From Rhopilema esculentum (taxonomy: Eukaryota): a stretch of 64,000 nucleotides of DNA. Numbering within the stretch: the first letter of the stretch is position 1; each line of letters starts with the position of its first letter. Location of the stretch: assembly GCF_013076305.1 (NCBI RefSeq), contig NW_027019762.1:5541008-5605007 (forward strand), in the 5' to 3' direction. The notes under the pieces are model-generated. The model saw only the letters and a program-made list of their open reading frames with translations, had not been told where the DNA came from and searched no databases. Below are positions 1 through 64,000 of this stretch, one piece after another. The position numbers and the translations under genes are program-made.

Positions 1-2134
1 AGTGTCCTAATAAACTAATTTATTTTACCCTATTAGTTTGGAATGTAAATCTAGAACTGCAATCTTACGTTAGTCGCTAAAATAGCAAATGGAAAACGTG
101 ATGTTGAAAAATAACTTGAATTGAATTTTACTTGTACTATATACAGTTGAAAATGACTTGAAGTAGTATGGTATGGTCCCCTATTTGGTGGAACTTAATG
201 AGTCATAATGTAATGAAAGGTTCACTACACTAGAAATTCCCAGACTATCGACAGAAGCTTCGCAGCTGTGACATTATTTACAAATCACGAGGAAACAGAA
301 ATTTGGTTACACCTCTATTGAGAAAACAGAGAAGGGAATGATAAAGAATGTTAGCATGGAACTTTGTTTGTTGTCAGAAAGAAAAATACAGATTCCTTTT
401 TTATTTGAAAATGGAATCGGCGAGACTCGTGGGACACAACTATTATTATTACTATCCGTTTGTTTTATGTTGGAAATAAATAAAATATCACAGCAATAGC
501 TTACAGTAGCGAGCAGTATTAGCAATGAGATGATTAACACCAACATCTACAAAAACAAACTTGCAATATCAACATAATCATAATAATTAACAATAAAAAC
601 AATAATAAAACCCAAAATACATGTATGCTCTAAAATATAGTAAAATGTACAAAAACCCAGATTTTTTTTATAGAACAGTAGATTGCCTAGAACAGTCCTT
701 GCAGGTGAAAAATTTCGTAGGGGTCTATCTTTGGGGACAAACCAAAAAAGTTTCACCGCCAAATCGTTATCAAATCAAAATTCCTTGCAACATGAGTAAG
801 TCATAGCTGTTTATAAAAATACCTTTTTTGTTTACTGCAATGTGGTGAAGCTCAAATCGCTTCACAGAAGTGTTTTTAACAATATTCTGTTCCAGTTGTC
901 TTTGAGGGCCATTTCAGGGACAGTAACATATGGACAAAGTTAAGTCCTTTGCTACAAGGATAAATTTGAATGGCAGTATCTCCAACTTGCTCATTTATAA
1001 TAGGTCATCAGGATAAAGTGAAGGTCATCAGTTAAGGAGGATTGCAAAGTAAACGGTTATTCAGTTTACAAGTTCTTGTTTTGGGTGCTTTATCAAAATA
1101 GGCAGGTCTCCTTGTTTCAAGCGAAAGGTCGAACTTTGACATTGATTGCCATTTTCATTTGTTTTAAATAAAATCTGTTGTCTAAAAAATTATTTCAACA
1201 ACAAACTTTGATGTGAACTCAATCTTAAACAACAGGTGCAAATTTTAACAAAATTTATTGAAACATGTCAAGGGTCTTCGTTGTTTATCATTGCAAATGT
1301 CACCAGAGGCAGCTCATTGCTATAATATAGGTAGAAAGGTTGAACTTGATTGATCAATTTTCGAAATTCAAAAGCACGTACCACTACCAGTGTGGAGGCA
1401 AAGAATATCAACTCTGTTTCATTAAGCCTGTAAAACCTAAAGACTAAGAGCCCCTGCTAAACTCTATTCAAGAAGTCGCGAGAAAGATCTGGAAAAAGAT
1501 TTATTTTTGAAATATTTATGCCTTCAGGCAAAACGTCTTCAAACTTCAGCTATTAACACGTAACGACAAAGAGTGCATAAAAGTAGTTCTATCAGGTTTT
1601 CAGATAGATCAAAATCTAAGGTATCTTGTATATTTGAAGTGTGTTTAGTTTTGGAAATTCCCTTCTTTGATACCAGTCATTTCGTTATTGGGTCCCATTA
1701 GCTTTGGGCCCTGGGCGATAAAAGTCATAAATGCGGCCTTCTTGCGAAATGCCAAATGCATCTGGCAGTATGAGCAACAGGAGACGAGAGTTCTACTACC
1801 GGACTACAACCCCCGTATTTTAAGACTAGAAATCACCCATATTTAATTAAGATGCTGATGATACATTCAAAACACCAGAACTACCATCTTTAAACTCAAA
1901 CGAGTTGGAATATTGGCTGCTTTCGCATATGTTACCAGGTTATCAGTGAAAGAGAATGTCAAACCAAATAAGGTTCATTGGTTAAACTGAATTTGTACTA
2001 CAAACCTGTTCAGTAGCAGAAATGTTGGCTGTGAGATGGGGAATTTGTTTGGTTAGGGGATAGGTCATGGGAATAGGTGGAGGAATAGGTCGAGGAACTA
2101 GGTCAGAGGGAGATTTACTAACGTTTTAGCCAAT

Positions 2135-2452
2135 GAGTCATGAGTCATGAGTCACAATGAGTCGCATGGGTTGCAATGGGTCGCAATGAGTTGCAATGAA
2201 TTGCAATGAGTTGCAATGAATTGCAATGAATTGCAATGAGTTGCAATGAGTTGCAATGAATTGCAATGAGTTGCAATGAGTTGCAATGAATTGCAATGAG
2301 TTGCAATGAATTGCAATGAGTTGCAATTCATTGCAATGAGTTGCAATGAATTGCAATGAGTTGCAATGAATTGCAATGAGTTGCATTGAATTGCAATGAG
2401 TTGCAATGAGTTGCAATGAATTGCAATGAGTTGCAATGAATTGCAATGAGTC
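2135..2452. repeat. Tandem 10-mer satellite (TTGCAATGAR)n, ~30 copies
   Basis: Alternating ttgcaatgag/ttgcaatgaa units seen directly in the sequence. The array is preceded by 3x tgagtca. It accounts for the spurious minus-strand ORFs 2138-2632 and 2152-2436, which translate as repeated LQFIATHCNS. Confidence 0.95.
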
Positions 2453-3056
2453 GATTAAACTCCTAAGACAATTTCCTATGCTGAATAGAAATATGACATT
2501 CAAATTTGAATGTTTACTTAAAACCATAAAAAAAGACAAGCACAGCTTGCCAAAAACTAAGAAAAAACAGTGTAATAGCAGCCTCAACCAGATCACACTG
2601 GGCCCTCTCACATAACCATAACCTTGTGTCATTAGGAGATCTGAGATCCAGTTTGTTGTTAAAATAGTGCGCCCAACTAGAGAGGGGCGTGTGTCCGTAT
2701 AGATATACTATACTGCTATGTATAATGTATGGAAACATGTATATATGTTGTCTTTTATAATTCTGAGTCCTTGCTACCTCATCAGCCAATCCACCAGGTA
2801 GAGCATTTCGGGGCTTATGATCAGTATGCTCCTTTACACCTGGGTGCCCCCTCACCCCTGCTTCCAGGAATGATGCCAGCAAAGGTGTATCATTGTACCG
2901 TACTGTTGTATAGAAAAGAACGAGATATCCAGGTCCATGTGTATCGGGTTTATTCATGTAACCCGGCCATAAATGTATATATATAAAATGTATTACTGAT
3001 ATCAACTCACGACTCTTGACTCACGACTCACTGACTCAAGACTTAGGCAAACTCGG

Positions 3057-3960
3057 TCAGAGGAATAGTTTGAGGGGATAGGTTGTGTGAAAAAGTCGGG
3101 AAGGTAGGTTGAGGGGATAGGTTGGTGGGATAGGTTGAGGGAAAGGGTCGAGGAGACAGGTCGAAGAAATCGGCTGAATGAATAGGTTGAGAGAGAAGGT
3201 TGATAAAACCGGTCGAGGGAATCGGCTGAGGGAATAAGTTGAGGGAGAAGGTCGATGGGATAGGTTGGTGGGATAGGTTGGGGAAAGGGTCGAGGAGACA
3301 GGTCGAGGGAATTGGCTGAGGGAACAGGTTGAGGGGATAGGTCGGAGGAGTAGGTTGAGGGGGTAGGTCAGAGGAATAGGTTGAGGGGATAGGTTGTGTG
3401 CATTATACCCTGGGTACAAGAGCCACCCAAATTTGAGAACGGAAACAGAAGATAGGAGATGAGAAGCGGATGAGCGTCTATCTGGCATCCAGGGTATATG
3501 AATAGGTCTGGAAAATCGGTCGAGGAGACAGGTTAGGGGAATAGGTTGAGGGGAAAGGTCGAAGAAACAGGTCGAGGGATTCGGCTAAGGAATAGGTTGA
3601 AGGAATAGATGGAGGGAATGAATAGAAGGGAATGAGTCAAAGGAATAGCTTGAAGGAATAGGTCGAGGGAATAGCACAAGGGGAAAGGTCGGGGGAATAG
3701 GTTGGGGTAATAGGTTGGGGGAATAGGTTGAGGGGATAGGTTGGGGGATAGGTTGGGGGGATAGGTTGGGGGGATAGGTTGAAAGGATAGGTTGAGGAAA
3801 CAGTATGATAGTATGAGATTGAGGTTATAGGTGGTGGGAATAAATTGAGAGAATAGGTTGAGAAAATAGGTCGTAGGAAAAGGTCGAGATAATAGGTCGA
3901 GATAATAGGTCGATATAATAGGTTTAGAGAATATGTTGAGGGAATGGGTGGGGGAGTACT
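3057..3960. repeat. Degenerate ~13-14-bp minisatellite (GGATAGGTTGAGG / AGGTCGAGGGAAT family), ~0.9 kb, with a short leader copy at 2040-2110
   Basis: Dozens of imperfect ggataggttgagg / gaataggttgagg / aggtcgaggga units. A ~100-bp unique segment interrupts the array at 3400-3500. It produces the spurious ORFs 3057-3488 and 3533-4111, which translate as a proline/leucine-rich P-I-P-x-T-Y repeat. Confidence 0.9.
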
Positions 3961-6548
3961 GGAGTAGGTTGCTAGAATTGGTTGCGGAAACTGAATGACT
4001 TAGCAGCTTTAAAACTGAAAATTTTGGCGGTATCATAGAAACATGTACTGCTCCTAATAAGCAAATGTCTGTCTGTCTCCTAACTCCATTTTGACATTGT
4101 ACCTCAGTCAATACTTATCCCAAAGTTTCATGAATTCAAATTCCTTGCAAAGGAGAGAAAATGCATTTGCCCAATAATGATATACCTCTTCAAATAAAAT
4201 TTTCTTAAATGTGTATGTCCCATACTGGAAAGTATGAAATTGGTATGCCAAATATGTATGCCAAAGATAATCTGTGATGCCCCTACTTGCACCTGTACTC
4301 CACTCTAACCCACTAAATGTATGCCAAATTATGTCACTTTTTGCCCCAAGAGTAAGCCAAACACAGGTCTTACAGTCAAGTATGCCTGCAAACCAAAACT
4401 GGAGATTGCTGTGTGCCACAAATTTGTGGGACAATGTATGCAGATTCCAGTCTGGTAAATGTCTCAGTTTTAACGACAACAATGACCCAAATAGTTTGGA
4501 TCCACTAAAAACAACCAGGCAATGAATTATGCCTATATCACTTTTAAAAAAACTATTTTACACAAACTTTCACTTTTGATTTAAGGCACCACAAACTACA
4601 CTTTAAAAATGATTGACTGTTAGTTTCACAAAATATTTATGTACAAGACGGTCTGTGTATCAGATTCAGAGGAAGAATGCCTTGTGTCAGACATCATAGA
4701 TGGCTTTAACATTGTTAGGAAGCAAAGGCTTATTACTTTCAAGGTGGCTCTTTCCTGTCTTCTTGATGTACTTTTTCTGGATTCTAGCAATGAAAATAAT
4801 AAAAAATTCAATTGATGGTCAATCAGAAAACAAATGAAGAAGCAATCTACTCAAGATATGTCTTGTTCCACATTTATTGGCACAGGTGAATATGATAGCA
4901 ACATCACAAATCAAATTTCAAGCTTTAAAGTGGAGCAGGGGCAAAGATAGAGATGTGCAGTGAAACTCAGATTTTGGAAGGGCAGTAGATGAAATTTCCC
5001 TTAGAGATTCCAACAGATCAGCTAAACTTCAAGAATTTCCAACAAATTTGGTTATTTAGAGAAATAATAGCCCCCCTGCCTCCAAAACAATGTGATCTTG
5101 GGCAAAGACTCAAATATCTACAACAAATAATTAAAAAATATTCACTCCCATATATGTATTTTTAAAATCAAATTAAACTCAACCAAACTGTGTTTGCCAG
5201 ATTTTGCACTCAAAGTAGCAGATTGACAACACTGAGAAGATGGATGGACAGAAGCAGTACTTGCCGAATATCATTCACCAAAACCAAGTTATTTTGATAT
5301 TCAGCTGTTTCAGGTATGGCATTATGTATGGACTTTTTGGTGTTTAGCAATTTCAAATTTTGGTGTGCAGCACTACACTTATCAAATGTGTGAATCTGCC
5401 ACACTCTGCAGACTGGGGTAAGTGTAGAGGAATGAGACATTTTTTGTCTTTTATTTATTAAACTGCAAAATATTGGCCCTACAATTCCCATGGTCAACCA
5501 CAAAAATGGCAATAAAAAGGGAAAAACTTTAAAAAGATAACAATTATATATTTAATATAATAAAAAACCTACAGTTATTGCTTGTACACAATCCCAAAAT
5601 TTTTTATTCTCTTTTGAACAAGTACTCATTATTGCTGATTTTTTACAAAGCATCAACTCTCTGTGATATTCTTCACATGCCTCTAAAGCCCTAAAAGAAA
5701 AGGAAGGTTTCATCATCATTACCAGCACACCAAAAAAAATTAGACCAGATTTCCCTTCCCCTTAGACTTCTTATCACCTTTTTTTTATTCACCAATGTCA
5801 GTCTGGATTCCATGGTAGTTTTCAACGAGATCTAAAGAGTGCACAAAATATTACCTGGGAGTGCAAGAGTGCATTGTGATTTCGCCTGCATACTTGAATG
5901 TGCAAAAAAATTTCTTATGTGTGCATATTTTCCCCGGCACTTATCCTGTTTACATCAACTTTTCATCTCAGGAAAATTTAATGACTGAGAGTTGTGAACT
6001 ATGCTTACCTACCACTACAAATAATAGCTGCAATTCAAATTCCTAAAAGGTTCTACAAGTAAAGGAATGACTTTAGAAATTATTTATAGAAAGGCCAAAG
6101 ACATGACTATCCTAAAGGATAATCTCAAGCACGGACGCCAAATAGGGGACAGGGGAAAAATTGTCCAAGGGCCTCAAAAATCTAGGGAGCCATATTAAAA
6201 AATTCTATTTTAAGAATTGAATTAATCAAATATAACAGAAGTATGCCTAAAAATATTAAAACCTTTTAATCAACTGCAAGAAAATGACTGCAAAAATATA
6301 TTCTGCAGTGTATTTAAGCTAATCTAACCTACTCAAAAGATTTTCTGCTCCCCTGCTTTGCCCCAGGGCCACTAAGAATTTTTGGCAGCCCTGATCTCAA
6401 GATCATTTAATTTAGAATGACCACTTTTTTCAATCCCAGTTATGAAAAACTTAGGAAATTCATTTTGTCATATTTGAAAAAAGCTTTTTAATTTGGGCCA
6501 CACCCAAAACCACACCTATATTTTGGGTTTGCAAGAGTGCACTGGTAA

Positions 6549-8102
6549 CAGTGGTGGCGCCAGAGGGGGGGCAGGGGGGGCTACAGCCCCCCCGTCGGAG
6601 GAGGCTAGCCCCTCCGTCGGAAGATAAATTATGCTTGAATTTTTTTTGTCGGAGCGAATTTTTTAAGTTTTGGCGGAAATAGAAATTTCTAAAAGGACTG
6701 TTATCAGAATTCAGGAAGCTCATCCCAAAACAACTCATCGACACATCAATTTCATGGTAAATAATAATCTGTTATAAGAAGTTTGAATTGGTTGTTTAGA
6801 TGTTCAGTACCAGGTGTTTTCCGCATGCTGTTAAATTTGATCTTATGTTATGGATAGTGCAGTTCGTCCAAATCTTGCTTGCTATAACCAACCTACAACA
6901 TCGGAATATTTTTGTGCGATAGCGATATGGCAACAAATGTTACCCGTTTCAGTGTTAGATGTAGTATATGTAATGACGTATTTAACAATGATTACGCTGC
7001 CCGCCACACGAAGTCCAAGCACAAAGATTTGGCTGCAATGGGAAGGACTGCTCCTACGACGGCAATAGTTGAAACGGACTCGCAGCAGAGAAAAATAAAA
7101 ACATTTTTTCAATCAAAAGGCGGTACTTTTCCAAAGAAACGAAAGGTTAATGATTTTGAAACTGAAAGAACAACAGAAGACCCCGAAGAACAAGAAGTTG
7201 AAATTTCGAAAATTCAAGACGAAGAGCAAATCGAACGTGGTATGTTATACGTTTTAATATTTAAGTCCTTTTAATACGAGGAAAAACACTTAGCAAAGGG
7301 CTTCAGCCATAAAAACAATCAAACTCATTTACGTAGTAGCTAAGCCATTTTACCCCATCCCAACCATACATATTTGTAGTGTTTTGCTTCTACGTACACG
7401 TTTTTTTATTTATAAGAAACTTGACTCAAGCCCAGAGTACTAATAGTTTCCAAATTTCTTATTTTTTACTATTTTTAAGGGAAACCATCTATTACTATTT
7501 ACGATAAATCCTTCTAGTTTTTTTTATAAACAAGTTCCTTATTAAGAAAAAAACGTGTATTTTTATAGGAAACCTAGCTCTCCAGAAATTAAAAGTTTCT
7601 TATTTTCGGACCTATATAATATGGGATTTCACTGCGACTGCGACATATTTAAACAAATATACCTGGCTATGACTGGATGAGGAATAAACCTTGTTAGACG
7701 TATAAATTTCTTCGTTTTATTTACAAATAAAAATAATTTTTTGGATGATTTTGATATTAAGAGTCACAAAAGATTGATTAGTAAAAATGCCTTTTTGTCC
7801 ATCTCCCAGGAGGGGCAAGGGAGGGGGCAAACGTGCCCTTAGTAATATGTCAAAAAACGTAGTAAAAAACACGATTACACCATTTTGATAGCATTTTTAG
7901 CCAATCTAATGGGTGTAGCCACCAAAATTTTCCCGGGGGAGTACCCCCGGACCCCCGAATTTTCGGCTCGCAACGCTCGCCTTCGGTCTCCAGTACCCTT
8001 ACAATTCCTTGTCGCCCCCTAGCCCTATCGTTCTCTAAAAAAATTAGCCCCTCCGTCGGAAGTGCTAGCCCCTTTGTCGGAGGAAACCTAGCGCCACCAC
8101 TG
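6549..8102 (+). mobile_element. Non-autonomous (internally deleted) hAT-superfamily DNA transposon, ~1.55 kb, with 15-bp TIRs and a perfect 8-bp TSD
   Basis: The 5' TIR is CAGTGGTGGCGCCAG at 6549. The 3' end at 8102 reads CTAGCGCCACCACTG, whose reverse complement is CAGTGGTGGCGCTAG (13/15 identical). The flanking 8-bp direct duplication ACTGGTAA (6541-6548 and 8103-8110) is perfect, and 8 bp is the hAT target-duplication length. A subterminal motif TAGCCCCTCCGTCGGAAG occurs near both ends. The element carries a transposase first exon (6912-7238). Confidence 0.8.
6912..7238 (+). CDS. Residual first coding exon of the hAT transposase: a BED/C2H2-type zinc finger, then a basic NLS and an acidic tract; truncated by internal deletion
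   Basis: ORF MCDSDMATNVTRFSVRCSICNDVFNNDYAARHTKSKH contains C-x2-C-x12-H-x4-H. It is followed by FPKKRKV, identical to the SV40-type NLS core, and by an E/D-rich stretch. It ends at a canonical donor CGTG|gtatgt. No DDE or dimerisation-domain coding sequence follows within the TIRs. Confidence 0.5.
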
Positions 8103-10009
8103 ACTGGTAATTATACAAAAATTTATCGGGAGTGCAGCTGACATGGAATCCATACTGGCACCGATGAATGTGTTATGAATCATGATTTACATACAGTATT
8201 ACTTACTGACACCATCTAACTTTCTTTATGATTGCTTCTTTGCTAAGTTCTTTCTTTTTAAACAACTGATCAAAGGCATTACCCATTGCCACCGATAATG
8301 GTGGTCACGTTCTGGGAAATTTGCTGACTTTGTTGTCTCTGCACAGGAACGAGATCAAATGTAAATGGCAGCGGATTCACAGTTGTTTCAACATTTAGCT
8401 CTCTGTCTGCATCCCAGAAACAAAGTCCATAGTTATTCTCCCAATTTGTTGGAACATGTGATATGATACCTGAAGGTGAATCTTTTGATTTGCTATTGAA
8501 AATTTTGTCTTTGAAACTTAATTGGTGTCATACTTGTAATATTTTTATAATTCTGTAATAGCTGCAAATGACTTGAAATTTCATTTAACTCAACAACAAC
8601 AATAGTTAGTTACAATATATTTTGGTTTAAAATATGTGTACGAGAACAATATTAAAAAATAGCCTATCTAAAAGAGCTTGAAAAATCAAACAAAATGAGC
8701 CGTCACTGGCCATGATAGGAGCAGTATTTAATGATAAAATTTCAAAAATATCATAGGAAATTGTTGATAAGCTAGATCAAAATACATCAGAAAACATCAC
8801 CAAAAACTGCAATTCATAGTTATTAGGTGATAGTGCCATTAAATTACCAAAGATGACAGATATTGCCAAAGAAACCCAAAACTAATACCAGGGCTGGAAA
8901 ATTGTCCAGCAGCAGCGCTGCCAGGAAATTTTTAGCACAAAGTCATTGCAGGAAATTGTTGCTGTTTGCCAGGAAATTTTTATTGTGAAATCTTCATTAT
9001 GTACTTGATTTTAATTTAAAATTAAATTTATGTTACTCTCTTTCTATGGAACACTGTTTTCATGTGAATGGTTGTTCTGCACCACTTACGAAAGACGAAG
9101 ATTATCACATTTATTAAGATTGTCGTAATATCATGATTATCACATTTAAATAAAGTTTTAAAAGGGGCTACGCTATCAAGTTTTATTAGCTGGGTTAAAG
9201 CCAAACCTTTCAAATTGGCATGGCCCAGTGAACAATTGGAGCCCCCAAATAAATGTTAATTACCATCTTTGATGGCTAGGCTGCCAGATGAAATTATAGA
9301 TGTGGTAATAACTCGAAGGGCACTGAAGTTTTAGGACACTGAATTTACAAAGAGCTGGGGACTCTCCCACTCTGAGAGAAAGTTTGGTCCTGTCAGGACT
9401 CAAACCACAAACCCTTTCATCTATTTAATCAGCGACCCTAACCACTGAACCATCCTCCTACCTTATATATAATACTCCCTTGATCCTCTATCATATTTAA
9501 GTAGACTGAGTTAAAGTTTGATTTGTTTAATTAACACCATTTTCTTGAAACTTTTGCACACAAGTGACCCACTTTAGCGCTCACTTGCTACTGCTGTGTC
9601 CCACTTAAAAGCCTGAATCTGGATCTGTGCTAGGGAAAATGAGATCAAGGACATTACATTTTCTTTTTTCTCAGAGACTGTTTTGAATATTGTCAACCAG
9701 TAATTGTGACTATAAAATCTTTTATCCTGAATACATCAGTGCAAGTCATATAACATTTAAATCCTTGTCGACAAAACTCTTGCAGGGTAGTTATATTGGT
9801 TTTACTAAAGATCTTGCAGCTCCCCTCTGTAAATGTTCCAATTTCCCATTGGAAGATTGTGGTACTGGGTGCTCAAGGTGGGAATAAAGTAAGCATATCA
9901 GGATCTTGGGTAGTTTGGTAATTAGAAAGATTTTGAAGGTAATGTCTGTTTCTTTGCAGGGCTTTTCCAATTTTGAAGCAAAAGCTTAGAGAGAGAAGGA
10001 AAACAAAGT

Positions 10010-10147
10010 ATGGCAAAAAGCCATGGAGAAGGGTTTAAGCATAAGATAAAGTCATTGCTTGGGATACGAAAAGCAAATACTATCCAGAAAGCAGGGATTG
10101 AGAATGAAGAAGAACATGGTTTCATCTTCTCCCCGGATGTGCTTAAG
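10010..10147 (+). CDS. TSC2: TSC2 (tuberin) coding exon 1: MAKSHGEGFKHKIKSLLGIRKANTIQKAGIENEEEHGFIFSPDVLK
   Basis: ATG at 10010 with an in-frame upstream stop at 9974. Aligns to the human tuberin N-terminus [22 protein letters not shown]...EFIITAEILREL. A GT donor follows at 10148, and an acceptor at 9958-9959 suggests a spliced 5'UTR. Confidence 0.8.
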
Positions 10148-10329
10148 GTTTTGTAGTTATGATTGTATTTTCAGGCCTTAAAGTGCCTATGACATTAATT
10201 TTGACAAGTTTAGAGAAGGGCACAAAATTTGCTGATTTCAATTATATATGTTGAGGTGATTTTTTTTTCTTGTGGAACTGTCTGACAATTTAGGTTGAGT
10301 ATCCCTTTTCATGTTTTTGACTTTGACTT

Positions 10330-10920
10330 TTCAATTTTCAGATGGGGTATATATCCTTCTATCATTTTCTGTGTATCAGATTGCCATCTATTGCAAAGTT
10401 TCCTGCTATCGTACCTGCTTTCAGCAGAGATGTTAAAATAGGGCCATTAGTGGAGTCATACAATAAAGCATCTTAGTCTCAAAATAGCCCAAGGGGGCAA
10501 CCTTTAATTGGGCTCTGTATCCTATCTTTTTCAGCATATCAAACTGTCCTATATTGCAAAGTTTCCTGCTGTAGTACTGAAGTATGATTGAGATGCGATA
10601 ACACCATCTTTAAAAGTTCCGGAGGAAAGTACCCCAGTCTAAAAATAGAAAAAGGGGGGCAATTTTCAGTTTGGTTCTATATCCTATCTTTTGTACCGCA
10701 TCATACTGCCCCCTGTTGTAAAGTTTTGTGCTATTGTACCTACTTTCAGAAGAGATATTGTGATAACACTGTTAGGGGCTTTGGGCAAAGAACCCCGGTC
10801 TAAAGTAGTTAAAGCTGGCAATTTTCAGTTGGGTTCCATATCCTATCTTTTTCATCGTATCAGACTACCCATTTCTGCTGGGTAGTCTGATATGATTAAA
10901 ATTTCATGCTGGTATCACAA
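10330..10920. repeat. ~190-bp tandem repeat, ~3 copies, within TSC2 intron 1
   Basis: The recurring unit reads tatcctatctttt..atca.actg.cc...ttgcaaagtttcctgct(a/g)t.gtac(c)tg...agagat(g/a)t...atag....ccc.gtctaaaa.tag..aa.gg.ggcaa(c/t)ttt.a(g)tt.gg.tc. It ends with a short hairpin atcagactacccatttctgctgggtagtctgat. Confidence 0.8.
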
Positions 10921-11447
10921 TTTGCACAATCATTTGACTAACAGTCCTGGCTAAGTGGTATGGTGTGTTTATGGTGAAGATGGAACCAACTGCAAACCTT
11001 GTGACATCACTGATTCTTATGCTTTGTCACTCGCGCTCATTGTTTTAAAACCCCCAGAACAACCTTCCAATGCAAATTTTTGAGTTAATTGTTGTTTTAT
11101 ATTGCAACAACATGTAGAGGTTTCAATTTCTTTGAGATTAAACAATGTGTGAAGTTTAATTTCATTTGCACTTTAATGACAATTTTTGTCATTCGACGTT
11201 GATTGTAGTTGTTTTGATTGTTGTTGATTTCTGATGTAATTGTTTTATCTTTTCTGAAACATAGTTACCAAAATAAGATAAAGTGCTTTTAAAACAATGC
11301 AGATATTCTTGTCTTTTTGCTTTATTTGATGATGCTGTAGTAAAAGTGAGAGTTACATTAAAGAATCTTAGACCATATGGGGCCCAAAAATTTGAACATT
11401 ACTTGTTGTTGTGTAGAATTTTTAATAATAATCTGCTTGTTATTTAG

Positions 11448-11534
11448 GAGATCACCAAGGAAAATAATTTTGGTCACAGAGCCAGAGTATTGAAAGAGTT
11501 ATGTGAAGTTGTCTCAACAAGAAAACTTGAAGAG
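11448..11534 (+). CDS. TSC2: TSC2 exon 2: EITKENNFGHRARVLKELCEVVSTRKLEE
   Basis: Flanked by ag|GAG and GAG|gt, phase 0/0. Matches human RIRMIGQICEVAKTKKFEE. Confidence 0.8.
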
Positions 11535-12518
11535 GTTGAAATTTGTTTTTGATTTTGTTTCTATTCAGGCATTATTAGAACAGGGAAATATATATATTTT
11601 TAAAAATCAACAAAACATGCAAACCCGTAAAGGATTTGTGGCAAGGGGAACTGCTTTTTATATATGATTCAGAAAATGTATCTCAAGAGTTGCATATTTT
11701 GGCCTAGGGAGTGGAAAGAACATACCTTTTTATAACAAGAAACTTGAAAAATTCACTGTTCTTTCATTCCCCTTCACAAAGAGTACAATTTTTTTAGTTG
11801 AATTGGCCAAAAAAGCTGTGGAAATTGTGTTTTCCTTATTGATCAGTGTCACTGATTACCATATTTTGCTATCTATAAGATGCATAAGACGCACTAGCAT
11901 TCCATGTTTGAATTAAAAAAAATTTAGTTTTTACTGTGTGTCTTACCATGTATAAGACACACCCCCTTTTCTCAGTTCTTGTAAAGCATGTATCTTTGAG
12001 TGAAAGATTAAACTCGAGAATACTCTAGACACTACCTCTGTGGAGGAAAATTTGTTCAAACCTCCTTGTTTCAAATGATCAAGTAGAAAGTTTAACATCA
12101 TAAAATAAACAAAATCATCATTAACGTCTACATGTTTTAAAATCCATAAAATTCTTGTTTAGCATTGTGTTTTATTCACTTCCACAAGGATTGCAAGGAT
12201 GTACCCTCCAATTAAGAGGATGCAGGGTACAACCCTTCCATTTGGAAATAAAAAAGCTTTTGTCAGATAATTTTTCTATTGCGTCTTGAGAATTTTCAAT
12301 ATTGTAAAAATTATATCTTAAAAAATGTCAACAAAGTCAGACAAGATTTATAAATTCTGCAACTTTATCCCCTATTTCTGGTACATTTTAAGAAGAAGCC
12401 ATTTAAAGCTAATTTTTCATGAATATATGTAATTTATGAAATTTTAAAGAGAACTCTTTAGAAGTGCTATTGAGCTCTATTGATGACTCTTTTCAAGTTT
12501 GTAAATGTTTTTTGCTAG

Positions 12519-12629
12519 CATGCTGCAGAAGCAGTTTGGAGTGAGATATCAGATATGCTGCAGCCAACAGTGCCAACAGATGCCAGGCAAACAACCTTGA
12601 AGTTTCTTGTCTGTCTGATAACTGGTCAA
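12519..12629 (+). CDS. TSC2: TSC2 exon 3: HAAEAVWSEISDMLQPTVPTDARQTTLKFLVCLITGQ
   Basis: Acceptor ttttgctag|, donor CAA|gtatgt. Matches human [37 protein letters not shown]. Confidence 0.9.
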
Positions 12630-13912
12630 GTATGTCAACTTTTTGTATCTGTAACCTTTTTGTTGTAAAAAGTTATGAAATATTTTGAAGTTATTTGCAA
12701 ATTAGAAATCCTTAATGGCCCATATCTAAATTTCTGTGATATATAGCTTTGTTTTTCCAAAAAATGGTTACCTCAAGGCAATGCATAACCACATGTAACC
12801 ATATTAGTCATTGCATAAGGATTATGATCTGAATCATATGTTCAAAATCATGATTTGCCCCTGGTCACTGGCAGTCTTAGATAAAACAATGAGCTTTCTT
12901 GTAATCTTCAAGGCTGTATTGCATTACTTATAGGGAACAATGAATTATTTTGTTCATACTAATGTTAGGTTTTCTTGAAACAAAAATGTGTTTTTATCTT
13001 ATGAACTCTCAGACTGATAGTTGTCCAAAAATGCATTTGAGGCTTGATCCTAACTTAAAGTTTCCTTAACTCATGTAACAAATCTTAAGTTTCCACTGAA
13101 GAATGTTTCCAAACATTGTCTTCTTCAGAAATCAACACCAATCATTGCAAAAACACAATTTTGAATTCAGGCCTTGATGTAGAAAAAGTTTTGATTTTTT
13201 CTCGTAGTTATAACTTGATGTAGAAAAAGAAAGTATATGTTCTCATAATTTGTTCAAATCCTGCTTTTTCTTTTTCTGTACTTTTCAGCAAGTGGTCAAT
13301 ATAGTGTTTAAGTTCACCAATCTGACCCATCTCATTATTGCTGGCCTAAAAATGTCATTCAATTTCTTTGTCATTAAGCCAACACACTTTCTTTGACTAT
13401 GTGATTCGTATATTCAAAGTTATTGATTTCAATATTCCTATACAAACCTACATAGATACATTCATGTTATTTGTACACAACTTTTTGTTACAAACATATG
13501 TAAAACACATGTTACACAGTACTATAAATGGAGTATGAAGGATAAATACAGAAAGTTTATCCTTTAGTGCCCATTTCCTAACCAGAAATTCAAGCCCTAT
13601 ATATTTCAAATATCAGAACTCAACAAGTAAGGCACCTAAAAGTGCGAAATTGTCCATTCCCCAAAACCTGAGTCCAGAAAAGTTTTTCGCTTGCTGCCAC
13701 TTTGTTAAGACTCAACATTTGTCAAATATTGGATGACAAACTAATCAGATATTTTTAAATGATATGATATCTATTAAACTTTGAAGCAGTAAAGTTATCT
13801 AATTCGATTATCTAAGCGACATATATTCTGCTATTCTTCCCTTAAAGTTTTATTCTTGTGCCATTTTGGTAATTTTAATGGTTGTCTCAAATCTTCTCTT
13901 TACTTTTGCCAG

Positions 13913-13992
13913 TTTCAATGGCTTGGAATGTTAAGAGCCCAGTTTCTGAGGCTTATTGAAAATCATGACGTGAAAGAAGATCTTAACTGCAG
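13913..13992 (+). CDS. TSC2: TSC2 exon 4: FQWLGMLRAQFLRLIENHDVKEDLNC(R)
   Basis: Acceptor ttgccag|, donor AG|gtaata, ends in phase 2. Matches human [27 protein letters not shown]. Confidence 0.85.
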
Positions 13993-14274
13993 GTAATAAA
14001 GACAGCAATCTTCATTGTTCATAACATAACTACTATTTTTATTGCTGCTAACAATGTCATCAATAATTTGGCCAAGGAGCATTTGCACCCTGTCCCATAG
14101 CTTTAATTAATGTCCCCTTATGTTGCACTTTGGTAATTGAGCGCCACTCTTGGAGTGACTGTAATGGCCTTCTTCTTTTTTGTCACAAAAACGTCTCTTA
14201 CGTCTGTCTGTTTTTGATTTTGTTGCTCCATGTATTTAAGCTTCTCTACCTTGAAAAATTGTTATCTGTTGCAG

Positions 14275-14336
14275 GATAGAGCTGTTAAGAGCCTTGACTG
14301 ACAATGGCAAAGATGTTTCCTACTGCGAGCATTTTG
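14275..14336 (+). CDS. TSC2: TSC2 exon 5: (R)IELLRALTDNGKDVSYCEHF(G)
   Basis: Acceptor gttgcag|, donor G|gtatgt, ends in phase 1. Matches human LEVFKALTDNGRHITYLEE. Confidence 0.85.
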
Positions 14337-15597
14337 GTATGTAATATTTTATTCATGATTACAGGCAATTATCCCAGTAAAATTGAATATTCCAGATCGA
14401 AAAGAACAAGTACATAAAGGTGCTTTGAGTTTTTGCCATATCATGCACATTTTTTTACATATAGACAAATGCTTTCAAGGCTTAGTTACTGCTGTAAACC
14501 GTTGACAACCTTTTGAGATTATTGGTTGCGGCCAGACCTGCTACCTGGCACCTCTCTTATCTAATATTTAAAAGTGAAGATGGGTCCTAAGATTTGTGAC
14601 TTTAATACGTGTATTGAAGAGCGTTTTTCGTCTTATGCGTAATAGAATATGCGACCTTGCATCTTGGCAAGCAAAGAATCGAGTATAATGTTAAATAATG
14701 ATAGATAAATGTTGTCCATGTACTGCTATAAATAAGGGCCCTCTTCGAAAAAAATCTTAAAAGGAACGATAAATCATTATTATATACAGTGCAATGTTAG
14801 ATATAAAAGCTATAGACCGCCCTTTAAGATTTTACTTAAAGATCATGTAGTAAGCTGCACGACTTAAGATCCAGTTGGCATTTTGATGAAACGAGAGGAG
14901 TCATGATACCGATTGGACTATATTCTATCCTAACTATAAAAATACAGCTTTATTGCCCGTTTTATGAAACTTATGAAACAACCTATGCCTAGAACCATCT
15001 AAGAACATTTAGACATAAGACACTAGGTATCCTTGCTCTAGTATGAGTAGGTACGTGCCTTGAGTATCAACCTGAATTGCGGTAATATTTTTACAAATAA
15101 TGCTACATGATGTACGTTAATCTGTCTGTCTACAAAACCGACCTAGTTTCAATTACTGCTCTCAATGCCCCTTTGCCATTGGTAAAATAGTTGTAGAAAG
15201 AGACGTTTAGGTGACTAAGTTATGAGTAGGTCTTATGGACCGTTTCCAGACGGTGAATCCCGTATTGATCACCCAGTGTCTGCAAACCACTATTTGTTAC
15301 CATTCTACTGAAACATCCTGAAAATTTTTATAAAAGCAGAACAATCATTTTGTCCTAGGGCCTTTTCTTCTACGGTTTTCACGACAAGCGTTGACAGGAG
15401 ACAGGTACCTTTTTGTGTTTATTTGCACCACATGTGCCTTAACTTTTCTCTTTCCAATTTGATGCTTTATGAGCAACTTCATGATTTACAGTTGACATGC
15501 TTTTGATGTTCCTCTAAACCCCATAATTTCTCTATGGGTTTTGCTATTATCTCAAATGCAACCACATATGTAATAAGCCCTGTGTGCTTTTTTTCAG

Positions 15598-15684
15598 GAC
15601 TGTTGAGTACCTTTATTTTCTCATCAACTTGGTGCATTACAATTCAAGCTTTTTGGAGAAAGATATAATAACAGAATTAGTAGA
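15598..15684 (+). CDS. TSC2: TSC2 exon 6: TVEYLYFLINLVHYNSSFLEKDIITELV
   Basis: Acceptor ttttttcag| at 15597, donor GA|gtgagt. Matches human [25 protein letters not shown]. The exon requires phase 2 on entry, which does not match the phase-1 exit of exon 5 (see findings). Confidence 0.8.
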
Positions 15685-15967
15685 GTGAGTCAAATATACA
15701 TTCCACTATTTGTATTACATTTCTCCAGATATGTTTATATTTCATTACTTTTGCTATATTTATTTTATCTTTCGTTTAAATTAGAACAGTTTTTAACAAT
15801 AAGTATTGTTTAGTATGCAGTTATCTTTTATGCAGAATGAGTACGTCACAAGTCGAGCCCGCACAGCTAGTGAACACCGGGAAATTTTTGTATTTTGCTC
15901 CTTAAATGAGAATCTTTTACCATTGCTTTTTATCTTCAGTTTGATAGCTTGTGTTTCTCTTTGACAG

Positions 15968-16016
15968 ACAAGCCTGTGCGTTTTGCAATAAAGCCAAAGT
16001 TGAAAAGGAGATAGAG
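15968..16016 (+). CDS. TSC2: TSC2 exon 7: (E)QACAFCNKAKVEKEIE
   Basis: Acceptor gacag|, donor GAG|gtaaaa. Matches human [20 protein letters not shown], including the conserved CxxC. Confidence 0.75.
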
Positions 16017-16859
16017 GTAAAAAAATACTTCAAGATTCAGACATAATTTGCCACAGCATACAACAGCCTTTTTAGAGAAACATTTTAGAATACCAAATGG
16101 CAGATTCAGCCAGATTTTAAAATGATTACAGTGACGTAGGAAGAAAAGAAAACAAATGATTTGATAGTTTTTTTTTGGTGGCACAATCCCCCCTAAGAAC
16201 ATTAGTAGCCACTTTAAATTAACCACAATGTGTCAAGCTTGCAATTCTTTCCATTTGATTTTATGAAATATTTTTTAGAATGATATTTTGCCATGTCCTC
16301 TAATTCTTGCTCGTAATATAGCTTTACAACTTTTGCATGCCATCTTAATTTATATAATGGTTCTTGAGCTCAATTTCCGTACACTTCCAAATCCATCCTT
16401 TTGTAAGGTTTCTTCAAGGCTTCTGTTATCACGATGGATCAGAATGCTAGCCAATAGGAAAAAAGGGCCATAACTTTTTAACGGTATTGAACACTGCCAG
16501 CCTTAAAGGCAGCCACTGTCGTAGGCCTGTTGTATATATCGTAGGCCTTATGCAATCGATGCATGTATTTTAGCCTTATGCTATTTTTGTGTCACTCATA
16601 ATAGCCATTTTAAAAAGGGGATAATACATATTATCTTCATTATGACACAATGCCTTTCAAGGAAGAATTTGTATTAGCCAGAGTTTTTATTTCATTGTCT
16701 ATAATAAAACTTTTTTATCATACTGAACGCCCATTCTCTGATTTCACTCTCTGCTCACTGCTTTAATTGAATTCTCCCATCAACAGCCTTAAAGCCAGCA
16801 TAATCCCTCTCCCTATTCCTCTATGTTGTCAATTTTAGCATATCTTCATTTGCTTATAG

Positions 16860-16985
16860 TGTTGTATTCTGCTGCTTGATGCCACTGTTCGTTATGGTGG
16901 TTTGCCATCTGATGGCCTGTACCCGTTAATCGCAACCCTTTGTCGCACGGTGAACATCGAAAAATTCTGTCAAGCCAGCTGGAAG
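16860..16985 (+). CDS. TSC2: TSC2 exon 8: CCILLLDATVRYGGLPSDGLYPLIATLCRTVNIEKFCQASWK
   Basis: Acceptor cttatag|, donor AAG|gtatct. Matches human [40 protein letters not shown]. Confidence 0.9.
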
Positions 16986-17228
16986 GTATCTAAGAATTAA
17001 ACTATATATCTAAAAACCTCGGTATTCTTTCTATACCTTGAACTTTAAGAGTATTAATGCAAAAGGTCATGTTAGAAACCTTGGCAATACAGTTTTGAAT
17101 TTGCATTTCTTGGGAAAAGGTCAACATAATTTTTTCTTTGTGTATTTTCAGTTATCTTCCTAGAATATATTTAGTCTTTGTATTTCGTTCTATGTGCAAT
17201 ATCTATTTATAAGATTTGCACATGGTAA

Positions 17229-17362
17229 GATAATAAGTATATGGACAGTCATTGAAGATAATAAGTATATGGACAGTCATTGAAGATAATAAGTATATGG
17301 ACAGTCATTGAAGATAATAAGTATATGGACAGTCATTAAAGATAATGAGTATATGAACAGTC
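17229..17362. repeat. 28-bp tandem repeat (GATAATAAGTATATGGACAGTCATTGAA) x ~4.5, within TSC2 intron 8
   Basis: Four perfect copies followed by a degenerate partial copy are visible in the sequence. Confidence 0.95.
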
Positions 17363-17663
17363 GTTAAGTCATTAAACATTGATATATGCAACTAAGCATA
17401 CAGAGTTTCCATATGTTGTCTAATAATTGCAATATGCATATATGGACCGGGCCAGTCTCGAAATATGCTACTCGCTCCCACTTGATGCATTATTTTTCTT
17501 CCATTTGACTAAGCTTTCTTCACAGTACTGTGTACTTTTTTTAAACAACAGAGGGTTATCATCTATAGAGTGCTGGCATCAACAGCCTTAAAGTGTTATC
17601 ATCTGTTTGTGTGAAAAATGTTTTCCGAATTCTAATGATATTGAAATTTGTTTTCGTTTGCAG

Positions 17664-17737
17664 CTCATGAAGACTTTGGTAGGCACTCGCCTAGGACATA
17701 GCGCCATCTATATCATGTGCTGTATTCTAGAAGACGA
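17664..17737 (+). CDS. TSC2: TSC2 exon 9: LMKTLVGTRLGHSAIYIMCCILED
   Basis: Acceptor cgtttgcag|, donor GA|gtacat. Matches human [24 protein letters not shown]. Confidence 0.9.
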
Positions 17738-18474
17738 GTACATCCTATCTATTCTCTTATTCCTACGATTTTTCTATTTTGGTGCTTTTATTTACGTCAT
17801 AAAATAAATTGAAGTATATATTATATGCCATCCTTAGTATTGCATATGTCCAGGTGAATAATGTTTGTCTACCAGCAAGTGGAAAGAACATCATGTTCAA
17901 TTTATTTACCCCAATCAGGAATTTAGTTTTCAAGACATTTCGCTATTTGCTTACCATGGTATTTAAATGAATGTCAATTACTAATCGCCTGCCTAAATAC
18001 CATTCTGTTGAAACCAATCTAGTAATTCAAATCAGATCGTTTTGGAGTTTCTAAATTACATTGTTTATGGTTGAGTCAAACCCGTAAACTTTCGTATATT
18101 TGGCAAAACTGAACATGTGGCTATCTATACTTACATAAAAGATATCATAGTTGAAATTTTTAAATAACAGTGAGCCTAGAATTGAGTCTTGTGGCATACT
18201 ATGTTCAATGGTTTTCTGCAATTTGTCAGTAGTGCATTTTGCGTTATGTAGACAGCTACGTGGGTGTGGGGACCTAAGCATATGTTCACTTAACGGCTTG
18301 CTATAAGCTAGAAGGCATGCCAAAACATTTTCTTACTGTTTTAAATATCTAAATTAACTTTTTGTACAACAAATTTTAAATGGCGCGAAATCGCGGAAAT
18401 TAGCATTAAGAGTGATGTATTGGCATTAAGAGTAACTCTTATGGAATTCAAATTTATTGTTTTGCACTTTCTAG

Positions 18475-18601
18475 GAATAATACCAGTGATTCAATACTTC
18501 TCCGCGGTGCTGTGTTTTTCATCGGAATGTGTGTATGGGGGTCAAAGAGAGTTTCTTCACTTCAACACAAACCAATTTCGTTGTTGCCGTCATTCAAGCA
18601 G
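18475..18601 (+). CDS. TSC2: TSC2 exon 10: (E)[42 protein letters not shown]
   Basis: Acceptor tttctag|, donor CAG|gtatcc. Matches human [37 protein letters not shown]. Confidence 0.9.
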
Positions 18602-18907
18602 GTATCCTTTGACGCGTTTAGTTTTTTGTCAGCCTTGGGTGTCAGCGATCGACAAGGAAACAGTAATCACACTCAATTGTCAGAAAGAACGTCCAGCTAC
18701 TTTCATCAGAATATAAGTTCTAAAGACGAAAAGTATGCTTTGGTCTGTAGCAAAAGATAGCTTTATGTTGCAACCTCAAGTTTCATGCTTAATGCGACCA
18801 TCCAACAACCTTAAAACAACTCTCTGTAAACAATTGTTAAAAGCATACCATAATCAGTGTGAATTTTATGCTGTATCCTAGTGCAATCTCCAGTGTCTCT
18901 TTTGTAG

Positions 18908-19051
18908 GCTCTTCATTGCAATCACCCGATTGTTGCCCACGAGATTGGCCTGTCTCTACAAAGACTGGTTAAGAAATACGGAAAGGACCTGAAAATTGTC
19001 ACCTGGGATATCATTCTAGATCTGATTGATATGCTCATCAAATTGCTGCAG
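18908..19051 (+). CDS. TSC2: TSC2 exon 11: ALHCNHPIVAHEIGLSLQRLVKKYGKDLKIVTWDIILDLIDMLIKLLQ
   Basis: Acceptor ttttgtag|, donor CAG|gtttgt. Matches human [48 protein letters not shown]. Confidence 0.9.
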
Positions 19052-19083
19052 GTTTGTTTAGTGGATTTCAAATTTTCAAAACT

Positions 19084-19533
19084 TGAATGAATGAACGAAT
19101 GAACGAATGAACGAACGAATGAATGAATGAATGAATGTATGAATGAATGATTGAATGAATGAATGAATGAATGAATGAATGAATGAATGAATGAATGAAT
19201 GAATGAATGAATGAATGAATGAATGAATGAATGAATGAATGAATGAATGAATGAATGAATGAACAAATAAGTGAATGAATGAATGAATGAATGATATGAT
19301 GAATGAATGAATGGATGAATGAATGAATGAATGAATGAATGAATGAATGAATGAATGAATGAATGAATGAATGAATGAATGAATGAATGATTGAATGAAT
19401 GAATGAATGAATGAATGAATAATTGAATGAATGAATGAATGAATGAATGAATGAATGAATGAATGAATGAATGAATGAATGAATGAATGAATGAATGAAT
19501 GAATGAATGAATGAATGAATGAATGAATGAATA
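19084..19533. repeat. (GAAT)n/(GAATGAAT)n microsatellite, ~450 bp, within TSC2 intron 11, with a degenerate tail to ~19600
   Basis: Nearly pure gaatgaat units with a few gaac/gtat/gatt variants. It produces the spurious ORF 18922-19266 (MFIHSFIHSF...). Confidence 0.95.
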
Positions 19534-19638
19534 ACTTTGGTGGATGAGTGGAAAGTTTAATAGATAAATGAATAGATAAATGAGTGAGCGAATGGATATG
19601 AAACAGTTTCTAATTTTGCATCATTTTTCTCTATCTAG

Positions 19639-19782
19639 AACCTGGCAAACTCAAATGATTCGTTGAAGAAAACAGTGCACGACCTCCTCACTACAATTGA
19701 AGAGCTTTACAGCGCCGGTCGATTCGACGGGTCAGCTGACCGATTCTTTGCCATTATTGAGCGATGTTCTGCACAGAGACCA
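19639..19782 (+). CDS. TSC2: TSC2 exon 12: NLANSNDSLKKTVHDLLTTIEELYSAGRFDGSADRFFAIIERCSAQRP
   Basis: Acceptor ctatctag|, donor CCA|gtaaga. Matches human [46 protein letters not shown]. Confidence 0.9.
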
Positions 19783-20422
19783 GTAAGAAGTATTTTGGTT
19801 TTCTAGATAGTAAATATGTGTTTTAGCTAAAGAACACCCTGTTGTGTTTCTTTTCCTGATCACATCTAAAGAAGTGATTGACTGTACATCATGCATGCTA
19901 TCAACCTGTAGAGCAAGCATGCTATCAACGTGGCCATCCTCTCCTTGAAAAGGAATAATTTTCTATTATGGCCGTGGCGTTTTTATTTACTTGGTTTTAA
20001 AAAGAGATGTATAAAATATTTGTTTCTCCGATCTCGTGATGAGCATTATGCCAGAGACAGGGAAACATTACGGTCGCACGGCCACTGGCCGGAGGAAGGT
20101 CCACGAAAAACAATAGAAGCTCATATGACACACCCATGCCAAGCCCAATTTCTATTGTTTGTGAGGAAGGTTCTGGAATGTTTTTGTCTCTAGGAAAGTT
20201 AACAACTTTTCTGGACTCTGCATTATGTAGCAATCTTGTACAAAGTTGAATGTTCCACGTCTTTACGACCCAAGTGTAGCAAACCAAAGGTTATTCAATC
20301 TCCTGCCTTTGAAAGAGTGAAATTTTTCTTTTTGTGAATTGTAATCCTTCATGCCTTCCTTGATGGCAATAACATTTTTCTCTGAGAGTATAGAGTATAA
20401 ATTTCTCCGTTTTTTTCGACAG

Positions 20423-20526
20423 GAGTCGTCTGTTCTCACCTTATTGACATTCCTCCGTAAAAAAATAGACCCTGCTAATGATGGTTGGCTTGATAAATTA
20501 AAGTTTGTGATGGAAAAGTACTTTCG
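20423..20526 (+). CDS. TSC2: TSC2 exon 13: ESSVLTLLTFLRKKIDPANDGWLDKLKFVMEKYF(R)
   Basis: Acceptor tttcgacag|, donor CG|gtaagt. Matches human [35 protein letters not shown]. Confidence 0.9.
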
Positions 20527-20953
20527 GTAAGTCATTTTCTATGTTTAGTTATCTTTAACTAAGTAGGAACAAAGAAAGATATAGGAGTGTACCCCGAATC
20601 TTTGATATGGCGGAGTGCTTTCCGTATCATCAGCCATTCAGTCTCTTATGTGTTATGCTCCTATACATACAACGGGAAACGATATTAATCAATTCCACGA
20701 TTCAAGAAAAGTGCATTCACCATTGATTCATCGATATTTATAATATTTTCATCATAATATTTTTGTCACTTGTAAATATTCATTCTTATAAATGTATCTA
20801 GTTTTGTTACAACTGAGTTGCAACCTTTTATCTAGGCCAATGCAGTACGATTTCCCACTCCTTTTTCATTTAAGCAACGTTATGCTAAATATTTTTGCAA
20901 TCTTCTCACTCTTATCAAATGACATGTATTTTTAAAGGAACTATTTCTTTCAG

Positions 20954-21035
20954 GAATTCAAAACAGACTGCCGTGAGGGTGAAAGTTCTTGATATTTTAT
21001 CAGATGTAATGAATTCTTATAGATATTGGTATGAG
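20954..21035 (+). CDS. TSC2: TSC2 exon 14: (R)NSKQTAVRVKVLDILSDVMNSYRYWYE
   Basis: Acceptor tttctttcag|, donor GAG|gtgaga. An alternative donor lies 7 nt upstream at TG|gtatga. Matches human [28 protein letters not shown]. Confidence 0.8.
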
Positions 21036-22768
21036 GTGAGAATTTTGATAGAAACATTTAGATTCAGGCAGTTTGAGAGTAAAGCAACGTCAATTCACCG
21101 GTCGTCACGAGCTAATGGTTTTAAGTATCGCAAGATTTAAAAAACCATGACGATATACTCCACCTTATTGACAAGTAAACTGACTTTTCAAGCAAATGAA
21201 TAATGTTGAACCTAGTCATCTGTCTGTGGCATATAATTAGCTGCAAATTGAGGGCTTTTCCCGCCTCAAAACTGAATCTCTCAAACCACTGCGTACTGTT
21301 ATTGTTTAACAGTTACTGAAGATTATTGTAAGCGACTAGGCCTTTTTTTCATTTGCAGCTCATACGTGCAAACCTCATTCCTCCCCAAATGACAGGAAAT
21401 CCCCCCCCCAATAGGGGCATCGTCATTTGCCCCCTGCAATTTTTTTCAAGATTTTGACCTCTCCGCCTAATCAAACTACTGATAAAAAAATTAACAATAG
21501 TACAGATTCATTTCCTTAAGCCCATTTAACAGTTTCTATCTACATAATTGTATTCTGCCAATGCTTCCGTCTAAAATCGCCAGAACAGCTTGCTTTTACT
21601 TATCACTCTTACAAAGGAGATTCATTAAAATGAATTTTCTCTGTTTTTTACCATAAAAATCAAATAACAGTGATAAAAAGTGCTGCGAGATAAAAGATAG
21701 TCACGAACACGTGCTTGCTGGCAGATGTTCCTCCTTACCATGCTGATTCACATTTATATCTGATCGAGGATGGCAGGCTTGATAAGTAATAAAGTTGTGA
21801 ACATGAAGATAGAGATAACAGACCTATGTGGCTTTGATTAAAACACTCATTTTGCAGAAATTGCCTTTGCTTTATCAATGCTATATCAACTTGCTAATCT
21901 GCCAGAAAATGCAGCATGCAACATTTTTGACCTTGTTTCTTCAAAGTCTACAATACTGTATATAAAACCTCTGAAACCTTGAAAATAAAGACTAACTTCC
22001 CAAGCCATTTCTCCATACTCACGATACCCTATTTATAGTCAGAACCAGCATCGATTTGGAGCCAGCCTGATGTTGTTACGCCGGTTCAGTGACGGTTTGA
22101 AAACGAATTGATTATCGAAGATATTTCTCGAAATTACTTTAACTTACGCCATCTCTCAATCTTTTTTTTGGCGTTAAGGCATAGAAGGTAAATAAAAAAT
22201 GAAGCAATGGACTGACCCGAAAAGAGTCTTGAAGATCAGTCTAATTTTGATCCTGTTTCTTTTCGTCATATTTAAATCATTACTGTTGCGATTGCTTTAT
22301 TTTTAAGGCTTGGACGTTTGTAGAGACAATGGTGATAGTCCCTGCCCTTACAAAACTGACCATTAACATTCCTGGGAGTCGCCCTGTATGTAGAATTATG
22401 GCTAGATTTGGAAAACGACCTGGACATGTGATACATTGCGAGCCCTAGAAGTAGAGTTTGTCTCTAAAGCATGTGTACTTGGAATAGGAAATCGGGAACG
22501 GGAGGTTAGAAAACGCGGAACGTGAGATTTGGAAACGGGAAATTAGGAAGCGGGAAATTGTGGAATGGGGAATAAGGAAGGTGGAACGGCAAACAGCAAA
22601 TATCCTAATGGGGATTCTCTATATGTTTGAATCTTTAAAAGTTGTAGTTTTTTAGCCATTCGATCACAAATAGGCTTTCATGTTTTTAGTATTCTGAAAC
22701 ATGAGTTGCATGCAAGTTTGGAGCCTTGCTAACCCTTTTGCTTAACGTCTTTTTCTTTTATTTAATAG

Positions 22769-22924
22769 GAAGAAATCCTCGAGTTGGGTGTATTATTTTA
22801 TCTCAGTAACATGGAGAAAGAAAAGGACTCCAGTGTCAGGCTGGTGACAGCTCAGTTGCTGGTTGATTTAGTAGTTACGTGCAGTTCAAGTAAATGCGCA
22901 GATATTCTAGCAGTTGTGAAAAAG
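22769..22924 (+). CDS. TSC2: TSC2 exon 15: EEILELGVLFYLSNMEKEKDSSVRLVTAQLLVDLVVTCSSSKCADILAVVKK
   Basis: Acceptor atttaatag|, donor AAG|gtaaca. Matches human [38 protein letters not shown]...LLDIIEK. Confidence 0.9.
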
Positions 22925-23433
22925 GTAACAAACTGAATCAAGAGATTGTTATTGCGCTACAGTTTCTTGTTAATTGCATTTAGACCAAACTGCCTCTTTT
23001 GCTTTTTTCCAACTTTGTCGTCCATTGAATTTTCCTGTTGTGTTGTCCTGTCTTAAAGTGTGGTACATTAGCTAGCCAAGGAATTGAGTGGAAGCCTCTC
23101 GTAATTTTTTTGAGATAGAGCCTTTTTTGTAAACCTTTATTTAGACCTCTCTTCATAACTAAAGCATTTTGCTGCTCTGTTTATATCTCACAAAAAAAGG
23201 CGATTGATAGACTGCAGTTCCACCCAGACTGCTGTGGGAAATCTCTAAAAGAAAGTTGTTTTGTTGTTTTGAGAAAAGCCTTATACATTAGCTAAAACAG
23301 GGGACCGAAGAATGGAAAGGGGGAATCGGGGAACAGGGAACAGAGAATTTAAAAGGGAATTTTAAAAGAGAGAATCTCTTGAAGGAAGTTTTTGATCATT
23401 AAATCACGCTTAGATTTTAATGCTTTCTTACAG

Positions 23434-23490
23434 CTCATAAATCGTTTGATGGATTCAAGTGGCAGTACTAGGAAGGGCAATGGCGAACAG
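23434..23490 (+). CDS. TSC2: TSC2 exon 16: LINRLMDSSGSTRKGNGEQ
   Basis: Acceptor tttcttacag|, strong donor CAG|gttagt, phase 0/0. Similarity to the human VMARSLSPPPELEERD region is weak. Placement rests on splice signals and on frame continuity with exon 17. Confidence 0.55.
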
Positions 23491-24441
23491 GTTAGTTTGA
23501 TTGCTCGAGTGTTGGCTGATGAAGCCAGAGAGAAGCAAGATAAGCATCGTTCATCGTGCATAAGAATATACTCACGTCTTTCAATAGAGGAATAAAGGCT
23601 TTTAATTCATTTTTGTCTATTTATTCAAAATTGTATTCTTGACACTGAAGCTAAAATATGCTTATAAAGAATGATCTGTACAAAACTGCTTGAAAAAAGT
23701 TAACTCAAAAGTATCATCATAAGCCGAAATTGTTAGTTGATAAGTAACACCTAGAGTACCTTAAGTGATAAGTTGAAGATTTTTCTGCAGAAAATCATAT
23801 AATATCAGAATGGACTGAAACCTCTAAAAGTATTCAAGCAAGAGGAAAAGAGTTTAGATTCCCCAACCCTTCCTTTCTTTTTGTCCATGATTAATAATCT
23901 TAGTTATTTAATGTTTCTGTCCTTAGATGTTTCTGCTCATACATATCTTTAGGGCTTCCGGGTCGGTTGTCGTTTTGGCTGTTTTTTCCTTTAATTAGGG
24001 CTTGTCTATTAAATAGCAATTGATTATGAGTTGCTAAGGAAAAATTCAGTGCAGGATATCTCAAACGTATGAGAAGATGAAAACATGTCGAAGGGCCTAT
24101 TCGAAATCCTGTTACGATCTAACTTTAGAGCATACCTCAAGGTAACACCAGCAGGAGATTAATTGTGGCCAGAAATTTCGATGATTATGTTGATAATTCT
24201 GAGTCGTGGCAAAGGAGATGATCATATTACCACTGTACAACCAGTTAAATTGCCGCATTAAAACTTTAGCTACTTTGCCGATTATCAAATTTTGCCTGCT
24301 TCAACTAGCACTTAAGGAAGGTATGCGTTTTTTTAATTTTAATGTTGTGACTAGATATAAATTTGATATAACTTAGCTTTGAACATATATAATAGCTGAA
24401 AATTACAAACTTGTTCTTAATCAGACGTCAACTCTTTTTTA

Positions 24442-24510
24442 GCTCATTACCGATGGGGAACATTTGAGAGACATCAAAGTTGCAGTTTGTGGTTTAGTCG
24501 TAGCATTTAA
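24442..24510 (+). CDS. TSC2: TSC2 exon 17: LITDGEHLRDIKVAVCGLVVAFK
   Basis: Acceptor ctcttttttag|, donor AAG|gtattc. Matches human [20 protein letters not shown]. Confidence 0.75.
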   Translation, partial: AHYRWGTFERHQSCSLWFSRSI

Positions 24511-25106
24511 GGTATTCTCACACTTTCCGTTGTCATGCCATGTTATGTTTTTTATTTGTTTAAAACTGTTCAAACAAAAGCCACTGCGAAGAAATGTTTA
24601 TTAACGACTTCGAAACAAGGAAACGTTTTGAAGCATACCTCAATGCAATGAATTTATAGGCCCATAGCTACATGAGCTTGTACCCAGCCATCAACACTGA
24701 CAACATTTTGAAGCAATGTTTATTACCAATAGGTTGGTAATATTGACAACAGAAAGGCTGTAATGGATGATCTTTTCAAGGTTATATTTGGAAAATGCAA
24801 TTTGTGGCAAGAAAGCCTCTCGGGAAAGCTTCTCAGAAAAGTTTCTTCAAATTGAGTGGTTATGACACTAAACAGGATTTACACTGACTAAAGCCCTGGG
24901 TGCGAAACCCAATTTGTGAATTTAATTTCTCAGCCCATTTATTTCAAATATCCATCATTCGTTCTTTGGCTGAAATACTTATCACCAATTCATAGCAAGT
25001 TTGCTGTCTTTGTTGTAAGATTCTGCATGCAGAAAGATTTAATTTCCACCTAGATTTCTTATTTTCTTTTATTCTCCCAAACATACTTCAATCGTTCTCT
25101 TTCTAG

Positions 25107-25229
25107 CAAAAGCTTTGCGACTCGTCTACAATGATTGCCGTCAAAATACTAGACATTCTTGTAGAGCATATCTCATTGCATTACGTAAATGGATTCACCG
25201 CCCATTCTGGTGCCATTGTTCGTCTTGAG
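25107..25229 (+). CDS. TSC2: TSC2 exon 18: QKLCDSSTMIAVKILDILVEHISLHYVNGFTAHSGAIVRLE
   Basis: Acceptor ctctttctag|, donor GAG|gtattt. Matches human [32 protein letters not shown]. Confidence 0.85.
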
Positions 25230-26153
25230 GTATTTGCCAAGGATTCACGTTTCATTTTTAACTTTTGATTTGAGAAATGCAAATATGCTCTCTTCACTGA
25301 CTCAAGAGGCCACAGATCTTGTTGTTTTTATATTTCTAAAAACAACAGATTGCAGAATTTGGTAATTTGTCACCAAACTAGGTCTCTCCTCTCTTACTGG
25401 CTTCACTGCGTCCCAATTATCAGTGTTTCATAGTTTTTATAAAAAATGAAGTAATAGCCTGGGGTCTATGTTATCATCACGTGTTTCATAATAAACCCAA
25501 TTTTTAATGATGCAGTTTTGATGCTTCGATGCTTGTCTTCAAAATGTTATTGGCAGGTGAGCACACCAGCCACTATATTTCTTAGACTTATGACATCCGT
25601 CTTCGAATCGGATTCTTGTAGACTTTGCAAATAACGATGCCTATAGCGTGTATGTAGCTTTTCCTTGTGGCGGTTTTCATTTTTAAAGGAAGGTGATACA
25701 TATGAGTTCCAAAATTCTCAAGCTACTGTAGCCAGCTTTAGATGCAACTTAACAGCATCACATTTGTTTGTACGTTTTTGGTACCGCAAAATTTTCCGCT
25801 ATTTCGTGCAATCTTCAACCATGCGTGGGTACTAGTCTCGTTTATACTAAGAATTGTTTTCCGCGATTTTCATTTGAAGATAAGATGAAACCCGGTATGT
25901 CGTACCCTGGATAACTCGGAACTTTACTAAGTCGGACTGATACAAAAGACGTACCTAAGTCGGATATTCACTGAGTGAGACCTTTTCCTCACATTGACTG
26001 AATGTCCGACCATATATTCTGATAGCCCAAACTTTTAATACCCCAAACCTTTTGCATTGATCGTATACGATCATCTTTTCTTCATCTTTATTCTATTCGA
26101 TATGTCTGAAAGGGAAATCTATATGATTTTCTTTGTTTTTTTTCTTGTCTTAG

Positions 26154-26275
26154 ATATTGAAATTGTTTTTGAGCATACGATCCGATGAAAGCCATCGTGT
26201 CGGATTTCTGGAGTTGGACAGTGCTGATCAAAGCAAAGAAAAAAAATTCAGTGTTTTTGCAACTTGCAAACGAAT
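26154..26275 (+). CDS. TSC2: TSC2 exon 19: ILKLFLSIRSDESHRVGFLELDSADQSKEKKFSVFATCKR
   Basis: Acceptor tcttgtcttag|, donor AT|gtgagg, ends in phase 2. Matches human AFDFLLLLRADSLHRLGLP...RFSPYCVCD. Confidence 0.75.
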
Positions 26276-27327
26276 GTGAGGGTTTTTAGATATGGCCAAG
26301 TGTATTTGTTGCTTTTTAAATGCATTTACGCGTTTCATCTGATAAAAAAAGCGTTTCCATAAACAGTACTGGTCTACCTGGTGCTTGGATATGTTTTGGA
26401 GCTATTTACCTGAATGGAAAATTATGATTCTATAAATGCATTAATAATATTCAAAATGTATAGAAATGTCATTTTTCATTGTTGCGATGCATAAGCTAGC
26501 ATCTAGCCTGCTAGTGGAATTACATGCTTTTGGTCAATTTTTTTTCACTATCCTAGTAATAGACTGTCATTTTCTCTTGTACTATGGTCACAAACGTTCT
26601 TAATTTTTTCTTTAAAAGCGGCAATTTTTCAAACCATGGCCTGAAGCAGTGCATTGGTTTAAAATTCGATAAATTACAATTTTTTTGTGAATTTGTCATA
26701 ACTTTTTAAGAAGATTTTAACTGTGTTTAGTGGCGTTTTATAACTAATGACAAATATCTTTTTGTCAATTATGAAGATTGCTCGGGAAGCAAAAAAATGG
26801 CACGCTCAAGTATTGTTGTCTAGCATTCCATATTCGGCAATAGGTCAAAATTAGTTCAAGCATCTACAGGGCACAATGATTTGCTCAAGAAAACGTATAG
26901 TGCCAAAAATTTTGAAATCATTCGGCATAAGCAGAGTCATCTTTTCATTTAGGTGTCTTGGAATCTTTATACATCAGAGTTAAGGATTCCAACTTGTGTA
27001 TGTAGAAAGAGTTCGTTTTCTCGCTATGAGTCAGCTGTTTGGTCAAAAATAAGGAACAAGATAAACACTTCAATCAACATCTGGCATTTATGCTCCAAGC
27101 ATGAAAGTGTTTAGGAATTCTATGTTTCTGCTTTTCCTAACTATCTTCAAAATCTGTTGTAGGTAAGGGTTATTTGCTTAAAGAATACAATGTTTCTTGG
27201 CCCTTTAGCCACATAATTAGTATTCTCCTTTGGTCACTTCTCAATAATGATATTGACTGACTTGGTGTCTTGTTTTACGTTGTTGTCAGTTGTAAAGATG
27301 TATGACAAGAGTAGTTTTTTCTTTTAG

Positions 27328-27436
27328 GAGAGGAAAAGAAACTGCTGCCCCAAGCCCTCTTGGAAGAAAAATGTCACTTACCAAGTACTGTCCTACCTAC
27401 AAGGCATTTGATGCTGTTTTAAACTGTTTAAAAGAT
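27328..27436 (+). CDS. TSC2: TSC2 exon 20: (M)RGKETAAPSPLGRKMSLTKYCPTYKAFDAVLNCLKD
   Basis: Acceptor ttcttttag|, donor GAT|gtaagt. Matches human ...LGSVPYSLLFRVLLQCLKQ. Confidence 0.75.
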
Positions 27437-28207
27437 GTAAGTATGAAATGTTAGCATACTCGGAGCACTACCAGGTCACGGCCGCTTTCATGCATTTTTT
27501 TGCCAGTCTTTTGTTTGTAACTATTGGCTTCTGTTTAAAGTGAGTCTCTGTTATTTGAAGCTGTTTCTGTTTTTCTAAGGAAACATCTTGTCTTAAACGT
27601 TTTCTAATGATGGGGTCTCAATGTAAGTGAATACTGATACATATTTTTGCTTCTTTGTGGAAACAGTGCGGTTTTTTTCAAATTATTGAGTTTTAGAAGG
27701 ATTCCATACTGAAAGGCGGTTTCAGTACCAGATTTATTGTTATCTTCTGGACGGGAGGTAAAAACGCGATGAAATTATCGCCTCCTAATTTCATTCTCAT
27801 TCAGACAGGCCCAAAAAGAGAAATTAATTTTTGCACAACTGACTTGCAAATGTTTTCCGGAATGATTTGATGATAATCAATTTGATTTTGGTGGCTGACA
27901 TTCACTTCACTTTCTGTTGATTTTTATGATGCTTTCTGGAGCCTTGTCATTATATCACTGATTCGATAAATATCCTCTCGTTGTCTTATTTTATTGTTTG
28001 GCAGTCTCAAAGCATTGCATCGGCGTATTATTTTTTTGCGTATTGAGTGTGTTGTACCTTAAATGTTTTAACTACTCAAGCTACACAAGTCTGGAATTTT
28101 CTTGGTTCTTGTATGTCTTTGTTCTTCTGATTTATTTGTTATTTCTCTGTAGTATAGGAATAAAATTGAATTAAGGTGACTGATCATTTAACTCAATTTG
28201 TTTGTAG

Positions 28208-28330
28208 GAGTGGGAATGGAGTGTGCTGCAGTTCGTGCTTCAAAATCTGCCTGCTCAGCTTCGGAATAAAACGCTTATTTTGGGAGGCGACGCCGATGTA
28301 TCAAATCTATGTGCCTTTCTTTGTTATATG
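28208..28330 (+). CDS. TSC2: TSC2 exon 21: EWEWSVLQFVLQNLPAQLRNKTLILGGDADVSNLCAFLCYM
   Basis: Acceptor tttgtttgtag|, donor ATG|gtaatg. Matches human [41 protein letters not shown]. Confidence 0.9.
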
Positions 28331-28699
28331 GTAATGGTTTTAGTATTAAGATACTATTGGCTGGTGTGACTTACCTGAAAATCTTATTTAACAGCTAGAA
28401 TAAACTATAAACTCAGTATCATCTATTTATTTTTTTTCTATAAGTATTTGATATTTTAAGCATCATTTTTTTGCTAGTTTCTTCGTTTGAAAAAGCTCGT
28501 CCAGTAGCATCAGTTCTTTGTCATCATGAACTGTCTTGTAGGTGGCGTCCCATCAAGACAATGTCTACATAACTAAATCTTAATTACCAACCCCGTGATG
28601 TAAAAACGCGTGGTTTTGTAATATTTATGATAAAAGCATTTTATAGTTCTATTTCTCTTGAAAGTAGAACTAGTGTGATCCCCCTTTATCAATTACTAG

Positions 28700-29060
28700 T
28701 GTAGCCCCCCTTATCTCACCCCTATGTTTTTCTCTTTTTTCCTACAGCTCTATTTTCTCTCCAGCCGCTCTCTCTTTTTCTTGCGTCTCTTCCGCTTGCC
28801 AATTTGTCTGTTTTTCGTGTTTCTTTTGCCATTTCTGCTGCACCATATTTTCTTCCATTTCTTTTTTTGCTTTCCCCTGCACCCTATCTTTCGGCTTATC
28901 TGTTCCCATTTTCCCTGCATCATATGTCCCTTTTCTGTCTCAGTTTCCCCTTGCATGCTATTCTGTCCAGGCTCTCCGTGTCTACTTTTTACCTCTATTC
29001 GATTAAGTTTCCCCAGCTCGCTATTTTTCTTTTAGCTTATTCCCTGTTTATTAAAAAACC
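28700..29060. repeat. ~360-bp polypyrimidine (CT-rich) low-complexity tract with a degenerate ~40-bp periodicity, immediately upstream of the TSC2 exon 22 acceptor
   Basis: A nearly purine-free + strand from 28700 to 29060. It contains recurring TTCCCCTGCA(C/T)C(A/C)TAT-like units. It explains the spurious ORFs 28724-29035, 28750-28956 and 28804-29103. Confidence 0.85.
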
Positions 29061-29081
29061 ATTCCATTGCTTTTTATCCAG

Positions 29082-29165
29082 GTCAACGATGGCCAGTTTT
29101 TGAACAAAGCAAAGAATGTACCCCCTGGTTCTGGTCGAGTCGAGCTGCATAACCTAGTATTTCCT
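29082..29165 (+). CDS. TSC2: TSC2 exon 22: VNDGQFLNKAKNVPPGSGRVELHNLVFP
   Basis: Acceptor ttttatccag|, preceded by a ~370-bp polypyrimidine tract. Donor CCT|gtaagt. Matches human ...RGAPEGFSRTDLHLAVVP. Confidence 0.75.
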
Positions 29166-29626
29166 GTAAGTTGCTCTGAAGTTCAGTGAGTAATGTTGTA
29201 ATGAAATATCTAAGACATCAAGCTTTAATGTACCCGCATTTGCTCACTGGATATTATTATACGAATAAAGATATCATACAATTGTTTATCCAAAAAATCT
29301 ATGCGTTATATTGACAGTTATTTTTGTTTTAGTCAAATATGACCGTCAACCCTAGACTATTAAAGGCAGTACGTCAAGCCGTTCATTGGTTTATCGAAAC
29401 AAATAACAAATCTTCTATTTCAGTGAGTTTTCATTTCGTAACAAAGACGGCCCTCTACTTGCTATTTATCAGTTTTACTAATTTGTCACGCTTCTCTAAT
29501 TTTGGGGACTCTCGAAATTCAACAAACAACAAACAATAAACAGCTCGACATTCTGCCTTTAAGTATAAGCAACACCAAAAACTGGTATTTGGTATGAAAG
29601 CTATTAATTTTTTGTCTGTTTTGTAG

Positions 29627-29677
29627 ATTCTTGCTGTACTAGTTACCTATCAGAATACAATTGAAAGGCAAAGGCAG
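29627..29677 (+). CDS. TSC2: TSC2 exon 23: ILAVLVTYQNTIERQRQ
   Basis: Acceptor ttttgtag|, donor CAG|gtgaga. Matches human VLTALISYHNYLDKTKQ. Confidence 0.85.
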
Positions 29678-30789
29678 GTGAGAGTGGGTTAGGAGTGTAA
29701 CTATAAAGGCTAGCTACAATTCTCTTTAATTGTACTTGAATTGAAATTTGTATCTTCACCATTTTGTCTTCTAAATTAAAGATACCCTTCAATTTTCCCA
29801 GTCCCCGTTGTTTGGTGAGATTGGCGTTACACTTTGATAGACCCAAATTGCTTTACATGAAAGCTTTAAAGTTTATAAAATTTCGCCGAACAGGTAACTA
29901 GTGGTGGCGTTTTGATGCTCGTCTACCATTTAATTTATCAGCTACAGTCAAAATCTACACATTAGAACAAAGTTTTAAAACTAACCCAAATTTGTAGTCG
30001 TATTTAACGAAGCTCATCCTGTAGTCAGTAAATCTGCTACACATTTCATAAGAACACAATTTAAAGGAAGAGAGATGCTCGATTTGCCAAGAAATGAGAA
30101 CAAAGACAGATCTAAAGTTAAAGTAACATTACCAACCTTAGATCTAAAGTTAGAAGAAAAAACGTTTTTTTTATTTTTGCTCATGATAACAAACAGAGCA
30201 GATTTTGTCCGAACGTCAGTCGTGCTGTTAAGTGTAACATGATGAAACTGTTATTGAGTGGCCTTTGAAACAATTTTCGGTGTTTAGCTCTAGATAAATT
30301 ATTTTTTGAAACACGAACAATATTAAAAACACCCAAGTTTTAAGAGTATATTTGGAGTGTATTATAAACAAAACAGAAGAGTGTTTTAAGAAAAATAACT
30401 GTATTTTGATTGTAAATTTTGAAACTATTTTAGGAATTTTTATGAAGTGAGATTGATTTTAAGAGTGAATTTAGAAATAGCACCAATGATACAACAGCAT
30501 GTACTCACCAGATTTGCATGCATAGCTCACGAAAAATTCATATTTTGTTTAGGCCGAAATCAATAAAATGACTGTTTCTGAGCTAAGTTGATTATTAACG
30601 ATTAACAACGAAAATTAAATTGTTTTATATACATAGTACGCCTCAGATGACATTCTGCTTTCCGCTTATCCTGAAAGGTATGGCCGAATCTCAGCATCTC
30701 AGCGAAGCATAATCTGCAGGCTCATATCATAAAAAAGTCTCTTTGCGACGCACAGTTGCTGCCATTTGCATTCTTATCATCTATTTCAG

Positions 30790-30896
30790 CTTGAGTTGGT
30801 CAAAAGTTTGGAACTTGGCTTGAATAGTCAATGTGCGCGTCTTTGCGTCGTGTGTTTGACGATCTGCATACTGGAAATGAAATCAGTCATGCTGCG
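30790..30896 (+). CDS. TSC2: TSC2 exon 24: LELVKSLELGLNSQCARLCVVCLTICILEMKSVML(R)
   Basis: Acceptor ctatttcag|, donor CG|gtaagg. Matches human [37 protein letters not shown]. Confidence 0.85.
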
Positions 30897-32551
30897 GTAA
30901 GGCCAAAAAGCTGTTTAACTGGGTTTATCTGCAGTCGAAAGAGACGTAGTGGCTGCGATGATGTTGCGTTATGTCGTCGACCAAATGAATTTTAGAGAAA
31001 CCGCCTTTTTATCTCGACTAAGGCTGACAGTAACTGACTGTAATGCCGGAAGAGCTGAAACGATTCAGCTTCTTTCCCGACACTAACGGTATCCCTACGG
31101 ACATTGAAAGGGCCTAGCCAGCCTTCATACATTGTTGCTATATAACATGCTTCGGCAATGACCGGATCCCCCTTGACCTTATAAGGAGATTTCTTCAGCA
31201 CTTCTATTATGTTGTTTTGCCAAAGAGAATTACAAATTAGCGACAACGAAGACATGAAACTTAAAACAACTGCGTGCCTGCAATGCATGCCTGTTGACAA
31301 TGACCCTCAAATGGAAACTCTGACATAAGGCTGATTGCATCGCTCGCATTGTTTCCCATAGTTTACATAATTTCAACTGTCAAATGTAAATGGGTTTTAA
31401 ATTTTAGCTTGTCTTGAAATATCATTAAAAATAGGCTTATTTGCATTTTTGATGTAAGGGCTGCTTGACAATGCGGACTTTTTCTTAAGGGCTATCTCAT
31501 CATCCTCACCCCTATTTGGTAAAATATTGAAAACGAAAATGACTTGTACAGTCAAGATCCATTGGCACCGAAAACAGTGACCCTGACCAATCAATCAGCC
31601 AGCGACATGACTCTGCACCACTGTAGTCTTTTATATATATATATTCACATTTTTAAAAAAATACACAAATTTACCAGACGATACCACAGAGAGCATGGGA
31701 ATACATAGCAACCCTGTGGCAATTTACAATCGACATATATAACTAAATTTACTGTGGTCTGTAGTATACTGTAGTCTTACGGCTCTTTCGACTTAATTAA
31801 GCTAGTGTCTTCATATTTGAATTCATGCTTATATATTCAGTATTGTTATCAATACAAGATGTTGATAGAAGACCTTTTAGCCAGGTAATATAAAAGTGCT
31901 TGGGATGTGGAACTGCCCGAAATGAAACATCTCTCGCAGTATTTCTTCAATGAATCTAGCTTAGTGTTCTTTGCACTTGTAAGGAACTACGACGTCAGTG
32001 ACTAGCTTTCATAAAGCTCGTTTTCGACCCCCCCCCCACTTTTCTTTTATCATCTCCTTATTTTAGTAAGTTTAATGAACAGCGAAAGAATGAAAAACAA
32101 CACAACTTTTTGTCCAACATATTGTAATCAAATTTTTTGTTGACTTATTTCATAGATGTTTCTTTTGTTGAAATAACTTGATTTTTCGTCAGTTGTTTCG
32201 TAATACATGTAAAGCTCTTAGGCAGTGTATCGATAAAGATTGCAGTTGAAGAATGATCTATAAATTCTGATAAAATGCTGACACGAGTTCTGCTATTTGG
32301 TTGCTTGCAGCAAAGCTGATTGGTTTATACCAAGCTCTTTGTACGCTAATTGTTTAACATCAAGCTTCTTGTACGTTCATCGGTTTAGACCAAGCTACTT
32401 CTACGTTTATCGGTTTTGACCGACGTTCTTCTATGTTGACTGGCTTAGACCGATCTGCCAACCAATTTACGTATACACTGCCTACAAGAAATCTAAGCAA
32501 TTTTCCTTCGTTGAAAAAAAATTTTTGTCAACTTTTTTTGTTTACTTTCAG

Positions 32552-32634
32552 CACGCTACCATCCATACTCATTAAGCTTTCAAAAATTTCTGCCACCGTC
32601 ATGATGTCGATACCCATGCTGGAGTTCCTCTCAA
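32552..32634 (+). CDS. TSC2: TSC2 exon 25: (R)TLPSILIKLSKISATVMMSIPMLEFLS
   Basis: Acceptor ttactttcag|, donor A|gtgagt, ends in phase 1. Matches human [27 protein letters not shown]. Confidence 0.9.
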
Positions 32635-33135
32635 GTGAGTGTATGATATTGTAATCACGGGGCGTGATTTTGTCTTCAATTTGATGGTGTTTGAATCAGA
32701 ATATTCGATGGCTGAATTAATTTTTGTTTGTATGAAAAACAAATTACCTGTGGAAGAATAATTAAAATGAACTAAAGATTAGTTAAAGTGGTGTCTAGCT
32801 GGGTGGACCATGAAAGTCGTCTATCCCTTCAGCATCTGATTGTTATATGAATAATGACCTTTTGTCAACCCGTAACTGGCTACTTTAGAGTTCTCAAGTG
32901 TGACGTCACAAAAAACTATTTTTAGAATTTTCGAATCTTGACCACAAAATATGAAAGAACATCATAAAATACCCCCATATACGCAAAATCAGTTAGATTT
33001 GTCAATAATCGGGTGGGGTATGGCCAATAGAAGATTTGAAGTTTGCTAACGGATGACTGTTATTTTTTTGACCGTTTCTGAAACAGACATCTTATCTATT
33101 GGTGCAAATGCCTTTGCAATTTAGCAAAAAGATAG

Positions 33136-34012
33136 AATGAACAGACCAAGAACGCCTTGGAAAGTTTCCTATACGAATTCAAGGATAAGCTGTACAGTGA
33201 TAACGTCGAAAAATTGGCCACTGAGGAGGAGACGAACAAGATAGGTGAGAAATTTTCGGAGGCATCAGACTGGTTAATGGATGATGGCTACGATGCAACT
33301 GCTGAGGTTTACAAAAGCAAGTTGCAAGAGCTAGAGATCAACTAAAGATCTCCGTTTCCGTATTTCTGAAGGTGAGATTCGGCTTAAAGCAATCGCCGAA
33401 TTGCTTATCAACTTGAACTTGACTAACGTTTTTAATAAACAATTCAAGGCTATGCCAGAAGCATATGAGATTTACACTGAAAGGATATTAAAGATCTAGA
33501 GAAAGTGTCAAGTGAAGTCTCTGACTGGCTTGCAACCAACTTGAAAGAACAGACAGATCCAAAAACCAAGCCGGCTCTTTTGGTCAAAGAATTTGTATCA
33601 ATGCAGGGTAAACTGGACAGGGAATTGCTTTACCTAATCACCAAAGCAAAGTATTGCGTCCCAAAGCCGAAACCAAAAACCAACACAGCAGCCGAAACAA
33701 GACTGCCTCAAATACTACCTAAGCTGAAGAAAAGAATCAGTCAATCAAGGAAGATGAAAAGAAGAAGGAAAAGGATGAAAAAATGAAAAAATCCTCCAAA
33801 AAGGAAGAATCCGAAAAGGAATAAAAAAGCTAATCGATGAGACTGATTCTACCAGTGACGGAAAGAAGGATGATTCTAAGGAAGAAAAGATTGAAAAGGC
33901 AAAACCATTCGAGCTTCCAGAGGTGGAGAAGAAAGAGAGCAAGCCTAAAGAAGAAGTTAGCGATAAATCAAATACAAAAGAAAAAGAAGAGGAAACGCAT
34001 AAAGAACTTTAA
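33136..34012 (+). pseudogene. HYOU1: Processed pseudogene fragment of an HYOU1/GRP170-like Hsp70-superfamily chaperone (C-terminal ~280 codons), lying in TSC2 intron 25
   Basis: Four consecutive, collinear, intron-free blocks match the HYOU1 C-terminal region in order. Block 1 (reading from 33136; the upstream in-frame stop is at 33133-33135) is NALESFLYEFKDKLY...SEASDWLMDDGYDATAEVYKSKLQELEIN. Block 2 is RFRISEGEIRLKAIAELLINLNLTNVFNKQFKAMPEAYEIYTE, compared with human FFRVEERKKWPERLSALDNLLNHSSMFLKGARLIPEMDQIFTE. Block 3 is DLEKVSSEVSDWLATNLKEQTDPKTKPALLVKEFVSMQGKLDRELLYLITKAKYCVPKPKPK, compared with TLEKVINETWAWKNATLAEQAKLPATEKPVLLSKDIEAKMMALDREVQYLLNKAKFTKPRPRPK. Block 4 is a K/E-rich tail ending ...ETHKEL*, which is ER-retention-like. 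Each block is in a different reading frame. The blocks are separated by at least three frameshifts or stops with no GT..AG introns between them. Confidence 0.7.
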
Positions 34013-35882
34013 CAATTTTAGTTATTAGCATTTAGGAATTGTAAATTTTGTGCGCAAATTACTTGAAGTGGGTGCTTCGCTGATTGTTTTGAGAAAGTGT
34101 TCGCCTAAAAAGACAACTAACTATATTATTGTTATTTTGATATATGATTACTGTTATTTTTGCTCAGTTCATAAAGCTATGGCCCGAGCTTGTGCTCATC
34201 TGGTCATATCTCAACCAATTCGTAATACCATTAACTAATTTTGCAGATTTAGAGGTATTTCATGATGCTCTTTCAGGTTATTGGAAATAATTTCAAAAAT
34301 TCTGAAAATGGATTTTTGTGACGTCATCATTTGACAACTCTATTAGTAATTGTTCGGTAGTATTAAGCAAGCATGAATTAAAAAACCTGAAGGAATTTTA
34401 TGAAATACCTCTATATATATCTCAAACAGAATGTAAAAGAGATTTAACTGATTTCGCACATTTGGAGGTATTTCAAGTTTCTCTTTCAAGTTATGTGGTC
34501 AAGATTTAAGATTATAAAAATATATTTTCCTATGACGTCATCATCTTTCCACTCTGCTATTTGTTGTATAATGTGAGAGCAGCAGACTTCAATAACATGC
34601 CAAGCGCCAATCATCATTGCGGTCAATTTTGCGATGTTCATTATTGATATGTGTCTTGCATCGCGAATCAATAATGATTAAGTGAGTTGATCTTTATCCG
34701 CAACGGATTATGCACTTGTGTTGTAAAGTTAAGCTTAAAGGAGAAAACATCGTTGATTGTTTGTAAACATTATTTCAAAAGTTGTAGATAGCAATGAATT
34801 AATCATACCGAATGCCAAACTTAATGTCTTGTTCTTTTTCGAAAGCTGTGTTATTTCTTCAGAATGCTGAATAAAAGCACCTCGTTTAATTAAGACACCC
34901 CTTATTTGAAGTTCTCTTATAAATAAGATAAGCATGGCCCAACTAATAAATTATTATCTTCACAAAACGAATGTAAAAATGAATTCTATCAAAATTTGAG
35001 TTTTCTGGCACGAGATAGCACTATCAAGAGCCTTAGAAAATATTATGCTCAATGTTGTTTGCTGCTTAGATGAAAATTCTTTTGTAGAATGCAGAAAGGC
35101 TGCAAGGGTATTATGGTAGCACCCACTAGATTGCTCAAACTTTGAATTTTTAGATAAATACACTCTTTTCAAATGGCCTTGTGGAGCGAAGACGTAATTT
35201 ATTGATTATCTGGGTTTCATTTTTCCAACGATTTGATCATAGCTATTTACGGTTTATGCTACAAAAGTTATTTCAGTAAAAATAAAGGGACGTTCTTTTG
35301 TGGCACTTAGTTGTTTTCAATTTTTGCGTGTTTCTTGATTAATTCAATCCTCTCTTTATATATTTAAATCTTCCTCGGTTTTTATATTTAGGTTATAGAT
35401 GTGTTCTCAAATTTGAATTCTAGCGAATTTCAGCAAGAGATTTGATGTCATCTTTGTATTAAGTAGCACATTCAAAAAGTAACATATTACACACTCTACC
35501 AGAAGTAATCCTCCGATCAAGGCACTGTTTTTAGAATACTAACTAGTCCTTGTCGTAAAAAAACCTATATCTACCTCACCCCCCCCCCAAAAAATAATGT
35601 TGATTGATAATCCTTTGACTTCACGATTAGCTGACATTAATAACGGTCTGATAGGTTCCTGTTGTGTGGAGCATTTTTAAACGGGGGAGGTGGGAGAGAA
35701 AGGTGCCACGAAAACTTTAGCGTAGTGTACTCAGGCCTTTGGCATTATTTTAGTTGTAAATCTTCTTGAAGTTGTATTCTTATCTTTTCGGCAACTTTAA
35801 CGTAGTTTCTATGTCCCTTATAACTGTTGATCTAAATGCCAATTTTATCAAGTTAACAAACTGTGACTTTGCTTTTTTTAAG

Positions 35883-35976
35883 GTTTAAAAGAAGTGAAAG
35901 ACCTGTACTCGAACTTCGTGGAGGAGCAGTACATGAGTATATTTGCAATCGCACTACCATATACTGATGCATACAG
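35883..35976 (+). CDS. TSC2: TSC2 exon 26: (S)LKEVKDLYSNFVEEQYMSIFAIALPYTDAY(R)
   Basis: Acceptor tttttttaag|, donor AG|gtaaaa. Matches human [33 protein letters not shown]. Confidence 0.9.
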
Positions 35977-37122
35977 GTAAAACTATGAAAAATTACTGAT
36001 CACTGATATTGTGCGCGCATTAAATCAGATTTGCCTGTTATTTTGGGGAAGGGGTACATATTTTTGTGGAGGGGGCGGCACTTTAAGAGTACTTTTTGAC
36101 TACACACAACACTTTCTCACACACAGTGGGAGCATTTCTCTTGTGACGGCACAAAAGACACTAGTGGGTTCAAACTACTTCTCTTGCCATTTCTTTTCTC
36201 CAATTAGGGGGCTATATTCTCATGTAAATGATATGCTAGCAACTTCTAAAAACATATTGAATCTTTCTCCTACCATATCATTGCCAGCAAATCTCTAGAA
36301 AAGACCCAATTTTTCCAAAAGTCAAGCTGCTTCTAGGTTTTATTCTTAAGGTACATGCAGAAGCTACAGGGCCAAAGATTCTTGGAATAGATTATCTTTT
36401 AAAGACAGTATTTTGATGATGACTTTGGTTGACAGTGATTTCTTGTGGCAATAGAAGGAGCAAGAGGCAATGCTCTATAGAATAATGGTTTATCCTGCAA
36501 CAGTGGCGCTCGAAGGACAGCCTGTACCATCTCGGATTCCCAATTCTCGTTTTCTTCTTTGAAGAGATTTTCTGTACTTTTCTTTCTTCTCTTCTTTCAT
36601 AATTTTCTGCATATGATTTTTTGAGTGACATTTATAGCCTGCGTTGCAGTCCATAGTGAATATCGGTGTAAAGCAATTTGGTGTGTGCAACACAGCTCTA
36701 TGTCGCCTATCATTTTCCGCGTACTGGTTTCCTCATATTTGACTGTGTGTTGTTGTTTCCAGCAGAAACTTGATACATGAATCCCACTAGTTATAATGAA
36801 GAAATGGTTGGATAAAGGCACCTATTAGAACTTTAACATTTCGTGTCGAAATGGAGCTGGAAAGACAAATCTGCAAAATATGTCTGTTTTATTACATTAC
36901 TTGTCCTTTCCCTTCAGTTGCCGGAATTTTACCACGTGACGGGCTGGGAAAACATCTTTGAAGTACAGGCAAAAATAATATTTGTATACTAGACATTTAC
37001 TTCTTCGAAGATTATTTACGTTCTCCTGTCTTTTTCTTAATCCTTTCCAAAAAGGGAATGATTTGATTTTTTATTTCAATTAATGTTTCCGCACGGCACT
37101 TAATAGTTTTATTTTCTACTAG

Positions 37123-37225
37123 ATACTCTGCGTACACGGTCACTCTTGCCCATTACGTCATTTCTTCGTGGTTCACCAGATGTCGCTTGGCGTTTAGAAA
37201 AGGCTTTGTGAGGCTGATAACAAAG
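37123..37225 (+). CDS. TSC2: TSC2 exon 27: (R)YSAYTVTLAHYVISSWFTRCRLAFRKGFVRLITK
   Basis: Acceptor ttttctactag|, donor AAG|gtacag. Matches human [34 protein letters not shown]. Confidence 0.9.
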
Positions 37226-37756
37226 GTACAGCTATGTTTGCAGGTCCACCTTAAAATATATGCAAGGCCGCAGCTACTGTTGCTCCTTGAGCTCCGCCAT
37301 AATAATATAAAATCCTCTGTTTCTAATGAACAATCGCTTATGTTCTCAAATTAATGAAACCGCCCAATAATTCTGTCCTTTCTATGGCACTGATTTGATG
37401 AAGAAAGTGGTACTTAAGGCGACGTAATAGTTGTTTTTAATAAAGAAGTATTGGATTTCATGGTTTGTTGTTGTCAACAGCGTTGCAATTGGTCATTAAG
37501 CTAAAGAGTATCAGTTTATCACAGACAATAAATTCGTGCAAGTACTAGGTGGGTAAGTAACGGTTGTGTGTTGTTCATTTGGAGCGTTTGCTCAATGTCC
37601 AGTTCTTAATATTTCATATGTCACTGTAAGGTGACCAGTGCCTCATTGACGTATGCGCGGGTCTCTGCACCAACCTCCATTGACTGGCATCTTAAAGCTT
37701 TTCTTTTAGTTAATATGATGATCTTGACAATGAAAAATATCTTATTTGTTTTGAAG

Positions 37757-37938
37757 GGACTTCAGTCGAGCGTAATTATCAGGCCTAGTTTTTCGCAAGC
37801 TAGTGATAAACAGGCTGGTTCGGGTAAGCAGTTTGGGACAAGTGAAGAAACTCAAGTGTTTCATGAAGATATGAAAGAAGTTTGTTCAGATATGATGGCA
37901 AAATACTCCTTCTCGACATTGTCAAATCAACCTAAAAG
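37757..37938 (+). CDS. TSC2: TSC2 exon 28: GLQSSVIIRPSFSQASDKQAGSGKQFGTSEETQVFHEDMKEVCSDMMAKYSFSTLSNQPK(R)
   Basis: Acceptor ttgttttgaag|, donor AG|gtgagt. Matches human GLRSNVLLSFDD...[27 protein letters not shown]. Confidence 0.85.
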
Positions 37939-38411
37939 GTGAGTGTACTTTTCTACGAGCTCAACTTTAATCACAAGAAAGCAGAAATCCTTCGCAAATG
38001 GTGTGTCATATGTCGCTTTGATGAGTCAATTGCCAAAAGTTCTAGAAGACTTTAGGGTTTCCTGAACAAACGCACTTGCGATACATATTTTTTGCCAAAG
38101 TCTCATGCAGTGTGTTGTAAGAACTTAAGACAAGATTAGTCGCCAGTAATATTTCATGATTCAATATCATGTGCTTTCTTAGGATAGGAATCGTGAGATG
38201 AAAACAAATCGTAGATAATCATCGTAGAATTGGTTGTTTTCTTTCTAGCGTGGCTGAAAGAATAATCGTGTTTTACTAGTTTTTAGGTAGAACTGAAAGC
38301 GAGCTTTATAGAAATTCATTGCTAGTCAAGAGCTGATGTTAGAGATAAGAAAACTGAGGTTTAATCAGTTATTTCATCAATGCATTATGACCTTTTATGC
38401 TTTCTTTGTAG

Positions 38412-39244
38412 GTCATCGATCGTTGAGTTCCTTTTAACAAACGGACTGTCACAAAGCTGGCTTGTAGGTAACACTTTAGTGACAGTCACAACCAGTGGCT
38501 CATCCTCAGAGATGTGCGTGGCTTGTAACCAGAGACGTGCCATATTAACAGCCAATAAAGCTGCCGCCAAGCTCAGGTCCCAGAAACTTAACGAAGAGAG
38601 GCGTTTGAAAGGGGATCATCAATTGGCTGAAGAGCAAGAATCTTCATTGTCGCTAGCTGTTGAAGCAAGTATAGCGAAAGCAAGTATGGGGAAAGCAAGT
38701 ATGACAAAAGCAAGTGACGGCTGTTCTATAATGGCTGAAAATGGTATCCCTAAAGAGTCAAAGAAAGGTCAGGTTAGGCCGGAATTGATGCAGGTGTCAA
38801 CGACAGTTGCCAGTGGCGAAAAAGGTAGGCCTAGGACAGACAATAAAGGATCCGACACCACAACCACTAGCTTCGAAATCAAGTCTTGCGAAGAGGCTGC
38901 CGGGGATCGTAAGGAATCAAGAGTTGACAGTGCTGTTGAAATGACTGAAGAATATGAATCTGTAAAGGAGGGTGGCTTGGTGACAGCAGAGCTTTCATTG
39001 CCTCCTGAAGTCAAATTCGAAGTCTCGGAATCCCCGGCTGCCCAGTCATATCTTCCATTGATAGAACCAGATGCCTTGCCTGATGAGACTGGCAATGAGA
39101 TATCGCTTGTTAACCGACTCGCTCTTCAAGAGCAGGACACAAGCACTGGCTACGTCTTTTCTCCAACGAATTACTTTCTCGATGAGATGGGTTCTTTAGC
39201 TGAAACAGGTATTTCCGCAACATCGTCTATGGAGTTCTTAAAAG
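38412..39244 (+). CDS. TSC2: TSC2 exon 29 (large linker exon): (R)SSIVEFLLTNGLSQSWLVGNTLVTVTTSGSSSEMCVACNQRR... ...SSMEFLK(G)
   Basis: Acceptor tttctttgtag|. The 833-nt open frame matches human [39 protein letters not shown]. It then continues as a low-complexity S/E/K-rich linker. Donor AAAG|gtttgt gives a phase-1 exit. Confidence 0.8.
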
Positions 39245-40484
39245 GTTTGTGCCTAGAGCTTCTCTTTAAGTCATCAACTGTCCTATCTTTACTGCACTGA
39301 CTCTTTTGATAATGCTCATAAGGTGGTTATGTCAACCAGTTGTTTTGACATCGTAAAAGCTGATTACGATTTGGCTGGGCACGATCCAAGTTTGATCACG
39401 CTTATAGTTTTAAGAATAAAGTAAACATACGGATGTTCAAATATGATATCTGTTGATCTCTGAGCTTTACACTGCCTAATCTCCCCGCAGACTGTCATTG
39501 TTGCTGTTTTTGGTCATTTTAGCAGAGAAGAACAGCTCGAAACCTATATTTTGCTTTACTTATTGTTAATGTCGGTAATTGTCTATTTAAACCGTCCTTG
39601 CTCAATTTTCGTCGTTATTTTTATTACAAGATTAGAAGAATCCAGCAAACGGCATTTAAGAGTCTTTTCCTTGTAGCATACAATTCCCGCCAGGACTGCA
39701 AGTAGTATTTTAGAAGTGCTCTACAATAACAACACATTTACTGGTACAATTTTTATGTCGGGTCATCCTTTGTAAACCATACAATCTACGTGAAAGAAAT
39801 TGTCGAATCCTCAAATGTTGAAACAAGCTGTTTCTATTTGGTAGTAACTGAGCAAGACCAAGCAGGATTGTTGCATATGCATGTTGACGGTTTAGGAAAT
39901 TTTCGATTCCAGATCATATGCTGCTGTGCGGATAATCAGTTCTGATGATTTTGAGCGAAATTCTTAAAGCCAACATTGAAATCCTACCATGGGCTGTTTC
40001 TGTTTTACATAAAACATAACTTGCGGCAGCAGAAGCGCACAAAAATGCCATCGGGAAAGGCACTTGGGTTTGACAACTTCTAATTTCCTGCATTATTAAA
40101 TGCAGTAGGATGATTACATCATTTGCGCACCATTATTATTAAGAAGCTTCATTGACTCTCTGAGAAAACCTTTTTAAAGTATTATCTTTCCATGAAATTT
40201 TCCCGTTTAAATATGATACCCGTATTTCTGGTGGTTCATCTAAGTTTATGTTCAACGTCTTTTAGAAATTGTGGAGAATGGTAGTATTTACCTATCATCG
40301 ATATGGTTCTTTCGACAATATACTGAGAACAAGCTGTTATAGCTGCTTGGAACACTTTTCAACTGCCTGTTAAATGTAGGAATGGAAACTCTCTCTATAC
40401 ATTCTCCAACTATCACTCCAGACTGCGCTGCTTGTATCTGAATTTGTATTTAATACAATTTTTGTTATGTTTTGCATTTGACAG

Positions 40485-41261
40485 ACCAAGCTGAATTAAA
40501 AGATGATGATGCTGAGGATGGCGATAATGGAAACGAGTTAAAACAAGAACATCGCACCTCCGAAGATTCTAGAATTCAAAAAGAGACAACAGAAATGAAT
40601 GTTGTCCAAAGCCAGCAGCAGTCGGAACATTTGGTTGCAAAAACTGCAGAATGCGGGGAAGCTTTATCTGTCCATAGTGCTGGCGTTGAAAAGCAGGAAC
40701 GAACAAGCTCTAAAGAAATGATGCTGCTGCCTGGGAAGTCTACCTCGGATGTTGAGACACAACGCCCGCCTAAAAGCATTGCACAGAAAGGAAAAGTTGA
40801 TAGTCCTGACTCTCAAGTTCCACGACAATTAATTTCCAGGCTTGAGCAAGATGCACCGGCGTTAGGATACAACGAAGGTCTTCCTAAGCAGAGCTTACTT
40901 CGTGCTCAACCTGTGTCAACAAATGTCTCTCAGAATTCCTCTTTGCAAGCTTCCCCCGCGACATCTAAAAAGACGTCATTTCAGAATTCAGTCGAACTTT
41001 CTTCAGAATTTGAAATGGTTGATGAAGCTGATGCAGCCTCGTTCTCGCGCAAAGAGAGCAGCAGTGCCAGATCACTGCCAAACACAATATGCAATTGCTC
41101 CTCGGATGGCTGGGCTGAGATCGTGATACGCAGACCAACTGGCAATACATCTTGGGTGATAAAAATCGAAAATGTTCTCCATGAAAGTGACACAAGCCGG
41201 ATTGAAGATATCACTGCACTAGCTGCAGCGGTTGAAGCCGAGGATTATACGTCAGATATTC
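40485..41261 (+). CDS. TSC2: TSC2 exon 30 (linker): (D)QAELKDDDAEDGDNG... ...[32 protein letters not shown]...AEDYTSDI
   Basis: Acceptor catttgacag| with phase 1 on entry. Contains the conserved tuberin block [24 protein letters not shown] (human), seen here as [24 protein letters not shown]. I placed the 3' end at the strong donor ATTC|gtaagt at 41262. The exact end is uncertain because the ORF reads through this donor. Confidence 0.7.
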
Positions 41262-41639
41262 GTAAGTATAAGAGAGCCACTATTTGCAGTATGGCTTCTA
41301 AGGGTTTTTTGTTTGCGCTAAGGGATTTCCTAGTACTCAGATATTTAAAAGAATTGGCTCTTAAGCAATGGCACTTTAAAGCTCGATATTCTATGGTCAT
41401 TTCACTCACTTTAACTTTGTCGCACAGTGAATTATATGGGATTGCTGGTATCTGAGGCATACAGTTCCTATTTATGTTCATATTTTCATATATTTCATTC
41501 TTTTAATGAGGATTGCCCCGCAGCAGTAACTGGTTTTCAAGGGGCCTTCAAAAAAAATCAATTAGTAGGGTGTGAAATAAAAAACAAATAATTGAATAAT
41601 AATTAGATAAACCGTATTTAAAATGTTTAAAATTGACAA

Positions 41640-42960
41640 TTATGCTCAAAATATACAATCTAAAGAAAAGAAACTATTTCTCTTTCTAAATGGTTTTCCT
41701 GAAACTATGGAGAGAGGTTGCCTGCCTAGACTTGGCTGTAGGCTATTCCGTAGCTTTGCACCTCTATAAGAGAGGCATATCTGGCCATCTGCTGACCTTT
41801 TCATTGGTGACCTCAAATTGGTTCCCGTATTGCGAAGACTAAATGATGAACAGAAGGATTTTTTCGGTGAAGAGGTCACACAAGTGCCAGCTATTTAAGG
41901 GAATTGACGACCATTGTCTTAGATTCACTGGCTGTAAGTTGTTCCATGGTCTTCCATCCCTGCCGTTCAATAATAGGTATACTTAGGGCATTGATGCTGC
42001 TGTTTGTTGTTATTCAAGTAGCACGGTTGTAGTTTTTGCAAATGACAGAATGTAGTTAAACCAGCATAGCCCCAAACCGAACAGCAGCACCGAAAGTAGG
42101 GCGCGAAAAAACCTGTGTATGGAGTTTGAAGTGTTTCTTTCGAGAGAATAAGGTTGGCATATTCTCAAAAATCAACTGACTTTGAGAGGTGATAGAAACT
42201 GCTTTGATCTGTTCTTTCCAATCCAAGGAGCAGTGAATTTGCACACCGGAGTATTAAGGCTTTATGAACATTTGAGAATGTTGTATTTCTGCTAGTGGAA
42301 ATAAGCTTTTTGCCTTTGAGCCAAGTGCAAAGTTTTCCGAGGTCGCTTTTAATAGCCTCGTTCAGCCTAATCAAATCGTAAAGCTTAAAGCACAAATTGT
42401 TGTCATCAGCATCGTTAAGATCGTTAATTGATATGAAAAAGAGAAGAGGGCCAAACATGAGCCTTGTGGAACACCAAGCTCGATGTTCCTAATACTTGAA
42501 TCGACGCCATTAACCCTACAAAGCTGATTCTGGTTATGATCTTACCAGGGGAGTCCACGTTTGTGAACACTATAAAGCTTAAGCTTATTGCAAAGAATGT
42601 CATAATCTACGATGTCAAATGCCTCTTTGAGTTGGACGAACCGCCCACAAGCTTACTGATGTCCGTTCCATCATAGTGGTTCCATTGTACCAGTAGTCTT
42701 AAGTCAGCAAGTGGCTATTGAATGAAGACGCAAAATCTGGATTGGCCTTATGAACAATGACTATTATCATTTATAAACTGATTCAACTGGATTCTTACTA
42801 GTTTTTCAATGAGCCTTGAGGTAACTAGCAAGACTGTTAATAGCTTGTAGTTAGACTTGTCAGTCATCTCCACCTTTGAAGACTGGAGTAACTCTCGCAA
42901 CTTTTCAGGAGTCGGGAAAGCGACTTGTTCCAAATATATATTAAGTATGATAGCAAGCGA
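41640..42960 (-). mobile_element. 5'-truncated, decayed CR1/L2-like non-LTR retrotransposon (reverse-transcriptase and 3' region) in a TSC2 intron
   Basis: Minus-strand translations contain several RT hallmarks: SNYKLLTVLLVTSRLIEKLV (RT box 1/2), AFDIVDYDILCNKLKLYSVHKRGLPW, GVPQGSMFGPLLFFISINDLNDADDNNLCF (RT box 4/5), and LSYRGAKLRNSLQPSL...FRKRN (a typical CR1-clade 3' ORF2 end). The blocks are interrupted by stops and frameshifts. Confidence 0.75.
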
Positions 42961-45900
42961 GATTTCAGTGAAAGTTTTAAAAAGTAGCTGAAGATGCAGG
43001 CAATCCCAAAGCTTTTAGTGGTTTTAACTTTGGCAGAAACATCCCTGCTTGCCAGTTGAAAATGTTGAAAATTGGTAATATGTCAGCTGAAACACCAGAA
43101 AAGACATGCACAGTGGAGATTTTTATCTTACATTTCTTATCGCTTTTAATGTCACATTTAGTAGTTTTGAATTGAAATGCTATGTATTGACGCAAGTTGC
43201 TGCTTATGCGTATGAATTATTAAATGAGTTCAAAATAATTTTAGCTAGAGTGACAGTGATAGTAATTAAGTTTTAATCATACCCTGCCTATTGCTAGCAA
43301 AGTCTTTAATAAGTAATTTTGCATCAAAACAGTCATCGAAGAGAAATAAAGATTTTGTAGAGAGTTTATTGTACTTCTTTGTAGCCCTGTCAGTATTATG
43401 TACCAAATATCACCTTATCTGTAGCAATGTATATCTACAAAAGGCCGACCTCCACTTCTCTCTCGCGCGCACTGTGTATCTCTTCATCTCATAAGCTCCT
43501 CGTAGCTTATTAGCCCGGGAACCAGAGCCTCGCGATTCCGGGTATAAGGTATTGTAGAGAGCTGCAGTGTCAAAAAATGAGTGTCAAGAAATATTTCTGT
43601 GACTAGTTTCGAACTTTATTTTTTGGACTAAATAGTGGAGACTCTGGCACCCAGGGTACGGCTTGTCCGCGCGAAGTCACTTTGGGAGTTGGTTCACAGC
43701 CTTACTACAAAGGTGAACGACATTTGTTCTTCGCGACCAAACCGATCTCAAAGCACTTGTGCGCACGGTTGGTCGCAGTGCGCGCGCGAGCAAGAAGATG
43801 GAAGTGGTAGTCGTCTTAAGTCTCTTCATTTCTCATTGGAAGCTTTAGAAATCTTTCATTGGTTTATCGATCTTAACCAATGTGATAGCGCCTATGCTTT
43901 TCCCGCTGTTAGTGCGACAGGTAATGCGATAGCTGCTTCTATGTTCGGCAAAGGTCAACGCTTTTACACCATATACTGAGCATACTGTGTTTTGCATTTC
44001 AGGAAAATTTTATGATAGTCCTTCAGAAGAAGTCACATCAACCAGACCGCGATTCATGTCTGTCGTGACGGATGAGCTAAGCAAAGAGAGACAAGCCGCT
44101 CGATCCTGTATGTACAGTAATCTTTTACCTCACAAATATCTATCAATTTTGCTGCTACCTGAAATTTTTGTCACCAAAAACACAATTTCCAAAGCCATTC
44201 ACTATCATTTAAGTGCTAGACTGCAATTTTTGGCCTAGCACAGTTTTCAAATGTGGCTTGATTAAAATCAGGATGATCTTATTTTACTTTTGTCCCATTT
44301 CTAATTTACTGCGCTATTCTCTATTTAACGATCGGTGTTTACCATTAGTGTAAGCGCAATGAAATTTCAATCATTTGAAGGTTCGGTCATGAAAGCTACT
44401 CATTGGACAGTTTCTTGAAGTTAAATTTTCTACGCAAGTATTACTTTTTACATGAGCAAGAATATTGCACAAATGAACATTGTTGTACAAGCAATGTTAT
44501 TCTACAGGTACTTTTTAAAAGAGGCTATTCTAGCTATCTATTTAGTTTCATTTCATGTTTTGCTTTAAGCATTGTGCTCCCATGAATTTCCATTCTCTAT
44601 TTTTAATTCCTTTCCTGATATCACCCAATCTTCCTTGAATCGTTTATTCACAATGAAAATTTAAAGAAATCGACGAAACGATCTCTAAGCCTCCTTTTGG
44701 AATTTGAGAAGGTCTATTCACACGGATTTCAGTGTGTTCTTATGGTTTTTCTTTATTGCAAACAGTTCAAATCTTTCATTTCTTCCCATACATCTGCCTT
44801 GCGACTTATCTTTTCATAGTCATTAGAAAAGGGTTTTTTTAATGACTATGACCTTACCCTTTCTTGTAACTCTCACGCAGCTTATGAATATGCAGGAAAA
44901 TTTCTTCTGCTTTATACGTTTTCAAGTGAACGGTTAATCCACGTGTTTTTATTTATTCGTGGTGAAAATAAGTAGGTTTCCAAGTTTACAAGAAAACTTT
45001 TGATGTCTAATGTGGTTTTCACCACTAAATTAAAAAATATAGGGTATTTTCGTATTAAACAAAATCAAAATATTTTTGCTGAAGTCAATTGTTATAAAGT
45101 TTCTCATCCGAAAGTTTTCTGTCTGTAAGTCACGTTAATTTTAAAAAATTATCACCCAAGTACAGTTTAAAATTTCACAGAAATATATTTCTTTTCGTTC
45201 TACGCCAGGTTGCAAAAAACGGACTATCTTTCTTGCACTGTGTGCATAACCTCTTTGTCATATGTTAACGACTTTATTGCACTTGAAAATCTTGATTTGC
45301 GAAACAAAGATTAAGTCTAAAGGGACTTGCCACGTAGCTTATAATTCTTAACTGCATAGAATCATATAGTAAATACAACTCGCTAATTTATAGTTTGCAA
45401 AATTAAAAGAAAATATGTAATAAAGAAGAAGTGCATTAAAGGTTGTCAGGACCAACGTAAAAGGATGAAGGGAATCAAATAGGTTGTAAAATTGAATTTC
45501 AAAATAAATTAAATGTAAAACTAATATTTTGCCCCGGGATACAGGGCTTCATCGGAGTAAATGAAACGAGCAATTCAATGCCATCTACATTTACTCTGAT
45601 GAAGTCCTGTATGACATACCCGGCAATATTACAGGAATTTTTGTCTTGGCAATTTAAAGATTAAGTGCAATCTGTCTATTGAGATCTTTAGTAGTCTTTC
45701 CTTTACCTTGCACCAAAATACGCAAGTTGAACAGGCCAACATTTTTCCAGTGGCGTCTCCCTGTTTTTTGTCTTGAAGCAGTACCCTTCTAGTGTCAGCT
45801 GTGAATGTCCATACCATCTTACTTAAAGCTGCTCAATATGCCATTGATATTTCAGTTTTCCTTTTTCAAAAGTATCTTGTGATTCAAAAAATTGCAATTT

Positions 45901-48900
45901 TTACTTCTTAAATACCCCCCCCCCCCCATTAGATCATAGCTGGATCTTTTTAAATAAAGGCTTACTTCTAAGGCAGGCTAAATATATCGAACAATCTATC
46001 ATGCATTTTCTCCTCACTTTCAGCCTCGGACAGTCCCAAACCTTTCTCGCAAGACATTTCTTCCGATTCGCCCTCAAGTTTTCGTAGACGCCGATTTAGC
46101 ACTGGTTCAATGGATATCTCGGGAACTTTTCGTGTAAGTATTCAGTTTCTCGAGCCTCCACAATGAAACCTGCCTTCTTTATTTTTGGGTTTTTGTTATG
46201 TTTAGTCTTTTTAAAGAGTACAATAAAACCTTGATTCATGCTATCACAAATATCCAGCTTCACTGTTTTTTCACTCATGTTTGGCACAACGCAAATCATC
46301 ATCAAAATAGTATCCCTGCCTCATTCTTGAACAAATTCGATAACCAATCGGTCCAATAGCTCAAAATAGCAAGATGGGAAAATTGATATCCGCATTTGCC
46401 GCTATATAAGCGGTTTCGGCAACGTGAATTGGGTATCTTTTGAAGCACGCTAAGTGCCCTGTACTTTTGTACTTTTCTTCTTTGCTAGAACATCGTCATT
46501 CTGAGATCCACAACCCAGCTTGACTTTATTGCTAATCACAACCCAGCTTGACTGTCTAATCGAATTCCCTTGTGAGGTTGTCCTCGCACCCACGCTTAGC
46601 TGTGCAGTATGAATTTTGAACCAGAAATAATTGTCCGGTGCAGAGCACTAAAGATTCCAAAATAGTAGAAAATCTTTTTTTCTATGAATGCAAAAGTTGG
46701 TTCATTTTTAATATATCATACATCTTCAGCATTACTGCCTAATTACTTTCGAAAAAGTGCACGTAAATATGATAAATTATCGTTAGATAATTCTATACAA
46801 GCACCATAGATTTACGTTAGAATCAACATTCTTGCGTTTTTGGTAACCGGAAAAGCATTTTTTAATTTTTGTCCCGCATTGATTGGAAAGTATTTAGAAT
46901 ATTGAGTATAGATTTTTTTGGAACAGAATATTTGTTAATAACAATTTTGAATAGCTGATTATAATTTTTGAAGCTACCCCTGTCCATCTCTGTGATGAAT
47001 TGCAGTGCACAACAGTTTTTTCCAGATCAATTTGGGCAGGAACCTCTTCGATTTGATCCTTTGAATACAGCCGCTTTGCAGTTTCATGACATTTATTTTG
47101 AAAACTCGTCATGAAGAGGATAGTTAAATACATTATCATGCGAAATGATCCCTGCCTAACATAAATGTTGAAGCAGGTGGGATTCTAAGTTTGTATTTTC
47201 CAACAAAGGAAGAAATTAACATGAAATGTTTCAGCCCGGCTACGTCCAACATGGGCTGAATTTCAACTCGGTTGACAGTGTTATCCATTATAGTGTTTAC
47301 ATGAAAGAATCTCAGCACAGGCTGTAACCATCATGGCCCTTCAGCAAAGTTTAAAAATTCAACACGGGCTGATATACTTACGTAATTAGCAGAAAATTTC
47401 AGGAAGCGATGAATGTTGGGACAGCTTCTATGGTAATTTAGACAATTAATTTTGATTATATAGCATGACGTAATCTCGACCGGTTTAAAGAGTTGTCTTA
47501 CAAACATATAGCATTATAAATGACGAGTCAAAATCTGTGTCCGGACTGAAATTTCTCTAAGAAAGCTAGTATTGTGATCTGCTTGGTTAATGCCAGAAAA
47601 ATGCTTCAAAATCAGATGATTACTTTACATTTATTACTATTATCATCATCGCTTCCTCGTGTCTTTTCTCGATCAGCAATGATTCGTTTGTTATCGCCTC
47701 TCTGATTTTCCTTCCACCGTTTTGCTTGATTTATTGGCATTTTACTTTCCTATTCCATTCATTTTGCAATCTTTCCACATGTTTAAAGCTACTATAGTGG
47801 AACTATTTTTCACATTGACGTATTTTGCCAAAATCCTACTTTGAAATCCTCCTATGAAATATTAAAATTAATCTGATATTAAATACAAGAGAATGAGTCT
47901 AATCTTGCGTTGTCGATGCCCGAAGAGAAGACGAAGGAACTTCGAAGGAAAAAAAGCATAAAACTTGATGGATAAAGAGCGCCATTTCTTAAAATTCATA
48001 TCCTCTAACTGATAATTTCTCAACTTTGACTACTTCAGCACAAAATTTGATATTCATTTTTAGGTAGAGATTAATTTTCTAGTCATAAATTAGTGATGAA
48101 ATTGAAATGCAAAGCTTTTTACTCAAAGGAGACATAAGACTGACGTGATTGTTCCCACAATTGAGTGTTATAATTAAAGAGTTATGCTCAAAGTTCTATG
48201 TATCTAGTCGCACTTTTTCTCTATTGCTTTGTATTAATTATTTATTCGAAGTGCAGTAAGCTGAACAACATTGATTATCAAACGTAACAAAAAATTTTGG
48301 ATATGCCACGGATCGAGATGGATCGAAATATTTTTTTCTCGTTCGGGTACAGTAGGTTTCTCTTGTTACAAATCGAAAAGCAAAAGCCTTTCATATGCCT
48401 AGGAAGAGAGGTTACCATTTTCTGCGCGCTCTTAACAAGGAAAGGAGTTATGCTTTTGTTTGTTTTTTCCTGATTAGGGAATATTAAGAGCGAAGCAAGA
48501 TTTAGCTTATCAGCTTTCAAGACTTAACTACACAACATAAAAGGAACGTTGATGTCCCCCAAACATGATGTTTCCCGAGTTAAATTCTACAAAGTGTTCG
48601 CTGATTTTTTAAGGGACGGTGATTTCGACAATTTTCAATCTGCTTGCGAAAAGTCAAGCGTAAGTTCCGTTTGAGATGCCAGTCATCAAGTTTCTCAAAG
48701 AATAGCTTTCAAAGCCGGCTTTTCAAATGGATTTTTGGCTGAGCCTATTACGATTCAGACATGATGTTTGGATTCTTGCATTTGAGGAGATATTTGATTC
48801 ATCTGTCCCGTTCTTAAAGAGCTTTAATCTAGCTTTTAGTCTTTGTATATTTGTACCCCCGTCATAGATTATCCGTAAACTGCATAGCAATTATATTGGG

Positions 48901-50090
48901 AGATGTGATCGGAATATTTAACCCTCAATTAATCAAGTTGTTTGTTTTCCGCCTCTTAAGCGTTGGTTTTTGTTTAAACCTCGAATCTTGATTTTCAAAA
49001 ATGCGGTAATGGCATACGAGTTTCATTTAATTTTCACTTTACCAGACCATTTAAACGCATCTCACGTAAAGACCGGCAGGACGATGGTCGCCTTGTTTTG
49101 ATTTTTCTTTAACAAAAATCTTTAACCTGCCTGGTTTTGTAGAAATCATTCTGTGTTATGGCTATGCACTTAAATGATTGTTAGCTTGGACAACATATCT
49201 AGAAAATGTCTTTGATCATGGAACTTTTTGCCAATGCTTTCCGACCAAGCTTTTTTCATTTAATCAAAAGAAGAGTGACTCAAAAAGCCCTCGTCATTCG
49301 TTCGAGCCATTTATCGACAATTTACTTAAGTAAAGTTACTTTCATGAGTTTTTAGCTTCCTTTTTAGGTATAATATGACTTAGGTTTAGTTCTTGCTTTT
49401 TTGAATCAATAATGGTTTATGAGAATCAAAAAGTTGTTTTTGTTGTTTACGTATTGACTCATTGGACCCCATTTTCCAACCTCTTGTTCTGAAGCTTGTT
49501 TTTCTGCATACAGCTGCTTTGTGTACGCACGTGGTGATTGATTAGATTAAAGTAGCAACTGTTTTAGTCTACTTTCATAATGGATTCAGTTGTAAGCAGA
49601 CCATTTGAGTCTTCTGTATGTTAACTTTCCGTTTTTTGTCATTTTTGCTCTGTTGTGTGTCATGGGGGGCCTACTAACCTTATTAAAATGTACTTGTTTT
49701 TAAATCCTTGTTTTGTTTTAGCGAATAATCCTCTAAGACATCAGGAAAAATTGTAAGCTCTGTTAGTGTTTCGGTTACTGTGTCTTCACATGCGCAATGA
49801 GTAAAATTACCATTTATGGATATAAGCTCTGTTTTTCCATCTGTCGTGACGTGTTATTTTGTCCTGTCAAGCATTTGTTTTTGTTTTACGCCATCGGATC
49901 GATTGAATAAATTTTAAAGAATCTGATTCTTCAAACTGCCTTCGTCATTTTTTATCAAACTTGCATTTAATTGACAACATATAACTTCACAAACCATCTC
50001 GCACAGTAACCAAGTTCATTTAATTTATGAACCGACATTTTGTGAAAATGGAATTCTAACTTTTAACATTGAAAAAACAAAACCTTCTAA

Positions 50091-50540
50091 GGCCTGGTTC
50101 AAACGTCGCGCTTCTCATGTCCGGAACCTAATTCTGTTTGGAGCGACACTTGAGCATGTTTAGCGCGACTCCCGTTTCAAACGTCGAACTTAATCATTTC
50201 GCGCCAAATGGGTTTTAGGATTGCTACATGAAGTATCTTGGTTAAGGCGCGCAATCTCAAATATTTGTTTGAAACGCATGCGCCCTCCAAGAAAGAAATG
50301 ATTTCTGGGAAGGAAAATAAATTGAATATAATTATGCATTGAGTTCGGTACATGACAAGTTCGACGCTTGAAACCGTGCCGTGCTGGAGCCGTGCAGCTG
50401 GGCAAGCTCTGCCGATCCAAACTAGTCTGCCGCTCCTAGCTAAATCTGCCGTACCAAATTGATTCAAACGTCGCGCCCCTCGTGTACTTAATTCTCGAGT
50501 TAGGTTCGGCACATGAGAAGCGCGACGTTTGAACCAGGCC
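50091..50540. mobile_element. Tourist/PIF-Harbinger-like MITE, 450 bp, with ~42-bp TIRs and a TAA target-site duplication
   Basis: The 5' end reads GGCCTGGTTCAAACGTCGCGCTTCTCATGTCCGGAACCTAA. The reverse complement of the 3' end is GGCCTGGTTCAAACGTCGCGCTTCTCATGTGCCGAACCTAA, which gives 2 mismatches. The element is flanked by cTAA|...|TAAg. It contains internal subrepeats (caaacgtcg / ttcaaacgtcgcgc) and has no coding capacity. Confidence 0.75.
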
Positions 50541-53500
50541 TAAGACTTTTCCTTTTCTACAAGGAGGTTATGCTGTGTGTGCCTGTTGCCTCTAAACTTG
50601 CAGTATCAACTCAAAGCTGTCCTGCTCTTTACACCAAATATCGTATACAGCTCTGCCTATATGGCATAAAGCACTTTATGGCAGATCGGTAAACAGTAAT
50701 TACCATAAGGAACGGAAAAAAGTGGCTAATTTTGAGGGGTCGTGGAAGGATAAAAGTTCCAACTTTTTGTAAGATGAAAATTCTCAGTCTTCTTTTATCA
50801 AAGACTTCTCAGCACCTTTATCATAGCAATTTATGATAAAGTGGGGGAGCTTTTCATACACTCGATTTTTATAAAAAGCGTTGAGAATTTCTAGTACTGA
50901 AAGATTCTTAATTTTTTGTTGAATTAACTACTCGTAGTTTCTTAAAAAATCCCTATTCTCATTTTTTCTGATCAATATATGGTATTATCATTTTCCATTT
51001 CTTTCCGGAAATTCTTCTGTCTGTTCAAAACTATGTAATTCAACTTGACTCCCGTGAAAAAAACAGTGCAATAGTGTAATTTGAGATCCAGTGGAGACAG
51101 GGTTAGTGAATGGGTCCGCTCCACCCTGTAAATTTTTATAAGGTTTAAAATTTTTAAACTTAAAATCTCAAATTCCAAAGATATAAAATTCACAGGTTTG
51201 GTCTTGAGAAAAACAAATCCAAGATAACTGTTACGTTTTCCAAACAAAGCAAAACGTCGACAAGAATCAAATGTTATGAGATGAATTTTCAAAAGAAATT
51301 AAATTAAACGAATACTCTTAAAATAATTTGTAACCGGGTCAATCTTTATCATTATTCTTCTAATCTTTATCAAATATCTTCCCTGTAATTATTGCTACTT
51401 GAGCTTCAGCTATGCACGAAAATGAAGAAAATGTTGAGTCAATAATAAGATATTCAACAATACCAATATTAAACATCAACAATATCAATATCTGATGAAT
51501 ATCGGCTGAAAATATCTGACACAGGGCCTCAGTGTTTTTAAACAAATATTTCTTTCGTTCCTTTTTAGTTTAGTTCTCCAAGCCCGGATGTTAGCAAAGA
51601 AAAAGGTGCGTATCTTTTCGACAATAAAAGACTCTATATTCTTTTAGACTCCATATTGATATAGACTCGTTTGCAATTACTTTTTCTTATCAATATTTCA
51701 GCGACCAATTTATTAAATCGAGGATTTCCACGAAGCAAGTTCAAAGGGATTTTCATCGGGTCAGGGTCTCTAACCAAGCAAAAAAATATCGCATACCTTT
51801 GCCTAGATTTTGGTTGTTTGACAGCCGGGCATAGTGATAACAAGCCAAAATTAACTGTGGATTGGAGAAGGCAATCTCGTTTCGTCATTTTGAGAAGTTC
51901 TAACACGTATTTGTCATCTGTAGCGCCATTTCTGTACAGTTCACTCCCGTTAAATCGTACCGCATTACTGGAGTTGTCACCAAGTCGGACTGATTTTCAG
52001 TTCCTATTGGATTCCCCTACTTTATTCAAGTCAAAAGTCGTATCCCGGATAGGTCGGACAGTTGCTAAGTGAGACCATCCCGCCCTCTCTTGAAGGTATT
52101 CATCGACCTTGCTGTGTATAGTGAGGAATCATTTTATAAATCGATGTTGATAACAAATTTATTTTCATGTTGTTTTCATTTTTGTATGGAATCCTCACAT
52201 GCCACAATGATATGCTATCAAGTAAATCGTCTCTCTTTCTAGTGCCTTTCCATTTTAGAAACAGTCTGCCTTTGCTATCATTTTATTTCTAATATAACTG
52301 AAGATCCATTCTTTGCAGGAAGTTAAGAATGCCTCTCTTTTTTAGATGCACTCATTGACGCCTCATATGCCATGAAATACAATTTTGAGAAGGTATCGTG
52401 AAAATTGTCCTCCGTCTTTGCAGATCAAACCGTTCAACTCAAAGCGTAATTGTTCTTGCACATCCACGGCAATTTCATAATAACAAAGTATCGATTTTCA
52501 TGTTTCTTCCATCAGTGGGTTCATTAATTATTGCTTATAAAGTGATCGATTAAGTTAATGATTCGTAATATTTAAAAACCTCGAAAAAGGGTCAATTAAG
52601 TTATTAATTTTTGTTGTGATGAACTGCAATGTCACATCTCAGGAAATTATTCTTTCTGGAGACACACTAAAGCCTACATTCAATTATGCCAGATTAACAC
52701 TTGGAAAACATTATTTTAGATGCAGACATCAGAGCTTTTGTCATTTCAAAAAAAACATTGATCGTAGAGCACTTATAAGCATAATTACTCTGCTTGATTA
52801 TAGGTAAAACATAGAAGTGACAGACACTTTTCTTGCAGCTGGCTTCTAGTGTCCTTTTAATTGGGAGGGGGGGGGGGGTGTTCCAATAGTTTATGTCGGC
52901 ATAAAGGCTACACAATTTCGTGGAATTCATTTTCTTTATCGCTTTACCTCCTGAATTTTCATTTCCAAAGAATTTAGTTCAAGTGGAAGTAATTTTTGTA
53001 ATTAACTTGCTTAAAGCTAAAACAAAGTCCTTGAAGAATATTCTATGCCCGAAATAATGAGCATAGAAAACTGATCTGTACTTAGTGACAGTTAATGATG
53101 TAGCAAGTAATCCTGGTCAATTTCAATATTGCCTGAACTAGCAAAAATACTTGCATAGCAATTAATCTGTTTTCTCTTTTCCAAGGACTTTGTACATACA
53201 AACATAAATCCTCAACACTCTAGATATCATGCATTCGATTTGGGCAAGAGAGCTTTCAAGTGCCAATACGTAAAGAAGAAATTTTTTCTCTCACTATTTT
53301 GAACCCCGATTCATTCAGCATTTTGGCTAAGGTTCTGTTCCATTTGTTTAAATTCTTAGCAGATGCCCAGTATACTTCTTAACAAAATTAGATCCGAACC
53401 AAACAGACGCACTCTTTATTGCAAACGAGATTCTAGTCTTTCTGCCTGAGGAACCAGTTTAGTTGAGTAATTCTTGAGTTTCTTGCAGATGTTCATCTGA

Positions 53501-55396
53501 TACTAATTACCATAACATAGAATGAGGATTTTGTCTCATCGCAAATTCGACGATCAAAATGCTTTATTCCCCACTTATCACCTGCAACACGCAAGGTTTT
53601 GCGTGGTGGCTTTTAAGAACTTAAAATTCAAGCTCGGGTTATAACAACGACTTTTGAATTTCTAGGTTTTTTGTATTTATTATTCTGAAAAATTTATAAC
53701 CAAGAACGCGTATATGGCTAACAAAAAACGTGGATCTGCCAAAACATATCTGCGAAATCCCTGTGTTCCGGAGGATTTTGTGATTTGACAAAAAGTACTG
53801 TATCATAAAACACTAGTTTTTTCTTCAGATAATATTACTATGACCCCCTTGGTTTACATTGCGTTTTATACTTTGTGGTTTTTTTCCAAATAGACAGAAT
53901 AAATTTTTGCACTCCTTGCTATTTTTACATAGAAAGCAGGAATTAAGGAACACATTCATTCGTATCGGCTTCAGACCCCTGCTTTATGACACTATCATAA
54001 AAGAGGACTCTTCCTTTCCTATTTCATTCGTTCATTCTTTGATTCTTGTTATAGTTTTCTTAATGTTTTTTTCAAAAGCTCCCTAGTTCTGAAACAAACA
54101 CATAAAATCGAGGAAACGAATGCTTAAAGCTAAGCAGTGTGCACTATAGACGGTTTTCTTTAGTGATATTTAATTTTGTCTGAATATTCTCCGACCTAAA
54201 GTGATTACGAAATGGCAGAAGCTGATTTTGAGAGCTTCTATGTAAGACGAAGTTTTATCTTGTGTGTTTAAGAAGATGTTAAGTTTGCCAAGGTACATCA
54301 AGACTCTTACTGCTAGAAATTCACCTTTTCGCTTTGTTCCTTCAGCCTTCGCTCGGACTGTCGCCGCTTTCACCGTTAAAAAGACATGGCAGTGCCAACT
54401 CTGTTTCTGACATAAAAGAGAAAAGATCAGATTTTACAAAGGTGTGTCACTTGTTCTTATTGCTCGTTATCATAGCGGTCTCAATCATCGAAATGAAGCT
54501 ACCTAGCTTTTCCAGTTTATTGTCCACCGCGATCTCAATGCAACAGCTCTTTATCCATTCTTTATTGATTTGGGCAAATTTCAAGCATATTCAGTTTTTA
54601 CTATTTAAACCCTTTCATATCATCGAAATCATAAAAGCTGTACACTGGTATATAGTGGAAAATGCTTTTCACCGAACCGGCACCTTCAATTTTCTTACTG
54701 TGCAAGTCATTAATGTGATATTTTCTGATTCATCTTTCTAAATGGAACTGTTGTGAAAGTTACCCAATAGTATTGTGATATTATTTACTGCAAGTTTTGC
54801 AGGCGTCAAGTTACGTAATATGCCTCTATTCAGCTAAAGATTAATTTTTGATGTTGAGAATCACTTTCCGTTAACTAATTTGCCAATTCTGTTCATCATC
54901 AGACCAAATATTTGAAGAGTATATAATTTTCAAGGCGTTAAGACTCACCAATTGTTGTTAATGTATTAAGATTCGACGTCTTTAGCGTCGTTCAATTTGA
55001 TGTATTAATGTAAATCAGCAAAGTCGAGCAATAGTCATCTTAATGCTAATAAAACTATTGTCATTAGCTGAAATTTTCTGATGCTTCCCTGGCATGATTA
55101 TACCTCGTTGAATGCTTTATAGAAAAAGAAAAAGCACTGCTTACTAGTTCAGTATTTTGGTTGAAGCAAATTTTTGTAAAAAAATAAAGGCAGGAAAATA
55201 GAGGTTTTTCTTAGATTGAATGAATTAATTTTTTTTTCCTTTTCCATTATTCTTTTCTTGTCTTTTGTATAGAATTTCTGAGGTTTTATTCAATCTATAG
55301 GAATTCAGTTTGAGTAGCAGCTATCGCGGGGAATGTGAAAAACCGATCTGTGAACCTCTAGGTATGATTATCATGTTTAGTTTTATTTGAGTCAGG

Positions 55397-56015
55397 TTTC
55401 CATATAGCTTTTATGCATTGGCGACACATCGGCGATGATTCTTCTCAGCCTTGTTTCTCTTCAGCGATGCATTGACGACCCTCTTAACCCAGGCCATTTA
55501 GGGAGCCTTTTGACAACAAACCGTGCCTAAAGGCGGGTTTCCACTTTATTCGCTCTCGTCGCACGACTGAGCGAATGCATATTGGGGCATGCGCAAATTA
55601 AACTTCCTCATTCGCTGCGAATGCGCGACCATTCGCTGAGTAGTTCAACTCAGTTGAACTACTGGGCGACTGGTCGCGTTCGCCGATACGCTGACTTGTT
55701 GATTCGATTTCGCCAAGTTGCGCGACCAGAGCGAATCAAGTGGAAACTGGCCTTAACGAGTGGGCATCGTGATTGATAATGGTTTTGATTGGCTAGTGTC
55801 GGTCATATGTTCACACGGAGTTGCCGACATGTTGGCGATGCATGTTTCCATTAAAATTTTCAGTCATCGCCGACATCGCCGACAGAAAAAAGTTACAACA
55901 GATTCAACTTTTGCAGGGCATCGCCGACACGTCGGCGACAACCTTGTAGGAGTGTTTCCATTAAACTTCAACTCGTCGGCGACCTGTCAGCGATGCATAA
56001 AAGTTATATGGAAAC
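55397..56015. mobile_element. MITE-like, foldback-type non-autonomous DNA element, ~620 bp, with ~25-bp TIRs and a nested inner inverted repeat
   Basis: The outer TIR is GTTTCCATATAGCTTTTATGCATTGGCGAC at 55397. The reverse complement of the end at 56015 is GTTTCCATATAACTTTTATGCATCGCTGAC. Internal direct copies of GTTTCCATTAAA(A/C)TT occur at ~55843 and ~55957. Repeated CGCCGACA/TCGGCGAC motifs are present. An inner inverted repeat spans 55536-55755: GGTTTCCACTTTATTCGCTCTCGTCGC paired with GCGCGACCAGAGCGAATCAAGTGGAAACTGGCC. The palindrome GAGTAGTTCAACTCAGTTGAACTACTG lies at its centre. No clear TSD was found. Confidence 0.6.
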
Positions 56016-57765
56016 TAGGCTCTACAAATTTTTCTTGAAAAATTTGCCAACTTTTTTACATTAATATGAGACCTTCTCTGTACTATTGGCACTTGCTACG
56101 CTTTAAGAATCTTCGTGCATCGAAGCAAGGCTGCAAGGATGATATTGGATAGCACTGCCGGAGCAATTTCATGTTAGCATTCTATCACTAAGTAACTTAC
56201 GAAATGAGTGGGTTAGGTTTAAATTTTTGAGTATTGTTCAACTATCTAGATCTAGTTAATGTCAATTGGCATTAAGGGAATGACGGAATTTACGCATAAC
56301 GGAAAGCAATCAACGCAATAACAAGCTGATTCTGATGTCTGGTATTGAGCAGGTAAATCACGTTAAAAGGAGGGGGATTGCAGGAACAAGGCTTGACACA
56401 GCTAACTAAAACAAGTGTTACCACTAGAACTGAAATACCTTATACTTCTAATATTAATTTTAACGGCACCAGTTTAGGAAGTTCAAGTGTAGTATGCCCC
56501 CCATTGTTCTCAGAATCTCTTTTCATGGCCACGATATTCATGCATCGTTGATTCAATGCACAAATAAACAATCAGAATGAAGAACCACAATAGCGTAATT
56601 TCCCTGAGCATCATGAAGGGGACAGACTGCCTGTAAGATATTCATAAACTAGAAATAGCTCTTGCTAGTACTGCCCGCAAACAATTAGTTCCTTGATAAT
56701 GATTGTTTTGAAAATGTAGGTCAGGATATTCGAAGAAGACACCATCTTGGGTTTTCACAATTCTATAAAAACAGCTGCTCCAGTTGATGCTAAACTCAAA
56801 CCGCATACTCTATTTTATTATTGTTTGTGGTTCTGTTGCAACAAATCTCCTCATTTGCAGATATTGTTTTTATACAAGCTGTTTCACATTTATCTCTAAC
56901 ATACCGAGATATTTATTTCCTTCTTCATGCATACTTTTCAATTGTTTCACCATTTGGCATTTGTAAACCAGTGCTTTTCGCACCTTTTCCCAAATTTCTT
57001 TGTTACCATTCCACACTTCTGACCCCCCAAAATCATGTCCCCGCTCAAAACATTGACAGTTATTACAAGTGAGTCAATCTAACTTTCATTCTTTGCGAAT
57101 AACTTGAAATCATCCATGAAAAGATGATTCACTTTTCATTTCCCCTTTTCGAGAAGGTTTCAAGCCACATACTTCCTCAAAATCATGGACATCAGTAAGT
57201 CACAAATAAGAGTGGTGACAGAGAATGGGACAGGTAGTCATCTTGAAAAATTCTTTGCTCAGTCTTTACTCCTCCTAATTCCTCGTTTCCTGATTTTAAC
57301 CTAGTTCTCCAACATAGTATGATTTTTCTTTTAGTTCATTGATATTCTCCAACTTCTATTATGTCAAGGCATTCTGTTATCCTTGAATGCGGTATCACAT
57401 CGTAGGCTTTGCGATAGTCAATCCATGCAATGGACAAGTCTTTAGGTCTTCCCTTACAATTTTTGATAATGATCAAAAAGTATCTGATCTTTTATGGCTC
57501 TTGCCTTTCTTTACCCCTCTTTTGTTAATCTGGGAACAACTCCCTCTCTTCCATATAAGAATAGATTTGGTTTGTAGCTATAGCTGTCAATACCTTCAAC
57601 ATAAATCGTAAGCATGAGATCGATCTGTAGTTTTCTACAGCATTACCTCTACTTGGGTCTTTCAAGCACAGCACTGTTTTTCTTGTAGTCATCCATGTCG
57701 ACACTTTACCTTACCATTTTACGGTATTCCCGTTCTTGTACTAACACTGGTTTTGCTTTATTCAG

Positions 57766-58388
57766 CTACCGCTGTACCACTGGACACCGTGAACATTCTC
57801 GGGAAAAGTAAGCTCTCCAAGACACTGTCAGGCCCAGCGACCACGAGTGCGAGCTCTCAGACCGCCGTCTTGTCTTCGCTGCAGAATTTCGCTGCATCAA
57901 AAGACAAGGAAATGCAAAAGCTACCCGCTGCCCACGATAAGGAAAATCGTGAAGCACCTGTGTCGAAATTTGTTGGATCAAAAAATGTTGGACAGATGGG
58001 GTCGTTGATAAAGGATGAAAGTGGAGTTAGTGCTATTGGTGCTCAGGAACCGGAAGCTTCAAAGGAAAGTCAACGTGAATTACAAAAGAAAGGCCCGCTG
58101 AAGCTGGAGCCCCAGAAACAGCTCAAAGAGCCGCTCAAGGCTGGTGCCCAGGCCCTCAAAGAACGAATAAGCAGTTTTTCAACGTATCGTCCACGTGGGA
58201 AGACTATTTCCGCCTACCCAGTGTCAAAGATTCCCCAAACTGGGGCCGAAAATAAAGACAGACTGACGTTGCCAGACAAGGGTTTCAGGGCGTCGTTGAA
58301 TCCCTACTTTGTGTTTCTTCAATTCTTTTATTCACCATTCGTCAATGCTGGGGGTAGTGGTAGGCCTTTGCTGCTTGGTTGTGGAGAG
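57766..58388 (+). CDS. TSC2: TSC2 linker exon: (S)TAVPLDTVNILGKSKLSK... ...RGKTISAYPVSKIPQTGAENKDRLTLPDKGFRASLNPYFVFLQFFYSPFVNAGGSGRPLLLGCGE
   Basis: The acceptor ctttattcag| has a perfect TACTAAC branch point 25 nt upstream. The exon matches human [63 protein letters not shown]. Donor GAG|gtgtgt. It needs phase 1 on entry, which is consistent with the exit of exon 30. Confidence 0.75.
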
Positions 58389-59262
58389 GTGTGTTTGATT
58401 ATTTTAGTACTGTACCGCGTGTTGAAGGTCTTAACTGGGAACTATCAGCCACAAACGACTGTATGGGTAATCTATGAGTCGTTATGAAACAATGTAAGAG
58501 TCGTTTGCGTGTAAGTCAAATAGCTGGTTTCATTAGTTAAGTCGCCTGCTTTTAATCCTGATGGTCGCTTGTTTGATCGAAAAGGACTTCTTGTAATTGT
58601 CAATATTTTTCCAATCAATTCTTGAATGTTAACGCAGGACATAGATAGATTTCTATCATTAGAGTTGTTTACCAGTTTAAATTATTCATGTCAATAAAGA
58701 GGCTTTTGGGCAATCAAATTTAAGTCTAATCATGTTACTTTATACGGGTATTGGATAAATAGCCAATTTTGTTATGTCTGCTGTTCCCCAACATTCGAGT
58801 CAAAGAGCTTTATAGTAACTTTCTAAAGGCTGTTCTTAATGACGCATTGCTAACAATCAGCCATTGCGCTACGCAAGCATCCCATAATTCATTTTCGGAC
58901 AGTCTTAAATCACTTTTAGTTAATCCGTAGAAGTTTATTGCCATTATTTGGATCGTCGCCTGGACAATTTGCCAACGCACGCAAAGGCTCATTGTTAGCA
59001 ATGAGTCTTTAAGTTCAAAAATATTGATTTGAAATATAATTTAAAGCACCGTTTCCAAGAAAGAAACATGCATTTCTGCTGTTATGATTTGTTTTACTTT
59101 GTAGAGTGTTGTATTTGCAAGGACCGTTAGACCCTTACCTTTAAGATAAACATTTTATGTAGATCAAATTGCAGTTCAAAGTATTCAAGTTCTGTCCTAA
59201 AAAGAAAAAGAACTTTCGTCTCAATTGCTCATAGGTATAATTATGAATAACTTCCATTGCAG

Positions 59263-59536
59263 GTCATTGATAGAGCTGTGAGGATGCTTGATCGAATCCC
59301 GCCGTATGACCATCACAAAATAGGTGTTCTCTACGTTGGCCCTGATCAGGAATCAAATGAAACCGCTATTCTAGCCAATCAGTTTGGCTCGCATAGATAC
59401 CTACAGTTCCTGAGTGGCCTTGGAAAACTAACAAGTTTATTAGATTGCTCTTACACCGAAGTGTACACCGGAGGCCTGGATCGAAATGGGGAGGATGGGA
59501 AATTCGCGTATTCATGGAGAGACGATATTACCCAAG
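59263..59536 (+). CDS. TSC2: TSC2 exon: VIDRAVRMLDRIPPYDHHKIGVLYVGPDQESNETAILANQFGSHRYLQFLSGLGKLTSLLDCSYTEVYTGGLDRNGEDGKFAYSWRDDITQ(G)
   Basis: Acceptor ccattgcag|, donor G|gtttgt. Matches human [87 protein letters not shown]. The downstream GAP-domain exons were not found within the window. Confidence 0.85.
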
Positions 59537-62231
59537 GTTTGTGTAAGCTCAATACTGTATCTTGTTATGTTTGAGTAAGGTTGAGGCTCCTATACAATCG
59601 GTACATGGGGGAGGTTCCTGATAGAGAAAATAAGATTATCGTCATGATATATTGTTAAAATGATGACGCACAATGAATCCGGTTCGATATTAATTGATGG
59701 AAAGAGCTTCGTAATCGAAGTTGTTTGGGAACACGGAAAATAATGAATTTAAGCACAAACTCTTTTAGGGAGAGAAGAGCTTTTGTTCCTTTTTTGTTCC
59801 GAAGCTATTGTTCGCTACTTTTTGTATATTTTTATACTGAAACTTTTTGGAAGCCTTTGGTATCCAAAAAATCTTTCTATTTTTTCATATCTTTTTGTGG
59901 TATTTTTAACAATAAAGGTACAACGCACTAAGGCTGGAGCAACTTCTTTGTTTGATCCGCTGGCGGTTTCTTAATGACAGCGCATTTTATTTGAATGATG
60001 TGCAGGTCACTATTTGAATCTCAAAGCTGTATTTGAATGTCACGCGGAAAATAGTTCGTCAGATTTTTTATAATTACGAACATAAAGAAAACTAGGGTGC
60101 ACTGTGATGGCGTCGCCTAGCAAAGTGACGCTGCCTATTCTTAATTTTTCATTAGGCTCTTAATCAAAGGCTTTTATCTCGGTTATATTTTACCCTTTGG
60201 GACATACTGTGATTTTAAAAGGACTTTATAAATTCTGTTTTATTAGCCAAGCCGACAAATCATTTCTCTCTCTGTTCTTCTTATTTGAAATTTTCTTTCT
60301 TCAATGGTCCGTAATTCGCTTAGCCATGGCGTAGCACTGTCTTCGCTTTCTTTTGAGCAAAGGTTCTAGGAAATGAGTAAGCTTTTACACATGTCAAGTC
60401 TAAACAGGCAAATCCTTGGTCTGATAGAGATAAGTCTAGTTGCCTTATCTTTGCACTATAGTCCAGGTAAAAGTAGTAGCAATTTTTTACCAAACTGATC
60501 GTCATCATAATAGCATGCTTGATACTATCATTTAACTAAGGACCCAAGTACTGATATGACACGCCTTGATGCTCTGTGTATTTCTGTGTATTTTGTTAGC
60601 AATGTCTGTTTCTTTTAAAGCCTGGTTTTCGATGTCTGCTAGTGATGTCTGTTACCAGCATTTAAAAGTTGTCACGAATGCTTCAGTGGCTTTATATTCT
60701 TATTCACTGTTTAATAAAAAAATGTAGTGCCAGTTTTACATTTGAAAATTGTTTCGGGTGTTGATTCTACTCACAGAAGCACTTTAGGGATGCTGAAATT
60801 GTGTTAATACCCTTTTGTTCTTAGAGAATGTTGTTCTGAACTTTTCAGTTGACATATGTGGCATTCCTTGAGTTTCATGGACACTTTCTTGCAGCTTCTG
60901 CTGCATGGCATTTTTGGATCCCTCTTCTCTTTCGCACCATTGAATCAGTCTTGTGCCTTTGGCAGTCTGATTAAAAAACACCTCTATTCAGCGTGGAGCG
61001 ATATTTTATAATTGCCACATTAGCTATTTTAAGTTTGCACTGTGCGTTACTGGGACAGAGAGAGACGAGGAACCGTGGACATGTCGTCCAAACAGTTAGC
61101 ACTATTGTTATAGAGAATGTGGGGATGTGACAACCCTTTGGGAATGTTCTGCTTCAAAAACAAAGGGCCTTTTTTATCTAGGAGTGCTTCGTTGGCAAAT
61201 TTTCAACCTTGTCGGCAAATAAAGGATGGCTCACCCACTCTGTCGGAAATAGGACCAAGAAACCCCTCTTGAGCACAATAGATAGCGACGGCTCTGAAAA
61301 CGCTTCCAGGTGAAAGAAAACAGATTGCTTATCTTTTCCCAGCGAAAAGGAGACTGATCTTACCTGACAACAAGTTTTCATCAAATGGACTTTTTATTTG
61401 TCAGTTTTGTTTTACTTTTTTTCGTGCACTGTTATCATTTTTGGCCTTTATTTGACATTTTTATATGTCTTCTATACTGTATACGGTATTATCACAGATA
61501 AAAGTCCTTATGGACTTGTTCGGTTTAACTTTTGGAAATCTCTGTTGAAGATTTCTTGCCACTGTCTCGAAACAACGAATATGTAAACCTCTTCAGGCGA
61601 TATACGCAGGATAAAATAATCATCTTGGGAAAATTTCTCTTAATCCCGATTAGACGAGAAAATATCCTAAATGAAGTTTAATGCTGCAGCTGCTGAATCT
61701 GGTATTAAACAAACTAGAACTGTTTTCACTCTAAAGCGTTATGTTTTTACATTAATAATTGCATTATGGTCCGTTGTCCGTGCAGGTCAATTCCAACAAC
61801 TTCTGATGCTTCGGAGGTTTGAATACTTGCACTTAGAAAGACGGTCAACTGATGACACAGGCTTGTAGCTAGTATGAAAAAGGATTTCATTTTACAGAAA
61901 GCCAGGGTAAAGTTAAGATACAGACGATAACAATTACAATCGATAAACTATGTTTAAACAACCAGATGTATTCTGCACGCATAAATATGCCCCTCAAAGA
62001 AGACTACATTATGCCCTTACTTACATGGGTTAGAGTAAACAATTGATCTCTCATAGATCTGTGTATGGGTTAATCGAGAGCCTTTAAGTACAGAGAAAGG
62101 GTTCAGAGCGACGTGCCCTATGACACCAACAACCTTTGACATTTGATTTAAAATTCTATATATTATAAATAAACTAATAATTAGACCTTGATCAGGAGTT
62201 TCTAAATTATTACCACAGTTCTAAATCACAA

Positions 62232-63395
62232 CTATCGAGTGACGCTTCTAAGCCTTGTAAAGCCATTCTTTACTGGTGAAATTATGAGGCTTCGACATCT
62301 TCCTACGGCGTTGCAGAACTCGAGTGCAACTGAATCCGTCCACGGGGACGCGAAGAACCCTTCTAAGAAGCCGCAATGACCTCCTGTGTCTGTAACCACT
62401 TCCAGGCAGTATGGGTTATTTCTTAAGACCACATATGCCGGGATCTTGTCATCTAATACCGGGTCGTCCAGTGAATTGATAAACAGTGCTGGCGTGCGTA
62501 TGTTCCTTATGAATGTCATTGGATTGTTTATTTTCATCCACTCACTGAAACCGTCGTATGGGCTCGTATCCCAATGCGACAATTGGAGAATATCATGCAA
62601 AGAACCGTCAGTGTCGTGATCGCCTTGCTTTTCGCGGAAATGCATGCAAGTACTCTCTCTAACAAGCTTTTTGTAATATTGATTCACAACTTCTTTGTAC
62701 GGCTTTTTGAGACCAGAGGTAAGTACCATCTCCAGATCTAGGGATGATGACACAAATACTGCTGCTGTGATTAGACTAGACTTTCCGCGCTTTCCCAAGT
62801 AGCTGAAAATGGGACCGGCGCCGAGCGAGTACCCTACGGCAAACAAGTCACTAAAGGGACTTACATTGTGAATATAGTCAAGTGCCTCCTTGAAATCGTC
62901 AGCATCCAGAAATGCAGCAAACTGCCTTGTTGTTAAGGGTACATTGTGGCCCCGACTGTTATAGACGACCGGTTGGAATCCTTCTTTGTAAGAAGCCTCA
63001 CAAATAGAGTAAACATCTGGCCCGAGAGCCCATGTACTGATGATCAATATCGGGTCTGTGTTGGAACGAGCGCTTTTTATGTCCCGTGCTTCTGATTCAA
63101 CATACCACTGAAGCGAGATAGTCCCACCATCTCTCATCTGTATATATTCTGTTTTGAACTGAAACCTGTGGTTGAAAAAATGGCCCAAACATCCTAGAAT
63201 TGTCTGTATATGTGAATTCGTCGCCCAGAGTGTTGGTTGATATCCTGCTTTTAGTTTCTCGCATAACGACAGTATAGCAGTGTTCCGTTTGTTTTTCTTC
63301 CAGTACAGCTTTGAAGAGCTGTTTTCGTTATGCTTAGCTCTTAAAAAAAGGCAGCACAAAAAGAGGAGCAATGTTAGCAGAGCCTCGATGACCAT
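62232..63395 (-). CDS. Intronless ABHD1/ABHD3-like alpha/beta-hydrolase (abhydrolase domain-containing protein), 387 aa, apparently intact
   Basis: Single uninterrupted 387-codon ORF. It is collinear with human ABHD3/ABHD1 across several blocks. The N-terminal hydrophobic anchor is MVIEALLTLLLFLCCLFL. The block YQPTLWATNSHIQTIL corresponds to human YYPTVWCFEGRGQTLL, IQMRDGGTISLQWY to IKTADGGQISLDWF, and VVYNSRG to VVFNNRG. The nucleophile elbow is GYSLGA (human GVSMGG), followed by SYLGKRGKSSLITAAVFVS. The Asp motif is NSLDDPV and the His motif is GGHCGFLEG (human GGHIGFLEG). Confidence 0.85.
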   Translation of the reverse strand: MVIEALLTLLLFLCCLFLRAKHNENSSSKLYWKKNKRNTAILSLCEKLKAGYQPTLWATNSHIQTILGCLGHFFNHRFQFKTEYIQMRDGGTISLQWYVESEARDIKSARSNTDPILIISTWALGPDVYSICEASYKEGFQPVVYNSRGHNVPLTTRQFAAFLDADDFKEALDYIHNVSPFSDLFAVGYSLGAGPIFSYLGKRGKSSLITAAVFVSSSLDLEMVLTSGLKKPYKEVVNQYYKKLVRESTCMHFREKQGDHDTDGSLHDILQLSHWDTSPYDGFSEWMKINNPMTFIRNIRTPALFINSLDDPVLDDKIPAYVVLRNNPYCLEVVTDTGGHCGFLEGFFASPWTDSVALEFCNAVGRCRSLIISPVKNGFTRLRSVTR

Positions 63396-64000
63396 TGCTT
63401 TGCTCTGATTTCTATCTCGTCACGTATTCGACTGGTAGTGCGTAGACCTATCAACTGGACAAATCAACTGTTTCCACGCATCACAGAGGTCTTTATATCA
63501 ATATGTCGACGTTGCTCTCAAGAATAAAAAACCTTTAGATGTGTCGGTAGTACCTTGTCGGAAAGGCTTCTGCACTGTCTATCACTTTGCATTAATAATT
63601 CAGAGATAATAAGTTATTCATAGAGAGATGTTTCTCTGTTTTGCTTGACCCCAGCTCCTTAAGCAGTTCGTTCAAGCCGCTTTTACCCTCCTATTTTCTT
63701 CTGGCTTTCACCGTTAAGCGAGTTCACGCTCTATGACCTCATCTCAGATAGCTAGTTTTCTCCACAGGAAGATTGCCAAACCTCTCTTCAGTCATACTTG
63801 CGCTGTCAATTTGATCATCTGCGTTTTAAGGAAAGACGCTGACAGCACAAAAGCCTGTTGCAGCCTTCTTTTTACTTATGGATGATTAGAACCATGATGG
63901 CAGCTTCGTTTCACTATCAAAAAGAAAATTTATATCCGATTAGCGCAGAAAGGTTCTCTACGTCTGCGGGGAATAAAACTAAGATGATCGAGTTTAAGAA

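Follow-up and report, generated by a model that had tools for sequence, protein, structure and literature searches.

The 64-kb stretch of DNA analyzed here (the window) very probably carries a functional gene of the ABHD15 clade, which encodes a predicted membrane-anchored enzyme and lies antisense within the TSC2 intron interrupting the Rap-GAP domain. The gene product would span the membrane once, by an N-terminal anchor, and would carry a capped α/β-hydrolase domain and a full Ser190–Asp310/311–His340 triad; unlike mammalian ABHD15, it would likely be active. The gene itself would be transcribed independently, from the strand opposite TSC2, and would be situated between the first Rap-GAP exon and the exon bearing the catalytic Asn, and judging from an ortholog would have its whole CDS in one exon, with a short 5′-UTR exon several kb upstream. 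The coding features of the hydrolase are as follows.

62232–63395, minus strand: complete, single-exon CDS of an ABHD15-clade α/β-hydrolase, 387 codons plus TAG (from the ORF, Pfam, orthologs, and tree).
63330–63392, minus strand: codons 2 to 22, N-terminal hydrophobic helix, a predicted membrane anchor (from hydropathy and AlphaFold2).
62826–62828, minus strand: codon (TCG) of Ser190 in GYSLG, the predicted nucleophile (from sequence, motif position, and ≥90% conservation).
62463–62468, minus strand: codons of Asp310–Asp311 in NSLDDP, the predicted catalytic acid (from invariant columns).
62376–62378, minus strand: codon of His340 in GGHCGF, the predicted catalytic base (from an invariant column).
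62235–62255, minus strand: codons 381 to 387, the conserved basic RxRSxTR tail, here RLRSVTR (from C-terminal comparison).

The ORF listing gives this CDS as the longest of all ORFs in the window, encoding 387 residues from an ATG start without interruption; with ≈42% GC and a ≈6% stop chance per codon, the arithmetic probability of 387 stop-free codons in a random frame is ≈4e-11. The translated protein matches Pfam Abhydrolase_1 (PF00561) with E = 1.8e-8 and 34.8 bits (cut-off, 25.8) over profile positions 2 to 244 of 245. An AlphaFold2 model (pTM 0.77), submitted to Foldseek, retrieves PDB entries for esterases, thioesterases, and monoglyceride lipases with E values of 1e-10 to 1e-8, generic esterases only, and a PDB sequence search gives a single weak match to a bromoperoxidase; profile match and modeled fold together point to membership in the α/β-hydrolase fold superfamily. 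Residues 1 to 19 have a mean Kyte–Doolittle hydropathy of 2.35 and the model places a helix at residues 2 to 22, both of which fit an N-terminal membrane anchor. The initial annotation had described an uninterrupted 387-codon ORF with its anchor and its Ser, Asp, and His motifs intact, a description that ORF, Pfam match, motif positions, and hydropathy confirm. The other long plus-strand ORFs of the window, two of which are central TSC2 exons, gave no Pfam match, and an Rfam scan of the window likewise gave none.

Full-length orthologs of 387 to 389 residues with an intact frame and 51 to 97% identity are present in at least eight other assemblies, and 11 orthologs in this identity range are free of frame disruption. 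Relative to the sister-species contig (L001), the hydrolase has a dN/dS of 0.084, and the flanking intron DNA is 60 to 92% identical; the gene is under purifying selection. The ORF, the intact orthologs, and a dN/dS of this size against such flanks thus mark the gene as real and constrained. Evidence on transcript structure comes from L011, a contig built from a sequencing run. It links positions 2265 to 2413 of ortholog contig L008 to the sequence from position 9140 on, skips the 6.7 kb between them with canonical GT..AG ends, and continues through the hydrolase CDS. We take L011 to be RNA-derived, only because of this canonical splice; on that view the ortholog is expressed, and its mRNA loses an intron from the 5′ UTR, the acceptor of which lies 862 nt upstream of the ATG. 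The gene had initially been called intronless, which holds for the uninterrupted CDS but not for the ortholog mRNA with its 6.7-kb intron. The flanks of the CDS contain the following features.

63396–64000, minus strand: 5′ flank or 5′ UTR of the hydrolase, continuing past the window end (from sliding identity).
63965–63964, minus strand: AG of a candidate splice acceptor, ttttattccccgcag before the junction and ACG after it (from sequence only).
61835–62231, minus strand: conserved 3′ flank of ≈400 nt, probably the 3′ UTR (from the L001 alignment).

By sliding identity, the 5′ flank is 91 to 97% identical to L001 and is as conserved as the CDS, and the 3′ flank forms a gap-free block with L001 that extends to 61835 at 89 to 91% identity, beyond which identity falls to 64 to 85%.

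To place the hydrolase among related proteins, we scanned 1.84 billion representatives with HMMER and obtained 3162 matches. The best named matches are all ABHD15 or ABHD15-like proteins (Tubulanus, Lineus, Branchiostoma, Haliotis, a Paramuricea cluster, Microcaecilia, Megalops, and Polypterus). BLASTP scores are 118 to 202 bits against ABHD15 or ABHD15-like proteins and 81 to 98 bits against human ABHD1/2/3 (92–98 bits for ABHD1/3), the latter as uncurated sequences. The family tree, by neighbor joining only and with uncurated ABHD1/2/3 outgroup sequences, groups the window protein with the ABHD15 sequences, apart from ABHD1/2/3, with a bootstrap of 99/100. Sequence comparison thus assigns the hydrolase to the “AB hydrolase 4” family (ABHD1/2/3/15 and bacterial YheT) and, within it, to the ABHD15 clade, and the original ABHD1/3-like label has to be replaced, given the names of the close relatives and the position in the tree. 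The window family falls into its own subclade with P0145, P0148, P0171, and P0154 (73% bootstrap), and because of this separation may be a paralog of the canonical ABHD15 gene; the nearest nonorthologous relatives are 30 to 34% identical. The RS-x-T(R) end found in the window protein (RLRSVTR) recurs in caecilian and fish ABHD15 ([QH]RSYTR) and in corals (RNRSYTT and RDRSYTQ), and since it is missing in the nemertean, amphioxus, and abalone members, this motif is supportive of the assignment rather than universal.

The motifs GYSLG (residues 188–192), NSLDDP (307–312), and GGHCGF (338–343) present the superfamily order of nucleophile (in GxSxG), acid, and His; 14 homologs show no variation at D310, D311, and H340 and ≥90% conservation at S190. 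The model has a pLDDT below 50 at residues 338 to 349 around His340, and the oxyanion-hole region (ISTWALG) departs from that of canonical relatives. Judged from its motifs, the protein most probably has serine esterase or lipase activity and would act on a lipid substrate. The RLRSVTR tail fits the Akt/AGC kinase consensus RxRxxT (R381-x-R383-x-x-T386), and regulation by tail phosphorylation is plausible from this match and from homology to the vertebrate RSYTR end. In mammals, insulin leads to phosphorylation of ABHD15 by Akt (PMC3827343, PMC6390945).

We next consider the host gene, of which the following parts lie in the window.

38380–41455, plus strand: two large central TSC2 exons with motifs SWLVGNTLVTVTTSG and GWAEIVIRRPTGNTSW, within ORFs 38380–39300 and 40472–41455 (from translations).
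58287–58379, plus strand: TSC2 exon segment ahead of the Rap-GAP domain (LNPYFVFLQFFYSPF...), outer limits approximate (from tblastn).
59263–59536, plus strand: TSC2 “exon A,” first half of the Rap-GAP domain (VIDRAVRMLDRIPPYD...SWRDDITQ; from tblastn, Pfam, and sequence).
59537–64000, plus strand: probable 5′ portion of the TSC2 intron dividing the Rap-GAP domain, with the hydrolase inside it, and continuing beyond the window.

The two central ORFs, which have no Pfam domain, we take to be TSC2 exons by comparison with human TSC2. Exon A aligns with the human TSC2 C terminus in tblastn with E = 5.6e-31 and 54% identity, and Pfam Rap_GAP matches the fragments orthologous to it. It is bounded by a cag acceptor and by a phase-1 gt donor at 59537, and its end is identical in nine relatives. 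The initial annotation had put the Rap-GAP exons beyond 59.5 kb; this applies to the catalytic half, which probably lies beyond the window, whereas the first Rap-GAP exon is located at 59263–59536.

The full arrangement can be read on contig ctg95746 of a relative (L012/L016), where exon A (≈2609790–2610074, plus strand) is followed by the antisense hydrolase (2648669–2649856, minus strand) and then by exon B (VIFHVATLMP..HIGNNFV; 2656393–2656533, plus strand), with an exon A–B intron of 46 kb. In the window as well, TSC2 exons and the hydrolase occupy opposite strands, and antisense nesting in the TSC2 intron is supported here by the incomplete Rap-GAP domain together with the order in this relative. 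The arrangement appears to be old because it is common to species whose hydrolases are only ≈38 to 40% identical. In related species L013 and L014/L015, 0.4 to 0.55 kb separate exon A from exon B, the intron is empty, and no hydrolase is found within 10 kb; conversely, the 10 kb around the ABHD15-clade genes of L017 and of the Tara coral scaffolds L018/L019 contain no TSC2 exon. Since the intron of related species is short and empty and ABHD15-clade genes of other invertebrates occupy other sites, the nesting appears restricted to one lineage.

The hydrolase could instead be a tail-to-tail 3′ neighbor of TSC2, with the missing Rap-GAP exons lost, divergent, or misassembled, an arrangement that the initial annotation had allowed beside the intronic one. 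Such a reading would account for the lack of any match to exons B to D between 59.5 and 64 kb of the window (tblastn with the human C terminus and with the L013/L014 exons, and motif regular expressions) or within 10 kb past the hydrolase ATG in L001 to L004 and L008 (tblastn and motif regular expressions). A protein profile search for exons B to D tied none of the 120 listed of 188 matches to a hydrolase-bearing contig, and full-length TSC2 transcripts of the lineage were represented by fragments of exon size only. We nevertheless regard a tail-to-tail arrangement as quite improbable. Exon A breaks off partway through the Rap-GAP domain: its end is a conserved phase-1 GT donor that precedes the catalytic Asn motif, so that a TSC2 protein truncated at this point would lack GAP activity. 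Sequence conservation of exon B is high, and the exon is readily detected in every relative in which it is within reach; in L012/L016 it lies past the hydrolase on the contig and strand of exon A. The end of exon A and the order on ctg95746 thus favor the intronic position over the tail-to-tail one, and the opposite orientation stands. How the gene entered the intron is a separate matter, and the initial annotation had proposed a functional retrogene, that is, a processed mRNA of a multiexon ABHD parent reverse-transcribed into the TSC2 intron and retained. This proposal is consistent with the uninterrupted CDS, with a location unlike that of other clade members (no TSC2 near the L017 to L019 genes), with the short and empty intron at the same place in related species, and with LINE reverse-transcriptase ORFs in the same TSC2 intron of relatives. 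The 5′-UTR exon and intron could be post-insertion recruits, as is known for retrogenes. The expected marks of retroposition were not recovered: in the 1.5 kb past the stop codon, the window, L001, L003, and L008 all lack A-runs of ≥8 and A-rich 20-mers, and the sole flanking direct repeat is an AT-rich 14/15 pair (61746–61760 and 63586–63600) that is equalled in 6% of shuffles, with 605 nt of upstream sequence in the window. The downstream copy of this pair lacks an exact match in L001, no poly(A) precedes the repeat, and we consider it more probably a chance pair than a target-site duplication. No intron-bearing parent was identified among the homologs retrieved, and on genomic contigs the ABHD15-clade genes of both subclades, two cnidarian lineages among them, each consist of one complete ORF (P0145/P0293, P0146, P0148, P0154, and P0173). 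A single-exon CDS is therefore general in the invertebrate ABHD15 clade, corals included, so that intronlessness is no evidence of retroposition here and the comparison with vertebrate ABHD1/2/3 does not apply. With the nearest nonorthologs only 30 to 34% identical, any retroposition would be ancient and its marks gone, and absence of poly(A) would then be expected. A retrogene origin is on balance unlikely, and there is no evidence for a recent one; the hydrolase is best described from its sequence as an ordinary nested gene, the sequence of which does not tell RNA- from DNA-mediated relocation.

Two further alternatives concern the protein. Horizontal transfer of an intronless YheT-type hydrolase from a bacterium would fit the intronless ORF and the fact that PRK10985 (YheT; NF008218) is the sole NCBIfam match. 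That match scores 75.2 bits, far below the cut-off of 267, over profile positions 4 to 306 of 326, as befits a homolog rather than an equivalog of YheT, and the best bacterial-looking match is 25% identical across 47% of the query. The protein nests inside the metazoan ABHD15 clade with the bootstrap given above, bears a eukaryote-type N-terminal anchor, and has an ortholog with a spliced 5′ UTR. On the low PRK10985 score and the metazoan placement we rejected a bacterial origin, which is effectively refuted. A noncatalytic regulator or scaffold like mammalian ABHD15 is a less remote prospect, yet one we hold to be doubtful. It would accord with the position in the ABHD15 clade, with repeated loss of the nucleophile within that clade, and with strong conservation of the C-terminal tail, suggestive of a signaling or docking role. 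Mammalian ABHD15 is catalytically dead (PMC6601125), lacks the catalytic serine, and acts through PDE3B, which it stabilizes (PMC6601125, PMC6390945). Against this stands the conservation of Ser190, Asp310/311, and His340 despite saturated synonymous sites among orthologs, a pattern expected from selection on catalysis. Because Ser190 is present and conserved, the mammalian mode of action should not be assumed for the window hydrolase, for which a catalytic function is preferred.

Animal genomes contain many antisense intronic genes, and nothing found for the hydrolase challenges current understanding. What changes is the annotation, to an ABHD15-type rather than an ABHD1/3 gene and one that is not demonstrably a retrogene, and a conserved case of host-gene nesting is documented in TSC2, a heavily studied tumor-suppressor locus. 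The catalytic serine lost in mammals persists in some invertebrate relatives of ABHD15, which also share the basic C-terminal Ser/Thr tail, and such serine-bearing relatives could help reveal the role of ABHD15 before the pseudoenzyme state. We see a slim chance that the window family constitutes an unrecognized, catalytically competent ABHD15 paralog subfamily of some invertebrates that is functionally coupled to TSC2, as its long-conserved antisense position in the intron could indicate. If so, both proteins would be Akt-pathway targets, TSC2 transcription and the hydrolase could be coregulated or mutually interfering, and the pair would offer a model for an ancestral enzymatic role of ABHD15 in insulin/Akt–TSC–mTOR lipid signaling.

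Compared with vertebrate and mammalian ABHD15, the window protein shares clade, length class, N-terminal hydrophobic segment, RS-x-T(R) end, and conserved HxQT, QMxDxG, DDP, and GGHCGF blocks; it differs in being only 27 to 33% identical to named ABHD15 or ABHD15-like proteins, in retaining the nucleophile Ser that mammals lost (PMC6601125, PMC6390945), and in a genomic site within TSC2 unlike that of other ABHD15 members examined. With ABHD1, ABHD2, and ABHD3 it has in common the superfamily, the “AB hydrolase 4” family, the Ser–Asp–His order, and an N-terminal anchor, whereas these proteins fall outside the clade, have GGHIGF or GGHLGF in place of GGHCGF, and lack the RSxTR tail. As for the locus, human TSC2 and PKD1 are tail-to-tail neighbors, and there too an opposite-strand gene is found on the 3′ side of TSC2, but the hydrolase lies between Rap-GAP exons and not past the last exon, as seen on ctg95746. 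A parallel in layout is provided by OMG, EVI2A, and EVI2B, which are nested antisense within an intron of the RasGAP gene NF1. In both cases, a small opposite-strand gene with few or no coding introns sits inside an intron of a many-exon GAP gene, although host and guest are different and the TSC2–hydrolase pair is seen in one invertebrate lineage only.

The longest open reading frame (ORF) of the 64-kb window encodes, on the minus strand, the intact hydrolase that the initial annotation had described, with the same coordinates and an ATG start. All three expected motifs are present, and Pfam Abhydrolase_1 is matched across nearly its entire profile (E = 1.8e-8; 34.8 bits, where 25.8 is required), in keeping with the proposed alpha/beta-hydrolase identity; a fold search confirms a capped alpha/beta-hydrolase fold and nothing more specific. 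Residues 1 to 19 are strongly hydrophobic (KD 2.35) and helical in the predicted structure, as the suggested N-terminal membrane anchor would be. The features of the window are as follows.

62232-63395, minus strand: hydrolase ORF, 387 aa, from the ORF listing
Hydrolase residues 188-192: GYSLG motif
Hydrolase residues 307-312: NSLDDP motif
Hydrolase residues 338-343: GGHCGF motif
63965-63964, minus strand: AG of a candidate hydrolase splice acceptor, plausible from sequence
38-41.5 kb, plus strand: TSC2 central exons carrying SWLVGNTLVTVTTSG and GWAEIVIRRPTGNTSW, from translation
58287-58379, plus strand: TSC2 segment LNPYFVFLQFFYSPF
59263-59536, plus strand: TSC2 exon A, the first Rap-GAP exon (54% identity to human TSC2, E = 5.6e-31)
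2147-2451: minisatellite, 10-nt unit ATGAGTTGCA, ~30 copies
3065-3396 and 3537-3949: minisatellite, 13-nt unit GGGAATAGGTTGA, ~25-32 copies

The minisatellites belong to G-rich arrays at 2070-3949, which give rise there to a GC-skew spike (+0.44) and to spurious minus-strand ORFs of 140-190 aa.

The family assignment differs from the "ABHD1/3-like" label originally given, which proved wrong. The YheT model is the sole NCBIfam match and stays below threshold (75 bits, cut-off 267). When 1.84 billion representatives were scanned in full with HMMER, 3162 homologues emerged, 40 of them with E < 1e-30; cluster look-ups of 20 of the best representatives supplied names for about half, and wherever a name was informative it read ABHD15 or ABHD15-like (Tubulanus, Lineus, Branchiostoma, Haliotis, Microcaecilia, Megalops, Polypterus/Erpetoichthys, and a cluster including the octocoral Paramuricea). 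In a neighbor-joining tree (35 sequences, 394 columns, 100 bootstraps), the hydrolase and all named ABHD15 or ABHD15-like proteins form one clade with 99% support, which leaves outside it the representatives of plant and protist type as well as uncurated sequences of human ABHD1, ABHD2, and ABHD3. BLASTP agrees, scoring ABHD15 or ABHD15-like proteins at 118-202 bits and the uncurated ABHD1/2/3 sequences at 81-98 bits. The C terminus lends independent support for ABHD15 membership: the last residues are RLRSVTR in the window protein and R-x-R-S-x-T-R in its orthologues, compared with RNRSYTT and RDRSYTQ in coral homologues and [QH]RSYTR in vertebrate ABHD15. Within the clade, the hydrolase joins homologues P0145, P0148, P0171, and P0154 (73% bootstrap) apart from canonical ABHD15-like genes, and thus may belong to a paralogous subfamily.

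Among 5.8 billion proteins, a word-indexed search recovered 11 relatives of full or nearly full length (51-97% identity), which all belong to the same length class and are free of frame disruptions; beyond these, identity falls to ≤33%. The close relatives derive from ENA metagenome-style assemblies, Logan contigs, and two GenBank assemblies. In a 14-sequence alignment, D310, D311, and H340 never vary, conservation at S190 is at least 90%, and the C-terminal K376, G378, R383, T386, and R387 are invariant or nearly so. The comparison with the closest relative, sister contig L001 (97% protein identity), gives pS 0.159, pN 0.015, and dN/dS 0.084, with flanking intron DNA at 60-92% identity; against more distant orthologues, synonymous sites are saturated and 64-70% of residues are retained. 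The low dN/dS and the residues kept despite this saturation show that purifying selection acts on the gene.

TSC2 lies on the plus strand and the hydrolase is therefore antisense to it, as first noted. The motifs SWLVGNTLVTVTTSG and GWAEIVIRRPTGNTSW, which we take to mark its central region, fall in unusually long open stretches of 306 and 327 aa (38380-39300 and 40472-41455, plus strand), neither of which has a Pfam match; TSC2 thus has large exons in its disordered middle and not solely short ones. The placement of the Rap-GAP exons beyond 59.5 kb was only partly right, because exon A lies at 59263-59536. Exon A ends in SWRDDITQ directly before gt, a boundary common to nine relatives, and in transcript-derived P0025 this end is followed directly by VIFHVSTLMP. 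The rest of Rap-GAP comprises exon B (FH[IV][AS]TLMP and the HIGND Asn thumb), exon C, and exon D. None of these was found at 59.5-64 kb by tblastn, with human and much closer sequences, or by motif searches, nor by tblastn and motifs within 10 kb past the hydrolase start in five related loci (L001, L002, L003, L004, and L008). The order is visible on contig ctg95746 (ERZ25878582).

~2609790-2610074, plus strand: exon A
2648669-2649856, minus strand: hydrolase orthologue P0293
2656393-2656533, plus strand: exon B

P0293, whose ≥90%-identity cluster is represented by P0145 (~38-40% identical to the window protein), therefore sits inside a TSC2 intron of ~46 kb that splits Rap-GAP. In L001, L002, and L003/L004, the hydrolase adjoins exon A convergently, with 2.7-8.3 kb between them. 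In two other relatives (L013 and L014/L015), the corresponding intron spans 0.4-0.55 kb and contains no hydrolase, and the last four TSC2 exons occupy 3-5.6 kb; no TSC2 exons occur within 10 kb of the ABHD15-clade genes of invertebrate L017 or Tara coral scaffolds L018 and L019. The best reading of these arrangements is an old, lineage-restricted nesting, and of the two placements initially offered, within a TSC2 intron or tail-to-tail beyond its 3' end, the former very probably holds in the window's own species as well.

Other ORFs accompany these loci. The ctg95746 intron holds an uninterrupted 541-aa ORF (L012, 11659-13284, minus strand) 1.4 kb past exon A, with a weak F-box match below the Pfam cut-off (E ~1e-3), and so carries at least two antisense ORFs, the hydrolase included; 1.4 kb downstream of the hydrolase orthologue, still within this intron, is a 1003-aa LINE-type ORF (Exo_endo_phos and RVT_1; L016, 12626-15637, minus strand). 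L003 and L004 (both ERZ25067901) share an identical hydrolase, P0007, and near-identical flanks including exon A, and diverge upstream of the hydrolase, with a Mutator-transposase ORF in L003 and an RVT_1 ORF in L004; they represent either haplotypes or a recent segmental duplication.

The description "intronless" holds for the coding sequence and apparently not for the transcript. L011, a contig assembled from a sequencing run, matches 2265-2413 of L008 (the genomic locus of orthologue P0006, from ERZ25066855), jumps to ~9140, and covers the coding sequence; the 6.7 kb skipped opens with GTAAGT and closes on a pyrimidine tract and AG. We interpret L011 as spliced mRNA whose first exon is non-coding, by which the P0006 gene would be expressed in that species and carry a 5'-UTR intron. 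Run-derived L009 and L010 are colinear with the genome across this acceptor and may be genomic reads, unspliced RNA, or alternative-start transcripts. In the window, the 600 nt 5' of the ATG share 91-97% identity with L001, equal to coding-sequence conservation, and the non-coding segment 63496-63894 (minus strand; 93-97%) suggests by this closeness a constrained 5' UTR or promoter.

The gene had been proposed to be a retrogene on the grounds that vertebrate ABHD1/2/3 are multi-exon, a comparison that does not apply here. In both subclades and in several lineages independent of one another, genomic contigs carry full-length ABHD15-clade proteins as single ORFs (P0145/P0293; P0146, which is from Tara coral metagenomes; P0148; P0154; and P0173, the Paramuricea cluster), and one coding exon is therefore what is usual for the family in these animals. 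Relocation via RNA is possible, since LINE and other reverse-transcriptase ORFs occur in the Rap-GAP-splitting intron of relatives, but nothing specific favors it: A-runs and A-rich tracts are absent within 1.5 kb of the stop, both in the window and in its closest relatives, and the sole direct repeat at the flanks is an AT-rich pair (14/15) such as 6% of shuffles yield, with no poly(A) before it and no exact match to its downstream copy in L001. A bacterial origin is excluded by placement in the metazoan ABHD15 clade and by weak bacterial matches. The ORF is thus real and its nesting very probable, and the ABHD1/3 label and retrogene origin are unsupported.

What emerges is an ABHD15-clade gene that is conserved, under selection, and coded by one exon; it runs antisense to TSC2, its triad is intact, and its basic Ser/Thr tail is conserved. 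Its product would be a serine hydrolase, anchored in the membrane by its N terminus, that acts on a lipid ester; the RxRSxT tail may be phosphorylated by an AGC kinase for regulation. Transcription of the gene would start from its own promoter inside the TSC2 intron, and a 5'-UTR exon would lie further upstream. Any regulatory link between it and TSC2 is speculative. In mammals, ABHD15 has no catalytic serine and is not labeled by a serine-hydrolase probe, is phosphorylated following insulin/Akt signaling, and stabilizes PDE3B (PMC6601125, PMC6390945, PMC3827343), whereas the window protein retains this serine. So do several other clade members from coral, amphioxus, abalone, and caecilian (P0012, P0146, P0150, P0153, and P0183), and loss of the serine is thus not clade-wide. 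Gly replaces it in P0013, P0147, P0149, P0155, P0195, and P0206 (nemerteans, the sea slug Elysia, and some fishes), a change that happened several times inside the clade. As an ABHD15-family member that is also antisense and intronic, the hydrolase combines two known kinds of gene and is of modest interest.
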